In this document: piece by piece, positions 1-5,594 of the stretch
Numbering within the stretch: the first letter of the stretch is position 1
Layout: every line of letters begins with the position of its first letter
Virus record (IMG/VR): IMGVR_UViG_2663762627_000005
Span: 1 to 5,594 of that record
Strand: one strand, 5' to 3'
DNA length: 5,594 nucleotides
Source of the DNA: a virus
Taxonomy: Duplodnaviria; Heunggongvirae; Uroviricota; Caudoviricetes
Notes under the pieces: generated by a model
Seen by the model: the letters and a program-made list of their open reading frames with translations, nothing else
What the model was told of the DNA's origin: nothing
Databases searched by the model: none
Position numbers and translations under genes: made by a program

Positions 1-441
1 GATTACGAAATTATGCCGCCTTTTCGCCAGTTGTCGCGCCGCACGGTGCTGCTCACACCAAAAGAATCTACCTGAACGATCAAGCGCACGGTTTTTTATC
101 ATCTCAGGCTGGTTTTTAATCCCCATCAGCTCCGGTGCTAGTGCAGCGGCCAGTTCTGCACCGTTCTGCTGCATAAAATCATGCAGTCGGTTACGGATGC
201 TGATGCGTTGCACCTCCTCATGTGAGCGGATATAGCGACCGGCGGCCTGATTAATCTCCCATTTTTTTATATCGATGAGCTCACGCAGCATCTGTAAGCA
301 GCGGGAACCCGTTGCATTGTCATCTAGCAATAATTCCTGATATTCCTGCATTGCGGCGGCCAGTTCGGTTTTACGGTTCAGCCACACGGTTTTGTTCGTC
401 TGACAGGCGTCACAGGCCTGCTGTAAGGTCAGAGTGGTCAC
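1..441 (-). CDS. psu: Psu-like polarity suppression / capsid decoration protein, 5' part only (147 codons; 3' end lies beyond the left edge)
   Basis: Reverse-strand frame open from GTG at 441-439 to position 1 with no stop. SD-like AGGAGAG sits 7 nt upstream (on the minus strand). Translation (VTTLTLQQACDACQTNKTVWLNRKTELAAAMQEYQELL...KWEINQAAGRYIRSHEEVQRISIRNRLHDFMQQNGAELAAALAPELMG) closely matches P4 Psu as I recall it. Third gene of the sid-delta-psu order. Not in the supplied ORF track because it is edge-truncated and GTG-initiated. Confidence 0.8.
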   Translation of the reverse strand, partial: MTTLTLQQACDACQTNKTVWLNRKTELAAAMQEYQELLLDDNATGSRCLQMLRELIDIKKWEINQAAGRYIRSHEEVQRISIRNRLHDFMQQNGAELAAALAPELMGIKNQPEMIKNRALDRSGRFFWCEQHRAARQLAKRRHNFVI

Positions 442-457
442 GGGTTGTCTCTCCTGA

Positions 458-703
458 TTAATGGCAGAACGGCGAGCTGTAGCAGCCTTTTACCCGACGG
501 GGTGCCACGGGGGCTGTCGGCACCGGCGCGGGTTTCTCATCGACGACCGGCGAACGTATCACTTCAAAGATGGACTCATGCGTTTTAAATGTCGCCGAGC
601 AGTGCACATTCTGGCACTGCAGGTAACTCTCTTTGACGCTGTCAGACATATAGCGGCTGGTGCGAACGTGTGCCGCCGTGCGGCAGAAAGGGCAGCGCAT
701 CAT
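458..703 (-). CDS. delta: Ogr/Delta-family zinc-finger late transcription activator (81 aa)
   Basis: ORF MMRCPFCRTAAHVRTSRYMSDSVKESYLQCQNVHCSATF... carries the Cys4 pattern C-x2-C-x22-C-x4-C and strong similarity to P2 Ogr (MFHCPLCQHAAHARTSRYI...QCQNVNCSATF). Its ATG overlaps the stop of the upstream gene (ATGA, translational coupling). Confidence 0.88.
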   Translation of the reverse strand: MMRCPFCRTAAHVRTSRYMSDSVKESYLQCQNVHCSATFKTHESIFEVIRSPVVDEKPAPVPTAPVAPRRVKGCYSSPFCH

Positions 704-1437
704 GACAATAACCCCCGAGCCTTCAGGTCAGCTTCACGTTCCTGCATTTTTTCCTGCCAGACTTTTCGCTGAACGGGAGTGGCCGCAACGTCATGCTCCA
801 TATGCGGCAGCGTGGAGGCCGACAGTCCTGTTTTAAACAGCACCGGTTCATCGGTCAGACGGATATCGCAGCCTTTCACCGCCTGCTCAAGTCGGTCTTT
901 CACCTGCTGCATAACGGCCTGTTCTGGCTGGATATAGCCCTGATGCCCGGTGGTATTGGCAAGCGGGTTATTAAGAACCAGTATGTTGAGTTTCATTGCC
1001 CTGACCAGCGCGCTACAGGTATCACGCAGGGCAACATCGAGCTCATGCTCTGCATACTGGCTGAGGACGCTGTAATGTGCCTGACGGTACGCTCTGGCCG
1101 TCCGGTCACAGACTCCCTTAAGGCTGTCCAGCTCAAAAGACAGAACCTCAGCCATATTGTCACATTCCTGCGCCAGTTCCCGCCGTGCCACGCGCGCCAG
1201 ATGGCGTTGTTTCAGCTCGTCGGTAACGACAGCACCACCGGCACGAAAGGCGGCGCGCCATGCGCCGGAATCATTGCCGTTTTCCTGCTCCAGTTCATTT
1301 TTTTGCGTTTGCACCTGGCTGATGGCCGTCGTGGTTTCATCCATACGGCTGGCATTGGCGAGATGCGCCGAGCGGGCAGTCTCAAGGCGTTCCATTGCAG
1401 GTTTAAGGTAGTCGGGAATAACAGCGGTCTGAGTCAT
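700..1437 (-). CDS. sid: Sid-like protein (capsid size determination / external scaffold), 245 aa; assignment by synteny and size
   Basis: First gene downstream of the Delta-type promoter box, followed by delta and psu as in P4. The ATG at 1437-1435 is preceded by GAGGAGA with a 6-nt spacer; the longer track ORF (to 1503) has no SD and would start inside the promoter. 245 aa is close to P4 Sid. Sequence identity to Sid not verified. Confidence 0.6.
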   Translation of the reverse strand: MTQTAVIPDYLKPAMERLETARSAHLANASRMDETTTAISQVQTQKNELEQENGNDSGAWRAAFRAGGAVVTDELKQRHLARVARRELAQECDNMAEVLSFELDSLKGVCDRTARAYRQAHYSVLSQYAEHELDVALRDTCSALVRAMKLNILVLNNPLANTTGHQGYIQPEQAVMQQVKDRLEQAVKGCDIRLTDEPVLFKTGLSASTLPHMEHDVAATPVQRKVWQEKMQEREADLKARGLLS

Positions 1438-1469
1438 GTCGGGTCTCCTCTTCGTTTCAATCTGAGGAG

Positions 1470-1528
1470 ATTCTGCCGCGCCAGACACAACAACACGATT
1501 CATTGGCGTTGTGGCAAAAATGACACAA
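1470..1528 (-). promoter_or_regulatory. Psid-like late promoter: TGT-N12-ACA dyad (1511-1528) plus candidate -10 CAGAAT (1475-1470, minus strand)
   Basis: Exact TGTggcaaaaatgacACA at 1511-1528. The dyad centre is about 55-57 bp upstream of the predicted start site and about 80 bp upstream of the sid ATG, the geometry of Ogr/Delta-activated P2/P4 late promoters. Confidence 0.6.
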
Positions 1529-1613
1529 ACAGACCTTAAAACCCGGCTGGCCAGAGAAAGGTCTCAGGAAACCCTTACTCACTGTTTGTTTTTTTACTAA
1601 TAACTATTCACTA

Positions 1614-1708
1614 CTGTTCACCTTAAGAAAAAAGATAAGTAATACAGTTAATTAAAGGGTGAACAGTTGAAGGTCTGACTGTTCACCGTCTGTTCACCAC
1701 TGTTCACC
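1614..1708. repeat. Cluster of five CTGTTCACC repeats (P4 type I iteron core TGTTCACC); crr-like alpha-binding region
   Basis: Direct copies at 1614-1622, 1679-1687, 1690-1698 and 1700-1708 (the last three phased at 11 and 10 bp), plus an inverted copy GGTGAACAG at 1658-1666. The octamer TGTTCACC is the alpha-protein binding iteron of P4 ori and crr. Confidence 0.7.
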
Positions 1709-1790
1709 CTTCTGTTTTTCTCTGCCGATACCTTTAGACTTTATTTCGATTAAAAATCAAAAATATATAACTAAAAGAAATAGAAATTGC

Positions 1791-1844
1791 TGCATTGTAA
1801 TGCAGTGATTTGCATCTGTTTGCCAGCGTTTGCCTTTGTTTGCC
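1791..1844 (+). promoter_or_regulatory. Candidate operator/PLL-region elements: perfect palindrome TGCATTGTAATGCA and three GTTTGCC direct repeats phased at exactly 10 bp
   Basis: Palindrome at 1791-1804. GTTTGCC at 1818-1824, 1828-1834 and 1838-1844. Lies 130-180 bp upstream of the vis/alpA start, with an AT-rich tract (1740-1790) just upstream. Confidence 0.4.
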
Positions 1845-1973
1845 ATAGCGAAAAGTCAATGTTTGTTTCCACGAAAATCTCACATGACCTGAGGAAAAAT
1901 ATAGACATAATAAGGAGCTACCCGAAGCCGGACGGACACGACCGGCACCGTATGGACTTTATGAGGTAGCCCG

Positions 1974-2240
1974 ATGCACACCGCTTTTTCTTCCCCGTCT
2001 TCTGCCCCTGCCGCGCCGCTGATGCCGGTCTCTGACGCCGTTCATGAGCGTTTTATTCGTCTGCCTGAAGTGATGCATTTATGCGGCCTGTCTCGTTCGA
2101 CCATTTATGACCTCATCAGCCGGGAAGCTTTCCCGAAGCAAATCTCCCTCGGCGGTAAAAACGTGGCGTGGGCGCAGTCTGAAATCACCGCATGGATGGC
2201 GGATCGCATTGCCGAACGTAACCGGGGTTATGACGCATGA
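1974..2240 (+). CDS. vis: AlpA/Vis-family small DNA-binding regulator (88 aa), MerR-like HTH
   Basis: ATG at 1974 with GAGG 7 nt upstream. The protein contains [50 protein letters not shown], characteristic of prophage AlpA/Vis/excisionase-like regulators. Same size (88 aa) and position as P4 vis (orf88) as I recall. Confidence 0.85.
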
Positions 2241-2788
2241 TGATGACCGTTCAGCAAACAGCCCCTTTTTCTGGCTTGCTTCTTTTCATCGTTTCCAGGT
2301 ATAGTTTTCCCGCTGCCGCAAAATCGGCAGCCGGGCGTAGGAACCCGAGTTACTTATTGGCGACACCAGACGCGCCATGCGTCTTTTTTTACGTCGTTGC
2401 TCAGGCACACCCATTTTCCGGGCTGTGGTGCTTATACCTTAGCCCCTGTCAGATAATGGTGGTCCGGGCGGGGCAGCCTTCGGGCTGGCCGGTTTCCAAT
2501 AAGGCCGGTATTCCTACCCCCGTTCGGGTCACCACCCATGAGCGTAGGAACTCCGGTGGTGGCAATTACCGCTACTTATTGGAGGTTGCCGCTATGGCTA
2601 CGACCCTCACCCTGCCACACCCGCAGTTTGTCTTTGTGTTTGCCGCCGTTCGTCGCGCAGACCGTAAACCCCGTATCTGTATGCTTCGCACCGTTGCCGG
2701 TGATGAACACGCTGCACGTCTTTCCCTCGTTCGCGATTATGTCCTCTCGTTCGCTGGCCGTCTGCCGGTTGCGGAGGTGTGCGCATGA
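2237..2788 (+). CDS. eta: Eta-like long ORF (183 aa) whose terminal part is kil; starts with three consecutive ATG codons and reads through seqA, the CI-like RNA and seqC
   Basis: About 119 codons stay open across a region that is clearly an RNA regulatory locus, in frame with kil. The start overlaps the vis stop (ATGA) and is followed by ATGATG. This matches the P4 description of eta as a nested ORF beginning upstream of PLE with three possible start codons. Whether it is translated is untested. Confidence 0.45.
2276..2305 (+). promoter_or_regulatory. Sigma70-type promoter, PLE-like: -35 TTGCTT (2276-2281), 18-bp spacer, -10 TATAGT (2300-2305)
   Basis: Good hexamers with correct spacing. 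Placed just upstream of seqA and the CI-like RNA and just inside the eta ORF, as expected for the constitutive early promoter of a P4-type left operon. Confidence 0.55.
2335..2361 (+). promoter_or_regulatory. seqA-like target of the immunity RNA (GTAGGAA ... CTTATTGG)
   Basis: GCGTAGGAACccgagttaCTTATTGG is complementary in two blocks to the seqB segment of the downstream RNA (CCAATAAG ... TTCCTAC at 2496-2517). Confidence 0.65.
2368..2390 (+). terminator. Intrinsic-terminator-like hairpin (AGACGC / gccat loop / GCGTCT) followed by a T7 tract
   Basis: 6-bp stem at 2368-2373 and 2379-2384 with a T run at 2384-2390, immediately downstream of seqA in the leader. Orientation-specific: there is no U-tract on the other strand. 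Confidence 0.4.
2455..2537 (+). ncRNA. cI: CI-like immunity RNA (about 80 nt) carrying seqB; boundaries approximate
   Basis: A terminal helix can form between GGUGGUCCGGGCGGGG (2458-2473) and CCCCCGUUCGGGUCACCACC (2517-2536). Internal hairpin CAGCC-UUCG-GGCUG (2474-2488). The seqB segment CCAATAAGgccggtaTTCCTAC (2496-2517) is complementary to both seqA and seqC. P4 CI RNA is a processed leader RNA of about 79 nt. Confidence 0.6.
2541..2585 (+). promoter_or_regulatory. seqC-like target of the immunity RNA, overlapping the kil Shine-Dalgarno
   Basis: AGCGTAGGAAC (2541-2551) and CTTATTGG (2575-2582) repeat the seqA blocks. The GGAGG SD of kil is at 2581-2585, so CI/seqC pairing would occlude the kil ribosome-binding site. 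Confidence 0.6.
2594..2788 (+). CDS. kil: Kil-like small protein (64 aa), first translated gene downstream of the PLE-like promoter
   Basis: ATG at 2594 with GGAGG 8 nt upstream. 64 codons ([64 protein letters not shown]). P4 kil is 65 aa at the same position. Function inferred from position only. Confidence 0.6.
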
Positions 2789-3012
2789 GACACACCACCA
2801 TTACTGCCCGTGACCTCGAATGCCTTGAACATATGCGCAACGTCGGTCAGCTCGTCAGCGAACTGATGCAGGTGCAGGACTGTGCCACTGTTCGCCGTGA
2901 CCCGGCGCAGCAGTTACAGCTCACCTCCGTGATTTACCTTATGACCGCCCAGCTCGACGGCATGGTCGAACGCTGCAATCAGCACTGGCTGACCGGGGAG
3001 GACAACGTATGA
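2785..3012 (+). CDS. Hypothetical small protein (75 aa from ATG 2785; the track's GTG 2779 start gives 77 aa)
   Basis: GGAGG at 2773-2777 is 7 nt upstream of ATG 2785. The ATG overlaps the kil stop (ATGA). No recognisable motif. Occupies the slot where P4 carries small left-operon genes such as eps. Confidence 0.6.
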
Positions 3013-3329
3013 AACAGCCATTACCGCCCGTATTACGCGCCGCGCTCTATCGCCGTGCAGTGGCCTGTGCCTGGCTGACCCTGTGCGAACGCCAGCACCG
3101 TTACCCGCGCCTCACCCTTGACGCGCTGGAAAGCGCCATTGCTGCCGAGCTGGAGGGCTTCTACCTGCGCCAGCATGGAGAGGAAAAAGGTCGCCAGATT
3201 GCCTGTGCACTGCTCGAAGATTTAATGGAAGCCGGACCACTGAAAGCTGCCCCGTCGCTGTCCTTCCTCGGGCTCGCGGTGATGGATGAACTTTGCGCCC
3301 GCCATATCACCGCACCGGTACTGCACTGA
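3009..3329 (+). CDS. Hypothetical protein (106 aa), translationally coupled to the upstream ORF
   Basis: GGGGAGG at 2995-3001 is 7 nt upstream of ATG 3009. The ATG overlaps the upstream stop (ATGA). The ORF ends 14 nt before the primase start. No recognisable motif. Confidence 0.65.
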
Positions 3330-3343
3330 GGGAGAAAATAACA

Positions 3344-5440
3344 ATGAAAATGAACGTAACGGAAACCGTAAAACAGGCGTGCGGTCACTGGCCGCGTATT
3401 CTCCCGGCGCTGGGTGTGAAGGTGATTAAAAACCGGCATCAGGCCTGTCCGGTGTGCGGCGGCTCTGACCGCTTTCGCTTTGACGATAAAGAGGGGCGCG
3501 GGACGTGGTACTGCAATCAGTGCGGCGCGGGTGACGGGCTTAAGCTGGTCGAAAAGGTGTTCGGTGTAAATCCGTCTGAGGCCGCCCGGAAGGTGAACGC
3601 CGTCACCGGTAATCTGTCGCCGGTTGCCCCGGAAGCGATTGCGGCCGCAGAAGCCGGAACCGATGCCGACCTCCAGGCGGCGGCCGCGCTGGCCGTCAGG
3701 CTCATGGAGAAAACCCGCCCGGCCACCGGCAACGCCTACCTCACCCGCAAGGGTTTCCCCGACCGGGAATGTCTGATGCTCACAGCCATACATAAAACCG
3801 GCGGCGTGACGTTCCGCGCCGGTGATGTGGTTGTCCCGCTGTATGACGATACCGGGGCGCTGGTTAACGTTCAGCTTATTAATGCTGATGGTCTCAAACG
3901 CACCCTGAAAGGCGGTCAGGTCAAAGGGGCATGTCATATCATCGAGGGGCAGAAACAGCCCGGAAAACGCCTGTGGATTGCGGAGGGTTATGCGACCGCG
4001 CTCACCGTGCATCAACTGACCGGCGAAACCGTCATGGTGGCGCTGTCCTCCGTGAACCTCCTTTCTCTGGCGAGCCTTGCCCGTCAGAAGTCCCCGGCCT
4101 GTCAGATTGTCCTCGCCGCCGACCGTGACCTTAACGGCGACGGCCAGAACAAAGCCGCAGCGGCCGCAGGAGCCTGCGAGGGCATTGTTGCCCTGCCACC
4201 GGTGTTCGGTGACTGGAATGATGCGTTTATAGAAAAAGGTGAGGAAGCCACGCGGAAAGCCATTCATAACGCCATCCGGCCACCGGCACAAAGTCCGTTC
4301 GACACCATGAGCGAGGCGGAATTTACCGCCATGAGCGCCAGCGACAAGGCGATGCGGGTGCATGAGCATTACGGCGAAGCGCTGGCTGTGGACGCGAACG
4401 GCCAGCTTCTGTCCCGCTATGAAAACGGCATCTGGAAAAATATCCCTGCCGCCACTTTTTCACGAAATGTTGCTGATTTATTCCGGCGCGTGCGTGCCCC
4501 GTTCTCGTCGGGGAGAATCACCTCAGTGGTGGAGACGCTGAAGCTGATTATTCCTCAGCAGGAGGCACCGGCGCGCCGTCTGATTGGTTTTCGCAACGGG
4601 GTACTTGATACCCAAAGCGGCCTGTTCAGCCCGCACAGTAAATCACACTGGCTGCGCACGCTGTGCGACGTGGATTTTACCCCGCCGGTGGAAGGGGAAA
4701 CGCTGGAGACCCACGCGCCAAACTTCTGGCGCTGGCTCGACCGTGCCGCCGGTGGCAGACCGGAAAAACGCGACGTGATACTTGCCGCGCTGTTTATGGT
4801 GCTGGCGAACCGCTACGACTGGCAGCTCTTTCTCGAAGTCACCGGTCCCGGCGGAAGCGGTAAAAGTATTCTCGCCGAAATCGCGACCCTGCTCGCCGGA
4901 GAGGATAACGCCACGTCAGCCGATATCGACACACTGGAAGACCCGCGCAAGCGCGCATCCCTGACTGGTTTCTCGCTAATCCGTCTGCCTGACCAGGAAA
5001 AATGGAGCGGTGACGGGGCAGGACTCAAAGCCATCACCGGCGGCGATGCGGTCTCAGTTGACCCGAAATACCAGAACCCGTACTCAACACATATTCCGGC
5101 GGTGATTCTGGCCGTGAACAATAACCCGATGCGCTTCACTGACCGCAGCGGCGGTGTGTCACGCCGCCGGGTGATTATTCATTTCCCGGAGCAGATTGCC
5201 CCGGAGGAACGCGACCCGCAGCTCAGGGATAAAATTGCGCGCGAGCTGGCCGTTATCGTGCGCCAGCTTATGCAGAAATTCAGCGACCCGATGGCAGCGC
5301 GCACTCTGCTCCAGTCGCAGCAGAACTCCGATGAAGCGCTCAGCATCAAGCGTGATGCTGACCCGACGTTTGATTTTTGTGGCTATCTGGAAATGCTGCC
5401 GCAGACCAACGGGATGTTGGTAATGGTGCCAACTTACTGA
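3344..5440 (+). CDS. alpha: P4 alpha-type primase-helicase, C-terminus apparently replaced by IS1-derived codons (native codons end near 5418)
   Basis: Start ATG 3344 (MKMNVTETV...) with GAGGGAG upstream; the track's earlier ATG 3293 lies inside the preceding gene. Zinc-ribbon CPVCGG...WYCNQCG, primase EGYATA motif, TOPRIM-like AADRDLNGDG, and Walker A GPGGSGKS (about 4844-4867). The last 7 codons and the stop (5420-5440) lie inside the IS1 terminal inverted repeat. 699 aa versus about 777 aa for P4 alpha. Confidence 0.88.
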   Translation: MKMNVTETVKQACGHWPRILPALGVKVIKNRHQACPVCGGSDRFRFDDKEGRGTWYCNQCGAGDGLKLVEKVFGVNPSEAARKVNAVTGNLSPVAPEAIAAAEAGTDADLQAAAALAVRLMEKTRPATGNAYLTRKGFPDRECLMLTAIHKTGGVTFRAGDVVVPLYDDTGALVNVQLINADGLKRTLKGGQVKGACHIIEGQKQPGKRLWIAEGYATALTVHQLTGETVMVALSSVNLLSLASLARQKSPACQIVLAADRDLNGDGQNKAAAAAGACEGIVALPPVFGDWNDAFIEKGEEATRKAIHNAIRPPAQSPFDTMSEAEFTAMSASDKAMRVHEHYGEALAVDANGQLLSRYENGIWKNIPAATFSRNVADLFRRVRAPFSSGRITSVVETLKLIIPQQEAPARRLIGFRNGVLDTQSGLFSPHSKSHWLRTLCDVDFTPPVEGETLETHAPNFWRWLDRAAGGRPEKRDVILAALFMVLANRYDWQLFLEVTGPGGSGKSILAEIATLLAGEDNATSADIDTLEDPRKRASLTGFSLIRLPDQEKWSGDGAGLKAITGGDAVSVDPKYQNPYSTHIPAVILAVNNNPMRFTDRSGGVSRRRVIIHFPEQIAPEERDPQLRDKIARELAVIVRQLMQKFSDPMAARTLLQSQQNSDEALSIKRDADPTFDFCGYLEMLPQTNGMLVMVPTY

Positions 5441-5594
5441 TTTAGTGTATCATGGTGTTTTTGAGGTGCTCCCGTGGCTTCCATCTCCATCAGTTGTCCC
5501 TCCTGCTCAGCTACTGAAGGCGTGGTGCGTAACGGTAAAAGTACTGCCGGACATCAGCGCTATCTCTGCTCTCACTGCCGTAAAACATGGCAAC
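5419..5594 (+). mobile_element. IS1 insertion sequence, left end (terminal inverted repeat GGTAATGGTGCCAACTTACTGAT) and start of insA; continues beyond the window
   Basis: 5419-5441 matches the IS1 terminal inverted repeat apart from a few variant positions, followed by the characteristic TTTAGTGTAT...GGTGTTTTTGAGGTGCTCC leader and insA. Confidence 0.9.
5474..5594 (+). CDS. insA: IS1 InsA (transposition repressor / N-terminal transposase part), 5' portion only
   Basis: GTG start at 5474. Translation (V/M)[39 protein letters not shown] matches the InsA N-terminus (zinc-finger CPSC...CSHC). ORF runs off the right edge. Confidence 0.9.

Follow-up and report, generated by a model that had tools for sequence, protein, structure and literature searches.

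A compact P4-like satellite core with an IS1-split alpha gene on an Escherichia coli draft contig

Genes and features of the contig

The window analysed here is a whole draft contig of 5594 bp, deposited as CDRR01000355.1. Its satellite part, positions 65-5418, is colinear with phage P4 and consists of two divergent operons on either side of a common control region, together with a cI locus, an arrangement that a first-pass annotation had proposed and that was verified here. The features are as follows (strand in brackets where one applies).

1..59 (+): fragment of yehI, an E. coli core gene and not part of the satellite, 59/59 identity
60..64: joint between yehI and psu, with N at 60, 61 and 63 in CDRR01000355.1
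441..65 (-): psu, polarity suppression and capsid decoration protein, partial; GTG start at 441; PF07455
703..458 (-): delta, Ogr/Delta zinc-finger late-gene transactivator; PF04606
1437..700 (-): sid, capsid size-determining external scaffold, 245 aa; PDB 7jw1_E
1510..1527: TGT-N12-ACA dyad upstream of sid (exact pattern match), candidate Delta/Ogr-binding site of Psid
1606..1708: ori type-1 iterons, alpha-binding TGTTCACC, five exact copies and one degenerate
1809..1845: repeats that contain TTTGCC and recur every 10 bp (repeat family D4)
1974..2240 (+): vis/alpA, 88-aa excisionase and transcriptional regulator; PF05930 Phage_AlpA
2237..2788 (+): eta, 183-aa ORF spanning the RNA locus; PF10554
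2276..2305 (+): candidate PLE promoter (TTGCTT, 18-nt spacer, TATAGT), from alignment with P4
2299..2389 (+): early-operon leader with seqA targets and a terminator hairpin; Rfam isrK and c4-a1b1
2452..2539 (+): CI immunity RNA, C4 antisense RNA family; RF01695
2542..2583 (+): seqC targets; direct repeats D1 and D2, inverted repeats I2 and I4
2594..2788 (+): kil, Icd-like division inhibitor, the last 64 codons of eta; NF033153
2785..3012 (+): orf75, 75-aa ORF, predicted two-helix hairpin; phrog_10110
3009..3329 (+): orf106, the cnr copy-number regulator (DUF5375); PF17345
3344..5418 (+): alpha primase-helicase, residues 1-691 of 777; Zn-ribbon, Toprim, D5_N and DUF5906 domains
5419..5594 (+): left end of IS1, inverted repeat and then insA from 5474; 91-93% identity to IS1 copies

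The reading as a compact P4-type satellite core was borne out by tblastn colinearity and by Pfam, PHROGs and NCBIfam families. ORF positions and tblastn against P4 (NC_001609 / X51522) likewise gave the gene order and strands of the P4 map, psu-delta-sid, ori and vis-eta/kil-cI-cnr-alpha, with protein identities of 58-92%. The satellite had been drawn over 1-5440; this holds for 65-5418, but 1-64 are yehI and its joint and 5419-5440 belong to IS1. The predicted ATGA stop/start overlaps, checked base by base, are real in four places: sid/delta (700-703), vis/eta (2237-2240), eta/orf75 (2785-2788) and orf75/orf106 (3009-3012).

In the late operon, Psu belongs to PF07455 (Pfam, E=9.8e-54, profile positions 1-121 of 182) and is 59% identical to P4 Psu by tblastn. 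The contig carries its codons 1 to ~125 of 188; a full 188-aa psu is present in near-identical copies of the element in other strains (hereafter sister copies), including draft L005, and the full sister Psu matches the solved P4 structure (PDB 3rx6, E=2.9e-68). Delta is a PF04606 protein (Pfam, E=5.2e-21) made of a single 81-aa unit, whereas P4 delta is a tandem double unit of 166 aa, with either half of which the shorter protein aligns separately. Sid matches P4 Sid in PDB 7jw1_E over residues 6-245 (E=7.4e-99) and phrog_6165 (E=1e-107), at 65% identity to P4 Sid; its ORF is open up to 1503, with GAGGAGA as the ribosome-binding site ahead of the ATG at 1437. The dyad upstream of sid is conserved in P4, aligning where that phage has TGTGCCAGCCCTGACACA. 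TGT-N12-ACA is not enriched within the window, so its function is one that we infer.

In the early operon, Vis is an AlpA/Vis protein (PF05930, E=3e-20), 70% identical to P4 ORF88; its Pfam family is named after the AlpA of CP4-57, the cryptic prophage of K-12. Eta (PF10554, E=1.4e-31) is 58% identical to its P4 counterpart, and its 64-aa Kil part (NF033153 phage_ICD_like, E=3e-22) is 84% identical to P4 Kil. The 'small ORFs' that had been placed before alpha are orf75 and cnr; the epsilon and orf151 of P4 are missing. No tblastn or BLASTP match was found to true epsilon, which serves helper derepression (P4 gene 7888-8175) and is present in other E. coli elements, and orf151 is absent from the element. 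The marker called 'epsilon' by Moura de Sousa and Rocha (PMC8628076) is PF10554 (Phage_ASH), a profile that matches eta and not the 95-aa P4 epsilon, and it is present here by way of eta; true epsilon is not needed under that published definition of the P4-like family. Conversely, orf75 (phrog_10110, E=1.3e-44; structure model pLDDT 85.8) had no match in P4 and is the sole ORF without a colinear P4 placement, while its 75-aa family occurs in 61% of P4-like elements (PMC8628076). Cnr (PF17345, E=4.5e-65) is 92% identical to P4 ORF106; the name follows PMC8628076, where cnr is found in 90% of P4-like elements.

Control region and RNA immunity locus

Exact copies of TGTTCACC lie at 1615, 1658 (minus strand), 1680, 1691 and 1701, five matches against 0.14 expected, with a degenerate copy at 1606, and their order and orientation are those of the annotated type-1 repeats of the P4 ori. 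The TTTGCC repeats correspond, by position only, to the three 10-bp ori type-2 repeats of the P4 annotation.

Promoters were placed solely by alignment. The TATAGT of the candidate PLE aligns with the 'consensus -10' annotated in P4 (X02534, 2367-2372); a generic sigma-70 scan missed PLE, and its hits were no more numerous than in shuffled sequence. The leader that follows scores above the Rfam gathering thresholds for isrK (75.9 bits) and c4-a1b1 (50.1 bits) at 2299-2389. It holds the seqA targets GCGTAGGAAC (2335-2344) and TACTTATTGG (2351-2360), and a terminator scan found a hairpin at 2368-2384 with a run of T behind it. The CI RNA matches RF01695 over its full length (83.4 bits against a gathering score of 45, E=5.8e-16), with a fold energy of -47.2 kcal/mol (z=-3.25), and two stretches of it, 2495-2503 and 2505-2522, show complementarity to the elements of seqA and seqC. 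In seqC the same two elements recur, GCGTAGGAAC at 2542-2551 and TACTTATTGG at 2573-2582, the second of which, read as CTTATTGGAGG, extends into the kil Shine-Dalgarno sequence (2581-2585). The locus is thus a C4-family RNA with complementary flanking targets (2332-2360 and 2542-2583) on one transcript. These RNA families (C4 clan CL00128, a1/b1 targets, isrK) are shared with the c4-icd-ant locus of P1/P7 and with IsrK of Salmonella Gifsy-1, and an Icd-like small protein lies downstream here as it does in P1/P7. In those full phages the modules control antirepressor or anti-Q-type genes, whereas here the module would control the replication operon of a satellite. The CI/seqA/seqC mechanism of P4 has been described, and IsrK has been recognised as a structural homologue of P4 SeqA RNA (PMC4825925).

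By homology with P4, the repressed state would rest on constitutive transcription from PLE, with the leader being processed to CI RNA. CI would pair with the two-part targets on nascent transcripts, seqA upstream and seqC downstream, and because seqC overlaps the kil ribosome-binding site, kil translation would be blocked and transcription would stop early, so that kil, orf75, cnr and alpha stay silent. With an active P2-type helper, Psid and PLL would be switched on by Delta together with the Ogr of the helper, and Vis would promote excision. Translation of eta from PLL transcripts would then override termination; the eta/kil mechanism is reportedly the subject of work by Forti et al. in 1999. 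To replicate the element, Alpha would act at the iteron origin (1606-1708) together with crr, while Sid would force the helper capsid protein into small capsids, which Psu would decorate, also inhibiting Rho.

The two edges of the contig

At the right edge, IS1 splits alpha. Alpha is 83% identical to P4 alpha over 693 residues, which places it in that family even though truncated. Its ORF formally ends at 5440 because reading continues into IS1; alpha sequence itself stops at 5418, directly after the 9-bp IS1 target CGGGATGTT (5410-5418). In strain AF14 the identical site holds an IS1A of 768 bp with a 9-bp duplication, and InsA domains were called in draft L005. In an intact sister Alpha, the solved origin-binding domain of P4 alpha (PDB 1ka8) corresponds to residues 671-770, of which the break removes 79 of 100. 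As IS1 splits alpha inside this domain, the copy probably cannot replicate alone. The other core genes are all intact and share 99.9% identity with the PSS-16 copy, whose alpha is unbroken, and the identical IS1-bearing allele occurs in several assemblies, so that the allele persists. One might therefore consider that the element is still functional and transmissible, either because the truncated alpha suffices or because a second P4-like element in the cell provides alpha in trans, since E. coli genomes hold up to 4 matching places each. The loss of most of the origin-binding domain argues against this, and persistence in several strains is explained equally well by vertical inheritance of a dead prophage; we consider continued function unlikely. 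From the position of the break, the IS1-bearing copy is probably a replication-dead, decaying satellite.

At the left edge, bases 1-59 match yehI at 59 of 59 positions in 4426 genomes, and psu lacks about 62 codons because the join to yehI interrupts it. If the junction were real, the window would be a stranded remnant that a chromosomal rearrangement had cut in psu and IS1 in alpha, and that had been left without cos, cargo and integrase. On a single contig, yehI (1-59, 100%) does abut psu at codon ~125, and rearrangement does occur in IS-rich genomes. Against a real junction stand the deposited N at 60, 61 and 63 and an additional C at base 71 that is missing from all four sister copies, as well as a sister draft contig of the same accession series (L007), which is a patchwork with N at each joint, including the joint to this element. 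Furthermore, the junction was absent from all complete E. coli genomes and GTDB representative genomes searched, and two drafts (L005 and L006) have the identical truncated alpha yet a complete left arm. On the K-12 map, the orientation of the junction would also imply a deletion of ~0.5 Mb from yehI to ssrA, essential genes included, which likewise counts against it. A real junction is hence very unlikely, and the yehI-psu join is most likely an assembly artefact. Taken literally, this edge resembles the case that the first-pass annotation had named as speaking against itself, namely flanking sequence devoid of other P4-family genes.

Chromosomal setting, relatives and cargo

The window itself has no integrase, cos, crr or attachment site, and is placed by the sister copies. 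Complete ones (99.6-99.98% identical) read ssrA, int, a three-gene cargo, cos, psu ... alpha, crr, attR and ypjA, an order that puts int, cos and the cargo on the left of the window. The expectation of cargo beyond psu is thus true of these copies. In these copies the proposed search for int, cos, cargo and an attachment site also found all of them, except that the site is the tmRNA gene ssrA and not a tRNA gene; int, cos and attL lie to the left, and the alpha C-terminus, crr, attR and ypjA are all that lies to the right of IS1. The integrase, 399 aa long, sits beside ssrA, an attR-like repeat follows crr, and the cos of one copy (L002), GGCGTGGCGGGGAGAGCAT, shares 16 of its 19 bases with P4 cos and is found ~190 bp past the psu stop. 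This site, ssrA with ypjA downstream, is that of CP4-57, a larger and heavily decayed element that is not known to have an intact sid-delta-psu operon.

Related sequence is present in 1889 of 5426 complete E. coli genomes (about 35%), where 2445 of 2446 matching places are chromosomal. P4 can persist as a plasmid (PMC8628076), and a plasmid-borne segment, whether in the P4 plasmid state or as plasmid cargo, was the refuting scenario that the first-pass annotation had itself named. The chromosomal counts speak against it, as does the location of the sister copies between ssrA and ypjA; the one record in the plasmid database that spans 80% or more of the query measures 4.8 Mb and is thus a mislabelled chromosome. 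A plasmid location in place of an integrated prophage is therefore extremely improbable. The best explanation of the window, in which we have high confidence, is that it represents the conserved core of a P4-like satellite integrated chromosomally in E. coli, most likely at ssrA.

Compared with P4, the element has in common the iteron arrangement, the PLE -10 and the CI/seqA/seqC logic, and crr is found in the sister copies as well. It differs in its single-unit delta, in lacking epsilon and orf151 while carrying orf75, and in the IS1 break in alpha; the sister copies differ further in an integrase that targets ssrA and in having a three-gene STAS/GHKL cassette where P4 has gop-beta-cII. With respect to the P4-like family (PMC8628076), the marker set Psu, Delta, Sid, AlpA, PF10554 and Alpha is present, and the conserved order psu-delta-sid / alpA-eta-...-alpha is the majority order. 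There is no categorical difference; this copy is partial, being a contig, and its alpha is broken. A P4-type E. coli satellite core such as that in the window is well known, and the finding is ordinary, with nothing new inside the window. In keeping with the first-pass annotation, PADLOC-DB 2.0 defence models gave nothing for the window's proteins beyond two marginal HTH hits for vis (E=0.001-0.003).

Outside the window, the sister copies carry their cassette in the psu-int region, a defence hotspot of P4-like satellites (Rousset et al., PMC9122126). Its genes encode a 368-aa fusion of STAS and a SpoIIAB-like GHKL kinase, a 112-aa DUF4325 STAS-like protein, and a 166-aa membrane protein with an N-terminal hydrophobic, putatively transmembrane segment. 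PADLOC gave no hit for the cassette, and the three genes also occur together beside an integrase in Pseudomonas aeruginosa. The cargo proteins, WP_016234813/4/5, are listed as 'HATPase_c | DUF4325' in Table S1 of Rousset et al. (PMC9122126); in the literature the cassette was found catalogued, with no functional test. Six of eight unannotated P4 hotspot loci were protective in a 2026 study. The cassette could be an uncharacterised anti-phage system acting through partner-switching signalling, with kinase and anti-sigma-antagonist logic, a tentative reading that we rate at somewhat below an even chance.

Gene content and correspondence with P4

The first-pass annotation had read this DNA as the compact core of a P4-type satellite, an observation that is confirmed and an interpretation that is supported. 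Every ORF that it named was found, each except orf75 maps colinearly onto P4, and the four ATGA stop/start overlaps between genes are real. The object is of a known kind and is effectively an already known element.

Protein-coding genes of the window
psu: 441..65, minus strand; GTG start; PF07455 (E=1e-53); codons 1 to about 125 only
delta: 703..458, minus strand; 81 aa; PF04606
sid: 1437..700, minus strand; 245 aa; matches the P4 Sid structure 7jw1 (E=7e-99)
vis/alpA: 1974-2240, plus strand; PF05930
eta: 2237-2788, plus strand; 183 aa; PF10554
kil (last 64 codons of eta): 2594-2788, plus strand; Icd-like, NF033153; 84% identical to P4
orf75: 2785-3012, plus strand; phrog_10110; no P4 counterpart
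orf106 (cnr): 3009-3329, plus strand; DUF5375; 92% identical to P4
alpha: 3344-5418, plus strand; 83% identical to P4; zinc-ribbon, Toprim and D5-type helicase domains

P4 has a 166-aa delta, epsilon and orf151, whereas this element has an 81-aa delta that matches each half of the P4 protein and is therefore a single unit, and neither epsilon nor orf151 has a counterpart anywhere in the window. BLASTP found no match between orf75 and P4 epsilon or orf151. Furthermore, one element of strain E66 has epsilon, orf151, and a 71%-identical orf75 homologue (4709-4969 of locus L011) together, so that the reading of orf75 as a simple substitute for epsilon was rejected. A 75-aa family is present in 61% of P4-like elements and missing in P4, while cnr is present in 90% (Moura de Sousa and Rocha, PMC8628076); orf75 and orf106 fit these two descriptions. 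The single-sequence model of orf75 is a predicted two-helix hairpin (pLDDT 85.8) with no match in BFVD at E<=0.001, and the fold is thus generic and uninformative.

Some database labels for these genes deserve mention. Sid (700-1437 in the window; 9583-10317 in NC_001609.1) is called "polarity suppression Psu-like by overcoming Rho" in both phrog_6165 and the RefSeq P4 record, an annotation slip that could propagate. The ORF at 2237-2788 is labeled "Ash" by Pfam, "transcriptional repressor" by PHROG, and "epsilon" in PMC8628076, where PF10554 serves as the marker. Most of this ORF overlaps the seqA-CI RNA-seqC locus, its clearly protein-level part is the last 64 codons only (the Icd-like kil), and all three labels are misleading.

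Control region and RNA immunity locus

The divergent region (1438-1973, 536 bp) is alignable with P4. It contains TGTTCACC iterons in five exact copies, where 0.14 would be expected, and in one degenerate copy; their order and orientation are those of the annotated type-1 repeats of the P4 ori, and TTTGCC repeats with a 10-bp period stand at the place of the P4 type-2 repeats. An Rfam match to let-7 at 1643-1724 (26.6 bits, far under the gathering score of 53.5) arises from the inverted TGTTCACC ori iterons; it is therefore spurious and marks no RNA gene. A TGT-N12-ACA dyad at 1510-1527, upstream of sid, occupies the same position as one in P4. TGT-N12-ACA is the Ogr/Delta-site consensus, and the dyad is a candidate Ogr/Delta site. 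A scan for the pattern found no enrichment across the window (two exact matches vs. 1.1 expected, and 25 vs. 22 with one mismatch); the dyad at 1510-1527 is the sole candidate with support, which comes from its positional conservation with P4. The promoter PLL could not be placed with confidence; the single sigma-70-like match (1884-1911) is at chance level.

Downstream of vis, the annotated -10 element of P4 aligns with a TATAGT at 2300-2305. Three Rfam models exceed their gathering scores here: isrK and c4-a1b1, both at 2299-2389, and C4/CI RNA, which is matched over its full length at 2452-2539. The predicted fold of the CI RNA is stable (-47.2 kcal/mol, z=-3.25). Moreover, CI has two segments whose complements lie in two-part repeats on both sides, GCGTAGGAAC (2335 and 2542) and TACTTATTGG (2351 and 2573), and the downstream TACTTATTGG copy continues into GGAGG before the kil ATG. 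The immunity locus of the window is of the P4 design. Work attributed to Forti et al. in 1999 is said to have placed kil nested in eta, with kil translation reportedly counteracting termination. In P4, pairing of the CI RNA with seqA and seqC causes transcription of the replication operon to end prematurely, and IsrK is described as a structural homologue of P4 SeqA (PMC4825925).

Contig ends and the complete element

A search for exact copies of the IS1-truncated alpha protein led to the 5594-bp contig CDRR01000355.1 (L008; assembly GCA_000940455.1). Apart from positions 60, 61, and 63, where the deposit has N and the window A, this contig and the window are identical. The window thus spans a draft contig from one end to the other, and its limits on either side are those of the assembly. 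On the left, positions 1-59 are a piece of the core gene yehI (59/59 identity, in 4426 E. coli genomes), psu homology begins at 65, and the five bases between the two include all three N positions; additionally, base 71 is an extra C that is missing from four independent sister copies. The yehI-psu junction occurs in no complete E. coli genome, and a search of the GTDB representative genomes for the exact junction string gave none either. The sister draft contig CDRN01000070.1 (L007), which comes from the same accession series, is pieced together from truncated, unrelated genes and has N at every joint (3399-3409, 4463, 5446-5448, and 7620), and one of these N-marked joints enters the same satellite, at window position 1453. 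Chimeric contigs appear to be present in the assemblies of the series. The yehI piece is very likely an artefact of assembly, scaffolding, or gap filling, and it is no evidence that the left arm of the satellite is missing. Positions 1-64 should hence be read as an N-marked join to an unrelated gene, and the contig ends are not to be taken for biology.

At the right end, position 5419 onward belongs to the left end of an IS1 that shares 91-93% identity with common copies of the element, and insA starts at 5474. The complete genome of AF14 carries a 768-bp IS1A at exactly the same site (17353-18120 of locus L001), flanked by a 9-bp duplication, CGGGATGTT. PSS-16 has no insertion there, and its alpha is 777 aa long. 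The insertion point lies after alpha residue 691 and the P4 origin-binding domain structure (PDB 1ka8) corresponds to residues 671-770 of intact alpha, so that about four fifths of this domain is lost. Both the window and two draft sister copies (L005 and L006) have an IS1 end that differs by approximately 9% from the AF14 IS1A, despite the same site and the same 9-bp target. This difference could stem from gene conversion between IS1 copies, from independent insertion at a hotspot, or from repeat collapse in the drafts.

Sister copies supply the whole element. By blastn, the two drafts, which have the full left arm, are 99.96-99.98% identical to the window, and the complete genomes PSS-16 and AF14 are 99.8% and 99.6% identical, respectively. 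From left to right, the order is ssrA (tmRNA), a 399-aa tyrosine integrase, three cargo genes, ~0.7 kb of intergenic DNA, psu (188 aa), delta, sid, vis through alpha, and then ypjA, with an element size of ~10.3 kb. Within the intergenic stretch lies a P4-like cos region (77% identity over 188 bp) whose 19-mer, GGCGTGGCGGGGAGAGCAT, is as in P4 at 16 of 19 positions, and 3′ of alpha are crr-like repeats and an attR resembling the ssrA 3′ end. The first-pass annotation had proposed extending both flanks in search of int, cos, a tRNA attachment site, and cargo: in the sister copies, int, cos, cargo, and attL all lie on the left, and the right flank holds the alpha C-terminus, crr, and attR only. 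A tRNA scan within the window found none.

Distribution and the cargo cassette

Of 5426 complete E. coli genomes, 1889 have related sequence, and query coverage reaches at least 80% in 161. A plasmid-borne segment had been named as one example of a finding that would overturn the satellite reading; among the matching places in these genomes 2445 of 2446 are chromosomal, and the sole high-coverage record in the plasmid database is a mislabeled 4.8-Mb chromosome.

The suggestion that nothing defensive is encoded inside the window is supported by PADLOC, in which the window proteins had no match save marginal HTH ones for vis. Cargo had been anticipated beyond psu, and three genes are indeed present there, to the left, in the sister copies; their proteins also had no PADLOC match.

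Cargo cassette of the sister copies
3924-5836 of draft copy L005: STAS plus SpoIIAB-like GHKL kinase, 368 aa; DUF4325 STAS-like protein, 112 aa; 166-aa protein with an N-terminal hydrophobic segment

A Pfam search of the 368-aa protein did not detect HATPase_c even at E<=10. Its GHKL assignment follows from the N, G1, and G2 box motifs, which are conserved in an alignment of 46 homologues, together with the fold match of the C-terminal half of its model (pLDDT 82.9) to SpoIIAB anti-sigma kinases (target-normalised TM-score 0.67-0.72). The N-terminal half resembles STAS anti-sigma antagonists. The same three genes occur together beside an integrase near mutS in Pseudomonas aeruginosa (5001-6985 of loci L013-L016). 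We found no published assay of the STAS/GHKL cassette. The three cargo proteins (WP_016234813/4/5) are listed as "hypothetical + hypothetical + DUF4325" (Rousset et al., 2022, Table S1, PMC9122126), and the first cargo protein is in the ranked list of that study under HATPase_c and DUF4325, apparently at rank 69 with 9 genomes.

As a discovery, the finding has little weight. RefSeq genomes already contain the same element in annotated form, and a published hotspot catalogue already includes its cargo. Beyond the first-pass annotation, the analysis recognised the left join as a very likely artefact, placed the IS1 breakpoint exactly, within the origin-binding domain of alpha, showed that epsilon and orf151 are absent and that delta is a single unit, mapped the whole RNA immunity locus, and established what the missing arms are and where they lie. 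Between about a quarter and a third of E. coli genomes carry a P4-like satellite. In this one the part relevant to defence is on a different contig, where the cargo cassette is a reasonable but unproven defence candidate.

Follow-up and report, generated by a model that had tools for sequence, protein, structure and literature searches.

The exact TGT-N12-ACA dyad upstream of sid in the window (the whole stretch of DNA that was analysed, 5,594 bp) is, with a probability that we put at about 0.88, the site at which a P4-like satellite's sid promoter (Psid) is bound by its activator, either the satellite's own Delta protein or the Ogr protein of a helper phage. The initial annotation had already pointed to this dyad, correctly as to its existence and one base off as to its place: it spans 1510–1527, with its centre at 1518.5, and not 1511–1528. 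Binding of the activator, its contact with the alpha subunit of RNA polymerase, the activator dependence of the promoter and the exact transcription start are predicted here from what is known of P2 and P4.

The window contains the degraded prophage of a P4-like satellite of E. coli (Table 1). It shares 79% DNA identity with satellite phage P4 across 58% of its length, and for its positions 400–2300 the identity to a P4-like prophage of strain PSS-16 of E. coli is 99.9%; the PSS-16 prophage is a near-identical element that is intact, carries an integrase and is integrated next to ssrA. Window and intact PSS-16 copy differ at only five positions in 72–5417, all of them outside dyad, −10 hexamer and Shine-Dalgarno sequence. 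With the core gene set of P4-like satellites taken as defined in PMC8628076, psu, delta, sid, alpA, DUF5375/ORF106 and alpha were all found, and in the order in which they stand in P4, with psu and alpha damaged; the integrase gene and the cos site fall outside the window. Positions 1–59 match yehI, a core chromosomal gene of E. coli, at 100% identity, and the part homologous to the intact element begins no earlier than 72, which leaves psu truncated, without its C-terminal quarter, and fused to chromosomal sequence; what is left of it covers positions 1–121 of the 182 in the Psu profile. At the other end, alpha is interrupted at 5418 by the end of an IS1-family element (5418–5594, 91–93% identical to IS1/IS1F copies), a point beyond which the intact alpha gene of PSS-16 runs on for about 80 codons. 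Neither the psu/yehI nor the alpha/IS1 junction occurs in any of 5,426 complete E. coli genomes. The element in the window can probably no longer replicate or be packaged.

Table 1. Genes and control elements of the window, with their coordinates
Feature	Coordinates	Strand	Remarks
psu (polarity suppression, capsid decoration)	1..441	−	Pfam Psu, 1e-53; operon gene 3
delta, 81 aa, single-domain Ogr/Delta zinc-finger activator	458..703	−	Pfam PF04606 Ogr_Delta, 5.2e-21
sid, 245 aa, capsid size-determining external scaffold	700..1437	−	Identified by homology; operon gene 1
Shine-Dalgarno sequence GAGGAG	1445..1450	−	7 nt ahead of the sid ATG; kept in relatives
Predicted sid transcription start, about 1463 (an A, 7 nt past the hexamer)	1461..1465	−	Placed by hexamer position and −55.5 geometry
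−10-like hexamer CAGAAT	1470..1475	−	34 nt downstream of the dyad; sole −10-like element
Degenerate match of the second P4 dyad (about −18), TGT-N12-AGA	1472..1489		One mismatch; overlaps the −10 hexamer
Conserved block TCGTGTTGTTGT, about −34 to −23 (−35 region)	1486..1497	−	Poor match to TTGACA
Predicted Ogr/Delta activator box, exact TGT-N12-ACA	1510..1527		Plus strand TGTGGCAAAAATGACACA; sid-sense strand TGTGTCATTTTTGCCACA
Control region sid–alpA			536 bp, intergenic; with P4-type origin iterons
alpA/ORF88	1974–2240		
Immunity RNA region	2299–2539		Rfam c4-a1b1, isrK, C4
Two small ORFs, then DUF5375/ORF106			Right of the immunity RNA region
alpha (primase-helicase)	Starts at 3344		

To the left of the dyad lie sid, delta and psu, arranged as the late operon of a P4-like satellite. 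More than 100 homologues of Sid carry the annotation 'glycoprotein 3' or Sid, and Sid itself is 64% identical to the Sid protein of P4. Delta carries the cysteines C4, C7, C30 and C35 in the arrangement CX2CX22CX4C. Over the finger it stands nearer to P2 Ogr (59.6% identity, residues 1–52) than to P4 Delta (35%), from which it also differs in build, the P4 protein being a two-domain one of 166 aa. An Ogr/Delta-type gene follows directly on sid in 24/24 Sid loci. The ATG of delta overlaps the stop codon of sid (ATGA) and psu follows 16 nt after delta, by which the three genes form one operon; a passage of PMC13586616, citing Reiter et al. 1998, likewise describes psu-delta-sid as driven by one promoter.

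Placing the start by the usual −10-to-start spacing and by the match to the geometry of P2 puts the centre of the dyad at −55.5 relative to position 1463, which fits the earlier estimate of a dyad centred about 56 bp upstream of a predicted start near 1462. Upstream of CAGAAT by 17 nt stands the hexamer TCGTGT, matching TTGACA at 2/6 positions. In the conserved TCGTGTTGTTGT block of the −35 region, TCG and TGTTGT are invariant among relatives and the three bases between them nearly so; the final TGT of the block corresponds to the left half of the −18 dyad of P4. Scanning 1380–2000 did not yield a sigma-70-like promoter on the minus strand, and this, together with the weak −35, is as expected for an activator-dependent promoter. 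A longer sid reading frame, starting at 1503 and thereby bringing the box to the start codon, was considered and discarded: its ATG is missing in the relatives L014, L015 and L022–L026, a GAGGAG Shine-Dalgarno sequence precedes the ATG at 1437, and both RefSeq (strain PSS-16) and P4 use the shorter form.

In late promoters, the inverted repeats to which Ogr binds have their centres at about −55, and activation, as known for P2/P4, needs the alpha subunit of RNA polymerase with its C-terminal domain (PMC3152322); the late-promoter consensus is given as TGT-N12-ACA (PMC3931495). In the P2 record, activator sites and mapped starts are annotated for four late promoters, with centres at −55.5 (PO, PP and PV) and about −57.5 (PF), those of PP and PV being taken from the annotated intervals. 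The P2 late promoters PP/PO, PV and PF have an inverted repeat centred at about −55, the position predicted for the dyad of the window; like the window, they have no good −35, and the left arm of PO, TGTGTCA, is identical to that of the window. They differ from it in driving structural and lysis operons, in lacking homology to its sequence beyond the arms, and in that their sites are imperfect, reading TGT-N12-CCA at PO/PP and at PF and TGT-N11-ACA at PV (L028 3057–3087, 10239–10266 and 17555–17583). The consensus is thus looser than the description of the window's dyad as a canonical Ogr/Delta box implies, since the P2 late promoters do not have an exact TGT-N12-ACA. As a side observation, this 'consensus' is better matched by satellite sites than by the promoters of the P2 helper itself.

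The alignment of the window's control region with that of P4 starts at the sid ATG and takes in the origin iterons; it is gap-free between the dyad and the ATG of sid, with flanking blocks, hexamer and Shine-Dalgarno sequence in register, and the dyad aligns column for column with the P4 dyad at L002 2115–2132 (TGTGTCAGGGCTGGCACA). As can be seen from this alignment, both satellites have an exact TGT-N12-ACA in the same place upstream of the sid-delta-psu operon and beside the origin iterons, with shared arms TGTGTCA...CACA, a 34-nt gap to a −10-like hexamer and the TCGTGTTGTTGT block in common. The differences lie in the spacer centre, ATTTTTGC in the window versus GGGCTGGC in P4, and in the −10 hexamer, CAGAAT in the window versus CACAAT in P4. 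Reportedly, the start of P4 Psid has been mapped and Delta footprints have been obtained at −55 and at −18.

The P4 control region holds three exact dyads: the one upstream of sid, one at about −17.5 that overlaps the −10, and one upstream of ORF88 (PLL). The second of these (L002 2077–2094, centre −17.5) is exact solely in P4-type control regions and reads TGT-N12-AGA in other lineages; so it does in the window, where the −10 is CAGAAT and not CACAAT. We considered whether the extra P4 dyads (−18 and PLL) go with a two-domain Delta and rejected this, E. coli ETEC6333 (L030) combining an 81-aa Delta with a three-dyad control region of the P4 type, from which it follows that the extra dyads go with the lineage of the control region and not with the type of Delta. 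Also set aside was a '−10 consensus' at 1570–1576 of the old P4 record X02534, which maps inside the dyad by the offset between the records and the wording of which looks like a prediction.

Conservation was assessed over 24 Sid loci, fetched by way of a Sid protein alignment from Enterobacter, Citrobacter, Kluyvera, Scandinavium, Tatumella, Mangrovibacter, Atlantibacter, Superficieibacter, Pseudescherichia, Klebsiella, Raoultella and other genera, to which six E. coli loci were added. An exact TGT-N12-ACA precedes sid in all loci for which the sequence reaches far enough upstream. In 25/25 Sid-linked sequences (22 of them distinct; 23 loci, P4 and the window) CA(G/C)AAT follows the dyad after 34 nt, while hexamer and ATG are 30 to 36 nt apart and the columns at the centre of the spacer each hold three to four different bases. 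Across 31 loci (the 23, P4, the six from E. coli and the window) there are 13 distinct 18-mers, with TGT and ACA unchanged in all of them; even L035, in which TGTG has become TGTA, keeps TGT-N12-ACA. Invariant columns number 27/95, and six out of the six TGT/ACA positions are among them. These relatives are mutually related, so the counts overstate their independence and the conservation is in part shared ancestry. A variable spacer and leader next to fixed triplets and fixed spacing is the pattern predicted for a protein-binding site placed for contact with polymerase, and the dyad is constrained relative to the promoter and not to the coding sequence, with selection holding the outer triplets. 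The family consensus reads TGTG-y-CA-N4-TG-s-CACA, 34 nt upstream of CA(G/C)AAT.

Taken by itself, the bare dyad pattern is not beyond chance. TGT-N12-ACA is expected 1.12 times in the 5.6-kb window and found twice, and at least two copies arose in 63/200 shuffles; in the 536-bp sid–alpA intergenic region about 0.16 copies are expected, and some 15% of shuffled regions contain one. The second exact dyad in the window (1125–1142, inside sid) is indeed best taken as a non-functional chance match, not being conserved among relatives. It could be argued on these figures that the dyad upstream of sid is equally fortuitous and that sid is transcribed from some other promoter. We consider this exceedingly improbable, as the probability that a dyad has its centre no more than 2 bp from a given position is only about 0.0016, the dyad is invariant and at a fixed 34 nt from the hexamer in the 22 distinct sequences although spacer and leader vary, its alignment with the dyad of P4 Psid is exact, and the minus strand of 1380–2000 offers no alternative sigma-70-like promoter. 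It is this fixed position relative to the promoter, the alignment with P4 Psid and the invariance in relatives that lift the dyad at 1510–1527 above chance.

Neither does another factor account well for the dyad, and we judge it very unlikely that the site belongs to, for instance, host CRP (TGTGA-N6-TCACA) or an origin-binding protein. A match of 8/10 to the CRP site, TGTCA-N6-CCACA, does lie inside the dyad; its best register, however, excludes the invariant outer TG and CA and puts a C at the critical G position, the match drops to 7/10 in most relatives (TGTGCCA...), and between the symmetric arms TGTG/CACA there are 10 bp where a CRP site has 8 bp. An origin-binding protein is suggested by the P4 record, in which the dyad falls inside a stretch labelled as replication origin region, but the alpha-protein iterons TGTTCACC (five copies at 1615, 1658 on the minus strand and thus inverted, 1680, 1691 and 1701, as in the P4 annotation, and one degenerate copy, all within 1604–1708) differ from it in sequence, are absent from it and lie about 80 bp or more away. 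Somewhat less improbable, yet still unlikely in our estimation, is that the Psid box is correctly matched and has fallen into disuse, the late operon of a decaying remnant being no longer inducible or no longer of consequence. The fusion of the truncated psu to yehI, the break in alpha and the absence of both junctions from the complete E. coli genomes speak for such a course, and selection on the promoter of the remnant copy may have lapsed. Against it stand the intact state of promoter, sid and delta, the few differences from PSS-16, which as noted leave dyad, hexamer and Shine-Dalgarno sequence untouched, and the consideration that Ogr from an incoming helper would act in trans regardless of the state of alpha.

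With the dyad read as the activator site of Psid, the following mechanism is proposed. A zinc-finger activator, either the satellite's 81-aa Delta or Ogr from an infecting or induced P2-like helper, would bind the TGT-N12-ACA repeat about 55 bp upstream of the start and, once bound, would recruit E. coli RNA polymerase via the alpha subunit to a promoter with the weak −10 CAGAAT and no usable −35, upon which transcription would proceed leftward from about 1463 via sid, delta and psu. As delta lies inside the operon that Delta would activate, the arrangement predicts a positive feedback loop; helper Ogr could trigger this loop, and Delta could then activate the late genes of the helper. In keeping with this, Delta is described as a homologue of Ogr that activates P2 and P4 late genes (PMC7552001; PMC8628076), and helper Ogr is known to trans-activate delta, psu and sid of P4 (PMC7552001). 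The proposal that the late operon is switched on by the element's own Delta or by a helper's Ogr is one that the alignment with P4 Psid, the P2 geometry, the Delta domain and the literature support. Its extension, that the box marks the trans-activation link between satellite and helper, finds support as an interpretation, but applies here to a remnant in which psu is cut off at about 72 and IS1 interrupts alpha.

By sequence criteria, the predicted Psid box is the sole Ogr/Delta box in the window. P4 has a second Ogr/Delta-dependent promoter, PLL, directed rightward toward ORF88/alpA, in which an exact dyad stands 33 nt from CAAAAT, a similar kind of geometry to that of the Psid dyad of the window. 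At the corresponding place in the window (plus strand of 1850–1975, aligned with P4) a PLL-type dyad is absent, and a deletion of about 13 nt relative to P4 together with base changes leaves the sigma-70-like arrangement ATGACC-16-CATAAT at 1884–1911. It is possible, although we lean against it, that in this satellite lineage the Ogr/Delta regulon has been cut to the single Psid box, with the modulatory −18 site degenerate, and that in the window and PSS-16 the box of the PLL-type promoter has been lost, leaving the promoter sigma-70-like; in that case sid-delta-psu alone, and not the replication operon, would respond to helper Ogr, and the three-box circuit of P4 would be a lineage-specific elaboration and not the family norm. 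Five closer relatives (L004, L018, L019, L024 and L035) have at the place of PLL an imperfect TGTTGTGTGG...CTACAAAATGA, which resembles the activator site of P2 PV.

The mechanism is a known one, to which the Psid box adds nothing new. The box would be the cis-element that links the capsid-size and trans-activation module of the satellite to the late activator of the helper, in a geometry that is exact to the base pair across many enterobacterial genera and that is kept even in a copy that has probably lost its replication and packaging functions. Remnants of this kind could still respond to the arrival of a P2-like phage by making Sid and Delta, and could in this way interfere with or modulate the helper. 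The sharper family consensus given above can be used for annotating Psid in satellites.

Some further features of the control region and its surroundings were recorded. At the place of the P4 type 2 repeats, 1818–1844 holds three tandem 10-bp units with GTTTGCC, the unit sequence of which differs from that of the P4 repeats. Between the two iteron sets, 1784–1811 forms a palindrome with a 12-bp stem (AAATTGCTGCATTGTAATGCAGTGATTT), which a terminator scan flags on both strands. The immunity RNA models of Rfam score 83 bits (C4), 76 bits (isrK) and 50 bits (c4-a1b1) in the window. In the PSS-16 copy, RefSeq annotates a 183-aa 'Icd-like' CDS at the place corresponding to 2237–2788, the first 300 bp of which coincide with the strong c4-a1b1/isrK/C4 matches; much of this CDS thus probably consists of RNA genes (the P4 CI immunity RNA and its targets) rather than of protein-coding sequence.

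Follow-up and report, generated by a model that had tools for sequence, protein, structure and literature searches.

Gene content of the locus

The analyzed window, a 5,594-bp stretch of DNA (positions 1 to 5,594 of the IMG/VR virus record IMGVR_UViG_2663762627_000005), contains most of a P4-like satellite prophage (Table 1). The immunity region was delimited by three Rfam families, c4-a1b1 (2299–2351), isrK (2312–2389) and the C4 antisense RNA (C4/CI, 2452–2539), and a small open reading frame (ORF) lies between the immunity RNAs and ORF106. RefSeq places a 183-aa 'Icd-like' protein (window 2237–2788) across the DNA of these RNAs. The best complete-genome relatives of the element were found in Escherichia coli AF10 and a sister isolate (99.6%) and in E. 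coli PSS-16 (99.9%), where it sits between ssrA, together with an integrase gene, and ypjA.

Compared with typical P4-like satellites of Enterobacterales, such as those inserted at ssrA beside ypjA, the window has the same core genes (psu, delta, sid, alpA/vis and alpha) in the same order, but its copy is degraded, with alpha cut by IS1 and psu fused to yehI. Window positions 1–59 are 100% identical to the chromosomal gene yehI (DUF4132) and are joined to the middle of psu through ~5–12 filler bases, with no insertion sequence at the junction. The relatives, by comparison, have a complete psu and the ssrA location. The left side was truncated by rearrangement and both ends of the satellite are broken, consistent with a prophage that is decaying and rearranged. 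One extra C, at window position 71, is present beside the yehI/psu junction.

Table 1 Features of the window, in window coordinates (strand '.', none assigned)
Feature	Coordinates	Strand	Basis
psu, truncated; 3' third replaced by yehI sequence (window 1–59)	72–440	−	Comparison with relatives
Ogr/Delta-like zinc-finger activator	458–703	−	Pfam Ogr_Delta, E = 5e-21
sid (capsid size determination), diverging from ori	700–1437	−	RefSeq annotation of 99.6–99.9% identical relatives; P4 sid position
TGT-N12-ACA dyad upstream of sid	1510–1527	.	Conserved in P4 and all relatives
Iteron slot 1, degenerate type 1 repeat TATTCACT	1605–1612	+	Two mismatches to consensus; paired in alignment with the first of the type 1 repeats annotated in P4 ori
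Iteron slot 2, TGTTCACC	1615–1622	+	Exact; aligned with P4 type 1 repeat 9396–9403 (record positions)
AT-rich 35-bp spacer between slots 2 and 3	1623–1657	.	25–28% G+C; ~90% identical to P4
Iteron slot 3, inverted (GGTGAACA on the + strand)	1658–1665	−	Exact; corresponds to the sole inverted type 1 repeat of P4 ori
Iteron slot 4, TGTTCACC	1680–1687	+	Exact; aligns to P4
Iteron slot 5, TGTTCACC	1691–1698	+	Exact; aligns to P4
Iteron slot 6, TGTTCACC	1701–1708	+	Exact; aligns to P4
Very AT-rich stretch right of the iterons, inside the span homologous to P4 rep_origin	1740–1800	.	12.5–20% G+C
TTTGC(A/C)-type repeats with ~10-bp spacing, in the place of the P4 'ori type 2 repeats' but differing in sequence	1809–1848	+	Repeat scan; alignment to P4
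vis/orf88 (AlpA family), first gene of the leftward operon	1974–2240	+	Pfam Phage_AlpA, E = 3e-20; 88 aa, as P4 ORF88
P4-type immunity RNA region	2299–2539	+	Three Rfam matches above gathering score
ORF106 (Cnr-like, DUF5375)	3009–3329	+	92% identical to P4 ORF106; Pfam DUF5375
alpha primase-helicase, residues 1–691 only	3344–5418	+	83% identical to P4 alpha residues 1–692
Left end of the IS1 interrupting alpha	5419–5594	+	Junction analysis; IS1 family matches

A helically phased repeat array between sid and vis

Scanning of the window located five exact copies of the octamer TGTTCACC in 5,594 bp, all of them within 1615–1708 (1615+, 1658−, 1680+, 1691+ and 1701+). Only 0.14 copies are expected per window, and five or more were obtained in 0 of 200 dinucleotide-preserving shuffles. 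The nine-base form CTGTTCACC is also exact at all five sites, which gives the array a span of 1614–1708; under a uniform model, 0.003 copies are expected in these 95 bp, with a Poisson probability of at least five copies of ~2e-15. The cluster of four direct copies and one inverted copy described in the first-pass annotation is thus borne out by the counts, as is the 10–11-bp phasing of three direct copies, the three rightmost iterons being 11 and 10 bp apart. Local enrichment, which that annotation had proposed as a check, was likewise seen, with five copies in the array against just three in the chromosomal flank (18.3 kb) of a related genome.

When two mismatches were allowed, a sixth, degenerate copy, TATTCACT, was found at 1605–1612 (nine-base form CTATTCACT at 1604–1612), 10 bp to the left of the first exact copy; it was absent from the earlier annotation. 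With this copy counted and at 10.5 bp per turn, the centers of all six sites fall within ~2 bp of one helical face. The array is non-coding, as no ORF of at least 40 aa was found to overlap 1583–1733.

The array corresponds slot for slot to the phage P4 origin

A search of a phage collection with window 1400–2300 returned P4 as the sole match. By blastn, window 1487–2285 aligned to positions 8719–9533 of the P4 reference (GenBank X51522; E = 1e-80), the single matching place in P4, which carries the annotations 'origin of DNA replication' (rep_origin 9086–9809), 'ori type 1 repeat (x6)' and 'ori type 2 repeat (x3)'. As annotated in the record, the P4 type 1 repeats run + + − + + + between sid and ORF88, with start-to-start distances of 10, 43, 22, 11 and 10 bp, and the six sites of the window have exactly this orientation and spacing. 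The array is also sited as in P4, between the divergent genes sid and vis/orf88, confirming its assignment to the divergent control region, and the gene order psu-delta-sid, ori, vis-immunity RNAs-orf106-alpha agrees with that of P4. The octamer TGTTCACC is itself the P4 'ori type 1 repeat' of the record annotation, in agreement with its earlier reading as the P4 alpha site; that P4 alpha binds the type 1 iterons is something that we take from the GenBank annotation and established knowledge.

P4 ori, which lies between sid with its promoter Psid and orf88 (vis) with the promoter PLL, has in common with the window the octamer, the six slots with their orientation and spacing, the 35-bp AT-rich spacer, the T-tract beside the array and the neighboring genes. 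In pairwise alignment, the two sequences are nearly identical from the T-tract (1579) through slot 6, whereas both sides are far more diverged (flanks ~55–75% identical). Differences from P4 are found in slot 1, which is TGTTCACC in P4 but TATTCACT in the window, in the three type 2 repeats of P4, whose place TTTGCC-type repeats take in the window, and in the cognate alpha encoded in cis, which is whole in P4 but truncated here. Within the T-tract bordering the origin (1583–1596), the window has one extra T (1589) relative to AF10, a homopolymer length variation.

On the strength of its homology, its architecture and the conservation across the family described below, the array is very probably the replication origin (ori, type 1 iteron array) of a P4-like satellite prophage and a slot-for-slot ortholog of P4 ori. 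The P4-type ori is already known as a feature class, and what the window contains is a canonical origin in a defective P4-like prophage. The sid–vis intergenic region of P4-like prophages is thereby correctly labeled as an origin; the assignment has little significance beyond annotation and opens no new question on replication or satellite biology. Iteron-type plasmid origins likewise have phased initiator-binding repeats beside AT-rich DNA, but their initiators are of the Rep/pi/RepA type, whereas the initiator here is a primase-helicase with a C-terminal winged-helix domain. P4 also needs a second distant cis site, crr, unlike iteron plasmid origins in general.

The array had been labeled 'crr-like' in the first-pass annotation, which would make it a crr-type site, that is, the second cis-required P4 region that binds alpha and loops to ori. 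The octamer is indeed common to crr and the array, and in P4, ori and crr are each targeted by alpha, as the record annotation and established knowledge indicate; however, location, repeat structure and iteron order all differ. P4 crr (X51522 4291–4590) lies directly downstream of alpha and is built from two direct repeats of 120 bp, each carrying an iteron pattern of its own. The window array is instead located 1.6 kb upstream of the alpha start, not adjoining the alpha 3' end; its iterons follow a different order, and no long direct repeat (~120 bp) was found in window 1440–1980. The comparison with P4 ori and crr that had been recommended gave alignment to ori alone. Moreover, in the 99.6–99.9% identical relatives AF10 and PSS-16, a second iteron cluster just 3' of alpha aligns to both P4 crr repeats, and this cluster is the genuine crr (positions 18430–18730 of the AF10 locus, L003). 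With position, layout and alignment all against it, crr identity was rejected, and we attach next to no probability to it. Both sites thus belong to the element family. The window carries ori, and crr, which was seen in the relatives AF10 and PSS-16, would lie beyond IS1 and so past the end of the window, which falls inside IS1.

Alternatively, the main function of the repeats might be not that of an origin but that of operators, at which Vis, Delta or some other regulator would control transcription from Psid and PLL, the divergent late promoters. Such a role would suit their location between divergent sid and vis, ~80 bp from the dyad at 1510–1527, which, from knowledge of P2/P4 late promoters, is presumably the Ogr/Delta-type activator site of the Psid late promoter. 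That site, however, is a distinct motif (TGT-N12-ACA), and the homologous repeats are annotated as origin repeats in the P4 record. The octamer is also found at crr, a place remote from promoters, as would suit an initiator site and not an operator. A consensus scan of 1400–2000 for sigma-70 promoters and terminators gave nothing in or beside the array and one weak promoter-like match at 1884–1911, no more than expected by chance. We consider the operator role very improbable and retain the assignment as a replication origin.

Conservation of the six-slot layout across P4-like elements

A scan with Sid as the query, using one genome per species, yielded 12 loci from Enterobacter, Citrobacter, Kluyvera, Scandinavium, Tatumella, Mangrovibacter and one contig labeled Vagococcus. 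Wherever upstream DNA was present in these loci, exact copies of TGTTCACC occurred at the same offsets from the sid ATG as in the window and P4. In an alignment of 12 elements (Escherichia, Enterobacter, Citrobacter, Scandinavium, Tatumella, Mangrovibacter and others), all six slots were present in 12 of 12 with the consensus CT(G/A)TTCAC(C/T), and the layout is kept in P4-like elements of at least six enterobacterial genera. The slots are the best conserved part of the intergenic region, with a mean pairwise identity of 0.92 and 71% invariant columns among the 12 elements, compared with 0.54–0.80 for spacers and flanks and 0.36 for the type-2 zone. Within this range, the spacer at 1623–1657 reaches 0.77, while the right flank at 1709–1800, which holds the AT-rich stretch 1740–1800, is poorly conserved at 0.54.

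Slot 1 is TATTCACT in 8 of the 12 aligned elements; therefore, the 'degenerate' copy of the window is the norm and the perfect copy of P4 the exception. Many natural slots also end in T and not C. A simple signature for P4-type origins in genomes is provided by the six phased T(G/A)TTCAC(C/T) slots and the fixed distances between them. The contig labeled Vagococcus sp., a Firmicute (L015, NZ_JBQPOM010000030.1), contains a complete P4-like sid-ori-alpha region with enterobacterial-type iterons, and the label is likely to reflect assembly contamination or mislabeling.

Recent loss of the origin-binding domain of alpha to IS1

Alpha-derived sequence stops at 5418, after codon 691 of 777, and the frame runs through seven IS1 codons before a stop, which gives a predicted product of 698 aa. 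By Pfam analysis, truncated and intact alpha alike contain the Zn ribbon, Toprim, D5_N and DUF5906, whereas Pox_D5 (670–768) was detected in the intact PSS-16 alpha only and is absent from the alpha of the window. P4 alpha residues 671–770 constitute the origin-binding winged-helix domain, the structure of which has been solved (PDB 1KA8). The earlier proposal that alpha had lost its C-terminal DNA-binding part to IS1 was accurate: the cut falls after residue 691 of 777 and the Pox_D5/1KA8 domain is gone. As predicted from its sequence, the window protein would keep the primase and helicase modules without the domain that reads the iterons, and by analogy with P4 alpha, we infer that this loss abolishes specific iteron binding.

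The origin-binding domain of the intact PSS-16 alpha is 90% identical to that of P4, and in other genera the identity is 75–79%. In Mangrovibacter phragmitis, a second, degraded alpha origin-binding domain (L013 221–460; 60% identical, with an in-frame stop and a deletion) lies a few kilobases from an intact alpha.

The PSS-16 element shows six differences in 5,354 bp and encodes the full 777-aa alpha. Because an element that is 99.9% identical has an intact alpha, the IS1 event must be recent, which also accounts for iterons without decay; their integrity therefore says nothing about retained function or selection. The description of the sites as possibly 'orphaned' consequently holds in cis, where the origin-binding domain has been lost, with the qualification that the disruption is very recent.

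AF10 carries IS1 as a simple insertion, bounded by a 9-bp duplication of the target (CGGGATGTT), and the alpha remnant and crr follow. The IS1 of the window and the AF10 IS1A (L003 17354–17528) are inserted at the same nucleotide of alpha in the same orientation and are different isoforms, with 15 differences over 176 bp (5419–5594) that start at the fourth base of the inverted repeat. Private differences number 5, 4 and 1 in the three copies of the element and none is shared, so that their relationship is star-shaped. The presence of two IS1 isoforms at one site can be explained either by two independent hot-spot insertions or by IS1 gene conversion. A more speculative reading, to which we assign a very low probability, takes the two isoforms at one alpha nucleotide, where the origin-binding domain has its boundary, as recurrent, perhaps selected, silencing of satellite replication that leaves the origin intact; if true, the element could be replicated only by the alpha of another satellite and would be the dependent of a dependent. 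Removal of the DNA-binding domain of an initiator by IS1 adds one more route of decay for satellite prophages.

Proposed initiation and possible use of the origin in trans

The following scheme for the intact element takes alpha binding, crr looping and firing from P4 biochemistry. Alpha would combine primase and SF3 helicase domains with a winged-helix origin-binding domain at the C terminus and would bind the six helically phased T(G/A)TTCAC(C/T) sites, as well as the iterons of the second cis site, crr, downstream of its own gene. It would open neighboring AT-rich DNA, for which the candidates are 1623–1657 (25–28% G+C), a candidate unwinding or loading region, and 1740–1800 (12–20% G+C), and would then prime and unwind to give bidirectional theta replication, with the ORF106 product (Cnr in P4) modulating alpha. 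In the window copy, the origin is intact in sequence and would not be fired by its own initiator, since a truncated alpha that cannot find the origin could not start the replication cycle. Such an origin could respond only to alpha from another P4-like element.

Continued use of this kind would mean that the origin or its binding sites are served by alpha from another P4-like satellite, either already resident or newly arriving, so that the orphan replicates or titrates alpha while that satellite is active. Alpha-like DNA is present in 2,766 of 5,426 complete E. coli genomes, at up to six places per genome, a count that agrees with the presence of P4-like satellite prophages in about half of E. 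coli genomes given by Moura de Sousa and Rocha (2021; PMC8628076). Among P4-like lineages, the iteron core is conserved, as is the origin-binding domain (75–90% identical across genera), which makes cross-recognition by the alpha of another satellite plausible, and the sites themselves are undamaged. The intact sites, however, are accounted for by the recent IS1 insertion and are not evidence of selection. No second alpha-like gene was found on the chromosome of either of the two closest complete genomes that carry the IS1-disrupted element, where the disrupted gene is the single alpha-like place. Established knowledge further holds that P4 replication needs crr in cis too, the window element is truncated on its left at mid-psu, and an integrated, decaying prophage gains nothing obvious by firing. 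We judge continued use in trans unlikely. As to the binding in trans suggested in the first-pass annotation, the alpha of a second satellite is plausible in principle given the conserved domain and iterons, whereas a protein of the helper phage found no support.

Repeats and palindrome flanking the iteron array

In P4, three 10-bp type 2 repeats of the CTTTAAGTGG type lie on the vis side of the origin. Repeats of this type are absent from the window, where the TTTGC(A/C)-type repeats take their position, and GCCAACGTTTGCCA-like versions occur there in other genera. As the P4 type 2 repeats are absent from the other sampled natural elements too, they look P4-specific and not family-defining. 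Co-variation between Vis/AlpA and the repeats comprises just two classes (P4 versus all others), with one exception (L013). The Vis/AlpA recognition region shared by these elements, unlike that of P4 Vis, hints that the repeats at the type 2 position may be Vis sites. Between the AT-rich stretch and the TTTGCC repeats, window 1784–1811 forms a 12-pair imperfect palindrome, AAATTGCTGCATTGTAATGCAGTGATTT, which is kept in Citrobacter and Enterobacter elements (L006 and L009) and not in P4, and which may be an operator.

Follow-up and report, generated by a model that had tools for sequence, protein, structure and literature searches.

Derepression of lysogens of the satellite P4 requires the cox gene of its helper phage P2, and Cox binds upstream of the satellite late promoter PLL at boxes spaced 10-11 bp apart (PMC3936717), a role with which the P2 RefSeq note on cox agrees. 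Recombination directionality factors (RDFs), the class that includes Vis of P4-like satellites, typically bind direct repeats placed one helical turn apart; Apl, the RDF of phage 186, combines low affinity for single sites with cooperative spreading; to bind efficiently, it requires three or more operators side by side (PMC7498355). Annotated in the phage 186 record are five Apl sites at attP (TTGACA, TTGCCA, TTGCCA, TTACCT and TCGCCA) and seven between pR and pL (TAGCCA, TTGCAA, TTGACT, TTGCCA, TTGCCA, TTGCGT and TAGCCA), which are experimentally defined and form direct repeats 10-11 bp apart. To our knowledge, Apl is known in 186 only as a repressor and excisionase, not as an activator, and there is only one known case in which a satellite senses that its helper is lytic, namely the action of P2 Cox on P4 PLL.

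We analyzed a window of 5,594 nt, the whole stretch of DNA presented above, which its open reading frames (ORFs) and Pfam matches identify as a P4-like satellite with the gene order psu', delta, sid / ori / vis, CI RNA, alpha. The same two sources placed on the minus strand a truncated psu, the gene for an 81-aa Ogr/Delta zinc-finger protein (458-703) and a sid-like gene (700-1437/1503), and on the plus strand vis (1974-2240), an Ash/Icd-like ORF that covers the CI RNA region, cnr (DUF5375) and the gene for the alpha primase-helicase (3344-5440). The product of vis is an 88-aa excisionase/regulator of the AlpA family (PF05930, E = 3e-20) that is 70% identical to P4 Vis and has an identical recognition helix, and the sid-vis interval aligned to P4 at 78% identity. 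Rfam identified a C4 (CI) antisense RNA at 2452-2539, with its a1b1 target and isrK just 5'; together, these elements of the Ash/Icd-like ORF region (2299-2539) form a standard P4 immunity module. A 99.9% identical satellite is found at ssrA of Escherichia coli PSS-16. In the window, an IS1-family element at 5415-5594, recognized by its inverted-repeat end and an InsA N-terminus (PF03811, E = 9e-22), splits alpha near codon 692/777, and the C-terminal part that the intact PSS-16 copy still has is missing from the window copy. Because the insertion removes this part of alpha, the window copy is probably replication-defective. After alpha, the intact PSS-16 element contains a crr-like region (L004 18220-18500) with two clusters of GGTGAACAG / TGTTCAC iterons, which agrees with the bipartite ori/crr arrangement of P4.

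Between sid and vis, the plus strand carries the heptamer GTTTGCC three times at exact 10-bp phasing (1818-1824, 1828-1834 and 1838-1844), as the initial annotation had reported, and vis is the nearest gene 3' of these repeats. Only one further copy occurs in the window, at 2638, and a 7-mer repeated three times at exact 10-bp spacing arose in none of 3,000 first-order Markov simulations of the window and in none of 3,000 simulations with intergenic composition. The array is longer than first described: TGC recurs at 1791, 1801, 1811, 1821, 1831 and 1841, giving six phased units (CTGCAT, ATGCAG, TTGCAT, TTGCCA, TTGCCT and TTGCCA). Its core (1808-1847, plus strand) consists of four 10-bp units, ATTTGCATCT, GTTTGCCAGC, GTTTGCCTTT and GTTTGCCATA, with the hexamers TTGCAT, TTGCCA, TTGCCT and TTGCCA at a spacing of exactly 10 bp; in all, three units are strong, one is moderate and two are weak. 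No Rfam family overlapped the GTTTGCC array. The number of GTTTGCC units differs among related elements (one in L017, two in the L011 type and three in the window, at 1818-1847), in steps of exactly 10 bp, as expected of slippage or recombination between repeats.

The two weak units occupy a segment, TGCATTGTAATGCA, that had been described as a 14-bp perfect palindrome. Its reverse complement, however, is TGCATTACAATGCA, and the central GT is not self-complementary, so that the segment is an interrupted inverted repeat, CTGCATT-gt-AATGCAG (7+2+7; 1790-1805, plus strand). Folding of the single strand was no better than for shuffled sequences (z = -1.07), and a hairpin or cruciform role for the inverted repeat was rejected on these grounds. 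The arms of the dyad (CTGCAT and ATGCAG) are in register with the array, and the score change across them, about -4 bits, is roughly neutral. Relatives have CTGCAATGTAATGCATTG instead, in which the dyad is broken without compensation while TGCA is kept every 10 bp; the compensatory change expected of a palindromic dimer operator was not seen. Because TGC is phased from 1791 to 1841 and relatives keep the TGCA phase but lose the dyad, the palindrome appears to be two weak units of a single six-unit array rather than a separate dimer site. Of the composite operator proposed in the initial annotation, the cooperative array for protein binding on one helical face is retained, whereas the palindromic dimer site is not, given an imperfect dyad and uncompensated changes in relatives. 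A PhoP-box-like reading of GTTTG-N5 was also dropped, because the units of relatives (ATTGCCA and ATGGCCA) lack GTTT.

We then compared these units with the operators of phage 186, using a weight matrix whose only input was the 12 annotated Apl sites. The best three-unit array of the window fell at 1817-1846 and scored 33.1 bits, against a null of 11.2 ± 2.6 bits (maximum, 21.1; 0/500). Its three units (TTGCCA, 10.7 bits; TTGCCT, 9.6 bits; TTGCCA, 12.8 bits) were the top three single plus-strand sites in the whole 5.6-kb window, and the TTGCAT unit, which starts at 1807, scored about 6 bits. Across the 28.7-kb PSS-16 context there was likewise one high-scoring array (33.2 bits; runner-up, 12.5 bits), and the matrix scan found no Apl-type array in P4 (2.9 bits) or P2. 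The alpha iterons (TGAACA) also fitted a loose regular expression for Apl-type units, which was therefore abandoned.

Overall, the window array and the 186 operators share the hexamer consensus TTGCCA with similar degeneracy, direct repeats of 10-11 bp, a run of at least three adjacent units and the flank CTGTTTGCCA. They differ in context, since the 186 operators belong to a phage that encodes Apl, where they lie at the pR-pL switch or attP, whereas the window array belongs to a satellite that encodes none; it is also positioned upstream of a promoter, unlike the pR-pL operators, which lie between convergent promoters. Because the element is a P4-like satellite without an apl or cox homolog, the array would represent a heterologous copy of the Apl operator type, outside the switch of any phage that encodes the protein. 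When IMG/VR was scanned for three TTGCCA spaced 10-11 bp apart, the matches comprised unrelated contigs and 11 contigs that encode an Apl homolog (61-93% identity); in every one of these 11 the array lay directly 5' of apl, and in several another array was located next to int and a tRNA-derived att site.

The position of the array has a counterpart in P4. According to the sid-vis alignment, the array sits between the origin iterons of the alpha protein and PLL. In P4 this place, flanked by the type 1 iterons and vis, holds three contiguous 10-bp repeats annotated as 'ori type 2 repeats', which on the other strand read TTAAAGTCA, TTAAAGCCA and TTAAAGCAA and fit the cox-box consensus TTAAA(G/C)NC(A/C). 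The P4 genome contains a single chain of at least three cox-boxes, at 9180-9208, and this chain coincides with the type 2 repeats. The P4 'ori type 2 repeats' are P2 Cox boxes; the database label hides their nature and is corrected here. Because the P4 repeats are Cox boxes, the known occupant of the array position is a set of operators for a helper-encoded RDF, not for a satellite protein, and we read the window array likewise. In both elements, tandem 10-bp units lie between the alpha iterons and PLL/vis, but the window unit is TTGCCA-like, with no cox-box chain in the window, and the two arrays are opposite in orientation, the window units being on the strand that faces PLL and the P4 boxes pointing away from it.

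On the far side of the array from vis lies a P4-type origin core (1604-1708) with five perfect TGTTCACC iterons, at 1615, 1680, 1691 and 1701 on the plus strand and at 1658-1665 on the minus strand (5 copies versus 0.14 expected; 0/200 shuffles). They align with the annotated P4 'ori type 1 repeats', which the alpha protein reportedly binds. An A+T-rich stretch (1740-1789), inside the region homologous to the P4 rep_origin annotation, lies between the iterons and the array. The initial annotation had found no exact TGT-N12-ACA box on the vis side, and we agree: the sole intergenic copy, TGTGGCAAAAATGACACA, is on the sid side at 1510-1527, where P4 has TGTGCCAGCCCTGACACA. By analogy with the established late promoters of P2 and P4, this box is a candidate for the Delta/Ogr site of Psid, the leftward promoter. 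Inside this presumed Delta site lies one good Apl-type unit, TTTTTGCCAC (9.3 bits; 1512-1520, minus strand); the aligned place in P4 reads GTGCCA, and coincidence is possible.

On the vis side, a consensus scan and alignment to the P4 PLL region predicted a sigma-70-like PLL core promoter on the plus strand (1884-1911), with a -35-like ATGACC at 1884-1889 and a -10 element CATAAT at 1906-1911, from which transcription would start near 1917. The window promoter lacks a 10-bp segment, TTGTTGCCC, that is present in most relatives between the Delta box and the -10 element. More broadly, a comparison of 1884-1900 with L007-type relatives and with P4 shows that window-type elements are without the ~10-bp segment CTTGTTGCCC (CTGTTGCGTC in P4) that is elsewhere almost invariant between these two features. 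Their PLL is one helical turn shorter in its geometry, and window-type elements likewise have no TGT-N12-ACA box on the vis side. Further downstream, a conserved PLL leader, GAGCTACCCGAAGCCGGACGGACACGACCGGC (1915-1946, plus strand), which would form the start of the transcript, is present at the corresponding place in nearly all related loci, over a range that extends from E. coli to Pantoea. Its minus strand carries two overlapping Vis-type GTCCG motifs, and the leader can form a short hairpin (GCCGG...CCGGC in the window, CCGGA...TCCGG in P4); one might speculate that it is an RNA element or hairpin, or else the real Vis operator of PLL.

Given these matches in sequence and position, we favor, with moderate confidence, the explanation that the array at 1808-1847, with weak units extending to 1790, consists of operators for a helper RDF of the 186 Apl type at the position of the P4 Cox boxes. 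The array would then probably serve to sense the helper, and not to bind the satellite's own Vis. That Apl binds here, that it activates and what this does for the satellite are inferred. In P4, helper RDF binding, PLL activation and satellite derepression are documented, and activation of PLL by Apl is modeled on Cox at P4 PLL. Because the array lies upstream of a promoter and not between convergent promoters, activation is expected and not repression. When a 186-like helper turns lytic, Apl would be made as the first product of the pR operon, and Apl monomers would bind the phased hexamers cooperatively, head-to-tail, and introduce a bend about 70-110 bp 5' of the start of PLL transcription. 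As with P2 Cox at P4, PLL would be turned on, leading to expression of vis, epsilon, cnr and alpha, with Delta later, and a resident satellite would thereby be derepressed, able to excise and to replicate. Vis, as the RDF encoded by the satellite itself, would recognize other operators, namely (A/G)TCC(G/A) arrays at att/int.

Next, we looked at relatives of the window. Apl-type arrays scoring above the 99th percentile of shuffles were present, in either orientation, in 97 of 130 unique PLL-upstream regions from P4-like satellites; the P4 region scored at background, and cox-box chains were found among the 130 regions only in P4 and the P4-like contig L123. No Apl or Cox homolog was encoded in the satellite loci examined, so the binder of the array would come in trans. 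As for conservation of the repeat phasing in related satellites, suggested as a check in the initial annotation, the TTGCCA-type motif with its 10-11-bp phasing reappeared in both orientations, from E. coli to Erwinia, in upstream regions that otherwise do not align. Erwinia and Pantoea elements, whose Vis is 62-66% identical, contain GGCAAAC arrays, which are the same motif inverted and score as high as the window. Distances from the proximal operator to the conserved leader clustered at 70, 80-81 and 91 bp, corresponding to helical-turn steps, among sequences many of which are related.

We also surveyed 5,426 complete E. coli genomes, of which 980 contained a cox-box-type PLL region, 752 a P2-type cox, 36 a window-type array and 43 a 186-type apl; the frequencies of each operator type and of its helper gene thus run in parallel. 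Co-residence of the window-type array and apl was not enriched, with one E. coli genome shared between the 36 and the 43 (about 0.3 expected). PSS-16, which carries the near-identical element, was absent from the apl matches among the E. coli genomes. At least two IMG genome ids were common to the satellite and apl listings (80 loci each, compared by contig name), an overlap that is not significant. The shared E. coli genome is G47-1, where the array of a window-type satellite occurs alongside the TGGCAA operators of an apl prophage.

The initial annotation had proposed that Vis, as the likeliest binder, autoregulates a PLL-like promoter through the array. The array does lie 5' of a PLL-like promoter driving vis, but a Vis operator, through which the satellite's own AlpA-family RDF would bind the phased repeats, now seems an unlikely explanation. 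Several observations speak for it. Vis is itself an RDF, of the class that binds direct repeats one helical turn apart, and the array is just upstream of its gene. Vis is said to repress PLL and to enhance Psid in P4, and a Vis site has reportedly been mapped at P4 PLL. The HTH segments of Vis and Apl are weakly similar, and in view of the resemblance between their recognition helices (SRSTIY in Vis, SERTAY in Apl), some Vis affinity for the array units is possible. That Vis regulates P4 late promoters is also indicated by the title of Polo et al. 1996, as it appears in the reference list of PMC2603039.

Against Vis as the binder, an invariant DNA-binding surface faces a varying motif, the motif at att is a different one and the array units fit Apl operators. 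Vis homologs as little as 61% identical, from E. coli to Erwinia and with P4 Vis included, have an invariant recognition helix and wing, and yet the array motif can be TTGCCA, a cox-box, TGCAC-type, GTGCGAGGAT-type or none. Even among 80 listed loci whose Vis is at least 97% identical to that of the window, the upstream repeats belong to unrelated sequence types. P4, whose Vis regulates PLL, has cox-boxes in place of a TTGCCA array, while satellites with Vis only 62-66% identical have arrays that score equal to the window's. Covariation of the array with Vis residues was considered as a test and set aside as not feasible, because the DNA-binding segments of Vis are invariant; the array type is also physically linked to vis, which confounds any correlation with Vis clade.

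The arrays found near integration sites carry another motif. Phased (A/G)TCC(G/A) units at 10-11-bp spacing (for example, GTTGTCCGAG AACATCCGGC TAAATCCAGA) lie 5' of int, from the att core to the Int arm sites, in 67 satellites of at least four Int/att types, and are kept across Int types and tRNA/tmRNA sites. Chains of at least two such units were strand-specific and occurred in 58/67 att-int regions versus 6/1340 shuffles, and no chain of at least two was found on either strand of 1504-1973 in the window. PMC2603039, in a passage citing Cali 2004, reports that P4 Vis binds DNA in the attP region. The units form two clusters (L004 8367-8549, at attL of the PSS-16 element; L003 3966-4078, in P4; and the 67 loci of L085-L164). 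P4 Vis reportedly binds two boxes between int and core, and because the (A/G)TCC(G/A) arrays are located there, they are likely to be Vis boxes, with a consensus that could be derived from these regions. Like the window array, these are RDF-type arrays, from the same family of elements, in which short direct repeats follow each other at one helical turn, but they lie at att/int with a motif independent of Int type and integration site, whereas the window array is TTGCC at PLL. A Vis operator would share the att/int motif and be conserved wherever the Vis surface is conserved, and the array does neither. The presence of the array motif at att, tried as a further test of Vis, gave no match: GTTTGCC was absent from attL/int of the near-identical element, as was CTTTAAGTGG from P4 attP.

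An improbable alternative is that the array is a decoy, in which Apl-type operators on a multicopy replicating satellite titrate helper Apl and so disturb the helper switch or excision. The operator match accounts for this as well as for helper sensing, and because single-site affinity is low and spreading is cooperative, extra arrays could compete for Apl. Against a decoy, the operators have a fixed place and helical register relative to PLL in most relatives, activation has been documented at the homologous site of P4 and three to six operators make a small sink. Also quite improbable is an accessory role at the origin, with the array acting as 'type 2 iterons' that aid replication by way of alpha or a host factor, with no RDF involved. 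P4 records label the homologous repeats 'ori type 2 repeat' inside rep_origin, and the array adjoins the A+T-rich stretch and the alpha iterons, its neighbors in the same intergenic region with a similar 10-11-bp spacing. The type 1 iterons nonetheless differ from the array in sequence and lie 110 bp farther from vis, and they are highly conserved, being retained in more than 1,000 E. coli genomes, whereas the type 2 position switches motif completely. In addition, only type 1 repeats occur in crr, the other site required in cis for replication, the array is absent in some relatives and the P4 repeats are explained as Cox boxes. A chance or replication-slippage repeat without function is effectively refuted, for although slippage does occur, as the stepwise variation in GTTTGCC copy number (one in L017, two in the L011 type) indicates, 0/3,000 simulations gave the triple and the motif and phasing recur across unrelated flanks.

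Helper sensing through Apl-type operators thus remains the explanation we prefer. A helper RDF site upstream of a satellite PLL was already known for P2 and P4; Apl-type operators at this position appear to be new, and the literature searched made no mention of them or of their prevalence. More tentatively, and with somewhat less than even confidence, we suggest that the operators upstream of PLL in P4-like satellites form an exchangeable cassette for helper RDFs, and that this cassette sets which helper's lytic switch protein wakes the satellite. The cassette would consist of Cox boxes in P4 and most E. coli elements, of Apl boxes here and in most sampled relatives from Enterobacterales other than E. 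coli, and of further repeat types elsewhere. If so, the helper specificity of induction would be readable from sequence, and Apl would also be a trans-activator of its parasite's promoter. If array type tracks the helper RDF, a 40-bp motif would suffice to predict which helper a satellite pairs with, and this for the thousands of P4-like elements in Enterobacterales, few of whose pairings are established. The same arrangement would explain how satellites exploit SOS-inducible helpers of the 186 type, and would allow P4-based delivery systems to be retargeted to another inducing helper by swapping the operator cassette.

Finally, several relatives have other phased repeats at the array position, including GTGCGAGGAT repeats (L037, L090 and L118), TGCAC every 10 bp (L136, L157 and L159), TGGCCAAT / AAGGGCCAAC (L043, L058, L097 and L100) and further 10-11-bp phased units (L138-L140, L151 and L162), all of which may be sites of other helper RDF families. 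For GGCCAAT-type arrays, the IMG/VR pattern matches listed comprised only satellites and unrelated contigs, with no helper counterpart among them, and no such array was found in the switch regions of the WPhi Cox family. The Pe-Pc region of WPhi (L487 635-669) instead contains 15-bp direct repeats, CCTAGAAAGGACAGG and CCTAGAAGGGACTGG, which are 20 bp apart upstream of cox and resemble neither P2 cox-boxes nor Apl operators.

Follow-up and report, generated by a model that had tools for sequence, protein, structure and literature searches.

Organization of the locus

The window, meaning the whole 5,594-nucleotide stretch of DNA that was analysed, contains the immunity and early-operon region of an E. 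coli satellite prophage of the P4 type, which is integrated adjacent to ssrA. It was syntenic with P4 at about 79% nucleotide identity. The P4-like core set (integrase, psu, delta, sid, alpA/vis, and the alpha primase-helicase) was present in P4 order, with alpha incomplete. PGAP annotation of a 99.6%-identical E. coli locus showed int, psu, ogr/Delta-like, sid, an HTH regulator (vis), an Icd-like CDS, DUF5375, and primase. IS1 interrupts the alpha gene at 5419; the satellite is therefore probably defective, and with alpha cut in this way the eta/kil circuit may by now be irrelevant in the present host. The features of the region, all on the + strand, are as follows.

1884..1911, +, candidate late promoter, PLL-like, upstream of vis (ATGACC-16-CATAAT, 9/12 matches)
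1974..2240, +, vis, AlpA-family gene, 88 aa (ORF list; Pfam Phage_AlpA, E = 3e-20; collinear with P4 ORF88)
2237..2788, +, 183-codon eta ORF, its 3' part being the in-frame nested kil (ORF list; P4 homologue; RefSeq)
2237..2245, +, triple start ATGATGATG (read directly in the sequence)
2276..2305, +, internal constitutive promoter, PLE-like (-35 TTGCTT at 2276-2281, -10 TATAGT at 2300-2305; eta codons 14-23)
2299-2351, +, c4-a1b1 (Rfam, 50.1 bits)
2312..2390, +, IsrK-like leader (Rfam isrK at 2312-2389, 75.9 bits, threshold 50)
2337-2343, +, target box b GTAGGAA, inside the IsrK-like leader, complementary to CI
2353-2360, +, seqA CUUAUUGG, complementary to CI 2496-2503
2368-2384, +, stem of an intrinsic terminator, T run to 2390 (terminator scan)
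2420..2445, +, hairpin directly upstream of the CI RNA (fold)
2452..2539, +, CI, C4-family antisense immunity RNA (Rfam C4, 83.4 bits, threshold 45, E = 6e-16)
2490-2503, +, seqB, the CI loop, pairing with seqC
2511-2517, +, complement of box b (UUCCUAC), inside CI
2544-2550, +, second copy of box b, in the downstream target region 2544..2588
2575-2588, +, seqC, 14-nt complementarity to CI 2490-2503, covering the kil SD GGAGG (2581-2585)
2594..2788, +, kil, 64 codons, Icd-like (NCBIfam phage_ICD_like, E = 3e-22)
2785-3012, +, orf75 (ATGA overlap at 2785; PHROG 10110; CDS also called by PGAP)
3009-3329, +, cnr-like DUF5375 gene (ATGA at 3009; Pfam DUF5375, E = 5e-65; PGAP CDS)

The sequence-only reading had described a 183-codon ORF that begins at ATGATGATG across the vis stop, runs through seqA, a terminator-like hairpin, a CI-like RNA, and seqC, and ends as a 64-aa kil ORF with a strong SD of its own. 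Each part of this description was borne out. The ORF list contains the frame with an ATG start, the Rfam matches, terminator scan, and pairing place the RNA elements inside it, and the kil ATG (2594) follows its GGAGG by 8 nt, with a product that matches phage_ICD_like and aligns with P4 Kil. The internal promoter also lies within the ORF, beside the seqA/IsrK-like leader, the terminator, the C4/CI RNA, and seqC. Because it matches eta/kil of P4, the ORF is the orthologue of these nested genes, which makes it already known and not a discovery; it is annotated in RefSeq as WP_032147457.1. Genetic work on P4 in 1999 reportedly established the nested frame over the CI RNA, and in that study, by Forti et al., nonsense mutations in eta are said to have caused premature termination. 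The locus has little weight as a discovery, since the satellite prophage is a common one in E. coli and this orthologue is already annotated.

The first ATG of ATGATGATG shares an ATGA with the TGA stop of the 88-aa AlpA/vis ORF (1974-2240), which suggests translational coupling. No clear SD for eta was found in the region before 2237, and eta initiation would therefore depend on coupling to vis. The internal promoter was missed by a simple promoter scan, and its -35 matches at 3 of 6 positions only; it was assigned because its -10 (2300-2305) aligns with the 'consensus -10' feature of P4 record X02534 (2367-2372). The Rfam isrK model starts at 2312, consistent with a transcription start from this promoter. 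As the eta start precedes the internal promoter, full-length eta requires a promoter further upstream. The site at 1884-1911, which precedes the internal promoter by about 400 nt, was the sole sigma-70-like site in 1500-3400, with a score no better than shuffles. Its position agrees with that of P4 PLL, and its assignment as a PLL-like late promoter is tentative.

All three RNA matches, including those to C4 antisense RNA (RF01695) and isrK (RF01394), exceeded the Rfam gathering scores. The CI structure contained 28 consensus pairs, with all cells paired in 47 unique relatives, and double compensatory changes were observed at 7 pairs, so that RNA-level selection on CI is evident. The target boxes, seqA, seqB, and seqC covaried among relatives, giving at least 9 box types. 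The hairpin at 2420-2445 differed in sequence among relatives and kept its self-complementarity in the alignment; in one relative (L090), a 14-nt deletion removes its apex. A role of this hairpin in CI processing is a guess.

Conservation of the frame and of the encoded peptide

The chance of such an open frame had been put at 0.3%. This value holds only for equal base frequencies and was too low by about tenfold. With the base composition of the region itself the chance was 1.8%, and the eta frame was open in 2.7% of 20,000 dinucleotide-preserving shuffles, with any + frame open in 7.8%. The open frame in the single sequence is thus only weakly significant. Given the shuffle probability of 2.7%, we rejected single-sequence statistics as sufficient evidence, and the significance rests on the relatives.

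Relatives were gathered with Kil alone as the query, giving 105 related loci; a Solibacteraceae locus (L026) at 30% identity was dropped as a spurious Kil match. Preservation of the frame across relatives, a check proposed in the sequence-only reading, was found in 102 of the 105 loci (89 unique sequences); these loci are phylogenetically related and were selected by Kil similarity, so the counts are not independent events. Frame-disrupting indels, named in the same reading as the refuting observation, occurred in 3 loci only. Each of these indels also damages an RNA element, and each broken locus has a close relative with the frame intact.

The length variation kept to one register. The -35 box and the kil ATG were 320, 323, 326, 329, or 368 nt apart, and the spacer was 64, 67, 70, or 109 nt long. 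Two compensated indel pairs were observed, −1 with −2 (18 sequences) and +1 with −1 (4 sequences), and no uncompensated indel was present among the 84 parsed sequences. In one of the loci (L024) a landmark-pattern artefact affected two adjacent segments and left their summed length unaffected. Among distinct triplet variants, stops made up 0 of 669 in the eta frame, compared with 56 of 1313 out of frame (Fisher p = 6e-11), and the other two frames contained 41 polymorphic stop columns versus none in the eta frame. The eta frame remained open over at least 9 x 5 covarying immunity-box types. The start overlapped the upstream stop in 96 of 102 relatives, and elements lacking vis showed a GAGG SD with ATG or GTG at the same place.

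The peptide gave a different result. Codon-level conservation of 2237-2593, a further check suggested with the original observation, was confirmed for the frame and not for the protein. Upstream of kil, dN/dS was 0.82 in frame versus 0.84 and 0.84 out of frame, showing no peptide constraint, although RNA constraints could mask weak protein-level selection in these first 119 codons. Nucleotide diversity at codon positions 1, 2, and 3 was 0.231, 0.233, and 0.227, respectively. In kil the corresponding diversities were 0.056, 0.059, and 0.255, and dN/dS was 0.15 in frame versus 2.5 and 1.9 out of frame, a low value that is partly due to the choice of relatives by Kil similarity. Absence of periodicity as an artefact of the protein-guided codon alignment or of the compensated frameshift was rejected, as a gap-free recount on 17 same-register sequences gave the same result: variable sites were distributed 29/34/29 by codon position upstream of kil (p = 0.76, no periodicity) and 9/11/44 in kil (p = 1e-8). 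Kil is a conventionally constrained protein, and the sole part of eta under protein-level selection. In P4, excess Kil is lethal or stops cell division; the Icd-like homology and the purifying selection are what the present gene shows in this regard.

Further observations concern the upstream peptide. The conserved 3' stem of CI was read in another codon phase in 18 of 89 sequences. The invariant 'residues' of Eta were invariant at all three codon positions and coincided with RNA stems. Pfam Phage_ASH (PF10554) matched residues 22-131 with 109.5 bits (threshold 26, E = 1e-31); the matched residues are the translated RNA module, with dN/dS equal to the out-of-frame controls. An AlphaFold model of Eta, built from a shallow alignment of 34 sequences, gave a mean pLDDT of 37.6 and does not discriminate. 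With stops avoided, the frame kept, and the peptide unconstrained, selection on the first 119 codons appears to maintain translatability (the open frame and its start) and not a protein domain. Such selection agrees with the P4 model, where termination is prevented by ribosomes that move along transcripts from the late promoter.

P4 and related immunity modules

The passages of PMC10111431 that deal with P4 describe, after Forti et al. (1999), a constitutive promoter inside eta, Kil as a truncated Eta, and a translation of eta that prevents termination. According to the same passages, only transcripts from the late promoter upstream give full-length Eta, whose translation is coupled to that of the alpA homologue (PMC10111431). 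The window shares with P4 the gene order of vis, eta(kil), and then cnr and alpha. In P4 the frame is likewise open from an MMM triple-ATG start overlapping the ORF88/vis stop, and its 199 codons end in Kil. The internal -10 TATAGT, the order in which seqA, the terminator, CI, and seqC follow each other within the frame, and the location of the kil SD inside seqC are also the same. Kil was similar in alignment, with identities of 65-98% for the Kil of genome relatives.

The two loci differed in several respects. The ORF has 183 codons here, compared with 199 in P4, the shortening being due to a 45-nt difference in the spacer ahead of CI. The immunity boxes are UUCACAGG and GUGAGAA in P4 and CUUAUUGG and GUAGGAA here. 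P4 epsilon and orf151 are replaced here by a 75-aa ORF, the Delta-like protein has 81 aa compared with 166, and alpha is cut by IS1 here. The fit to the P4 eta model that had been suggested from the sequence is supported by this collinear locus with the same frame open in P4; the anti-termination itself is inferred from P4.

A P4-type eta/kil system that switches between lysogenic and late states, with selection on translatability alone upstream of kil, is in our judgement the probable overall explanation. Both states are modelled on P4. In the lysogenic state, transcripts from the internal promoter (-10 at 2300-2305) would lack the eta start; they would give the IsrK-like leader, and their processing would release the CI RNA. 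The CI loop would pair with seqA and with seqC, which contains the kil SD. Owing to this pairing kil would not be translated, and the untranslated leader would be terminated ahead of the replication genes. In the late or derepressed state, transcripts from a promoter upstream of vis would carry vis. Ribosomes ending vis would restart at the ATGA and translate eta through the hairpins, the terminator, CI, and seqC. Their transit would block the terminator and CI-target structures and shield the RNA from Rho, and transcription would proceed into orf75, cnr, and alpha, genes connected through additional ATGA overlaps.

In the immI region of P1 and P7, the c4 antisense RNA acts on the a1/b1 and a2/b2 targets and controls icd-ant. 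The window showed the same Rfam C4 and c4-a1b1 matches, with two-box targets upstream and downstream of the RNA. In both, an Icd-like gene has its RBS overlapped by the downstream target; here that gene is kil, whose product matches phage_ICD_like. To our knowledge, P1 has no long ORF that reads through c4 from an upstream promoter. The linear plasmid-prophage PY54 carries the same two RNA families without an open frame, and in phiKO2 the frame was open for 103 codons and not fused to icd.

The isrK family, which corresponds to the leader at 2312-2389 here, is also found in the IsrK-orf45-anrP region of Gifsy-1 in Salmonella. IsrK is a structural homologue of the P4 seqA RNA, and in Gifsy-1 it is followed by the C4-like RNA STnc1160 and then by an antirepressor gene (PMC4825925). 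The equivalences of seqA with IsrK and of CI with C4 are given in PMC4825925 and PMC3632133. Gifsy-1 differs in that IsrK activates translation of orf45 and anrP in trans, and a read-through ORF from an upstream promoter is not described there (PMC4825925). Genes of Ant/Bro type in lambdoid (Stx) phages and PICIs have also been reported to contain IsrK/C4 modules (PMC10111431). When viral contigs were scanned for the DNA pattern, 52 unique lambdoid modules were obtained, 51 of them open in the same codon phase as here. They showed an internal 'MAT...' start after a seqC-like SD, and codon periodicity was again absent. Unlike the window, the in-frame downstream protein was antirepressor-like, with 200-750 codons, and not Kil, and the modules lay in the early right operon with no vis ahead.

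Reading of the codons upstream of kil

Eta could be a true two-domain protein, in which residues 1-119 form a functional, regulatory 'Ash' domain of the Bro network fused to Kil. The strong Phage_ASH match, further matches to PHROGs 6928, 995, 821, and 3960, the presence of the segment in 212 cluster representatives (proteins of 50-644 aa), the handling of eta as a Bro-network gene in PMC10111431, and the common phase of 51 of the 52 lambdoid-type modules all speak for such a protein. We consider it unlikely, as codon periodicity was absent and dN/dS equalled that of the out-of-frame controls. The invariance at three codon positions on RNA stems, the change of the CI 3' stem peptide by compensated frameshift in 20% of unique sequences, and the free change of the peptide by the immunity boxes also argue against a domain, as does, weakly, a pLDDT of 26-49 over residues 1-119. 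The Pfam seed itself is the 137-aa 'put. ash' or 'cI gene product' ORF of old P4 records, and immunity is now attributed to the CI RNA (PMC10111431, PMC4825925).

In another explanation the frame is open mainly so that ribosomes stop late transcripts from folding or being processed into CI, or from binding it, with anti-termination secondary; immunity would then fall once the satellite turns lytic. The ORF covers the entire CI precursor together with the hairpin just upstream, and selection on translatability and not on the product makes this explanation compatible with all comparative data. The data do not distinguish it from anti-termination, with which it could coexist; the evidence published for P4, in those passages of PMC10111431 that treat it, concerns termination, and as the main purpose of the frame we regard CI interference as very unlikely.

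That kil alone is translated, with the 119 codons open by chance or by hitch-hiking on a conserved G+C-rich RNA and the ORF simply extended upstream by gene callers, is hardly credible. In its favour, the single-sequence chance is 2-3% (7.8% for any + frame), the C4 core has a second open phase both in the window and in 32 of 52 lambdoid modules, peptide-level selection was undetectable, and PY54 lacks the open frame. It is contradicted by the deficit of in-frame stops and of polymorphic stop columns, the restriction of length changes to multiples of 3 or compensated pairs, the retention of a start codon at one position in either upstream context, and the premature termination reported for P4 eta nonsense mutants. 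The last point is consistent with the account in PMC10111431.

On balance we lean, by a little, towards reading the 119 codons of eta upstream of kil as a 'ribosome track', an IsrK/C4 module kept translatable in one phase and not a domain. It seems somewhat likelier true than false that the same holds for most of Phage_ASH and for the matching 'transcriptional repressor/regulator' PHROGs, and we would give a slight preference to the view that read-through translation from an upstream promoter overrides the RNA immunity module. If so, translation-override would be general to C4-type immunity modules and not a peculiarity of P4. Pfam Phage_ASH probably models, in large part, translated RNA. There is a probable annotation problem, in that Phage_ASH, several PHROGs, and the RefSeq name of P4p10 ('transcriptional repressor') would describe translated RNA; these names go back to a time when cI/ash was taken for a protein. 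A frame can be kept purely for translation, with its sequence set by RNA structures and diversifying immunity boxes, and in-phase read-through may be common among the C4-type modules of lambdoid phages.

The eta/kil reading frame and its RNA elements

The 183-codon ORF at 2237-2788 (+), named eta/kil in the sequence-only reading, is real. Its start, ATGATGATG, and the TGA of the AlpA-family gene vis (1974-2240) overlap as ATGA; orf75, cnr and alpha are chained by two more such overlaps, at 2785 and 3009.

Features inside eta
2299-2351, c4-a1b1, Rfam match above the gathering score
2312-2389, isrK, Rfam match above the gathering score
2368-2384, intrinsic-terminator-like hairpin, followed by a T run
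2452-2539, C4, Rfam match above the gathering score
2594-2788, kil, 64 codons, matching NCBIfam phage_ICD_like

The loop of the C4-family immunity RNA (CI), at 2490-2503, was complementary to 2575-2588, which takes in the kil Shine-Dalgarno (SD) sequence GGAGG, and to seqA at 2353-2360. CI 2511-2517 was complementary to a further 7-nt box, GTAGGAA (2337-2343 and 2544-2550), as read straight off the sequence. Directly 5' of the CI RNA, a hairpin at 2420-2445 kept its self-complementarity in relatives despite widely differing sequence, and the spacer at this hairpin is 45 nt longer in phage P4 than in the window. The hairpin may direct processing of the CI 5' end.

The same frame is open in P4 over 199 codons, from an MMM start overlapping the ORF88 stop to the end of Kil. 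The annotated consensus −10 of P4 (TATAGT, 2367-2372, X02534) aligns with 2300-2305 of the window, and this alignment places the constitutive promoter inside eta, downstream of the eta start. A summary of P4 work (PMC10111431) describes Kil as a shortened form of Eta; the full-length protein, whose translation is coupled to that of the alpA homologue, has the upstream late promoter as its only source, and its translation prevents termination. With the equivalences of seqA to the IsrK-like RNA and of CI to C4 (PMC4825925, PMC3632133), the earlier proposal that the locus fits the P4 model is therefore supported, and amounts to the established model applied to an orthologue. P4 work had already established the eta/kil feature, and RefSeq annotates it.

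Maintenance of the frame among relatives

The 0.3% chance first given for the open frame presumed equal base frequencies; it rose to 1.8% with the real composition and to 2.7% with dinucleotide-preserving shuffles. The open frame in a single sequence is therefore suggestive, but not compelling on its own.

Related loci were gathered with the 64-aa Kil alone as the query, which avoided bias to intact eta frames. The relatives comprised 23 genomes from a range of Enterobacterales species (Kil identity 65-98%) and 80 viral contigs, and P4 and the window were added. In one contig, NZ_JBQPOM010000030.1, labelled Vagococcus sp. (a Firmicute), the Kil of the P4-like element is 92% identical; the label is most likely due to assembly contamination or mislabelling.

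Frame preservation, proposed as a check in the sequence-only reading, was found in 102/105 loci (89 unique sequences among the open ones), which were open from a start at the vis stop or close to it as far as the kil stop. From the conserved −35 box to the kil ATG the loci measured 320, 323, 326, 329 or 368 nt, without any change of register, and the spacer before CI, split at landmarks, was 64, 67, 70 or 109 nt. Compensated indel pairs occurred around the CI 3' half (−1 then −2, 18 sequences) and at the T run (+1 then −1, 4 sequences), and none of the 84 parsed sequences had an uncompensated length change. Of the three broken loci, one had lost 1 nt from the CI apical loop, another 1 nt from a G run of the CI stem and the third 14 nt of the pre-CI hairpin, and each has a close relative with an intact frame. 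Polymorphic stop columns numbered 41 in the other two frames and 0 in the eta frame. Among the distinct triplet variants per column, stops made up 0/669 in frame versus 56/1313 out of frame (Fisher p = 6e-11). The start overlapped an upstream stop in 96 of the 102 loci; the few elements whose upstream region differs had a GAGG SD with ATG or GTG in that position. The open frames, in-register lengths, stop avoidance and kept starts together indicate that the eta frame is under selection.

Peptide versus RNA constraint

Codon-level conservation, the other check proposed, was absent upstream of kil. Nucleotide diversity at codon positions 1/2/3 (89 sequences) was 0.231/0.233/0.227 in codons 1-119 and 0.056/0.059/0.255 in kil. 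Nei-Gojobori dN/dS for codons 1-119 was 0.82 in frame versus 0.84 and 0.84 in the shifted frames, and for kil 0.15 versus 2.5 and 1.9. In 17 gap-free, same-register sequences, variable sites by codon position were 29/34/29 upstream of kil (p = 0.76) and 9/11/44 in kil (p = 1e-8). In one type of element (18/89), the phase in which the conserved CI 3' stem is read is shifted, giving SPPSGLPPL versus PTPVRVTTH in the window. Kil is a conventionally constrained protein. Selection on the peptide of codons 1-119 was not detectable in these comparisons, which argue against Eta(1-119) as a functional domain.

All 28 consensus pairs of CI were kept in 47 unique sequences, and seven of these pairs showed double compensatory changes. 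In the box-type survey (window 2330-2586 and loci L003-L106, the relatives), the seqA/seqB/seqC boxes (at least 9 types) and the second box (at least 5 types) covaried at three places, in 42 combinations. By these sequence comparisons, conservation upstream of kil is at the RNA level, and P4-like satellites look to have a modular, diversifying immunity specificity.

The Pfam Phage_ASH match (Eta residues 22-131) spans exactly the RNA module. Its name derives from a 137-aa 'put. ash' / 'cI gene product' ORF in early P4 records. This ORF lies over the P4 CI RNA (4169-4585 in NC_001609, P4p10; 2490-2903 in the second P4 record) and is labelled 'cI gene product', 'transcriptional repressor' or 'put. 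ash gene'. PHROG 6928, 995 and 821 are labelled 'transcriptional repressor/regulator', and their content is largely translated RNA module. These ORF and PHROG labels are probably legacy misannotations. The AlphaFold model of Eta had low confidence only.

By analogy with P4, transcripts from the internal promoter could not encode the eta start; CI would then block the kil ribosome-binding site, and the untranslated leader would be terminated. On transcripts begun upstream of vis, ribosomes coupled from vis would translate the whole leader, preventing the terminator and CI-target structures and barring Rho access, and transcription would thereby reach orf75, cnr and alpha. Our observations cover the architecture, the complementarities, the selection for an open frame and start, and the lack of peptide-level constraint; translatability without peptide constraint is a prediction of the P4 translation model. 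The case is of value for this evidence, from comparison, that selection acts on translatability, and for a caution about the Phage_ASH annotation.

Related modules and the host element

The eta-specific 119 aa matched 212 cluster representatives (50-644 aa) at N-terminal, internal or C-terminal positions. In lambdoid (Stx-type) phages (loci L110, 1096-2193; L111, 1294-2004; and L112-L191), Stx1 and Stx2 phages among them, the IsrK/C4 module lies within a long ORF in the same phase as eta. This ORF runs on into an antirepressor-like protein, beyond an SD that resembles seqC and an internal MAT start. In phiKO2, 103 codons are open in the eta phase; in PY54 this phase is not open. Scanning by pattern for the lambdoid-type CI core gave 52 unique modules. 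In 51/52, ORFs of 203-756 codons kept the eta phase open over no less than 170 nt on the upstream side and 120 nt on the downstream side; the other phases were open in 0/52 and 32/52. Codon periodicity was again absent (variable sites 54/51/51). Because these modules are related to one another, generality of the in-phase open frame across C4-type modules is a lead, not proof.

The 5594-bp window showed 99.6-99.9% identity to chromosomal E. coli P4-like prophages and is collinear with P4 at ~79% nucleotide identity.

Further features of the element
458-703 (−), Delta/Ogr-like zinc-finger protein, 81 aa, a single Ogr-like unit (Delta of P4, 166 aa)
2785-3012, 75-aa ORF, PHROG 10110, function unassigned
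5419-5594, IS1 end (GGTAATGGTGCCAACTTACTGA...), interrupting the alpha primase-helicase gene (start 3344)

PGAP calls the alpha CDS incomplete, with an IS1A transposase alongside, and the match of a 99.9%-identical E. coli copy to the window stops at 5418. Because IS1 cuts alpha at 5419, the element is probably replication-defective. Between sid and vis (1615-1708 and 1817-1845), the P4 'ori type 1' octamer TGTTCACC occurs five times, once inverted, with three spaced GTTTGCC repeats, a location that agrees with that of the replication origin in P4. Between eta and cnr, P4 carries epsilon and orf151, whereas the window has the single 75-aa ORF, which had zero Pfam and NCBIfam matches; no recognisable helper-derepression gene was present at 2785-3012.

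In NZ_OZ546925.1, ssrA adjoins the P4-like element. After the integrase come three cargo genes, then psu, an ogr/Delta-like gene, sid and an HTH regulator; these are followed by a 183-aa 'host cell division inhibitor Icd-like protein', a 75-aa ORF and DUF5375, and next by a primase-helicase that IS1A interrupts. In an E. coli locus (L107, 3202-5114), the middle one of the three cargo genes between integrase and psu encodes a STAS-like domain protein, and the two that flank it encode hypothetical proteins. PMC9122126 describes this position as an anti-phage defence hotspot in P4-like satellites.

Follow-up and report, generated by a model that had tools for sequence, protein, structure and literature searches.

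A Probable P4-type RNA Immunity Region with Recognition Sequences Unlike Those of P4 in an Escherichia coli Satellite Prophage

Genes at the Locus

The window, a 5,594-nucleotide stretch of DNA (IMG/VR record IMGVR_UViG_2663762627_000005, positions 1 to 5,594), encodes the gene set of a P4-like satellite as judged by Pfam, with matches to Psu, Ogr_Delta, Phage_AlpA, DUF5375 and the Zn_Ribbon_Prim/Toprim/D5_N domains of a primase-helicase. Neither Pfam nor NCBIfam matches the ORF that takes the place of sid, and the ori iterons lie at 1613–1711 in inverted arrangement. In a 99.9% identical copy of the element in E. coli PSS-16, the integrase gene adjoins ssrA.

Upstream of the region of interest is a vis/alpA homologue of 88 amino acids (1974–2240, plus strand, as are all features below; Pfam Phage_AlpA, E = 3e-20), which agrees in position and length with ORF88 of P4 and heads the late (PLL-type) transcript. 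Its stop codon overlaps the start of the next gene in an ATGA at 2237–2240. This next gene is an eta-like long ORF of 183 amino acids (2237–2788; predicted by PGAP, with Pfam Phage_ASH matching residues 22–118), and it overlies the promoter, seqA, t1, the CI-type RNA and seqC described below. It ends, in the same frame, as a kil homologue of 64 amino acids (2581–2788 including its Shine-Dalgarno sequence, GGAGG at 2581–2585; ATG at 2594). The kil product is 84% identical to the C-terminal 65 amino acids of the P4 ORF annotated as cI and matches the NCBIfam family phage_ICD_like (E = 3e-22). The C/G ratio reaches its maximum, 1.73, at 2600–2699, within kil.

Of 50 homologous loci, 47 keep the frame upstream of the kil ATG open from one end of the RNA region to the other, and for nearly every length class the distance from leader to ATG is divisible by 3. 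P4 has the same nested arrangement of eta and kil, for which the coupling of eta, kil and alpA and the termination logic have been described (PMC10111431). On the open frame and this precedent we rejected the idea that the 183-residue CDS is an artefact of annotation. In the RefSeq records inspected the RNAs are unannotated and only the 183-residue CDS, labelled "Icd-like" or "ash family," is shown; each E. coli record inspected likewise carries a single PGAP CDS there. Conservation of the Phage_ASH family is probably driven at least in part by the underlying RNAs, and as long as these stay unannotated, genome scans will go on rediscovering the locus.

Promoter, Leader RNA and Terminator within eta

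Alignment with P4 places a PLE-type constitutive promoter at 2276–2305, composed of a -35 element TTGCTT (2276–2281), an 18-nt spacer and a -10 element TATAGT (2300–2305). The latter is aligned with, and identical to, the feature annotated as "-10 consensus" in the P4 record X02534. The -35 element is weak, which is why a simple promoter scan does not call this promoter. Transcription is predicted to start at about 2312, the position at which the match to the Rfam isrK model (RF01394) also begins. That match spans 2312–2389, is full-length, terminator included, and scores 75.9 bits, the gathering score being 50. The related model c4-a1b1 (RF03163) scores 50.1 bits at 2299–2351, above its threshold of 46.7.

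The leader RNA so defined (2312–2389) is of the IsrK type and comprises, by Rfam match and folding, a hairpin at 2312–2331, a second hairpin at 2332–2347 that carries half-site a1 in its loop, half-site b1 and a homologue of the intrinsic terminator t1. The terminator (2368–2390) was picked up by a terminator scan as a 7-bp stem within 2368–2384 followed by a U-tract at 2385–2390, directly 3' of seqA and upstream of the CI-type RNA. Its stem and T-run are near-identical to those of P4, the single difference lying in the loop, and among related loci one stem pair alternates between G-C and C-G (21 versus 20 loci). Equilibrium folds revealed no antiterminator that CI binding could remove, the t1 hairpin having a probability of at least 0.97 with seqA either blocked or free. 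The constrained ensemble folds, being insensitive to the seqA block, speak neither for nor against a simple antiterminator model of CI-enhanced termination at t1.

A CI-type Antisense RNA of the C4 Family

Downstream of t1, the covariance model of the Rfam C4 family (RF01695) matches the plus strand at 2452–2539 over all of its 87 positions (1–87), with 83.4 bits and E = 5.8e-16. This is well above the gathering score of 45, and the covariance-model check proposed in the first-pass annotation is thereby answered in favor of a CI-type RNA. The same annotation had described a structured segment of about 80 nt with a long terminal helix and a UUCG-capped hairpin, and folding bears this out. The core (2457–2534) forms a 17-bp terminal helix around a 5-bp hairpin capped by C(UUCG)G (2474–2487) and a second hairpin (2488–2509), with a minimum free energy of -46.6 kcal/mol (z = -3.85); none of 200 shuffled sequences folds as well, and the opposite strand of the core folds far worse (z = -1.55). 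In both the minimum free energy and the centroid fold of 2457–2534, half-site b' occupies the loop of the second hairpin and half-site a' the 3' junction, so that both are single-stranded.

Immediately 3' of the terminal helix is the sequence CC(C)A (2535–2538), of which CC is invariant across loci and is followed by A or CA. By analogy, this ending recalls the 3' CCA found on RNase P substrates of the hairpin type. The CI RNA of P4 is a substrate of RNase P, as is the c4 RNA of P1/P7 (PMC5499578), and IsrK and C4 correspond to the seqA and CI RNAs of P4 (PMC3632133, PMC4825925). Two further Rfam matches in the window, to let-7 and GlsR17, are weak and below their gathering scores, the former being explained by the inverted ori iterons.

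Three Blocks of Bipartite Complementarity

The structured RNA is flanked by two sites with which it is complementary. seqA (2337–2360) consists of a1, GTAGGAA (2337–2343), 9 nt of spacer and b1, CTTATTGG (2353–2360). seqB (2496–2517), within the CI-type RNA, presents b', CCAATAAG (2496–2503, in the loop of hairpin 2), a 7-nt spacer and a', TTCCTAC (2511–2517, in the single-stranded junction). seqC (2544–2582) repeats the upstream half-sites as a2, GTAGGAA (2544–2550), and b2, CTTATTGG (2575–2582), separated by 24 nt. On the same strand, seqB is Watson-Crick complementary to seqA at 15 of 15 nucleotides and equally to seqC. Each half-site has exactly three copies in the window, all of them in these blocks, and the bipartite pattern occurs three times there versus not at all in any of 200 dinucleotide-preserving shuffles. 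The three blocks are thus present as first described, their spacers measuring 9, 7 and 24 nt. Of their coordinates, those of seqB were exact, whereas seqA and seqC, earlier given as 2335–2361 and 2541–2582, required correction by 2–3 nt.

The last two bases of b2 are the first two G's of the GGAGG of kil, 8 nt before the ATG at 2594. This overlap is general: in all 47 loci that match a GGAG-ATG pattern, the window included, b2 ends in the GG of GGAG, 6–9 nt before the ATG. The spacer of seqC holds a small hairpin (2554–2571) that the terminator scan flags as terminator-like. As a candidate homologue of P4 t4 this hairpin is paired in 65.9% of cells (one 4-bp register), and neither t4 nor timm could be placed with confidence at the locus. 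Details of t1, t4, timm and RNA processing in P4 were reportedly given by Briani et al. in 2000 and Forti et al. in 1999.

Covariation among Related Loci

We collected 45 related loci from Escherichia, Pantoea, Erwinia, Rahnella, Serratia, Citrobacter and others, leaving out two hits (L014 and L027) that fit the 21-nt search pattern by chance. Across this set the seqA:seqB interaction is paired in 99.1–99.4% of cells and the seqB:seqC interaction in 98.3–100%, with both sides changed at 12 of the 15 pairs in each case; register-slid controls are paired in only 33–48%, and none of 500 shuffles reaches the observed covariation score. Loss of this complementarity among relatives had been named beforehand as an observation that would speak against the immunity reading, and the opposite is seen, with 98–100% of cells paired. 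In a separate test for exact matches, triple complementarity is perfect in 33 of 57 pattern matches, which represent 19 half-site combinations, and the remaining matches mostly contain terminal G.U pairs or single mismatches. The helices of the CI-type RNA itself are paired in 99.6–100% of cells, hairpin 1 having both sides changed at 4 of its 5 pairs, and conserved G.U pairs identify the plus strand as that of the RNA.

Comparison with P4 and Immunity Specificity

BLAST alignment with the immunity region of P4 (561-nt query) gives 78.7% identity over 86% of the query. Here too the earlier suggestion to align the two was productive, as the scaffold is conserved base by base and the half-sites differ. 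The likeness extends to the order and spacing of all parts, including the leader hairpins, a1-n9-b1, t1, the CI scaffold and a2-n24-b2, to the overlap with the Shine-Dalgarno sequence, Kil (84% identical) and the ATGA overlap of alpA and eta, and to the flanking psu/delta/sid and primase genes. The P4 region is matched by the same three Rfam models, C4 with 74.9 bits and c4-a1b1 with 44.1, just short of the gathering score of 46.7. P4 differs in having about 45 additional nucleotides between t1 and CI and in orf151, which is absent here, and where P4 has epsilon the window has an unrelated gene. The ORF at 2785–3012, considered as an epsilon homologue, was rejected (no similarity, E = 18; no Pfam or NCBIfam match).

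The difference that bears on recognition lies in the half-sites. At all three sites, a is GTGAGAA in P4 and GTAGGAA here, and b is TTCACAGG in P4 and CTTATTGG here. Thus 2 of 7 positions in a and 4 of 8 in b differ, with matched changes at all three sites. If P4 specificity is taken as identity of both half-sites (GTGAGAA and TTCACAGG), the window, with GTAGGAA and CTTATTGG, does not have it. The predicted duplexes of the cognate RNA are -22.8 kcal/mol with seqA and -29.1 kcal/mol with seqC, versus -12.1 and -17.2 kcal/mol with the CI of P4; for the half-sites alone, the predicted values are -7.7 and -7.6 kcal/mol for cognate pairs versus -1.4 and -2.3 kcal/mol for cross pairs with P4. The a and b half-sites determine specificity, and since these are unlike those of P4 and have changed coordinately at three sites, the element is predicted from its sequence to be heteroimmune to P4. 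The first-pass annotation had also proposed a diverged specificity, reasoning from the unequal spacers of seqA and seqC. The divergence stands and is located in the half-site sequences; the spacing is no sign of it because P4 has the identical 9 and 24 nt. Determinants of immunity specificity in the retronphage phiR73 (GenBank M64113), which is P4-like, were reportedly studied in this same region by Sabbattini et al. in 1996 (Virology 216:389).

Taken with the gene context, the Rfam matches, the base-by-base alignment and the 45-locus covariation, these data make it very probable that the locus is the RNA immunity region of a P4-like E. coli satellite prophage that works as P4 does and uses recognition sequences unlike those of P4. 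The P4-type architecture originally proposed, a CI-like RNA between seqA and seqC, is therefore upheld, although that description lacked several functionally essential elements, namely the promoter, t1, the eta ORF above them and the way seqC runs into the kil Shine-Dalgarno sequence. The type of switch is already well understood, and for a P4-type RNA immunity locus this one is a textbook case.

Proposed Mechanism and Alternatives

The analysis demonstrates the sequence elements, the RNA fold, the homology to P4, the three-way covariation, the Shine-Dalgarno overlap and the conserved open eta frame; how the RNA is processed, how transcription ends, the immunity itself and the insensitivity of the late transcript are taken over here, by analogy, from work on P4. 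The constitutive PLE-type promoter within the eta ORF would start transcription at about 2312, and the transcript would contain, in order, seqA, t1, the structured segment of about 80 nt and seqC. The structured segment would be excised as a stable CI RNA, its 5' end being cut in P4 by RNase P. Processing of the P4 type, with RNase P and PNPase, would leave about 79 nt. This RNA would expose two short single-stranded blocks, b' in the loop of the hairpin and a' in the junction beside it, which could pair in trans with a1/b1 of seqA and a2/b2 of seqC whenever the same promoter yields a new transcript. At seqC, such pairing would mask the first bases of the kil Shine-Dalgarno sequence; with that site covered, the toxic Icd-like Kil would go untranslated, and the untranslated C-rich RNA downstream would lead to termination ahead of the replication genes (primase alpha). 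Pairing at seqA, beside t1, would feed back on CI synthesis. On the late transcript, begun at the promoter ahead of alpA, ribosomes arriving by coupling from that gene would translate eta across seqA, CI and seqC, which would make this transcript insensitive to CI.

The nearest alternative is that only the P1/P7 c4 type of control operates, the RNA doing no more than shut off translation of the Icd-like gene at a2/b2, the remainder falling to Rho-dependent polarity, and seqA and t1 having no direct part in termination. The best Rfam match is after all to the C4 family, built around P1/P7 c4, the downstream gene has an Icd-like domain as in P1, b2 overlaps the Shine-Dalgarno sequence, the 5' portion of kil is rich in C and poor in G, and blocking seqA is without effect on t1 in the equilibrium folds. 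Against this, the complementarity of seqA with seqB is kept as strictly as that of seqC (99% of cells) and seqA always stands directly before a conserved intrinsic terminator; this strictness and constant placement argue that seqA has a function of its own. Moreover, P4, to which the locus aligns base by base, has been reported to have CI-dependent termination involving seqA (PMC4825925, PMC10111431). We regard control of the c4 type alone as improbable. The leader RNA (2312–2389) might instead act as an IsrK-like small RNA in trans, activating downstream expression by pairing with the read-through mRNA or by titrating CI. Its full-length isrK match would suit this role, as would the report that short IsrK, a structural homologue of the P4 seqA RNA, activates translation of the long isoform (PMC4825925). 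Against it, the downstream genes are of the P4 type (kil, DUF5375, primase) and not the orf45-anrP of Gifsy-1, and the covarying complementarity of the leader is with seqB instead of a downstream helix; a decoy role of the short RNA would be compatible with P4-type immunity and would not replace it. We consider this role more doubtful still.

That the region might be protein-coding only, with the complementary blocks incidental to the 183-residue "Icd-like" or "Ash family" CDS, scarcely deserves credence. The PGAP CDS, the Phage_ASH match and the frame open in 47 of 50 loci are what such a view would expect, but three-way compensatory change, seen in each interaction at 12 of 15 pairs and in the UUCG hairpin at 4 of 5, attests to constraint at the level of RNA for which a protein gives no account, and the covariance models score far above threshold. 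Coding and RNA functions coexist, since the open frame is that of eta, whose translation belongs to the RNA switch (PMC10111431).

Other Systems of the Same Family

The c4/icd-ant system of P1/P7 belongs to the same RNA family and likewise sets a'/b' against upstream a1/b1 and downstream a2/b2 over an Icd-like ribosome-binding site. It differs in what is regulated, which here is the satellite replication genes, the window containing no ant gene. In P1, the regulated output of the c4 system is the antirepressor Ant. With IsrK of Salmonella Gifsy-1 the shared element is the leader (2312–2389), which fits the isrK model at full length; IsrK differs in that it reportedly activates orf45-anrP translation in trans (PMC4825925), genes that are absent here, and a processed RNA downstream of it, STnc1160, is complementary to IsrK (PMC4825925). 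Nucleotide similarity of 68–81% over the CI part is found with phiKO2 and PY54 (N15-like linear plasmid-prophages) and with Stx-converting lambdoid phages, reaching into the leader in phiKO2. The CI/C4-like RNAs of the N15-like and Stx phages also adjoin genes annotated as icd-like, ant or repressor, although their host elements and regulated genes are other ones.

Half-site Combinations and Spread of the Allele

The 45 loci contain 6 types of a' and 15 types of b' in 27 combinations, with 22 four-gamete quartets. Perhaps, though we hold it somewhat unlikely, the two half-sites reassort independently of each other, as "digits" of an address code written in RNA. Each half-site change is present at three separate sites, and the order a1-b1...b'-a'...a2-b2 bars the swap of a digit by one crossover. 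Concerted conversion among the three sites and stepwise compensatory mutation are candidate origins of the combinations. Should each digit be needed and no combination cross-react with another, the result would be a combinatorial system of mutual exclusion among P4-like satellites. We found no description of this reassortment pattern in the literature searched, a body that most primary P4 papers lay outside.

The allele GTAGGAA with CTTATTGG is widespread, occurring also in Pantoea, Erwinia and Chimaeribacter, and would define which satellites exclude one another. The region has counterparts of 95% identity or more in 213 E. coli chromosome records, and the one inspected has the same half-sites. 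A related region is present in 1,713 E. coli genomes. The primase gene of the satellite in the window is interrupted by an IS1 insertion, so immunity may now serve only to silence kil, with no working replication switch to govern. P4-like prophages of Salmonella Typhi have IsrK-like elements that are reported to be required in TraDIS (PMC3632133).

A Bipartite Complementarity within a P4-type RNA Locus

Pattern searching of the window places the upstream target seqA (GTAGGAA-n9-CTTATTGG) at 2337-2360 and the downstream target seqC (GTAGGAA-n24-CTTATTGG) at 2544-2582, both on the plus strand, with the reverse complement of their half-sites, seqB (CCAATAAG-n7-TTCCTAC), at 2496-2517. The three blocks and their shared bipartite complementarity, proposed in the first-pass annotation from the sequence alone, are indeed present; the spacer lengths given there were correct, and on their left sides seqA and seqC had been drawn 2-3 nt too wide. 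The bipartite pattern has no match in 200 dinucleotide-preserving shuffles, and across the 5.6-kb window each half-site is present three times and no more.

Folding of the seqB segment reproduces the structured element suggested earlier, with a predicted 17-bp terminal helix around seqB (2457-2473 with 2518-2534), a UUCG-capped 5-bp hairpin (2474-2487) and a second hairpin (2488-2509) whose loop is half-site b' (CCAATAAG), half-site a' (TTCCTAC) being single-stranded in the junction directly 3' of this second hairpin. The minimum free energy of -46.6 kcal/mol (z = -3.85) is equaled by none of 200 shuffles, and the opposite strand gives z = -1.55. The annotation had suggested a search with a covariance model of the CI RNA, should one exist; the Rfam C4 antisense RNA family (RF01695) matches 2452-2539 over its full length with 83.4 bits, accompanied by isrK (RF01394; 2312-2389, 75.9 bits) and c4-a1b1 (RF03163; 2299-2351, 50.1 bits), all on the plus strand and above their gathering scores. 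The same three models match the immunity region of P4, c4-a1b1 scoring 44.1 there, just below threshold. The IsrK and C4 families correspond to the seqA and CI RNA of the P4 literature (PMC3632133; PMC4825925).

By BLAST, P4 is 78.7% identical across 86% of a 561-nt query, and in pairwise alignment the leader hairpins, CI scaffold, seqC spacer and downstream ORF all align with the window, the terminator after seqA differing by a single loop base. The P4-type immunity architecture is thus borne out by the Rfam matches, the alignment with P4, the gene context and comparative covariation. Judged by sequence, the locus passes every test of membership in P4-type CI RNA immunity and in the C4, isrK and c4-a1b1 families, and the sole test that it fails is that of sharing the specificity of P4.

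Complementarity Is Maintained by Compensatory Changes

A leader-hairpin search, using one genome per species, returned 53 loci, of which L014 and L027 were matches by chance and were set aside. The others belong to Escherichia-related genera, Pantoea, Erwinia, Rahnella, Serratia, Citrobacter, Kosakonia, Yersinia and further genera. In an exact-match test, seqA, seqB and seqC are perfectly complementary in 33 of 57 pattern matches, covering 19 half-site combinations, and most of the others have one terminal G.U pair or mismatch or are register artefacts of the regular expression. When 45 sequences were aligned from transcript start to the kil ATG, the share of paired cells was 99.1-99.4% for seqA:seqB and 98.3-100% for seqB:seqC, with changes on both sides at 12 of 15 pairs for either duplex. 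Sliding the partner by 1-3 columns lowers pairing to 33-48%, and the observed covariation score was reached by 0 of 500 shuffles. Within the CI scaffold, 4 of 5 pairs of the UUCG-capped hairpin covary as well, and invariant G.U pairs of the scaffold mark the plus strand as the RNA strand. Relatives therefore clearly maintain the complementarity through compensatory substitution, contrary to the loss that the first-pass annotation had named as grounds for abandoning its reading.

The Serratia marcescens locus L006:314-592 has a seqA (TTGGCAT / CTTCAAGG) mismatched to its own seqB (CCATTGAG / CTGCAAG), which its seqC does match; the kil ORF there is shortened to 38 codons, and 27 nt before its ATG the frame is interrupted by a stop codon. 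This locus looks chimeric and is probably a recombinant or decaying copy. Among phage records, the CI part (2453-2613) finds nucleotide matches of 68-81% in N15-like linear plasmid-prophages (phiKO2, PY54), Klebsiella phages and many Stx-converting lambdoid phages, adjoining ant, icd-like or repressor-annotated genes; in these records the matching segment is covered by protein or terminator annotations, or by none, and no RNA feature is listed.

Half-site Alleles and Specificity

Compared with P4, 2 of 7 positions are changed in half-site a (GTAGGAA versus GTGAGAA) and 4 of 8 in half-site b (CTTATTGG versus TTCACAGG), the changes being the same in seqA and seqC and complementary in seqB. Predicted duplex energies of the window CI RNA with its own seqA and seqC are -22.8 and -29.1 kcal/mol, compared with -12.1 and -17.2 kcal/mol for the P4 CI RNA on the same targets. 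With the half-sites alone the cognate values of -7.7 and -7.6 fall to -1.4 and -2.3 when the window target meets P4 CI, what cross-pairing is left being due to the conserved spacer rather than to the half-sites; from this loss the element is predicted to be heteroimmune to P4. A diverged specificity had been proposed from the unequal spacers of seqA and seqC, an argument that is invalid because P4 has the same 9 versus 24 spacing; the conclusion stands on the half-sites instead. Sabbattini et al. in 1996 are said to have already established specificity variation among P4-like elements, for phiR73.

The window allele is not rare. At 95% identity or more, 213 E. coli chromosome records match 2299-2600, the one record inspected (97.4% identity) having the same half-sites, and the pair is also found in loci of Pantoea, Erwinia and Chimaeribacter. 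In other E. coli copies GTAGGAA is accompanied by TTCACAGG or TCTAACGG, or else TTTGCAG by CTTATTGG. Across the Enterobacterales the a and b half-sites reassort, a property of the family and not of the window specifically (45 loci of alignment A2; L057-L061): among the 45 loci, 6 types of a' and 15 of b' occur in 27 different combinations, and there are 22 four-gamete quartets. Each half-site change must be installed at three separate sites, and because the order is a1-b1 ... b'-a' ... a2-b2, a single crossover cannot swap one half-site at all three. No description of this reassortment was found in the searchable literature, which covers few primary P4 papers.

Promoter, Terminator and the Nested kil and eta Genes

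A PLE-type promoter has its -10 TATAGT at 2300-2305, aligned with and identical to the annotated -10 in P4 record X02534, and a weak -35 TTGCTT 18 nt upstream; the isrK match starts at 2312, ∼7 nt downstream of the -10. Directly after seqA lies an intrinsic terminator (stem 2368-2384, T-run 2385-2390) that is conserved in all loci and that, by its position, is homologous to P4 t1. The last two bases of the second seqC half are the GG opening a GGAGG Shine-Dalgarno sequence, 8 nt before ATG 2594, an overlap kept in every locus with a GGAG-ATG pattern match. The 64-aa product from this ATG has an Icd-like domain and shares 84% identity with the last 65 residues of the P4 ORF annotated cI, which identifies the gene by sequence as a kil homologue.

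Followed upstream, the kil frame runs without a stop across seqC, CI, t1, seqA and the promoter as far as ATG 2237, which overlaps the alpA stop codon (ATGA). RefSeq annotates only this 183-aa CDS ("Icd-like" or "ash family") and no RNAs, and a CDS lying over the RNA region could be taken for a spurious annotation. This is ruled out by the frame being open in 47 of 50 loci and by the published nesting of eta and kil; nearly all length classes of the interval between the leader start and the ATG (279, 282, 300, 318, 327) are also divisible by 3. The CDS is the eta homologue. [quoted passage not shown] 1999). The Pfam family Phage_ASH (PF10554) aligns with the portion of the protein overlying the RNAs, and its conservation may therefore be at least partly RNA-driven.

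A Proposed Course of Regulation

By analogy with P4, transcription from PLE would yield a leader with seqA and t1, and read-through RNAs would include the structured segment, to be cut out as a stable CI RNA. P4 CI RNA is a hairpin-type RNase P substrate (PMC5499578); here an invariant CC, then A or CA, directly follows the terminal helix (2535-2538), and this 3' CC(C)A would be consistent with such a substrate. The a' and b' of CI, complementary to and covarying with their targets, would pair with seqA and seqC of new transcripts; on seqC this would block the kil ribosome-binding site that it overlaps, and the untranslated RNA downstream would then be terminated. The C/G ratio peaks at 1.73 at 2600-2699, lending weak support to a Rho-utilisation region like P4 timm. 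Pairing at seqA, beside t1, would restrict the synthesis of CI itself; equilibrium folds do not account for this effect on termination, because the t1 hairpin forms with a probability of at least 0.97 either way. Late-promoter transcripts, translated through the whole region as eta, would escape control.

When the whole read-through transcript (2312-2610) is folded to its minimum free energy, seqA pairs in cis with seqB and breaks the CI scaffold. On read-through RNAs such pairing could therefore compete with the maturation of CI.

Gene Context and an IS1 Insertion

The surrounding genes are those of a P4-like satellite: psu (1-441), an Ogr/Delta zinc-finger gene (458-703) and an ORF in the sid position, all on the minus strand, alpA/vis (1974-2240) upstream of the immunity region, and a DUF5375 gene and then a primase-helicase after it. 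The 99.9%-identical copy in E. coli PSS-16 adjoins ssrA and has an integrase. Where P4 carries epsilon, the helper derepression gene, the window has a 75-aa ORF (2785-3012) for which no similarity to epsilon is detectable and which matches nothing in Pfam or NCBIfam; P4 orf151 is without a counterpart in the window. Iterons of the ori type at 1604-1711 and 1809-1845 (four direct copies of ACTGTTCACC, the inverted GGTGAACAGT, and TTTGCC-type repeats) occupy the positions of the P4 ori type 1 and type 2 repeats; a sub-threshold let-7 Rfam match at 1643-1724 is spurious, being due to inverted iteron copies.

An IS1 end (GGTAATGGTGCCAACTTACTGATTTAGTG...) occupies 5419-5594, including the start of insA (5474-5593) with the IS1 zinc-binding domain. 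From 5419 it interrupts the primase-helicase after ∼691 of 777 codons, and since about the last 86 are lost, the satellite in the window is, on this sequence, probably replication-defective; the gene is intact in PSS-16. The immunity region is 100% identical in the two copies, and would still be needed for silencing the Icd-like Kil despite IS1. IsrK-like elements of P4-like prophages are reported to be required in Salmonella Typhi (PMC3632133), consistent with a continued need to silence Kil.

Follow-up and report, generated by a model that had tools for sequence, protein, structure and literature searches.

The leader analysed here raises the question of whether a short immunity RNA, by pairing with its target seqC in front of the small gene kil, closes the ribosome-binding site of that gene, and how such a closure would relate to the termination of transcription. 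In the original prediction, the second half-site of seqC was placed on the GGAGG that serves the kil ATG at 2594, and pairing of a CI-like RNA with seqC was expected to gate kil translation as well as termination. The answer is sought below in the identity of the element, in the complementarity between RNA and target, and in the comparison of related loci and known systems.

Identity of the element and its genes

The window, that is, the whole 5594-nt stretch of DNA that was analysed, is 99.6% identical to an E. coli chromosomal segment adjoining ssrA. In the PGAP annotation of this counterpart, one strand carries the integrase gene, psu, the ogr/delta-like gene and sid. The opposite strand codes for an HTH regulator, then for an 'Icd-like protein', one hypothetical and one DUF5375 protein, and finally a primase-helicase that IS1 interrupts. 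The satellite gene set of psu, delta, sid, alpA/vis, alpha primase and integrase is present at the locus. In a comparison with phage records, the match of the central 1.5 kb is to satellite phage P4 (79% identity across 81% of its length), and the gene order of the window is that of P4 (psu-delta-sid / vis-eta/kil-...-alpha). In E. coli, a P4-type satellite prophage lies at ssrA, and the window is its immunity and leader region. Since the alpha primase gene is truncated by IS1 in the annotation of the E. coli locus, the prophage is probably defective and its switch may be a relic; selection on the immunity switch may be relaxed, though the switch region is intact.

The features of P4-type immunity are present in the window, namely a C4/CI RNA, a seqB complementary to both seqA and seqC, a t1 terminator after seqA, and a kil gene nested in an eta frame that starts at the vis stop (Table 1). 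The eta frame begins at ATG 2237 and shares bases with the TGA of vis (2238-2240), and overlaps of the ATGA type form a chain from vis to eta, from kil to the next ORF (2785-2788) and from that ORF to the DUF5375 gene (3009-3012). As the genes after kil are chained in this way, kil, or eta, is where ribosomes enter the operon.

The eta product comprises a Phage_ASH domain (residues 22-131) and an Icd-like domain (131-178). Kil, which had been put forward as a putative toxic peptide, is 83% identical to P4 Kil and matches the NCBIfam model NF033153, 'host cell division inhibitor Icd-like', with 78.3 bits; by family it is a predicted Icd-like cell-division inhibitor, in keeping with that proposal. 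P4 Kil, P1 Icd and N15 Icd match the same model as the window Kil, and the kinship of Kil with P1 Icd lies at the profile level only, the two giving no BLASTP alignment. The P4 timm fragment corresponds to X51522 8365-8209 (PMC3177188). Residue 1 of Kil maps to X51522 8365, so that P4 timm corresponds to the initial 157 nt of kil. In the window, the 5' region of kil is rich in C and poor in G, with 38% C and 22% G in 2590-2649 (C/G 1.8) compared with 28.7% and 27.5% overall.

Table 1. Positions of the leader elements and neighbouring genes in the window.
Feature	Position	Strand	Evidence and remarks
vis/alpA-like gene	1974..2240	+	ORF; Pfam Phage_AlpA, 72 bits; position as P4 ORF88
eta	2237..2788	+	183-aa ORF through seqA, cI and seqC, ending as kil; PGAP 'Icd-like protein'
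c4-a1b1	2299-2351	+	Rfam, 50 bits
-10 hexamer TATAGT, counterpart of the P4 PLE promoter	2300..2305	+	aligned with the 'consensus -10' TATAGT of X02534; conserved across loci
isrK	2312-2389	+	Rfam, 76 bits
seqA, upstream CI RNA target	2337..2360	+	half 1 GTAGGAA 2337-2343; half 2 CTTATTGG 2353-2360
Intrinsic terminator hairpin and T-run (T7) after seqA, counterpart of P4 t1	2368..2391	+	terminator scan; 3' part of the isrK model
CI RNA gene, C4 antisense RNA family	2452..2539	+	Rfam RF01695, 83.4 bits (gathering score 45), full length 1-87
seqB half 2	2493..2503	+	12-nt loop of the second CI hairpin
seqB half 1 UUCCUAC	2511..2517	+	single-stranded junction of the CI RNA, 5' of the closing stem
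seqC half 1 GTAGGAA	2544..2550	+	
Hairpin between the seqC halves	2554..2575	+	terminator scan 2554-2571; MFE stem 2559-2563/2571-2575
seqC half 2 CTTATTGG	2575..2582	+	ends in the two bases that begin the Shine-Dalgarno
kil Shine-Dalgarno GGAGG	2581..2585	+	8-nt spacer to ATG 2594-2596
kil	2594..2788	+	64 codons; 64-aa Icd-like peptide nested in the eta tail; stop overlaps the next ATG (ATGA 2785-2788)
timm-equivalent stretch, first 157 nt of kil	2594..2750	+	function by homology only
75-aa ORF 3' of kil	2785-3012		no family match; followed by DUF5375, then alpha primase

Organisation of the leader

The counterpart of the P4 PLE promoter was missed by a generic sigma-70 promoter scan of the window and is placed by its homology. 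Downstream of it, seqA lies inside the Rfam matches to isrK (75.9 bits) and c4-a1b1 (50.1 bits); in P4 terms these two elements are seqA with the terminator t1, and C4 is the CI RNA. The window has three copies of the bipartite motif GTAGGAA-N-CTTATTGG, at seqA (2337-2360, + strand), at seqC (2544-2582, + strand) and, as its reverse complement, at seqB (2496-2517), compared with 0 occurrences expected from 200 shuffles, and CTTATTGG taken alone is likewise found three times against 0.08 expected. At seqC, the positions given in the original prediction for the half-site, the GGAGG and the kil start are exact in the sequence, and the overlap of CTTATTGG with GGAGG amounts to 2 nt, G2581 and G2582. 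The duplex of the kil Shine-Dalgarno with the anti-Shine-Dalgarno has a computed energy of -10.0 kcal/mol.

The hairpin that separates the seqC halves is terminator-like in the window allele owing to its U-rich tail, CUUAUU, and is a possible counterpart of P4 t4. At the same place, other alleles carry self-complementary sequences of their own (GTGGC/GCTAC, ATAGC/GCTAT, TAGCTG/CAGCTA and GTAGTTT/AAACTAC, as judged by eye), and the register of the hairpin between the halves varies among alleles. For the 60-nt leader, RNAalifold gave no meaningful consensus fold across loci (-2.1 kcal/mol). In the MFE structure of the full-length leader, seqA pairs with seqB in cis and the CI stem is opened, which implies that the order of folding and processing matters.

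Pairing of the CI RNA with seqC

What had been called a CI-like RNA turns out to be a genuine C4-family RNA (RF01695, 83.4 bits), and its MFE fold reproduces the structure of the C4 family. Both seqB halves are perfectly complementary to their seqC partners. In the hairpin loop, CCAAUAAG (2496-2503) is complementary to seqC 2575-2582 at an opening cost of 2.4 kcal/mol, and in the junction, half 1 (2511-2517) is complementary to seqC 2544-2550 at an opening cost of 0.01 kcal/mol. The contact between CI RNA and leader was scored by duplex and opening energies, and RNAcofold was avoided, as a contact between a loop and its target is a pseudoknot there.

In the window allele, the loop duplex can be extended over the whole of GGAGG, giving 9 Watson-Crick and 2 G.U pairs. 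The extension is provided by UUU 2493-2495 on the 5' side of the loop, which is able to pair with AGG 2583-2585, A2583 by an A-U pair and G2584 and G2585 by G.U pairs, and it changes the computed duplex energy from -7.6 kcal/mol for the 8-bp core to -11.1 kcal/mol. The proposed pairing of the CI RNA over the kil ribosome-binding site is thus borne out by perfect complementarity to both halves and by the covariation in 45 loci described below, the occlusion itself being a prediction.

Conservation of the target/Shine-Dalgarno fusion across loci

A scan of one genome per species with a Kil alignment gave 44 loci, and the MAFFT alignment comprises 45 leaders, those of the window and P4 included; the loci come from Kluyvera, Enterobacter, Citrobacter, Klebsiella, Raoultella, Edwardsiella, Serratia, Mangrovibacter, Buttiauxella and others. 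Over these 45 loci, 94.4% of the seqB-seqC cells are paired, compared with 37-48% when the partners are slid by 1-3 columns. Cells in which both partners have changed number 193 versus 61 +/- 6 in shuffles, a count reached in 0 of 500 shuffles, and 12 of the 15 core pairs have changed on both sides. For half 1, pairing extends to 100% of cells, with double changes in six of seven pairs. The few unpaired cells arise because MAFFT left a 1-nt register shift in five loci. Once the register is corrected, all 7 pairs of half 1 and all 8 of half 2 form in 45 of 45 loci, with at most one G.U pair.

The half-sites themselves are diverse: half 1 has 6 alleles and half 2 has 11, which occur in 21 combinations. 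The pair present in the window, GTAGGAA/CTTATTGG, is found again in one other locus (L036). The half-2 alleles include CTTATTGG, TTCACAGG, AACTATGG, CTTCAAGG, CTCAATGG, AACATTGG, TCCATCGG, TCTAACGG and GTTATCGG. Whatever the allele, the final bases of half 2 are, in 45 of 45 loci, the GG with which the kil Shine-Dalgarno begins. The Shine-Dalgarno reads GGAGG in 39 of them and GGAGA, GGAGT or GGAAA in the remaining 6. In five loci the distance from the half-site to the ATG is 10 nt and not 11; the overlap between half-site and Shine-Dalgarno is the same there, the Shine-Dalgarno having followed the half-site rather than the ATG. The 21 allele combinations exist even though every half-site is repeated in three interleaved copies, which have to change in step.

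The extension over AGG is less general. Among 44 distinct sequences, 32 allow the U-A pair, 25 the first G.U pair and 39 the second, and roughly a third of the alleles have the extension in part or not at all. The occlusion that is universally supported is consequently that of two Shine-Dalgarno bases and the eight bases immediately upstream, all of which lie within the footprint of an initiating 30S subunit.

In 44 of the 45 loci, seqA is cognate to seqB. The other one (L028) is a natural recombinant in which seqA is non-cognate and seqC cognate. The terminal GG of half 2 is invariant in seqA too, where no Shine-Dalgarno exists, and its invariance alone is therefore no proof of a ribosome-related constraint; invariance in seqA is expected, however, because seqB must match both targets. 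Tentatively, and with rather less than even confidence, it may be suggested that the need to cover the kil Shine-Dalgarno fixes this GG anchor (GG in seqC, hence CC in seqB and GG in seqA) in every P4-like specificity, and that the other half-site bases evolve freely and assort independently. Heteroimmunity would then follow a two-module combinatorial code with one fixed point set by the ribosome.

Proposed mechanism and rival explanations

By analogy with the experiments on P4 and P1, the immunity switch of the window probably works by the published P4 model, in which a translational block is followed by Rho-dependent termination inside kil. A constitutive promoter (-10 at 2300-2305) would transcribe the leader with seqA, the CI RNA precursor, seqC and kil, and the processed CI RNA would expose its hairpin loop (2493-2503) and its junction (2511-2517). 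The loop would pair with seqC 2575-2582 and the junction with seqC 2544-2550, the loop duplex ending inside the kil Shine-Dalgarno; as the whole duplex would lie within the region needed by the 30S subunit, kil would remain untranslated. The C-rich start of kil, free of ribosomes, would be open to Rho, transcription would stop inside kil (~2594-2750), and the translationally coupled downstream genes (ORF 2785-3012, DUF5375 and alpha primase) would stay off. For transcripts from an upstream late promoter, translation would run from vis into eta, and these transcripts would be insensitive to immunity since ribosomes would cross seqA, cI and seqC. Of the idea that the RNA gates kil translation as well as termination, the two effects both fit the P4 model; what does not fit is their reading as two parallel outputs, since in that model the translational block is what permits Rho-dependent termination at timm. 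In the gist of Forti et al. 1999 given in PMC10111431, termination is prevented when eta is translated, and read-through transcripts are the source of Kil; a summary of the P4 model also appears in PMC4825925. Such a switch would explain how a 15-bp bipartite RNA contact can silence a toxic peptide gene and an entire satellite replication operon.

The 1999 work of Forti in J Bacteriol (181:5225) reportedly placed kil expression under immunity control, with translation of the kil region preventing termination at timm, and is said to have concluded that 'P4 immunity might negatively control kil translation'. On the other hand, Briani et al. in 2000 (Mol Microbiol 36:1124) are said to have proposed t4, a Rho-independent terminator between cI and timm, as the main terminator in the lysogen, and lysogeny could reportedly do without timm, so that the block of translation may act as a second layer only.

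This bears on a rival explanation according to which CI RNA, on pairing with seqC, would chiefly affect RNA polymerase, the half-sites and the hairpin forming a factor-independent terminator of the P4 't4' type and the occlusion of the Shine-Dalgarno being a by-product or a minor back-up. A terminator-like hairpin (2554-2571), followed by CUACUUAUUG, does lie exactly between the seqC half-sites, a hairpin is kept there by eye with differing sequences in different alleles, and at seqA the same bipartite target directly precedes a canonical intrinsic terminator, t1, at which Briani et al. reportedly observed in 2000 that CI enhances termination in vitro. However, the U-rich tail exists in some alleles only, half 2 reading TTCACAGG, CTCAATGG or TCCATCGG elsewhere. 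Moreover, direct termination leaves unexplained why target and Shine-Dalgarno are fused in 45 of 45 P4-like loci and in P1, N15, PY54 and phiKO2, and why the Shine-Dalgarno shifts with the half-site when the spacing changes. As the main mode of action it is unlikely; as a parallel layer it is rated real, being compatible with the translational block and not mutually exclusive with it.

Another possibility is that the leader closes the kil ribosome-binding site by itself, CUCC 2551-2554 pairing with GGAG 2581-2584, and that the CI RNA is irrelevant to kil translation. The MFE structure and the ensemble of 2540-2625 do pair the Shine-Dalgarno (P(unpaired) 0.11, with a median of 0.11 over the 45 loci), and YUCC is nearly invariant. 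Nevertheless, 25% of shuffled flanks hide the Shine-Dalgarno equally, which is to say that the closure is not above chance, and replacing CUCC by AAAA lifts P(unpaired) only to 0.22. Both strands are invariant and thus give no covariation, RNAalifold shows no such consensus helix, and P4 kil is reported by Forti in 1999 to be expressed and lethal when immunity is absent, all of which makes self-closure very improbable. Intrinsic sequestration by CUCC 2551-2554, being no stronger than in shuffled flanks, was rejected. The overlap could finally be a coincidence of a compact genome with no regulatory meaning, as the universally conserved part of it is only 2 nt long; its presence in 45 of 45 loci with 11 half-site sequences, and in four more distant phages, leaves this reading a vanishingly small chance, and the comparative data exclude it.

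Comparison with known systems

The overlap of seqC with the kil Shine-Dalgarno is real and conserved, but it has already been described for P4 and its relatives P1 and N15. The design, being already on record for P4, P1/P7 and N15, adds no new mechanism. The points that are possibly new are the Shine-Dalgarno anchor that stays invariant across 11 half-site alleles, the independent assortment of the half-sites and the recombinant L028. The invariant fusion of target and Shine-Dalgarno, together with the modular assortment of half-sites, could aid the prediction of cross-immunity among P4-like satellites.

The closest system is P4 itself (CI RNA, seqA, seqC, nested kil/eta, t1, t4 and timm; Ghisotti/Deho laboratory), whose leader layout is identical to that of the window from the -10 through seqA, t1, CI, seqC and the Shine-Dalgarno to the ATG, and which reads TTCACAGGAGG-N8-ATG at the kil start. 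The immunity specificity of this P4-like satellite is not that of P4, the pair being GTAGGAA/CTTATTGG in the window versus GTGAGAA/TTCACAGG in P4. The spacer between t1 and CI is also ~45 nt shorter in the window than in P4. Unlike P4, the window element has neither an epsilon homologue nor orf151, its alpha gene is truncated by IS1, and it is integrated at ssrA. The window seqA with its terminator is, in addition, akin to the IsrK/anti-Q module of the Salmonella prophage Gifsy-1 (PMC4825925), as indicated by its 75.9-bit match to the isrK model. In Gifsy-1, however, a short RNA activates translation of a read-through transcript in trans, a direction that is not known to have been suggested for P4.

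The immI region of P1/P7 (c4, a1/b1, a2/b2, icd and ant1/2) shares with the window the RNA family, Rfam C4, and the bipartite targets. In the P1 RefSeq record, the C4 target b2 is annotated as 'repression of icd ant translation' and ends 10 nt before the icd ATG, running into the icd GAGG (GTTAGTGA, then GG-N8-ATG), and the P1 C4 loop reads UUUCACUAAC, with a U-rich 5' side as in the window. Transcription of P1 c4/icd/ant is said to be controlled via translational repression, as reported in 1992 by Biere, Citron and Schuster in Genes Dev (6:2409). The cargo differs, being the antirepressor ant in P1/P7 and replication genes in the window, and P1/P7 immI has neither an overlapping long ORF of the eta type nor an upstream late promoter. 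Since ant1/ant2 are not among the genes downstream of kil, which are the 75-aa ORF without a family, DUF5375 and the alpha primase, the window would work like immI but is no immI operon.

The secondary immunity regions of N15, PY54 and phiKO2 (CA RNA, icd, antA/antB) likewise show isrK-like, c4-a1b1 and C4 matches followed by an Icd-like ORF, and the window Kil is 41-47% identical to their Icd proteins. Their cargo is an antirepressor, unlike that of the window. Icd-like loci of Pasteurella Pmp7 and Providencia PSTCR3 had no detectable C4 RNA, and both were left out of the comparison. In N15, PY54 and phiKO2, the second half of the target abuts or overlaps the icd Shine-Dalgarno, which in N15 and phiKO2 comes 0-2 nt after the paired stretch and not inside it. 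With the same geometry in P1, N15, PY54 and phiKO2, the placing of the RNA target on the Shine-Dalgarno is ancestral to the whole C4-icd module.

Specificity of the immunity half-sites

Among the 45 leaders compared (L004-L047, the related loci, together with the window), six alleles of half 1 and 11 alleles of half 2 were found in 21 combinations, and the two halves of the immunity determinant assort independently. This is the case despite the presence of each half-site in three interleaved copies (seqA, seqB and seqC), which are obliged to change jointly. A non-cognate seqA was found in only one of the 45 loci, that of Mangrovibacter yixingensis (L028), where seqB and seqC carry the specificity GTGGAAA/TCTAACGG while seqA, about 260 nt upstream of kil, reads GTAGGAA/CTCAATGG. 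The mismatch apparently arose from a crossover between seqA and cI, and it is seqC that is still matched to seqB in this locus.

The ORF overlying the CI/C4 RNA gene is labelled Phage_ASH by Pfam and "transcriptional repressor" by RefSeq, in the window as at other loci (L001, 2017-2433; L048, L050 and L053). These labels are a legacy of the period when cI was believed to be a protein, and much of the "protein family" conservation of this ORF is probably conservation of the RNA. Icd-like ORFs 38-45% identical to Kil were also found in Pasteurella phage Pmp7 (L051) and Providencia phage PSTCR3 (L052), with no C4-family RNA detectable upstream of either at E < 0.01; icd of these two phages may be under different control or controlled by a divergent RNA.

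Folding of the kil leader

The kil Shine-Dalgarno has a possible pairing partner within the leader: its GGAG is complementary to a nearly invariant YUCC located just 3' of half 1 of seqC, a pairing which is beyond the reach of covariation testing. YUCC is predicted to sequester the Shine-Dalgarno (P unpaired 0.11), to a degree that does not exceed what shuffled flanking sequence gives. For the unprocessed leader, the MFE structure (-131 kcal/mol, z = -2.6) joins seqA to seqB in cis and disrupts the CI stem. On this prediction, pairing in cis would be in competition with pairing in trans, and the outcome should depend on which of folding and processing comes first.

Organization of the prophage

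Between sid and vis, TGTTCACC occurs in five copies compared with 0.14 expected, and GTTTGCC in three tandem copies with 10-nt spacing; these repeats are the counterparts of the P4 origin type 1 and type 2 repeats. A weak let-7 Rfam match in this region was rejected as an artefact of the same repeats. At the 3' end of the window, an IS1-family element cuts short the alpha primase-helicase gene, and the prophage is therefore probably replication-defective; the PGAP annotation of a 99.6% identical E. coli locus lists alpha as a pseudogene, after which comes an IS1A transposase.

Features of the window and their coordinates
Feature	Position	Remark
TGTTCACC and GTTTGCC repeats	1615-1708 and 1818-1844 region	
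let-7 match	1643-1724	rejected
ORF over CI/C4 RNA gene	2237-2788	
ATGA overlap	2237-2240	links vis-eta
Unprocessed leader	2312-2625	folded
Immunity segments compared	2496-2517, 2544-2582	
YUCC	2551-2554	
GGAG	2581-2584	
ATGA overlap	2785-2788	links kil-ORF75
ORF75	2785-3012	after kil; 75 aa, no family match
ATGA overlap	3009-3012	links ORF75-DUF5375
alpha	from 3344	
IS1-family element	5418-5594	starts at ~5418

The chain of ATGA start/stop overlaps points to possible translational coupling along the entire left operon. Unlike P4, this operon has neither an epsilon counterpart, ORF75 showing no similarity to that helper derepression protein, nor one of orf151, for which the window holds no counterpart; it is made up of kil, the 75-aa ORF, DUF5375 and alpha.

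Follow-up and report, generated by a model that had tools for sequence, protein, structure and literature searches.

Roughly one in three Enterobacterales genomes contains a P4-like satellite; these satellites carry defence hotspots, and to our knowledge nearly all mechanistic understanding of them derives from P4 itself. In P4, the Cnr protein binds alpha at the latter's C-terminal DNA-binding domain, raises the binding of alpha to ori/crr, throttles initiation and sets copy number. We take P4 cnr to be ORF106, as Terzano et al. in 1994 are said to have defined it; Ziegelin et al. (J Bacteriol, 1997) reportedly found that Cnr does not bind DNA itself and stimulates alpha binding to ori/crr, and that alpha-cr mutations in the alpha C-terminal DNA-binding domain bypass Cnr. 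The immI region of P1/P7 has the order C4 RNA, icd, ant, and the place downstream of kil/icd is held by ant in P1 immI and by epsilon in P4. According to Moura de Sousa & Rocha 2021 (PMC8628076), cnr of P4 controls plasmid copy number, in 90% of P4-like elements the family to which it belongs lies between alpha and an 'epsilon' marker, and 61% of the elements encode a family of 75-aa proteins that P4 lacks and that has no known function. The 'epsilon' marker used there, PF10554, is really the Ash/eta ORF, and the P4 ORFs in that interval are epsilon, orf151 and ORF106; of these three, it is ORF106 alone whose homologues occur in the majority of related loci.

The window analysed here, a stretch of 5,594 nucleotides, belongs to a P4-like satellite that sits at ssrA in E. 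coli, and the segment that concerns us is the distal part of this satellite's left operon, which is under immunity control. Positions 2237-3400 share 99.9% identity with a chromosomal element of E. coli PSS-16 that adjoins ssrA and is ordered as integrase, three cargo genes, psu, an ogr/delta-like gene, a sid homologue, an AlpA-type regulator, an 'Icd-like' ORF, a hypothetical protein, a DUF5375 protein and a primase; the window's own genes follow the same layout, as listed below.

458-703, minus strand: delta, in a P4-like layout
700-1503, minus strand: sid, in a P4-like layout
1974-2240: alpA/ORF88
2237-2788, plus strand: eta/kil ('Icd-like') ORF of 183 aa, 71% identical to the kil/eta frame of P4 across 108 aa
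2299-2351: c4-a1b1 targets (Rfam match), overlaid by the eta/kil ORF
2312-2389: isrK, overlaid by the eta/kil ORF
2452-2539: C4-type immunity antisense RNA (Rfam C4 match), overlaid by the eta/kil ORF
2594-2788, plus strand: kil, the terminal 64 aa of the 183-aa eta ORF, with GGAGG at 2581-2585 and a stop that overlaps the ORF75 start
2773-2777, plus strand: putative Shine-Dalgarno (SD) sequence of ORF75, GGAGG, 7 nt before its ATG, read from the sequence
2785-3012, plus strand: ORF75, 75 aa, ATG 2785-2787 to TGA 3010-3012, a conserved member of phrog_10110 and a predicted helical hairpin
2995-3001, plus strand: putative SD of cnr, GGGGAGG, within the last ORF75 codons (T-G-E) and 7 nt before the cnr ATG
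3009-3329, plus strand: cnr (P4 ORF106 orthologue, DUF5375), 106 aa, ATG 3009-3011 to TGA 3327-3329
3344-5418, plus strand: alpha primase-helicase, 83.5% identical to alpha of P4 across 691 aa
5419-5594, plus strand: left end of IS1, with the InsA N-terminus from GTG 5474 (PF03811 Zn_ribbon_InsA, E 8.8e-22)

The name kil and its 65 codons are presumably those of Forti et al. 1999, and RefSeq labels the 183-aa ORF a 'host cell division inhibitor Icd-like protein'. A C4 antisense RNA and an Icd-like small ORF, followed by translationally coupled genes, give this locus a likeness to P1/P7 immI, but the downstream gene here is unrelated to Ant and the analogy is positional only. At the other end of the segment, the alpha ATG at 3344 lies 14 nt past the cnr stop (with GGGAG at 3330-3334), and the protein carries the Pfam domains Zn_Ribbon_Prim, Toprim_3, D5_N and DUF5906. 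Its homology to the intact copy in E. coli PSS-16 ends at 5418, a break in collinearity, and IS1 interrupts alpha at about residue 692 of 777, leaving this copy without its C-terminal ~85 residues.

By homology, the 106-aa ORF is Cnr, and it is accordingly predicted to be a negative regulator of satellite replication and copy number acting via alpha. The PF17345/DUF5375 profile spans positions 1-106 of 106 at 216.7 bits (cut-off 30), and the protein shares 91.5% identity with P4 ORF106 (UniProt YQ55_BPP4) over 106/106 aa at equal length. In tblastn searches P4 was matched at ORF106 only, and the slot just upstream of alpha is the same in the window, in P4 and in related loci. The AF2 model is a four-helix domain (pLDDT 86.8, pTM 0.81). 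The initial annotation had regarded this sequence as unrecognisable, which is incorrect. It had also set homology to a characterised structural or housekeeping protein against a role in satellite-helper or host interference; homology to a characterised protein was indeed found for the 106-aa ORF, but the wording does not fit, as Cnr is a replication regulator. Among the small proteins of these satellites Cnr is the most conserved, yet Pfam, RefSeq and UniProt still label the Cnr/DUF5375 family as of 'unknown function'. Two differences from P4 concern its surroundings: cnr here stands behind an intact, overlapping 75-aa ORF, where in P4 it stands behind a 21-codon remnant, and the alpha target in this copy lacks, with its ~85 terminal residues, the C-terminal DNA-binding domain.

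Both small genes are real and conserved. The initial annotation had described ORFs of 75 and 106 aa that follow kil and precede the primase in the left operon, each with a strong SD and an ATGA overlap with the preceding gene, and these features and this location are confirmed: the ATGA at 2785-2788 combines the kil/eta stop with the ORF75 start, and that at 3009-3012 the ORF75 stop with the cnr start. ORF length alone proves nothing, because ORFs of this size are frequent by chance (60 of at least 30 aa occur in this window of 56% GC), and the reality of the genes therefore rests on conservation. Clustering at 90% identity across Enterobacterales yields 304 clusters for ORF75 and 223 for the 106-aa ORF, with median pairwise dN/dS of 0.31 and 0.145, respectively. 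An SD-like motif precedes cnr in 70/70 related loci and ORF75 in 65/70. No promoter- or terminator-like sites were found within 2785-3329.

ORF75 is under purifying selection and belongs to the 75-aa family already flagged in the literature, from which it differs in nothing of kind. It matches phrog_10110, a family with no assigned function, over its full length (E 1.3e-44, positions 1-75 of 75), and the earlier statement that no function could be assigned to it is correct; the likeness to the family of Moura de Sousa & Rocha extends to size, the slot between the Ash/eta ORF and alpha, position beside cnr and prevalence. ORF75 has no match in Pfam, NCBIfam or PADLOC, the defence-system models of the last of these also leaving cnr, kil and eta unmatched, and tblastn against 50,697 phage records, P4 included, returned no match for it. 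An exhaustive profile search of 1.84 billion representatives recovered only 27 representatives at the 50% identity level, all of them small proteins. The AF2 model (pLDDT 77) is a hairpin of helices 8-30 and 40-70, for which Foldseek returned generic hairpins only and no fold relationship. In a broad alignment each helix carries part of a conserved polar motif (helix 1, DLxxLEHLRNxG; helix 2, QLxSxIxLxTxQLDxVVxRCxxxW), and the loop and N-terminus are variable. The motif is kept from Escherichia to Pantoea and Erwinia, and its retention across hosts argues for a conserved partner. Zinc binding through C13, H16, C33 and C64 was considered and rejected, as divergent members do not retain C13 and C33. 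Apparent 'Rosetta stone' fusions of ORF75 with Cnr (P0190, P0216, P0012 and P0128) are singletons that arose by frameshift or deletion and do not represent functional fusions.

The finding is thus largely explained already, one gene being Cnr and the other a member of an uncharacterised family known from the literature. What is new here is the co-occurrence of ORF75 with epsilon, its near-universal 4-nt coupling to cnr, the in-frame remnant in P4, and the result that ORF75 has no link to a known fold or family. ORF75 has never been studied because it is deleted from the model system, P4, and whether it serves replication control or the manipulation of helper or host is a real gap, although an incremental question and not one of a new kind of system.

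We collected 78 loci from different species with the Cnr profile and mapped all their left-operon genes; three of them (L028-L030) are P4 sequence inside MAGs. An intact ORF75 lies directly upstream of cnr in 71/78. The stop-start overlap between ORF75 and cnr is 4 nt in 68 of the 71 loci, and in 70 no gap separates the two genes. Most P4-like loci examined have no epsilon, and in nearly all of these the kil stop overlaps the ORF75 start by 4 nt. Eight loci bearing epsilon and/or orf151 have the order kil, epsilon, orf151, ORF75, cnr, alpha: both epsilon and ORF75 are found in seven (L033, L041, L042, L043, L051, L059 and L060), and L057 has orf151 and ORF75. In these eight, ORF75 is extended at the N-terminus by 10-11 residues and has, behind a spacer of 67-110 nt, an SD of its own, kil lies 660-830 nt away, and the adjacency of ORF75 and cnr is unaffected by the genes inserted upstream. 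The most divergent ORF75 found (L081, 29% identity) has the same neighbours and the same overlaps, and the slot between the Ash/eta-kil ORF and cnr is also seen in L085. One copy (L024) is disrupted by rearrangement, and ORF75 is absent only from P4 itself and L056, both epsilon+orf151 elements. ORF75 is, on this distribution, an ancestral core gene of the P4-like family tied to cnr. Among 5426 complete E. coli genomes, cnr is present in 1294, epsilon in 993 and the window type of ORF75 in 85, with a divergent ORF75 subtype, missed by blastn, in a further 548.

The P4 lineage lost ORF75 by an internal, in-frame deletion. Alignment of the P4 orf151-cnr interval with epsilon-bearing loci reveals a deletion of ~200 nt, which leaves a 21-codon in-frame ORF at P4 7366-7301 (complement), MPYQLMQPARNAVICHREKSK, with the SD and start of ORF75, the cnr SD (as AGGGAG) and the ATGA overlap with cnr all retained. 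This P4-type junction is contiguous in 910/5426 complete E. coli genomes, and the deletion is therefore a natural and successful allele rather than a laboratory artefact; by the same count, ORF75 is dispensable, at least where epsilon and orf151 are present. In L056 an independent deletion has placed cnr directly behind the SD of ORF75.

These deletions bear on the idea that ORF75 acts mainly in cis, as a relay ORF that keeps ribosomes on the left-operon mRNA, prevents Rho-dependent polarity and feeds the cnr start. The P4 remnant keeps the SD, start, frame and ATGA overlap although ~65 codons are gone, the L056 deletion has likewise brought cnr up to the SD of ORF75, and the cnr SD sits within the last codons of ORF75, where the invariant E72 and G71 codons coincide with it. 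However, a dN/dS of 0.31, together with invariant residues far from the 3' end (L14, H16, N19, G21, L46, S48, L57 and C64), indicates that the amino-acid sequence itself is selected, and this purifying selection on residues distant from the cnr SD contradicts a purely cis relay. Protein length is likewise held over deep divergence (72-77 aa, or 85-86 with the N-terminal extension). We consider a mainly cis role improbable.

The initial annotation had placed both ORFs in a slot where P4 encodes small helper-interaction proteins such as epsilon. The comparison with P4 epsilon, a helper derepression protein (PF25738), is suggestive in that both proteins are small and probably helical and their genes come after kil in the same operon under immunity control, but they have no sequence or profile similarity, and epsilon directly follows kil where ORF75 directly precedes cnr. 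ORF75 has no match to PF25738 at E<0.1, against 4.2e-50 for P4 epsilon, and an epsilon profile search of 5.8 billion proteins returned PF25738 members only, with no ORF75 member among them. Profile-profile comparison by hhalign gives a probability of 0.5-2.9%, within the range of shuffled controls; 33/100 block-shuffled epsilon profiles reach or surpass the best score, 17.4, and alpA, sid and the reversed alpha C-terminus give scores much like it. A first-helix alignment (P 0.016) had raised the candidacy of ORF75 as a distant epsilon paralogue, which we rejected, as controls score as high. ORF75 does not fill the epsilon slot in place of epsilon, because both genes stand together in related loci, and the suggestion of a local stand-in for epsilon consequently fails.

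A broader form of this idea is that ORF75 is an effector aimed at helper or host, perhaps a small immunity-controlled protein that interferes or counters a repressor. It would then serve epsilon-less satellites as epsilon serves P4, and would have become dispensable after the gain of epsilon and orf151. It is translationally coupled downstream of kil/icd and lies under a C4-type antisense RNA, which is the place of ant in P1 immI and of epsilon in P4, and most P4-like loci lack epsilon. Loss of ORF75 is moreover confined to epsilon+orf151 lineages, with two independent deletions (P4 and L056) among ~10 and none in ~63 epsilon-less loci, the rearranged L024 aside (Fisher p ~0.02, a rough value that ignores phylogeny). 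Its rate of evolution resembles that of the helper-interacting delta, psu and sid: the mean p-distance of ORF75 is 0.39, against 0.15-0.25 for Cnr, kil and alpha and 0.39-0.56 for delta, psu and sid. Only position and evolutionary rate speak positively for helper or host interference. Against this, ORF75 stands beside epsilon/orf151 in eight loci, lacks homology to epsilon and any PADLOC match, and is coupled more constantly to cnr than to kil; furthermore, it forms one narrow family with an invariant motif while the P2-like helpers of its hosts carry unrelated repressors, which is not the diversity that an anti-repressor slot would be expected to show. We regard such an effector as a somewhat unlikely reading of ORF75.

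A pairing of ORF75 with kil rather than cnr, in which it would for instance modulate or counteract the Kil cell-division inhibitor, would accord with the 4-nt kil-ORF75 overlap of nearly all epsilon-less loci and with a distance correlation of 0.63 between the two. Yet the two genes are separated by 660-830 nt in the eight epsilon/orf151 loci, and P4 retains kil and has no ORF75, and we consider this pairing very improbable.

The reading that we favour, tentatively and while judging it rather more apt to fail than to hold, is that ORF75 is an accessory of the Cnr/alpha replication-control cassette. It is favoured because coupling to cnr is constant in both architectures and because ORF75 distances track those of left-operon and replication genes: correlations, which physical linkage alone could produce, are 0.66 with the alpha N-terminus, 0.63 with kil, 0.50 with the middle of alpha and 0.48 with cnr, against 0.14-0.34 with the capsid and late genes sid, delta and psu. 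Under the proposed mechanism, ribosomes would pass from kil through ORF75 and cnr to alpha by way of the ATGA overlaps, and ORF75 would be made together with Cnr as a small protein-binding accessory. It might act on the Cnr/alpha step, for instance by tuning inhibition by Cnr or by acting on alpha. The 3' end of ORF75 also provides the ribosome-binding site of cnr. We hold this partner and this role with low confidence. Taken as a whole, the explanation that we consider best, a left-operon segment in which the 106-aa ORF is Cnr and ORF75 an accessory of Cnr/alpha replication control, comes close to an even chance of being right but falls a little below it.

Several observations count against a place for ORF75 in the replication cassette. 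P4 replicates and controls its copy number without it; ORF75 evolves approximately twice as fast as Cnr, kil and alpha; and Cnr has not accelerated in P4 after the loss, its divergence being 0.114 there, compared with 0.110-0.112 in the closest ORF75-bearing relatives (L033, L041 and L042) and 0.110-0.277 across all seven. Should ORF75 be an ancestral effector, present family-wide, by which most satellites without epsilon act on a conserved helper or host protein, or else an unrecognised third component of the alpha/Cnr system, then P4, the model satellite, would be atypical, having lost the gene after gaining epsilon and orf151; we consider this wider proposition doubtful. In a relative-rate test of two lineages for compensatory change after the loss of ORF75, P4 alone showed a slightly greater divergence of the alpha N-terminus.

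In phage P4, the interval between orf151 and cnr, the gene for the negative regulator of satellite replication, contains two features:

L001 (P4), 7366-7301, complement strand: unannotated 21-codon ORF, MPYQLMQPARNAVICHREKSK, in the gap between orf151 and cnr
L001 (P4), ~7412-7386, complement strand, and related loci L041, L033, L059 and L060, ~3690-3720: inverted repeat GTGCGTAT(N10)ATACGCAC

The 21-codon ORF possesses its own Shine-Dalgarno sequence and an ATGA overlap with cnr, and is a remnant of ORF75 left by an in-frame deletion; 910 of 5426 complete E. coli genomes share this junction. The inverted repeat is conserved in all elements of the type carrying epsilon and orf151, where it lies between orf151 and the start of ORF75, and is absent from the window; it might form a hairpin in RNA, be a site of processing or serve as an operator.

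E. coli O157 AR-0428 carries a divergent subtype of ORF75:

L085 (NZ_CP044147.1), 5998-6201: divergent ORF75, not annotated in the record

This ORF is ~46% identical to ORF75 of the window and ends at a premature stop 20 nt upstream of cnr, apparently owing to a 1-nt indel that sets it apart from other O157 genomes. Its source record, a 46.9-kb linear 'plasmid', looks like an unplaced chromosomal contig with a P4-like element. Four database proteins (P0190, P0216, P0012, P0128) join ORF75 to Cnr through a frameshift or a short-repeat deletion, as at the 'WLT' motif common to both; each is a singleton, and we regard these sequences as pseudogene-like artefacts rather than functional fusions.

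Upstream of ORF75, the Pfam family PF10554 ('Phage_ASH') matches residues 22-131 of the eta ORF (window 2300-2630), a stretch that also encodes the isrK, c4-a1b1 and C4 immunity RNAs (window 2299-2539), and as a protein family it may largely reflect RNA conservation. PF10554 was used as the marker for 'epsilon' in PMC8628076, yet the true epsilon of P4 is PF25738, and consequently that paper's 'between epsilon and alpha' corresponds to between eta/kil and alpha.

From cnr onwards, the window contains the following:

3344-5418: alpha primase-helicase, interrupted, with the IS1 left end adjoining at 5419
5419-5594: IS1 left end, InsA N-terminal domain (PF03811, E 8.8e-22)
3161-4369, minus strand: antisense ORF of 402 aa crossing cnr and alpha

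IS1 truncates alpha at approximately residue 692 of 777, removing the C-terminal DNA-binding domain, the site of Cnr-resistant alpha mutations. This satellite copy is probably defective for replication, even though cnr and ORF75 are both intact. The antisense ORF is taken to be a chance ORF in GC-rich sequence.

Outside the window, the int-psu hotspot of the E. coli PSS-16 element holds cargo genes:

L002 (PSS-16 element), 4031-5943: three genes, for a hypothetical protein of 368 aa, a protein with a STAS-like domain and a hypothetical protein of 166 aa

Together these presumably constitute a defence system. Finally, short contigs 99-100% identical to P4 (L027-L030) occur in MAGs of unrelated phyla, labelled Dysgonomonas, Clostridiales, Ferruginibacter and 'bacterium', and almost certainly reflect contamination or mis-binning.

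Follow-up and report, generated by a model that had tools for sequence, protein, structure and literature searches.

A hairpin in the immunity leader of a defective P4-like satellite prophage is probably a leaky intrinsic terminator

We found that a short hairpin followed by a run of T residues, at positions 2368–2390 of a P4-type satellite prophage, is very probably the leaky intrinsic (Rho-independent) terminator of the immunity leader, orthologous to the t1 site of P4 and to the terminator of the small RNA IsrK. We put the probability of this reading at about 90%. The element is one that is already known, and it is an ordinary part of the immunity region of P4-like satellite prophages, where the constitutive promoter precedes it and the immunity RNA follows. 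What has been found is a further instance of a published control element, in a defective copy of a P4-like prophage that is very common in E. coli, and the finding is of little consequence.

The window, by which we mean the whole 5,594-nt stretch of DNA that was analyzed, carries a P4-type satellite prophage with a psu fragment, minus-strand delta-like and sid-like genes, orf88/vis and eta/kil-like genes, small ORFs and an alpha-type primase. Across the immunity region the window is 78% identical to P4 in a collinear alignment, and from ~101 to ~5400 it has exact 40-mers at a constant offset in common with a prophage of E. coli PSS-16. Of 5426 complete E. coli genomes that were searched, 2786 have leaders related to that of the window; in O157:H7 strains the locus shows 81% identity. 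The hairpin lies between PLE and the CI RNA gene of the P4-type left operon, and psu, delta, sid-like, vis, eta and alpha surround it. The features immediately around the leader are as follows.

1974–2240, plus strand: orf88/Vis (AlpA-type) gene, an 88-aa ORF that aligns with P4 ORF88; RefSeq has a helix-turn-helix regulator at the identical locus.
2237–2788, plus strand: eta/kil-like frame, a 183-aa ORF annotated 'Icd-like'; the P4 frame is collinear and RefSeq has a CDS at the identical locus.
2276–2305, plus strand: PLE-like, putatively constitutive promoter, with -35 TTGCTT at 2276–2281, an 18-nt spacer and -10 TATAGT at 2300–2305.

The last gene upstream of the leader is orf88/vis; its stop and the start of the eta-like frame overlap in ATGA. 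The eta-like frame extends over all of the leader, the CI RNA and the hairpin, where its codons read PDAPCVFFY; only transcripts with a start further upstream (PLL-type) allow its translation. The -10 box TATAGT aligns with the P4 box annotated as 'consensus -10 sequence' (TATAGT, P4 record 697–702), and the -35 box was below the threshold of our simple promoter scan. Judged from the first base of the full-length isrK match described below, the start from this promoter would lie at ~2312, 7 nt past the -10 box. A start at ~2312 gives a predicted leader RNA of ~78 nt.

The hairpin sequence at 2368–2384 (plus strand) reads AGACGCG-CCA-TGCGTCT and runs directly into the T-run. ViennaRNA folded this sequence into a 6-bp stem with a 5-nt loop (A2368-U2384, G2369-C2383, A2370-U2382, C2371-G2381, G2372-C2380 and C2373-G2379) at -8.4 kcal/mol, with z = -1.8 against shuffles. 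A simple scan read the same stem as 7 pairs, 4 of them G-C, closed by a 3-nt loop. The U-tract is the T7 at 2384–2390 (plus strand), and its first T doubles as the last stem pair. A GC-rich stem-loop followed directly by a U-tract, as in an intrinsic terminator, was thus found at 2368–2390. With so short a stem (-8.4 kcal/mol, z = -1.8) the predicted efficiency of termination could be low. The first-pass annotation had described a 6-bp stem and seven T residues here, about 55 nt past a PLE-like start and right after seqA. Fold, scan and sequence all agree with this description and with the position given; the hairpin begins 56 nt after the predicted start at 2312, and the second block of seqA (2353–2360) ends 8 nt 5' of the stem.

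Sequences that resemble terminators are easily found, and we compared their number with that in shuffled DNA. A loose scan returned 12 terminator-like sites in the window and 6.3 ± 2.1 in shuffles. A loose match therefore says little. Under a strict criterion (a perfect stem of at least 6 bp with at least 4 G-C pairs and an adjoining run of at least 6 T) the site at 2368–2390 was the sole one in the window on both strands, and dinucleotide shuffles gave 0.033 sites per window.

We then consider the RNA to which the hairpin belongs. All Rfam families were scanned over the window, with the curated gathering scores as cut-offs. Three families matched above their cut-offs, and the c4-a1b1, isrK and C4 matches come in the same order in P4 and in phiKO2. 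The matches and the leader parts are these.

2299–2351, plus strand: match to c4-a1b1 (RF03163), 50.1 bits, above its cut-off.
2312–2389, plus strand: match to isrK (RF01394), 75.9 bits against a gathering score of 50, E = 1.7e-15, covering model positions 1–77 of 77.
2312–2390, plus strand: predicted short leader RNA of ~78 nt (IsrK-like, 'seqA RNA'), made up of hairpin 1, hairpin 2, a linker and the terminator.
2312–2331, plus strand: hairpin 1 (a1-type target), stem 2312–2318 with 2325–2331 and loop CAAAAU; part of the c4-a1b1 match (RF03163, 50.1 bits).
2384–2390, plus strand: U-tract T7, the expected release site, with a predicted 3' end at ~2388–2391; the T-run columns are invariant or nearly so across the family.
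2452–2539, plus strand: match to C4 (RF01695), the CI / C4-type immunity RNA, 83.4 bits against a gathering score of 45, covering model positions 1–87 of 87.

The hairpin at 2368–2390 coincides exactly with the 3'-terminal stem and U-tail of the isrK model. The minimum-energy fold of 2312–2391 has exactly three hairpins with the U-tail after the last, as in isrK. Matches to let-7 and snoRNA families elsewhere in the window were far under their cut-offs and were set aside as chance.

IsrK was mapped in Salmonella as a 77-nt RNA (PMC2330248). It has a Rho-independent terminator that a subset of transcripts reads through, and it has been called a structural homologue of P4 seqA (PMC4825925), with which it is likewise equated elsewhere (PMC3632133). 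The literature thus equates IsrK with P4 seqA and C4 with P4 CI RNA (PMC3632133, PMC4825925, PMC10111431).

We considered whether the hairpin might not terminate transcription at all and instead be a 3' stabiliser or a processing landmark, with the short leader RNA made by cleavage and trimming of long transcripts. The CI/C4 RNAs do arise by processing of the same transcript (PMC4825925), and an outer helix, which is described below and is possible only on long transcripts, is conserved. However, in virtually all family members the stem runs straight into a perfect stretch of 6–7 U, a pattern that marks release and not an exonuclease block, and IsrK has been reported to end at a Rho-independent terminator, read-through of which was measured (PMC4825925). 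We regard such a purely processing role as very unlikely.

To ask how general the putative terminator is, leaders were fished from viral and genome collections by the pattern of seqA hairpin 1 only, which avoids selection on the terminator. A scan of genome contigs with the pattern GCAAAATCNNNNGCCGGG returned mostly chance matches from unrelated phyla and a few real ones (Erwinia and Aeromonas among them). The scan of viral contigs was far more productive; matches were filtered by the complementary 5' arm. The scannable set consisted of 69 distinct leaders for which the flanking sequence was long enough and a C4-like core followed at no more than 250 nt. Every one of these 69 has, between its seqA and the C4-like core, a T-run of five or more. 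A perfect GC-rich hairpin abutted the T-run in 66 of the 69, and the remaining three had longer, imperfect stems. The stem sequences themselves vary widely (GACGCG, ACACGCG, ACCGCG, CCACGC and others). A hairpin and T-run also follow the a1b1 hairpins in P7 and in Pseudomonas phage CF3a. On these sequences, the predicted terminator is a constant part of C4-type immunity modules.

Alignment of 66 leaders with MAFFT and RNAalifold recovered hairpins 1 and 2 and missed the terminator, which was misaligned by indels. We therefore relied on a covariance model built from a gapless seed, to which 85 leaders (81 distinct) were aligned; this alignment is fitted to the structure. Among the 81 distinct leaders all 6 terminator pairs were changed on both sides, with 95% of cells paired, as were 5 of the 7 pairs of hairpin 1; slid controls for the whole structure had 31–45% of cells paired. 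A set of 27 P4-like leaders was also aligned without gaps and without fitting to structure; in this alignment the pair 58/72 was G-C in 20 leaders and C-G in 7, and 94% of cells were paired. Thus both the fitted and the unfitted alignment indicate that for the 2368–2384 stem it is the structure rather than the sequence that relatives have kept. Conservation and covariation settle the question of whether the hairpin and T-run at 2368–2390 are real: they are.

These data also bear on whether the hairpin belongs to the leader. It lies 128 nt past the orf88 stop and inside the eta-like ORF, so it might be the terminator of the upstream vis/orf88 unit or a by-product of constraint on the eta protein, and loose terminator-like matches are common enough in the window that chance might be invoked. 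However, the hairpin is downstream of the PLE promoter, and in N15-like, P1-like and lambdoid phages and in Pseudomonas phages, which have different upstream genes, it is always found after the seqA/a1b1 hairpins. The compensatory changes preserve pairing and not codons, and the strict criterion leaves an expectation of only 0.033 sites. An upstream terminator, a coding by-product and chance are together the least probable of the explanations that we weighed, and we hold them to be extremely improbable.

The closest described counterpart of the site is in P4 itself. There the hairpin is TGACGCGCCACGCGTCTTTTTTT (the predicted t1, at ~8636–8614 of NC_001609) and in the window it is AGACGCGCCATGCGTCTTTTTTT; 21 of the 23 bases are identical, leaving two differences. 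As in the window, the P4 terminator has seqA on its 5' side and cI on its 3' side, and its distance from the PLE start is ~56 nt; promoter, seqA, CI RNA and eta frame around it match as well. The spacer between terminator and CI RNA differs (~60 nt in the window and ~105 nt in P4), and the window copy, unlike P4, is in a defective prophage. The stem of N15-like phiKO2 differs by the compensatory exchange of a G:C pair for C:G, and the phiKO2 record annotates it as a putative terminator. The first-pass annotation had held the terminator of P4 immunity to be Rho-dependent, so that an intrinsic structure in the window would be an added or alternative layer. The presence of the same hairpin at the same position in P4 refutes this. 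Its suggestion of a processing or termination site that defines leader fragments agrees, as regards termination and a short leader RNA, with the isrK match, with the family-wide hairpin and T-run and with the mapped 77-nt IsrK.

We take the window hairpin at 2368–2390 to be the counterpart of the P4 site known as t1. Briani, Ghisotti and Deho are said to have described t1 in 2000 as a typical Rho-independent terminator between PLE and cI. In that work t1 reportedly needs both CI RNA and seqA to be efficient, and reportedly does so in vitro too, where host factors are absent. The site is further said to be used for CI autoregulation; deletion of t1 reportedly raises the CI level, and lysogeny without t1 is reportedly possible. 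The suggestion of the first-pass annotation that seqA pairing with the immunity RNA could modulate the hairpin agrees with this account of P4. Literature searches turned up no secondary account of t1.

Other relatives share the arrangement and differ in what it controls. IsrK of Gifsy-1 (RF01394; Padalon-Brauch 2008; Hershko-Shalev 2016) resembles the window leader in having three hairpins and the same type of terminator. Gifsy-1 also resembles the window in arrangement, with a short RNA, a read-through isoform and a C4-like RNA (STnc1160) downstream. However, the downstream genes in Gifsy-1 are orf45-anrP (antirepressor), whereas in P4-like elements they are replication genes. Moreover, the short RNA of Gifsy-1 activates translation of the long isoform in trans, whereas the output described for P4-like elements is transcription termination. 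We know of no trans role of the short leader RNA in P4. The immI locus of P1/P7 (a1/b1, the c4 antisense RNA and icd-ant) and the antirepressor loci of N15/phiKO2 have a1b1 hairpins, a hairpin with a T-run, a C4 RNA and a second target set, as in the window. Their stem sequences differ from that of the window, and the T-runs of P7 are shorter. Regulation in P1/P7 is described as translational repression of icd with polarity and is not known to work by termination at the upstream hairpin.

The leader and the CI-like RNA are complementary over two blocks, and a second set of complementary blocks follows the CI RNA.

2331–2360, plus strand: seqA, two CI-complementary blocks; block 1 at 2331–2348 includes hairpin 2, and block 2, CUUAUUGG, is at 2353–2360.
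2543–2582, plus strand: seqC region, two CI-complementary blocks; block 1 at 2543–2557 (-17.9 kcal/mol, RNAduplex) and block 2, CUUAUUGG, at 2575–2582.

By RNAduplex, seqA block 1 pairs with 2505–2522 of the CI-like RNA at -21.1 kcal/mol. Block 2 of seqA is the exact 8-nt complement of the CI loop CCAAUAAG (2496–2503), and P4 carries UUCACAGG and CCUGUGAA at the same two places. The CUUAUUGG/CCAAUAAG pair looks like a second, immunity-specific recognition block. The sequence CUUAUUGG is present twice, after seqA (2353–2360) and after seqC (2575–2582), each copy complementing the variable CI loop CCAAUAAG; the P4 pair is different (UUCACAGG with CCUGUGAA). Between the two seqC blocks the scan also listed a hairpin, CGGTGGTGGCAATTACCG, at 2554–2571, which is followed by CTACTTATTG, a poor U-tract. 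By its position this hairpin could match t4, the atypical CI-dependent terminator of P4.

A simple promoter scan found no promoter-like site between the terminator and the CI RNA (2391–2452). Synthesis of the CI RNA therefore needs read-through, and for this the terminator must be leaky. Such leakiness fits the short stem.

From these observations we propose the following course of events. Transcription would start at the constitutive PLE-like promoter at ~2312, and the nascent RNA would fold the two seqA hairpins. When polymerase is at the U-tract (2384–2390) the hairpin at 2368–2384 would form, and part of the complexes would release the ~78-nt leader RNA. The remaining complexes would read through into the CI/C4-type RNA (2452–2539), which would be excised from the transcript. 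CI would then pair with seqA on new transcripts and termination at the hairpin would rise, as is reported for P4, so that CI would limit its own synthesis. In this sense the site at 2368–2390 would be both CI-dependent and autoregulatory. Transcripts that come from the late promoter further upstream would be translated across the site in the eta frame, and this should stop the hairpin from forming. Such suppression of the terminator by eta translation would be in line with the finding that Eta translation prevents termination (Forti 1999 as summarised in PMC10111431).

How CI might act on the hairpin was addressed by equilibrium folding. The probability of the terminator stem was at least 0.97 with seqA free or blocked, and no CI-dependent change in the stem was seen in these folds. 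We rejected a thermodynamic antiterminator, as the stem stays at 0.97 or above either way and no competing structure lies within 1.6 kcal/mol of the minimum-energy fold, and these folds give no support to a classical thermodynamic attenuator. Any effect of CI would need to be kinetic or act by another route.

One kinetic route is an attenuator in which an alternative hairpin, UGGCG at 2358–2362 with CGCCA at 2373–2377, forms first and delays the terminator. CI bound to seqA block 2 (2353–2360), which the 5' arm of the alternative hairpin overlaps, would sequester that arm, and CI would be an anti-antiterminator. The alternative pairing is possible in the window, and a hairpin of 4–6 bp can nearly always be drawn in the family; among 54 distinct members all but one have 4 bp or more of it, and its mean length is 4.5 bp against 3.76 ± 0.10 with the loop shuffled and 3.23 ± 0.10 with the upstream part shuffled. 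There are also some co-changes at the level of classes (GGCG/CGCC, AGCGC/GCGCT and GGAGC/GCTCT), and comparable alternative hairpins are found in P7 and CF3a. However, when upstream and terminator parts were swapped across classes 81% of the combinations still reached at least 4 bp (mean 4.28 against 4.5). Since swaps do nearly as well as the real pairs, the signal mostly reflects a shared GC-rich composition. In the gapless P4-like alignment the 4-bp core is invariant and the pairs on either side of it are kept no better than in shuffled sequence, and at equilibrium the alternative hairpin loses to the terminator (probability at least 0.97). We do not accept the alternative hairpin as a proven element, because its lead over the swapped combinations is not clear and no covariation is seen in P4-like leaders. 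A kinetic attenuator of this kind is a doubtful proposal, and it would refine the mechanism of the leaky terminator and not contradict it.

We also found a further helix around the leaky terminator. This outer helix pairs 6–8 nt just 5' of the hairpin with 6–8 nt just 3' of the U-tract and encloses the whole terminator. Its strands in the window are these.

2359–2364, plus strand: X5, GGCGAC, 5' strand of the candidate outer helix, overlapping the end of seqA block 2.
2393–2398, plus strand: X3, GUCGUU, 3' strand of the candidate outer helix, present only in read-through transcripts.

In the fitted alignment of 81 leaders 8 of 8 outer-helix pairs were changed on both sides, and 83% of cells were paired compared with 31–45% in slid controls. 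Within P4-like leaders, in the unfitted alignment, 81% of cells were paired and the helix hardly varies. In the window it is weak, with 6 bp including 2 G.U pairs, and its probability in equilibrium folds is ~0.06 or less. Its strands in relatives are as follows.

P4-type leaders: GCGACAU with GUGUCGC.
A family member: GCACAU with AUGUGC.
A family member: GCGCAU with AUGCGU (with G.U).
A family member: GCUGAC with GUCAGC.
Family member L048: GCGCCGAC with GUCGGUGC.
Family member L169: GCGCCAAC with GUUGGUGC.
P7, ~645–705 of the compared sequence: CGGACA with UGUCCG.
Pseudomonas phage CF3a, ~640–700 of the compared sequence: CAGGC with GCCUG.

The outer helix was seen in all the C4-type modules examined (P4-like, N15-like, lambdoid, P1/P7 and Pseudomonas), and the P1/P7 and N15/phiKO2 loci resemble the window in this too. 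We found no description of it in the papers that we read.

We tentatively suggest, as an idea that is less likely to be right than wrong, that a conserved three-way RNA switch, to our knowledge undescribed, is built around the terminator, and that X5 would have three partners in it. The arrangement recurs in every C4-type module that we examined, among them those of P4, P1/P7, N15-like and Pseudomonas phages. X5 could pair with the CI RNA, as it overlaps seqA block 2. A pairing of X5 with the terminator top and loop would be the kinetic antiterminator. After read-through X5 could pair with X3, and the resulting outer helix would bury the U-tract. If true, the switch would be a physical mechanism for the enhancement of intrinsic termination by an antisense RNA, and the outer helix may bear on how an antisense RNA raises intrinsic termination without protein factors. 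The switch would also mark read-through transcripts, for example for CI processing or as stable longer leader species. A different pairing, of seqA block 1 with the U-tract and the following ACGUC, appeared in one fold and was rejected as specific to the window; leaders with another block 1 (L139, for example) keep the downstream sequence.

Two family members depart from the common pattern. L216 (86–162) keeps the outer helix (CGCACA with UGUGCG) and has no terminator hairpin between the strands, and L116 (365–455) has a hairpin without a U-tract. These may be natural 'terminator-less' variants.

The RefSeq record has a single CDS at 2237–2788, for a 'host cell division inhibitor Icd-like protein', over the leader, terminator, CI RNA and seqC. 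It has no ncRNA features there, though three Rfam families match above their cut-offs. The present analysis can be of use for annotation, as the predicted 78-nt leader RNA and the terminator are absent from that record.

The alpha primase-helicase gene is broken by an IS1 at ~5405–5594; the frame stops at 5440, and the intact PSS-16 homologue continues. With IS1 in its primase gene, replication of this satellite copy should be impossible. At the left end, bases 1–64 did not align to the PSS-16 P4-like element; the alignment covers 65–130, within the PSS-16 psu gene. The IS1 insertion and the unaligned or truncated left end suggest a decayed, cryptic prophage. In such a defective copy the immunity module may be under relaxed selection, and its sequence is itself intact.

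Follow-up and report, generated by a model that had tools for sequence, protein, structure and literature searches.

Probable IS1 insertion at alpha codon 692 in a P4-like satellite prophage, with loss of the origin-binding tail

Genetic organization of the locus

The window, that is, the whole stretch of 5,594 nucleotides that was analyzed, corresponds to the entire draft contig CDRR01000355.1 (5594 bp; GCA_000940455.1), which ends inside an IS1 element. It carries psu (partial), delta, sid, an alpA-like gene, an Ash/Icd-like gene, a DUF5375 gene, and alpha, arranged in the order of P4. Rfam models of C4, isrK, and c4-a1b1 were matched at 2299-2539. An ori-like iteron cluster is placed between sid and the alpA-like gene, matching P4 ori at 9310-9413. 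The int gene is present in the sister contigs L003 and L004, and the element is integrated at ssrA beside ypjA in E. coli. Judged by its core gene set, it is a P4-like satellite prophage. The crr region lies beyond the window contig and is intact in sister genomes. At the left end of the contig, an unrelated 59-nt yehI fragment is joined to psu via a few untemplated bases; because of this foreign piece, the assembly cannot be taken as fully reliable. The features on which the analysis is based are as follows.

1615..1708, no strand assigned: ori-like cluster with five exact P4 type-1 iterons, TGTTCACC (5 matches versus 0.14 expected)
3009..3329, plus strand: DUF5375 gene directly preceding alpha, an arrangement shared with P4, in which its homologue is ORF106 (cnr)
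3344..5440, plus strand: truncated alpha (primase-helicase) frame; 698 aa, comprising 691 native residues and LVMVPTY, then stop
5410..5418, no strand assigned: CGGGATGTT, the 9 bp targeted by IS1 (left copy of the duplication); single in uninterrupted alleles
5419..5594, plus strand: IS1 isoform, left 176 nt, running off the contig end (15 of 176 positions differ from IS1A)
5419..5441, plus strand: IS1 left terminal inverted repeat, GGTAATGGTGCCAACTTACTGAT, containing the TGA (5438-5440) that ends alpha
5474..5594, plus strand: 5' part of insA with a GTG start, codirectional with alpha

The alpha frame runs into an IS1 end

Frame translation from the alpha ATG at 3344 revealed no stop before the TGA at 5438-5440, which sits inside the IS1 inverted repeat, as had been proposed in the original prediction. 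Alignment with uninterrupted alpha alleles showed that homology breaks off exactly at 5418, and the left end of IS1 begins exactly at 5419, refining the earlier estimate of a terminal repeat at about 5419. The length of the product had been given as 699 aa; a recount yielded 698 aa. A nonnative tail was also correctly foreseen, although as approximately VMVPTY encoded by the IS. It consists of seven residues, LVMVPTY, which all derive from the junction and the IS1 inverted repeat; the first is supplied by the junction codon TT|G, which replaces the native TTT (Phe692). The window protein is 79 residues shorter than both P4 alpha and the 777-aa intact alleles by alignment, close to the roughly 80 residues anticipated, and has lost 86 native residues (692-777).

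All 176 nt of 5419-5594 matched, with 100% identity, the left end of a complete 768-bp IS1 in E. coli SW07091 (L008, positions 1501-1676; E = 3e-86). IS1 inverted repeats are about 23 bp long, and a terminal repeat of the IS1 type (GGTRATG...CCAACTTA...) is present at the boundary with host DNA, at 5419-5441. Downstream of it, 5474-5593 matched the IS1/IS1595 N-terminal zinc-binding domain (NCBIfam NF050000, E = 1e-10, above its cut-off) and, as a partial match, transpos_IS1 (NCBIfam NF033558). The full copy of the window isoform, available from L008, comprises 768 bp with intact insA and insB frames and an A6C frameshift site; it differs from IS1A at 54 of 768 positions (93% identity) and from K-12 IS1F at 36 of 768. 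Three further, independent draft assemblies share this junction and this IS1 isoform, the IS1 part being identical in L003, L004, and L005. These results confirmed that alpha is truncated by a bona fide IS1 end, which abuts the gene at the terminus of the IS.

The lost C terminus contains the origin-binding domain

Uninterrupted alleles, 99.9% identical to the window alpha, encode 777 aa, the same length as P4 alpha; such a 777-aa alpha is encoded by PSS-16 and seven more near-identical elements. In P4, the C-terminal winged-helix domain of alpha binds the iterons of ori and crr. The structure of this domain (PDB 1KA8) aligned to residues 671-770 of the intact allele (E = 1e-59), so a cut after residue 691 removes 79 of its 100 residues and leaves only 671-691 in place. 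In agreement with this, Pfam detected PF03288 in the intact allele (E = 5e-16) and returned no PF03288 match for the window protein. Both results support the original proposal that the missing C terminus represents the ori/crr DNA-binding domain of P4.

The proposal that primase and helicase motifs may survive the truncation was likewise upheld. Pfam matched the window protein to Zn_Ribbon_Prim (PF08273, residues 30-66, E = 2e-18), Toprim_3 (PF13362, 210-300, E = 3e-12), D5_N (PF08706, 366-467), and DUF5906 (PF19263, 500-608). The SF3 P-loop is represented by a Walker A motif, GPGGSGKS, at 501-508 with G506/K507 kept, and the arginine finger is retained in RRR at 607-609. The score against TIGR01613 was 98.2 bits, slightly below its cut-off of 108.7. 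Because the winged-helix origin-binding domain is missing, the window alpha is a disrupted member (pseudogene) of the P4 alpha-type primase-helicases and not as a functional full member.

Same-site insertions in sister genomes

At the alpha site of the window, a 768-bp IS1A with insA-insB' and an A6C -1 frameshift site was found in four long-contig genomes. CGGGATGTT is present on both sides of IS1A in L001, L014, L016, and L022, and the right junction of IS1A was also seen in L012; in all five, the rest of the alpha codons and crr-like iterons come after IS1A and the duplication. Thus, the prediction that the 9 bp recur as a target duplication ahead of the remaining alpha codons holds around IS1A in AF14, AF10, CP049609.1, JAAMJS010000001.1, and one metagenome contig, and alpha sequence does continue beyond the right end of IS1 in these sister genomes. 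It should be noted that this duplication evidence comes from IS1A copies of sister genomes, as all contigs with the window isoform end inside IS1; the window's own right junction is unreadable because the draft contig stops there. PGAP annotation of the IS1A sisters records a pseudogene without C terminus, an IS1 transposase, and a winged-helix fragment without N terminus.

The junctions were also searched for in wider collections. An exact-pattern scan for the left and right junctions gave 0 matches in genome_contigs and 0 in viral_contigs, and an exact junction scan of metagenomes gave one contig, of the IS1A type. When a synthetic query joining the right end of the window isoform to the alpha remnant was compared with complete E. 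coli genomes, only two IS1A genomes were found. An exact 87-aa alpha remnant open reading frame (ORF) occurs on 58 contigs in the protein collection, with the strains not attributed.

According to the original prediction, the element is probably decaying. This is too strong: in sister contigs, all genes other than alpha, from int to cnr, are intact, and the element lies 0 to 2 SNPs from an uninterrupted relative. General decay was rejected on these grounds. The interruption of alpha appears to be a single, recent lesion, and in the sister contigs no other damage to the element can be seen.

Alternative explanations of the junction

We considered the most probable explanation to be an insertion of IS1 in alpha codon 692 of a P4-like satellite prophage that cut off the origin-binding tail (probability of about 0.88). 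Three other explanations of the junction were weighed against it. Since the contig carries a foreign 59-nt yehI piece joined to psu at its left end, and the sister contig L005, with a similar accession prefix, also has a foreign left part, the alpha/IS1 junction might be an assembly chimera of a strain that really has an intact alpha. However, the identical join is found in four assemblies with the prefixes JNNA, CCBZ, CDRN, and CDRR, and it coincides exactly with base 1 of the IS1 inverted repeat. At IS positions 4 and 8 there are isoform-specific bases, so near the junction that single reads can span them together with it, and complete genomes carry IS1 at this very site. A chimera is extremely unlikely on this evidence and was rejected. 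Even less credible is that an alpha of about 700 aa is a natural short version whose relatives end at the equivalent position undisrupted. A 698-aa alpha product is indeed encoded without any IS in L009, but there an 8-bp deletion has shifted the frame of a 777-aa-type gene, and the 87-aa C-terminal ORF still follows. Intact homologues ending at the equivalent position were not seen, uninterrupted relatives and P4 all having 777 aa with PF03288, and the final seven residues of the window protein come from the junction and the IS1 inverted repeat. The 777-aa relatives and the frameshift deletion of L009 refute a natural short isoform.

The IS1 of the window genome could instead mark a rearrangement, such as an adjacent deletion, an inversion, or recombination between two IS1 copies, in which case the alpha 3' remnant and crr would not lie directly to its right. 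The right side of the window isoform was never observed, with four contigs all stopping 154 to 285 nt from the IS1 left end, and every right junction recovered was of the IS1A type. Such strains also harbor dozens of IS1 copies (39 places in AF14). Against this, the junction coincides exactly with the IS terminus and is found at the 9-bp target of the IS1A simple insertions, and the exact 87-aa remnant ORF is present on 58 public contigs, although the strains are not attributed. We therefore regard a rearrangement as improbable. Insertion and rearrangement alike would truncate alpha identically, leaving the functional conclusion unchanged.

One or two insertions

The IS1A alleles and the variant alleles represented by the window have identical target, orientation, and flanks, as expected if a single ancestral insertion gave rise to both and gene conversion from another IS1 copy later replaced its sequence. 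It is known that the IS copies of a genome can become homogenized in sequence. Over 5338 aligned bases, however, derived 1572C and 3672T are common to the variant group and the uninterrupted L020, and the IS1A group has 1324A and 2977C (plus 1170T) in common with the uninterrupted L015, the outgroup polarization having covered 9 sites only. As each interrupted group shares SNPs with an empty-site relative, each nests beside that relative. To derive all alleles from one insertion, at least two precise excisions and a conversion tract over at least the first 262 nt (18 differences) would have to be assumed, and a single origin appears doubtful. The SNP patterns indicate two independent IS1 insertions at the same alpha site, making it a likely hot spot.

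In a more far-reaching reading, the 9-bp site CGGGATGTT, within the origin-binding domain of P4-like alpha, is a recurrent IS1 hot spot, hit independently and in the same orientation by IS1A and by a 93%-identical variant. An IS1-end-like motif, GGTAATGCCAGC, is located 4 nt to the right of the target and may guide insertion, and loss of replication could be recurrently tolerated or favored. We put this reading as a whole forward tentatively and consider it rather unlikely. If true, recurrent loss of replication would fix the satellite in the chromosome together with its cargo genes. That two IS1 isoforms entered the same site is a small, clean natural example of IS1 target preference.

Taken with the insertions, an 8-bp deletion at the same spot in another allele and other C-terminal alpha breaks among public proteins could point to such recurrent loss of replication.

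Proposed mechanism and implications

The proposed course of events is that a 768-bp IS1 transposed into codon 692 of alpha in an ssrA-integrated P4-like prophage of E. coli. The frame now runs for seven codons over the junction and the IS1 left inverted repeat, and stops. The resulting 698-aa protein keeps the zinc-ribbon/Toprim primase and the SF3 helicase, with 86 residues gone, including about 80% of the winged-helix domain. In the source strain, a simple insertion would read from the IS1 right end AAGTTGGAGTCATTACC through CGGGATGTT to TATAGGTAATGCC.

Alpha is described in PMC8628076 and PMC2777425 (citing Yeo et al. 2002) as essential for P4 replication and as carrying primase, helicase, and a C-terminal winged-helix DNA-binding domain. 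From homology with P4 and from P4 genetics, it is predicted that the truncated alpha no longer recognizes the origin. Since origin recognition would be lost, the element should be unable to replicate autonomously after excision or helper infection, and it would persist as a passively replicated prophage. A coresident P4-type alpha may rescue it in trans. Such rescue is plausible because ori is intact, as is crr in sister genomes, and because the lost domain and its P4 counterpart share 91% identity; the element is thus probably rescuable.

The lesion is an ordinary gene knockout; in sister strains, public genome annotation already records the gene as a pseudogene. Instead of "P4-specific DNA primase," the window gene should be annotated as an alpha pseudogene disrupted by IS1, and the element is to be counted as a probably nonreplicating, otherwise intact P4-like satellite, which affects counts of functional satellites as well as forecasts of elements that can be mobilized by a P2-type helper. 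It also provides a handy natural C-terminal deletion of alpha for tests of domain function.

Comparison with known systems

IS1 target duplications are reported to comprise 8 to 9 bp (PMC12428005). Like a simple IS1 insertion, the window has an IS1 terminal inverted repeat and an insA ORF with a zinc finger, although it holds the first 176 nt only. P4-like elements without alpha or with core pseudogenes have been surveyed and their possible defectiveness discussed (de Sousa and Rocha 2021, PMC8628076). The present element is such a pseudogene case; the survey documents alpA frameshift pseudogenes, whereas here the cause and the exact site are defined. The phrase "insertion sequence," the only one looked for, is absent from that paper.

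The closest system is P4 itself. The gene order is the same, with a cnr-like DUF5375 gene upstream of alpha and crr-like iterons downstream, and the iterons have the same sequence, TGTTCACC. The intact allele is collinear with the 777-aa P4 alpha and 84% identical to it without gaps, including 78 of the 86 residues of the lost tail; it has the same zinc ribbon, Toprim, SF3 helicase (Walker A G506/K507), and C-terminal winged helix, the last being identical to 1KA8 at 93 of 100 residues as counted from the alignment. The elements differ in delta (166 aa in P4 versus 81 aa here) and in the cargo genes between int and psu. The integration site of P4 is leuX, in contrast to ssrA in this element. 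Compared with P4 alpha, native sequence in the window copy stops at residue 691, residues 692-777 being absent.

Alpha reading frame and IS1 junction

The alpha gene, encoding a P4-type primase-helicase, is read on the plus strand from an ATG at 3344 to a TGA at 5438-5440 without an internal stop. The IS1 left inverted repeat (GGTAATGGTGCCAACTTACTGAT...) begins at 5419, and the 176 bases from 5419 to 5594 match, at 100% identity, the left end of a complete IS1 from E. coli SW07091 (E = 3e-86), with the insA start and zinc-binding domain present from 5474. The last base homologous to uninterrupted alpha alleles is exactly 5418. The truncated product consists of 698 amino acids (aa), of which residues 1 to 691 are native; at the junction, TTT of codon 692 has become TT/G (Leu), and the six following codons (VMVPTY) and the stop are supplied by the IS1 repeat. 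The original prediction of a frame entering IS1 at about 5419, ending at 5438-5440 and carrying an IS-encoded VMVPTY tail is thus confirmed by the reading frame and the IS1 match, with small numerical corrections, such as 698 instead of 699 aa.

An exact-protein look-up identified the window as the entire contig CDRR01000355.1 of draft assembly GCA_000940455.1. The contig stops in IS1 because repeats interrupt short-read assemblies. The identical junction with the identical IS1 isoform was found in three other assemblies (JNNA01000100, CCBZ01000056, and CDRN01000070), whose contigs terminate 154 to 285 nt past the IS1 end; the junction is therefore real. At the left end, bases 1 to 59 match yehI, an unrelated chromosomal gene, at 100% identity; a few untemplated bases plus an extra C link them to the psu sequence, which is read from about base 65. 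Since psu runs on without a break at this point in two sister contigs, L003 and L004, the yehI piece is most likely an assembly chimera and no real second lesion. CDRN01000070.1 matches the window solely rightwards from 1453. Its positions 1 to 7627 hold an unrelated patchwork of RND pump, secG, and mannitol dehydrogenase C-terminal domain fragments, together with a 512-aa ORF without a Pfam match, which suggests misassembly in that draft.

Right junction in relatives

Among 5,426 complete RefSeq E. coli genomes, two (the UK blood isolates AF14 and AF10) carry IS1 at this alpha position, as do CP049609.1 and JAAMJS010000001.1, found via the neighboring DUF5375 gene. The right junction is also visible on one metagenome contig. 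The structure in all is ...CAGACCAA CGGGATGTT (IS1A, 768 bp) CGGGATGTT TATAGGTAATGCC..., and in the IS1A-bearing relatives the rest of the alpha codons, crr-like iterons, and ypjA come after the right copy of CGGGATGTT. IS1A is a simple insertion with a 9-bp target duplication in these relatives; the arrangement that had been anticipated is exactly present, read there rather than in the window's genome. The existing PGAP annotation of these loci lists an alpha pseudogene without its C terminus, an IS1 transposase, and a winged-helix fragment without its N terminus.

Extent of the truncation

The nearest uninterrupted alpha allele, from E. coli PSS-16 (99.9% identity over 4600-5418), encodes 777 aa, runs beyond the cut site, and aligns collinearly and gap-free with P4 alpha (777 aa; 84% identity), whereas the window copy is native to residue 691 alone. 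The expected shortfall of about 80 residues relative to P4 alpha proved accurate (698 versus 777 aa, with 86 native residues gone). Zn_Ribbon_Prim, Toprim_3, D5_N, and DUF5906 (SF3 P-loop) are found in both the intact and the window protein. PF03288 matches residues 670 to 768 of intact alpha, and a Pfam search gave no PF03288 match in the window protein. The sole strong PDB match of alpha is the origin-binding domain of P4, solved as 1KA8 under the name "putative P4-specific DNA primase," whose 100 residues align to alpha 671-770 (E = 1e-59). PMC2777425, which cites Yeo et al. [quoted passage not shown] Because the cut falls after residue 691, 79 of these 100 residues are removed. The lost tail is identical to that of P4 at 78 of 86 residues. 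As originally proposed, the C-terminal DNA-binding domain is lost and the primase and helicase motifs are kept.

Motifs kept in the window alpha protein (residue positions)
C35-C61, zinc ribbon
E214 and D260-D262, Toprim acidic motifs
501-508, Walker A, with G506/K507 as in P4
607-609, RRR motif

A cluster of five exact P4 type-1 iterons (TGTTCACC; 0.14 expected) lies at 1615-1708 between sid and the alpA-like gene, the same place as P4 ori. The uninterrupted and IS1A-bearing relatives have a second cluster after the alpha stop codon, placed like P4 crr.

Ziegelin et al. are said to have mapped, in 1995, ori recognition to the C-terminal third of P4 alpha, and for this reason the truncated protein should fail to recognize ori or crr. 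Insertion at codon 692, with its premature stop in the IS1 repeat, has cost alpha the domain homologous to the solved P4 origin-binding domain. By analogy with P4, the element should not amplify after excision and should survive just as a prophage copied with the chromosome. The defect could probably be complemented by a P4-type alpha resident in the same cell. Alpha is described as essential for P4 replication and as a protein that unites primase and helicase with recognition of the origin (PMC8628076, which cites Ziegelin 1993; PMC2777425).

Two IS1 isoforms at one target

In the window, as in its three sister drafts, the IS1 is a variant that differs from IS1A at 15 of 176 visible positions. 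A full copy of the variant shows 54/768 differences from IS1A and 36/768 from K-12 IS1F; its insA and insB frames are intact and the A6C frameshift site is present. Both isoforms occupy the same target (5410-5418) in the same orientation, IS1A in four long contigs and the variant in the window and sister drafts. In an alignment that covers 5,338 bases of the element in 15 genomes (29 variable sites), the variant group has 1572C and 3672T in common with uninterrupted L020, 1 to 2 single nucleotide polymorphisms (SNPs) apart. Uninterrupted L015, 2 to 3 differences from the IS1A group, has 1324A and 2977C, and also 1170T, in common with it. L020 and L015 each have a clean empty site.

Since each interrupted group shares SNPs with a different uninterrupted relative, two independent insertions are indicated, and the simplest history from these alignments would be a hot spot that received both isoforms in the same orientation. 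A single ancestral insertion, with IS1 later replaced by gene conversion, is less parsimonious, as it would further require at least two precise excisions. The native sequence 4 nt right of the target, GGTAATGCCAGC, resembles the IS1 terminus GGTAATG(GT)GCCAAC, and this locus has GGTAATG at just three places over 12.8 kb. Targeting of IS1 by end homology to GGTAATGCCAGC is a post hoc reading and only suggestive.

A different alpha allele (Logan SRR31874080_15, 2990-3010) has an 8-bp deletion (CCAACGGG) overlapping the IS1 target and no IS; its alpha is split into a product of 698 aa and a C-terminal ORF of 87 aa that overlaps it. The deletion could have arisen by coincidence, through local instability, or as the footprint of an imprecise excision. 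Alpha disruption in P4-like elements appears recurrent in public data. The protein collection holds many stand-alone alpha C-terminal fragments with foreign N termini (e.g., P0002, P0003, P0016, P0020, and P0026), which meet the alpha tail elsewhere, before YLETLPQ or before (Y)LAYMEANG; in P0016, the N terminus is that of the cnr-like DUF5375.

State of the remaining element

In L003 and L004, every gene is present with a length equal to that in uninterrupted relatives.

Genes in L003 and L004
int, adjoining smpB/ssrA
three cargo genes
psu, delta, and sid
alpA-like gene
Ash/Icd-like gene
75-aa gene
cnr-like gene

Because all other genes are full length, IS1 is the single visible lesion, and judged from sequence it is recent. 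Of the proposed decaying satellite, the lesion in alpha is supported and general decay is not. Some relatives with an uninterrupted alpha, such as L019 (about 2868-3344) and L023, have other lesions. These include single-base deletions at window-aligned positions 369 and 262; L019 has a psu of only 158 aa, and L023 is without a called psu or int.

The P4 immunity RNA region was matched by Rfam at 2299-2539 (+).

Rfam matches
2299-2351, plus strand, c4-a1b1
2312-2389, plus strand, isrK
2452-2539, plus strand, C4 antisense RNA

This P4-type CI RNA immunity region lies within an Ash/Icd-like ORF of 183 aa (2237-2788) that is cut to 64 aa by some gene callers. Beyond the window, three cargo genes lie between int and psu (L003 2710-5836; L001, an IS1A-bearing contig, 1-581), in the position of gop-beta-cII in P4, and might be a defense cassette.

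Cargo genes
368 aa, no Pfam match
112 aa, DUF4325/STAS-like
166 aa

The original interpretation is supported, barring the overstated decay and the right junction of this genome, which is unreadable here. An IS1 knockout of a P4-like satellite replication gene, both partners being textbook, is an already known kind of lesion, and the equivalent alpha lesion is already labeled a pseudogene in RefSeq. The apparent recurrence at the same site with two IS1 isoforms is the one mildly interesting point.
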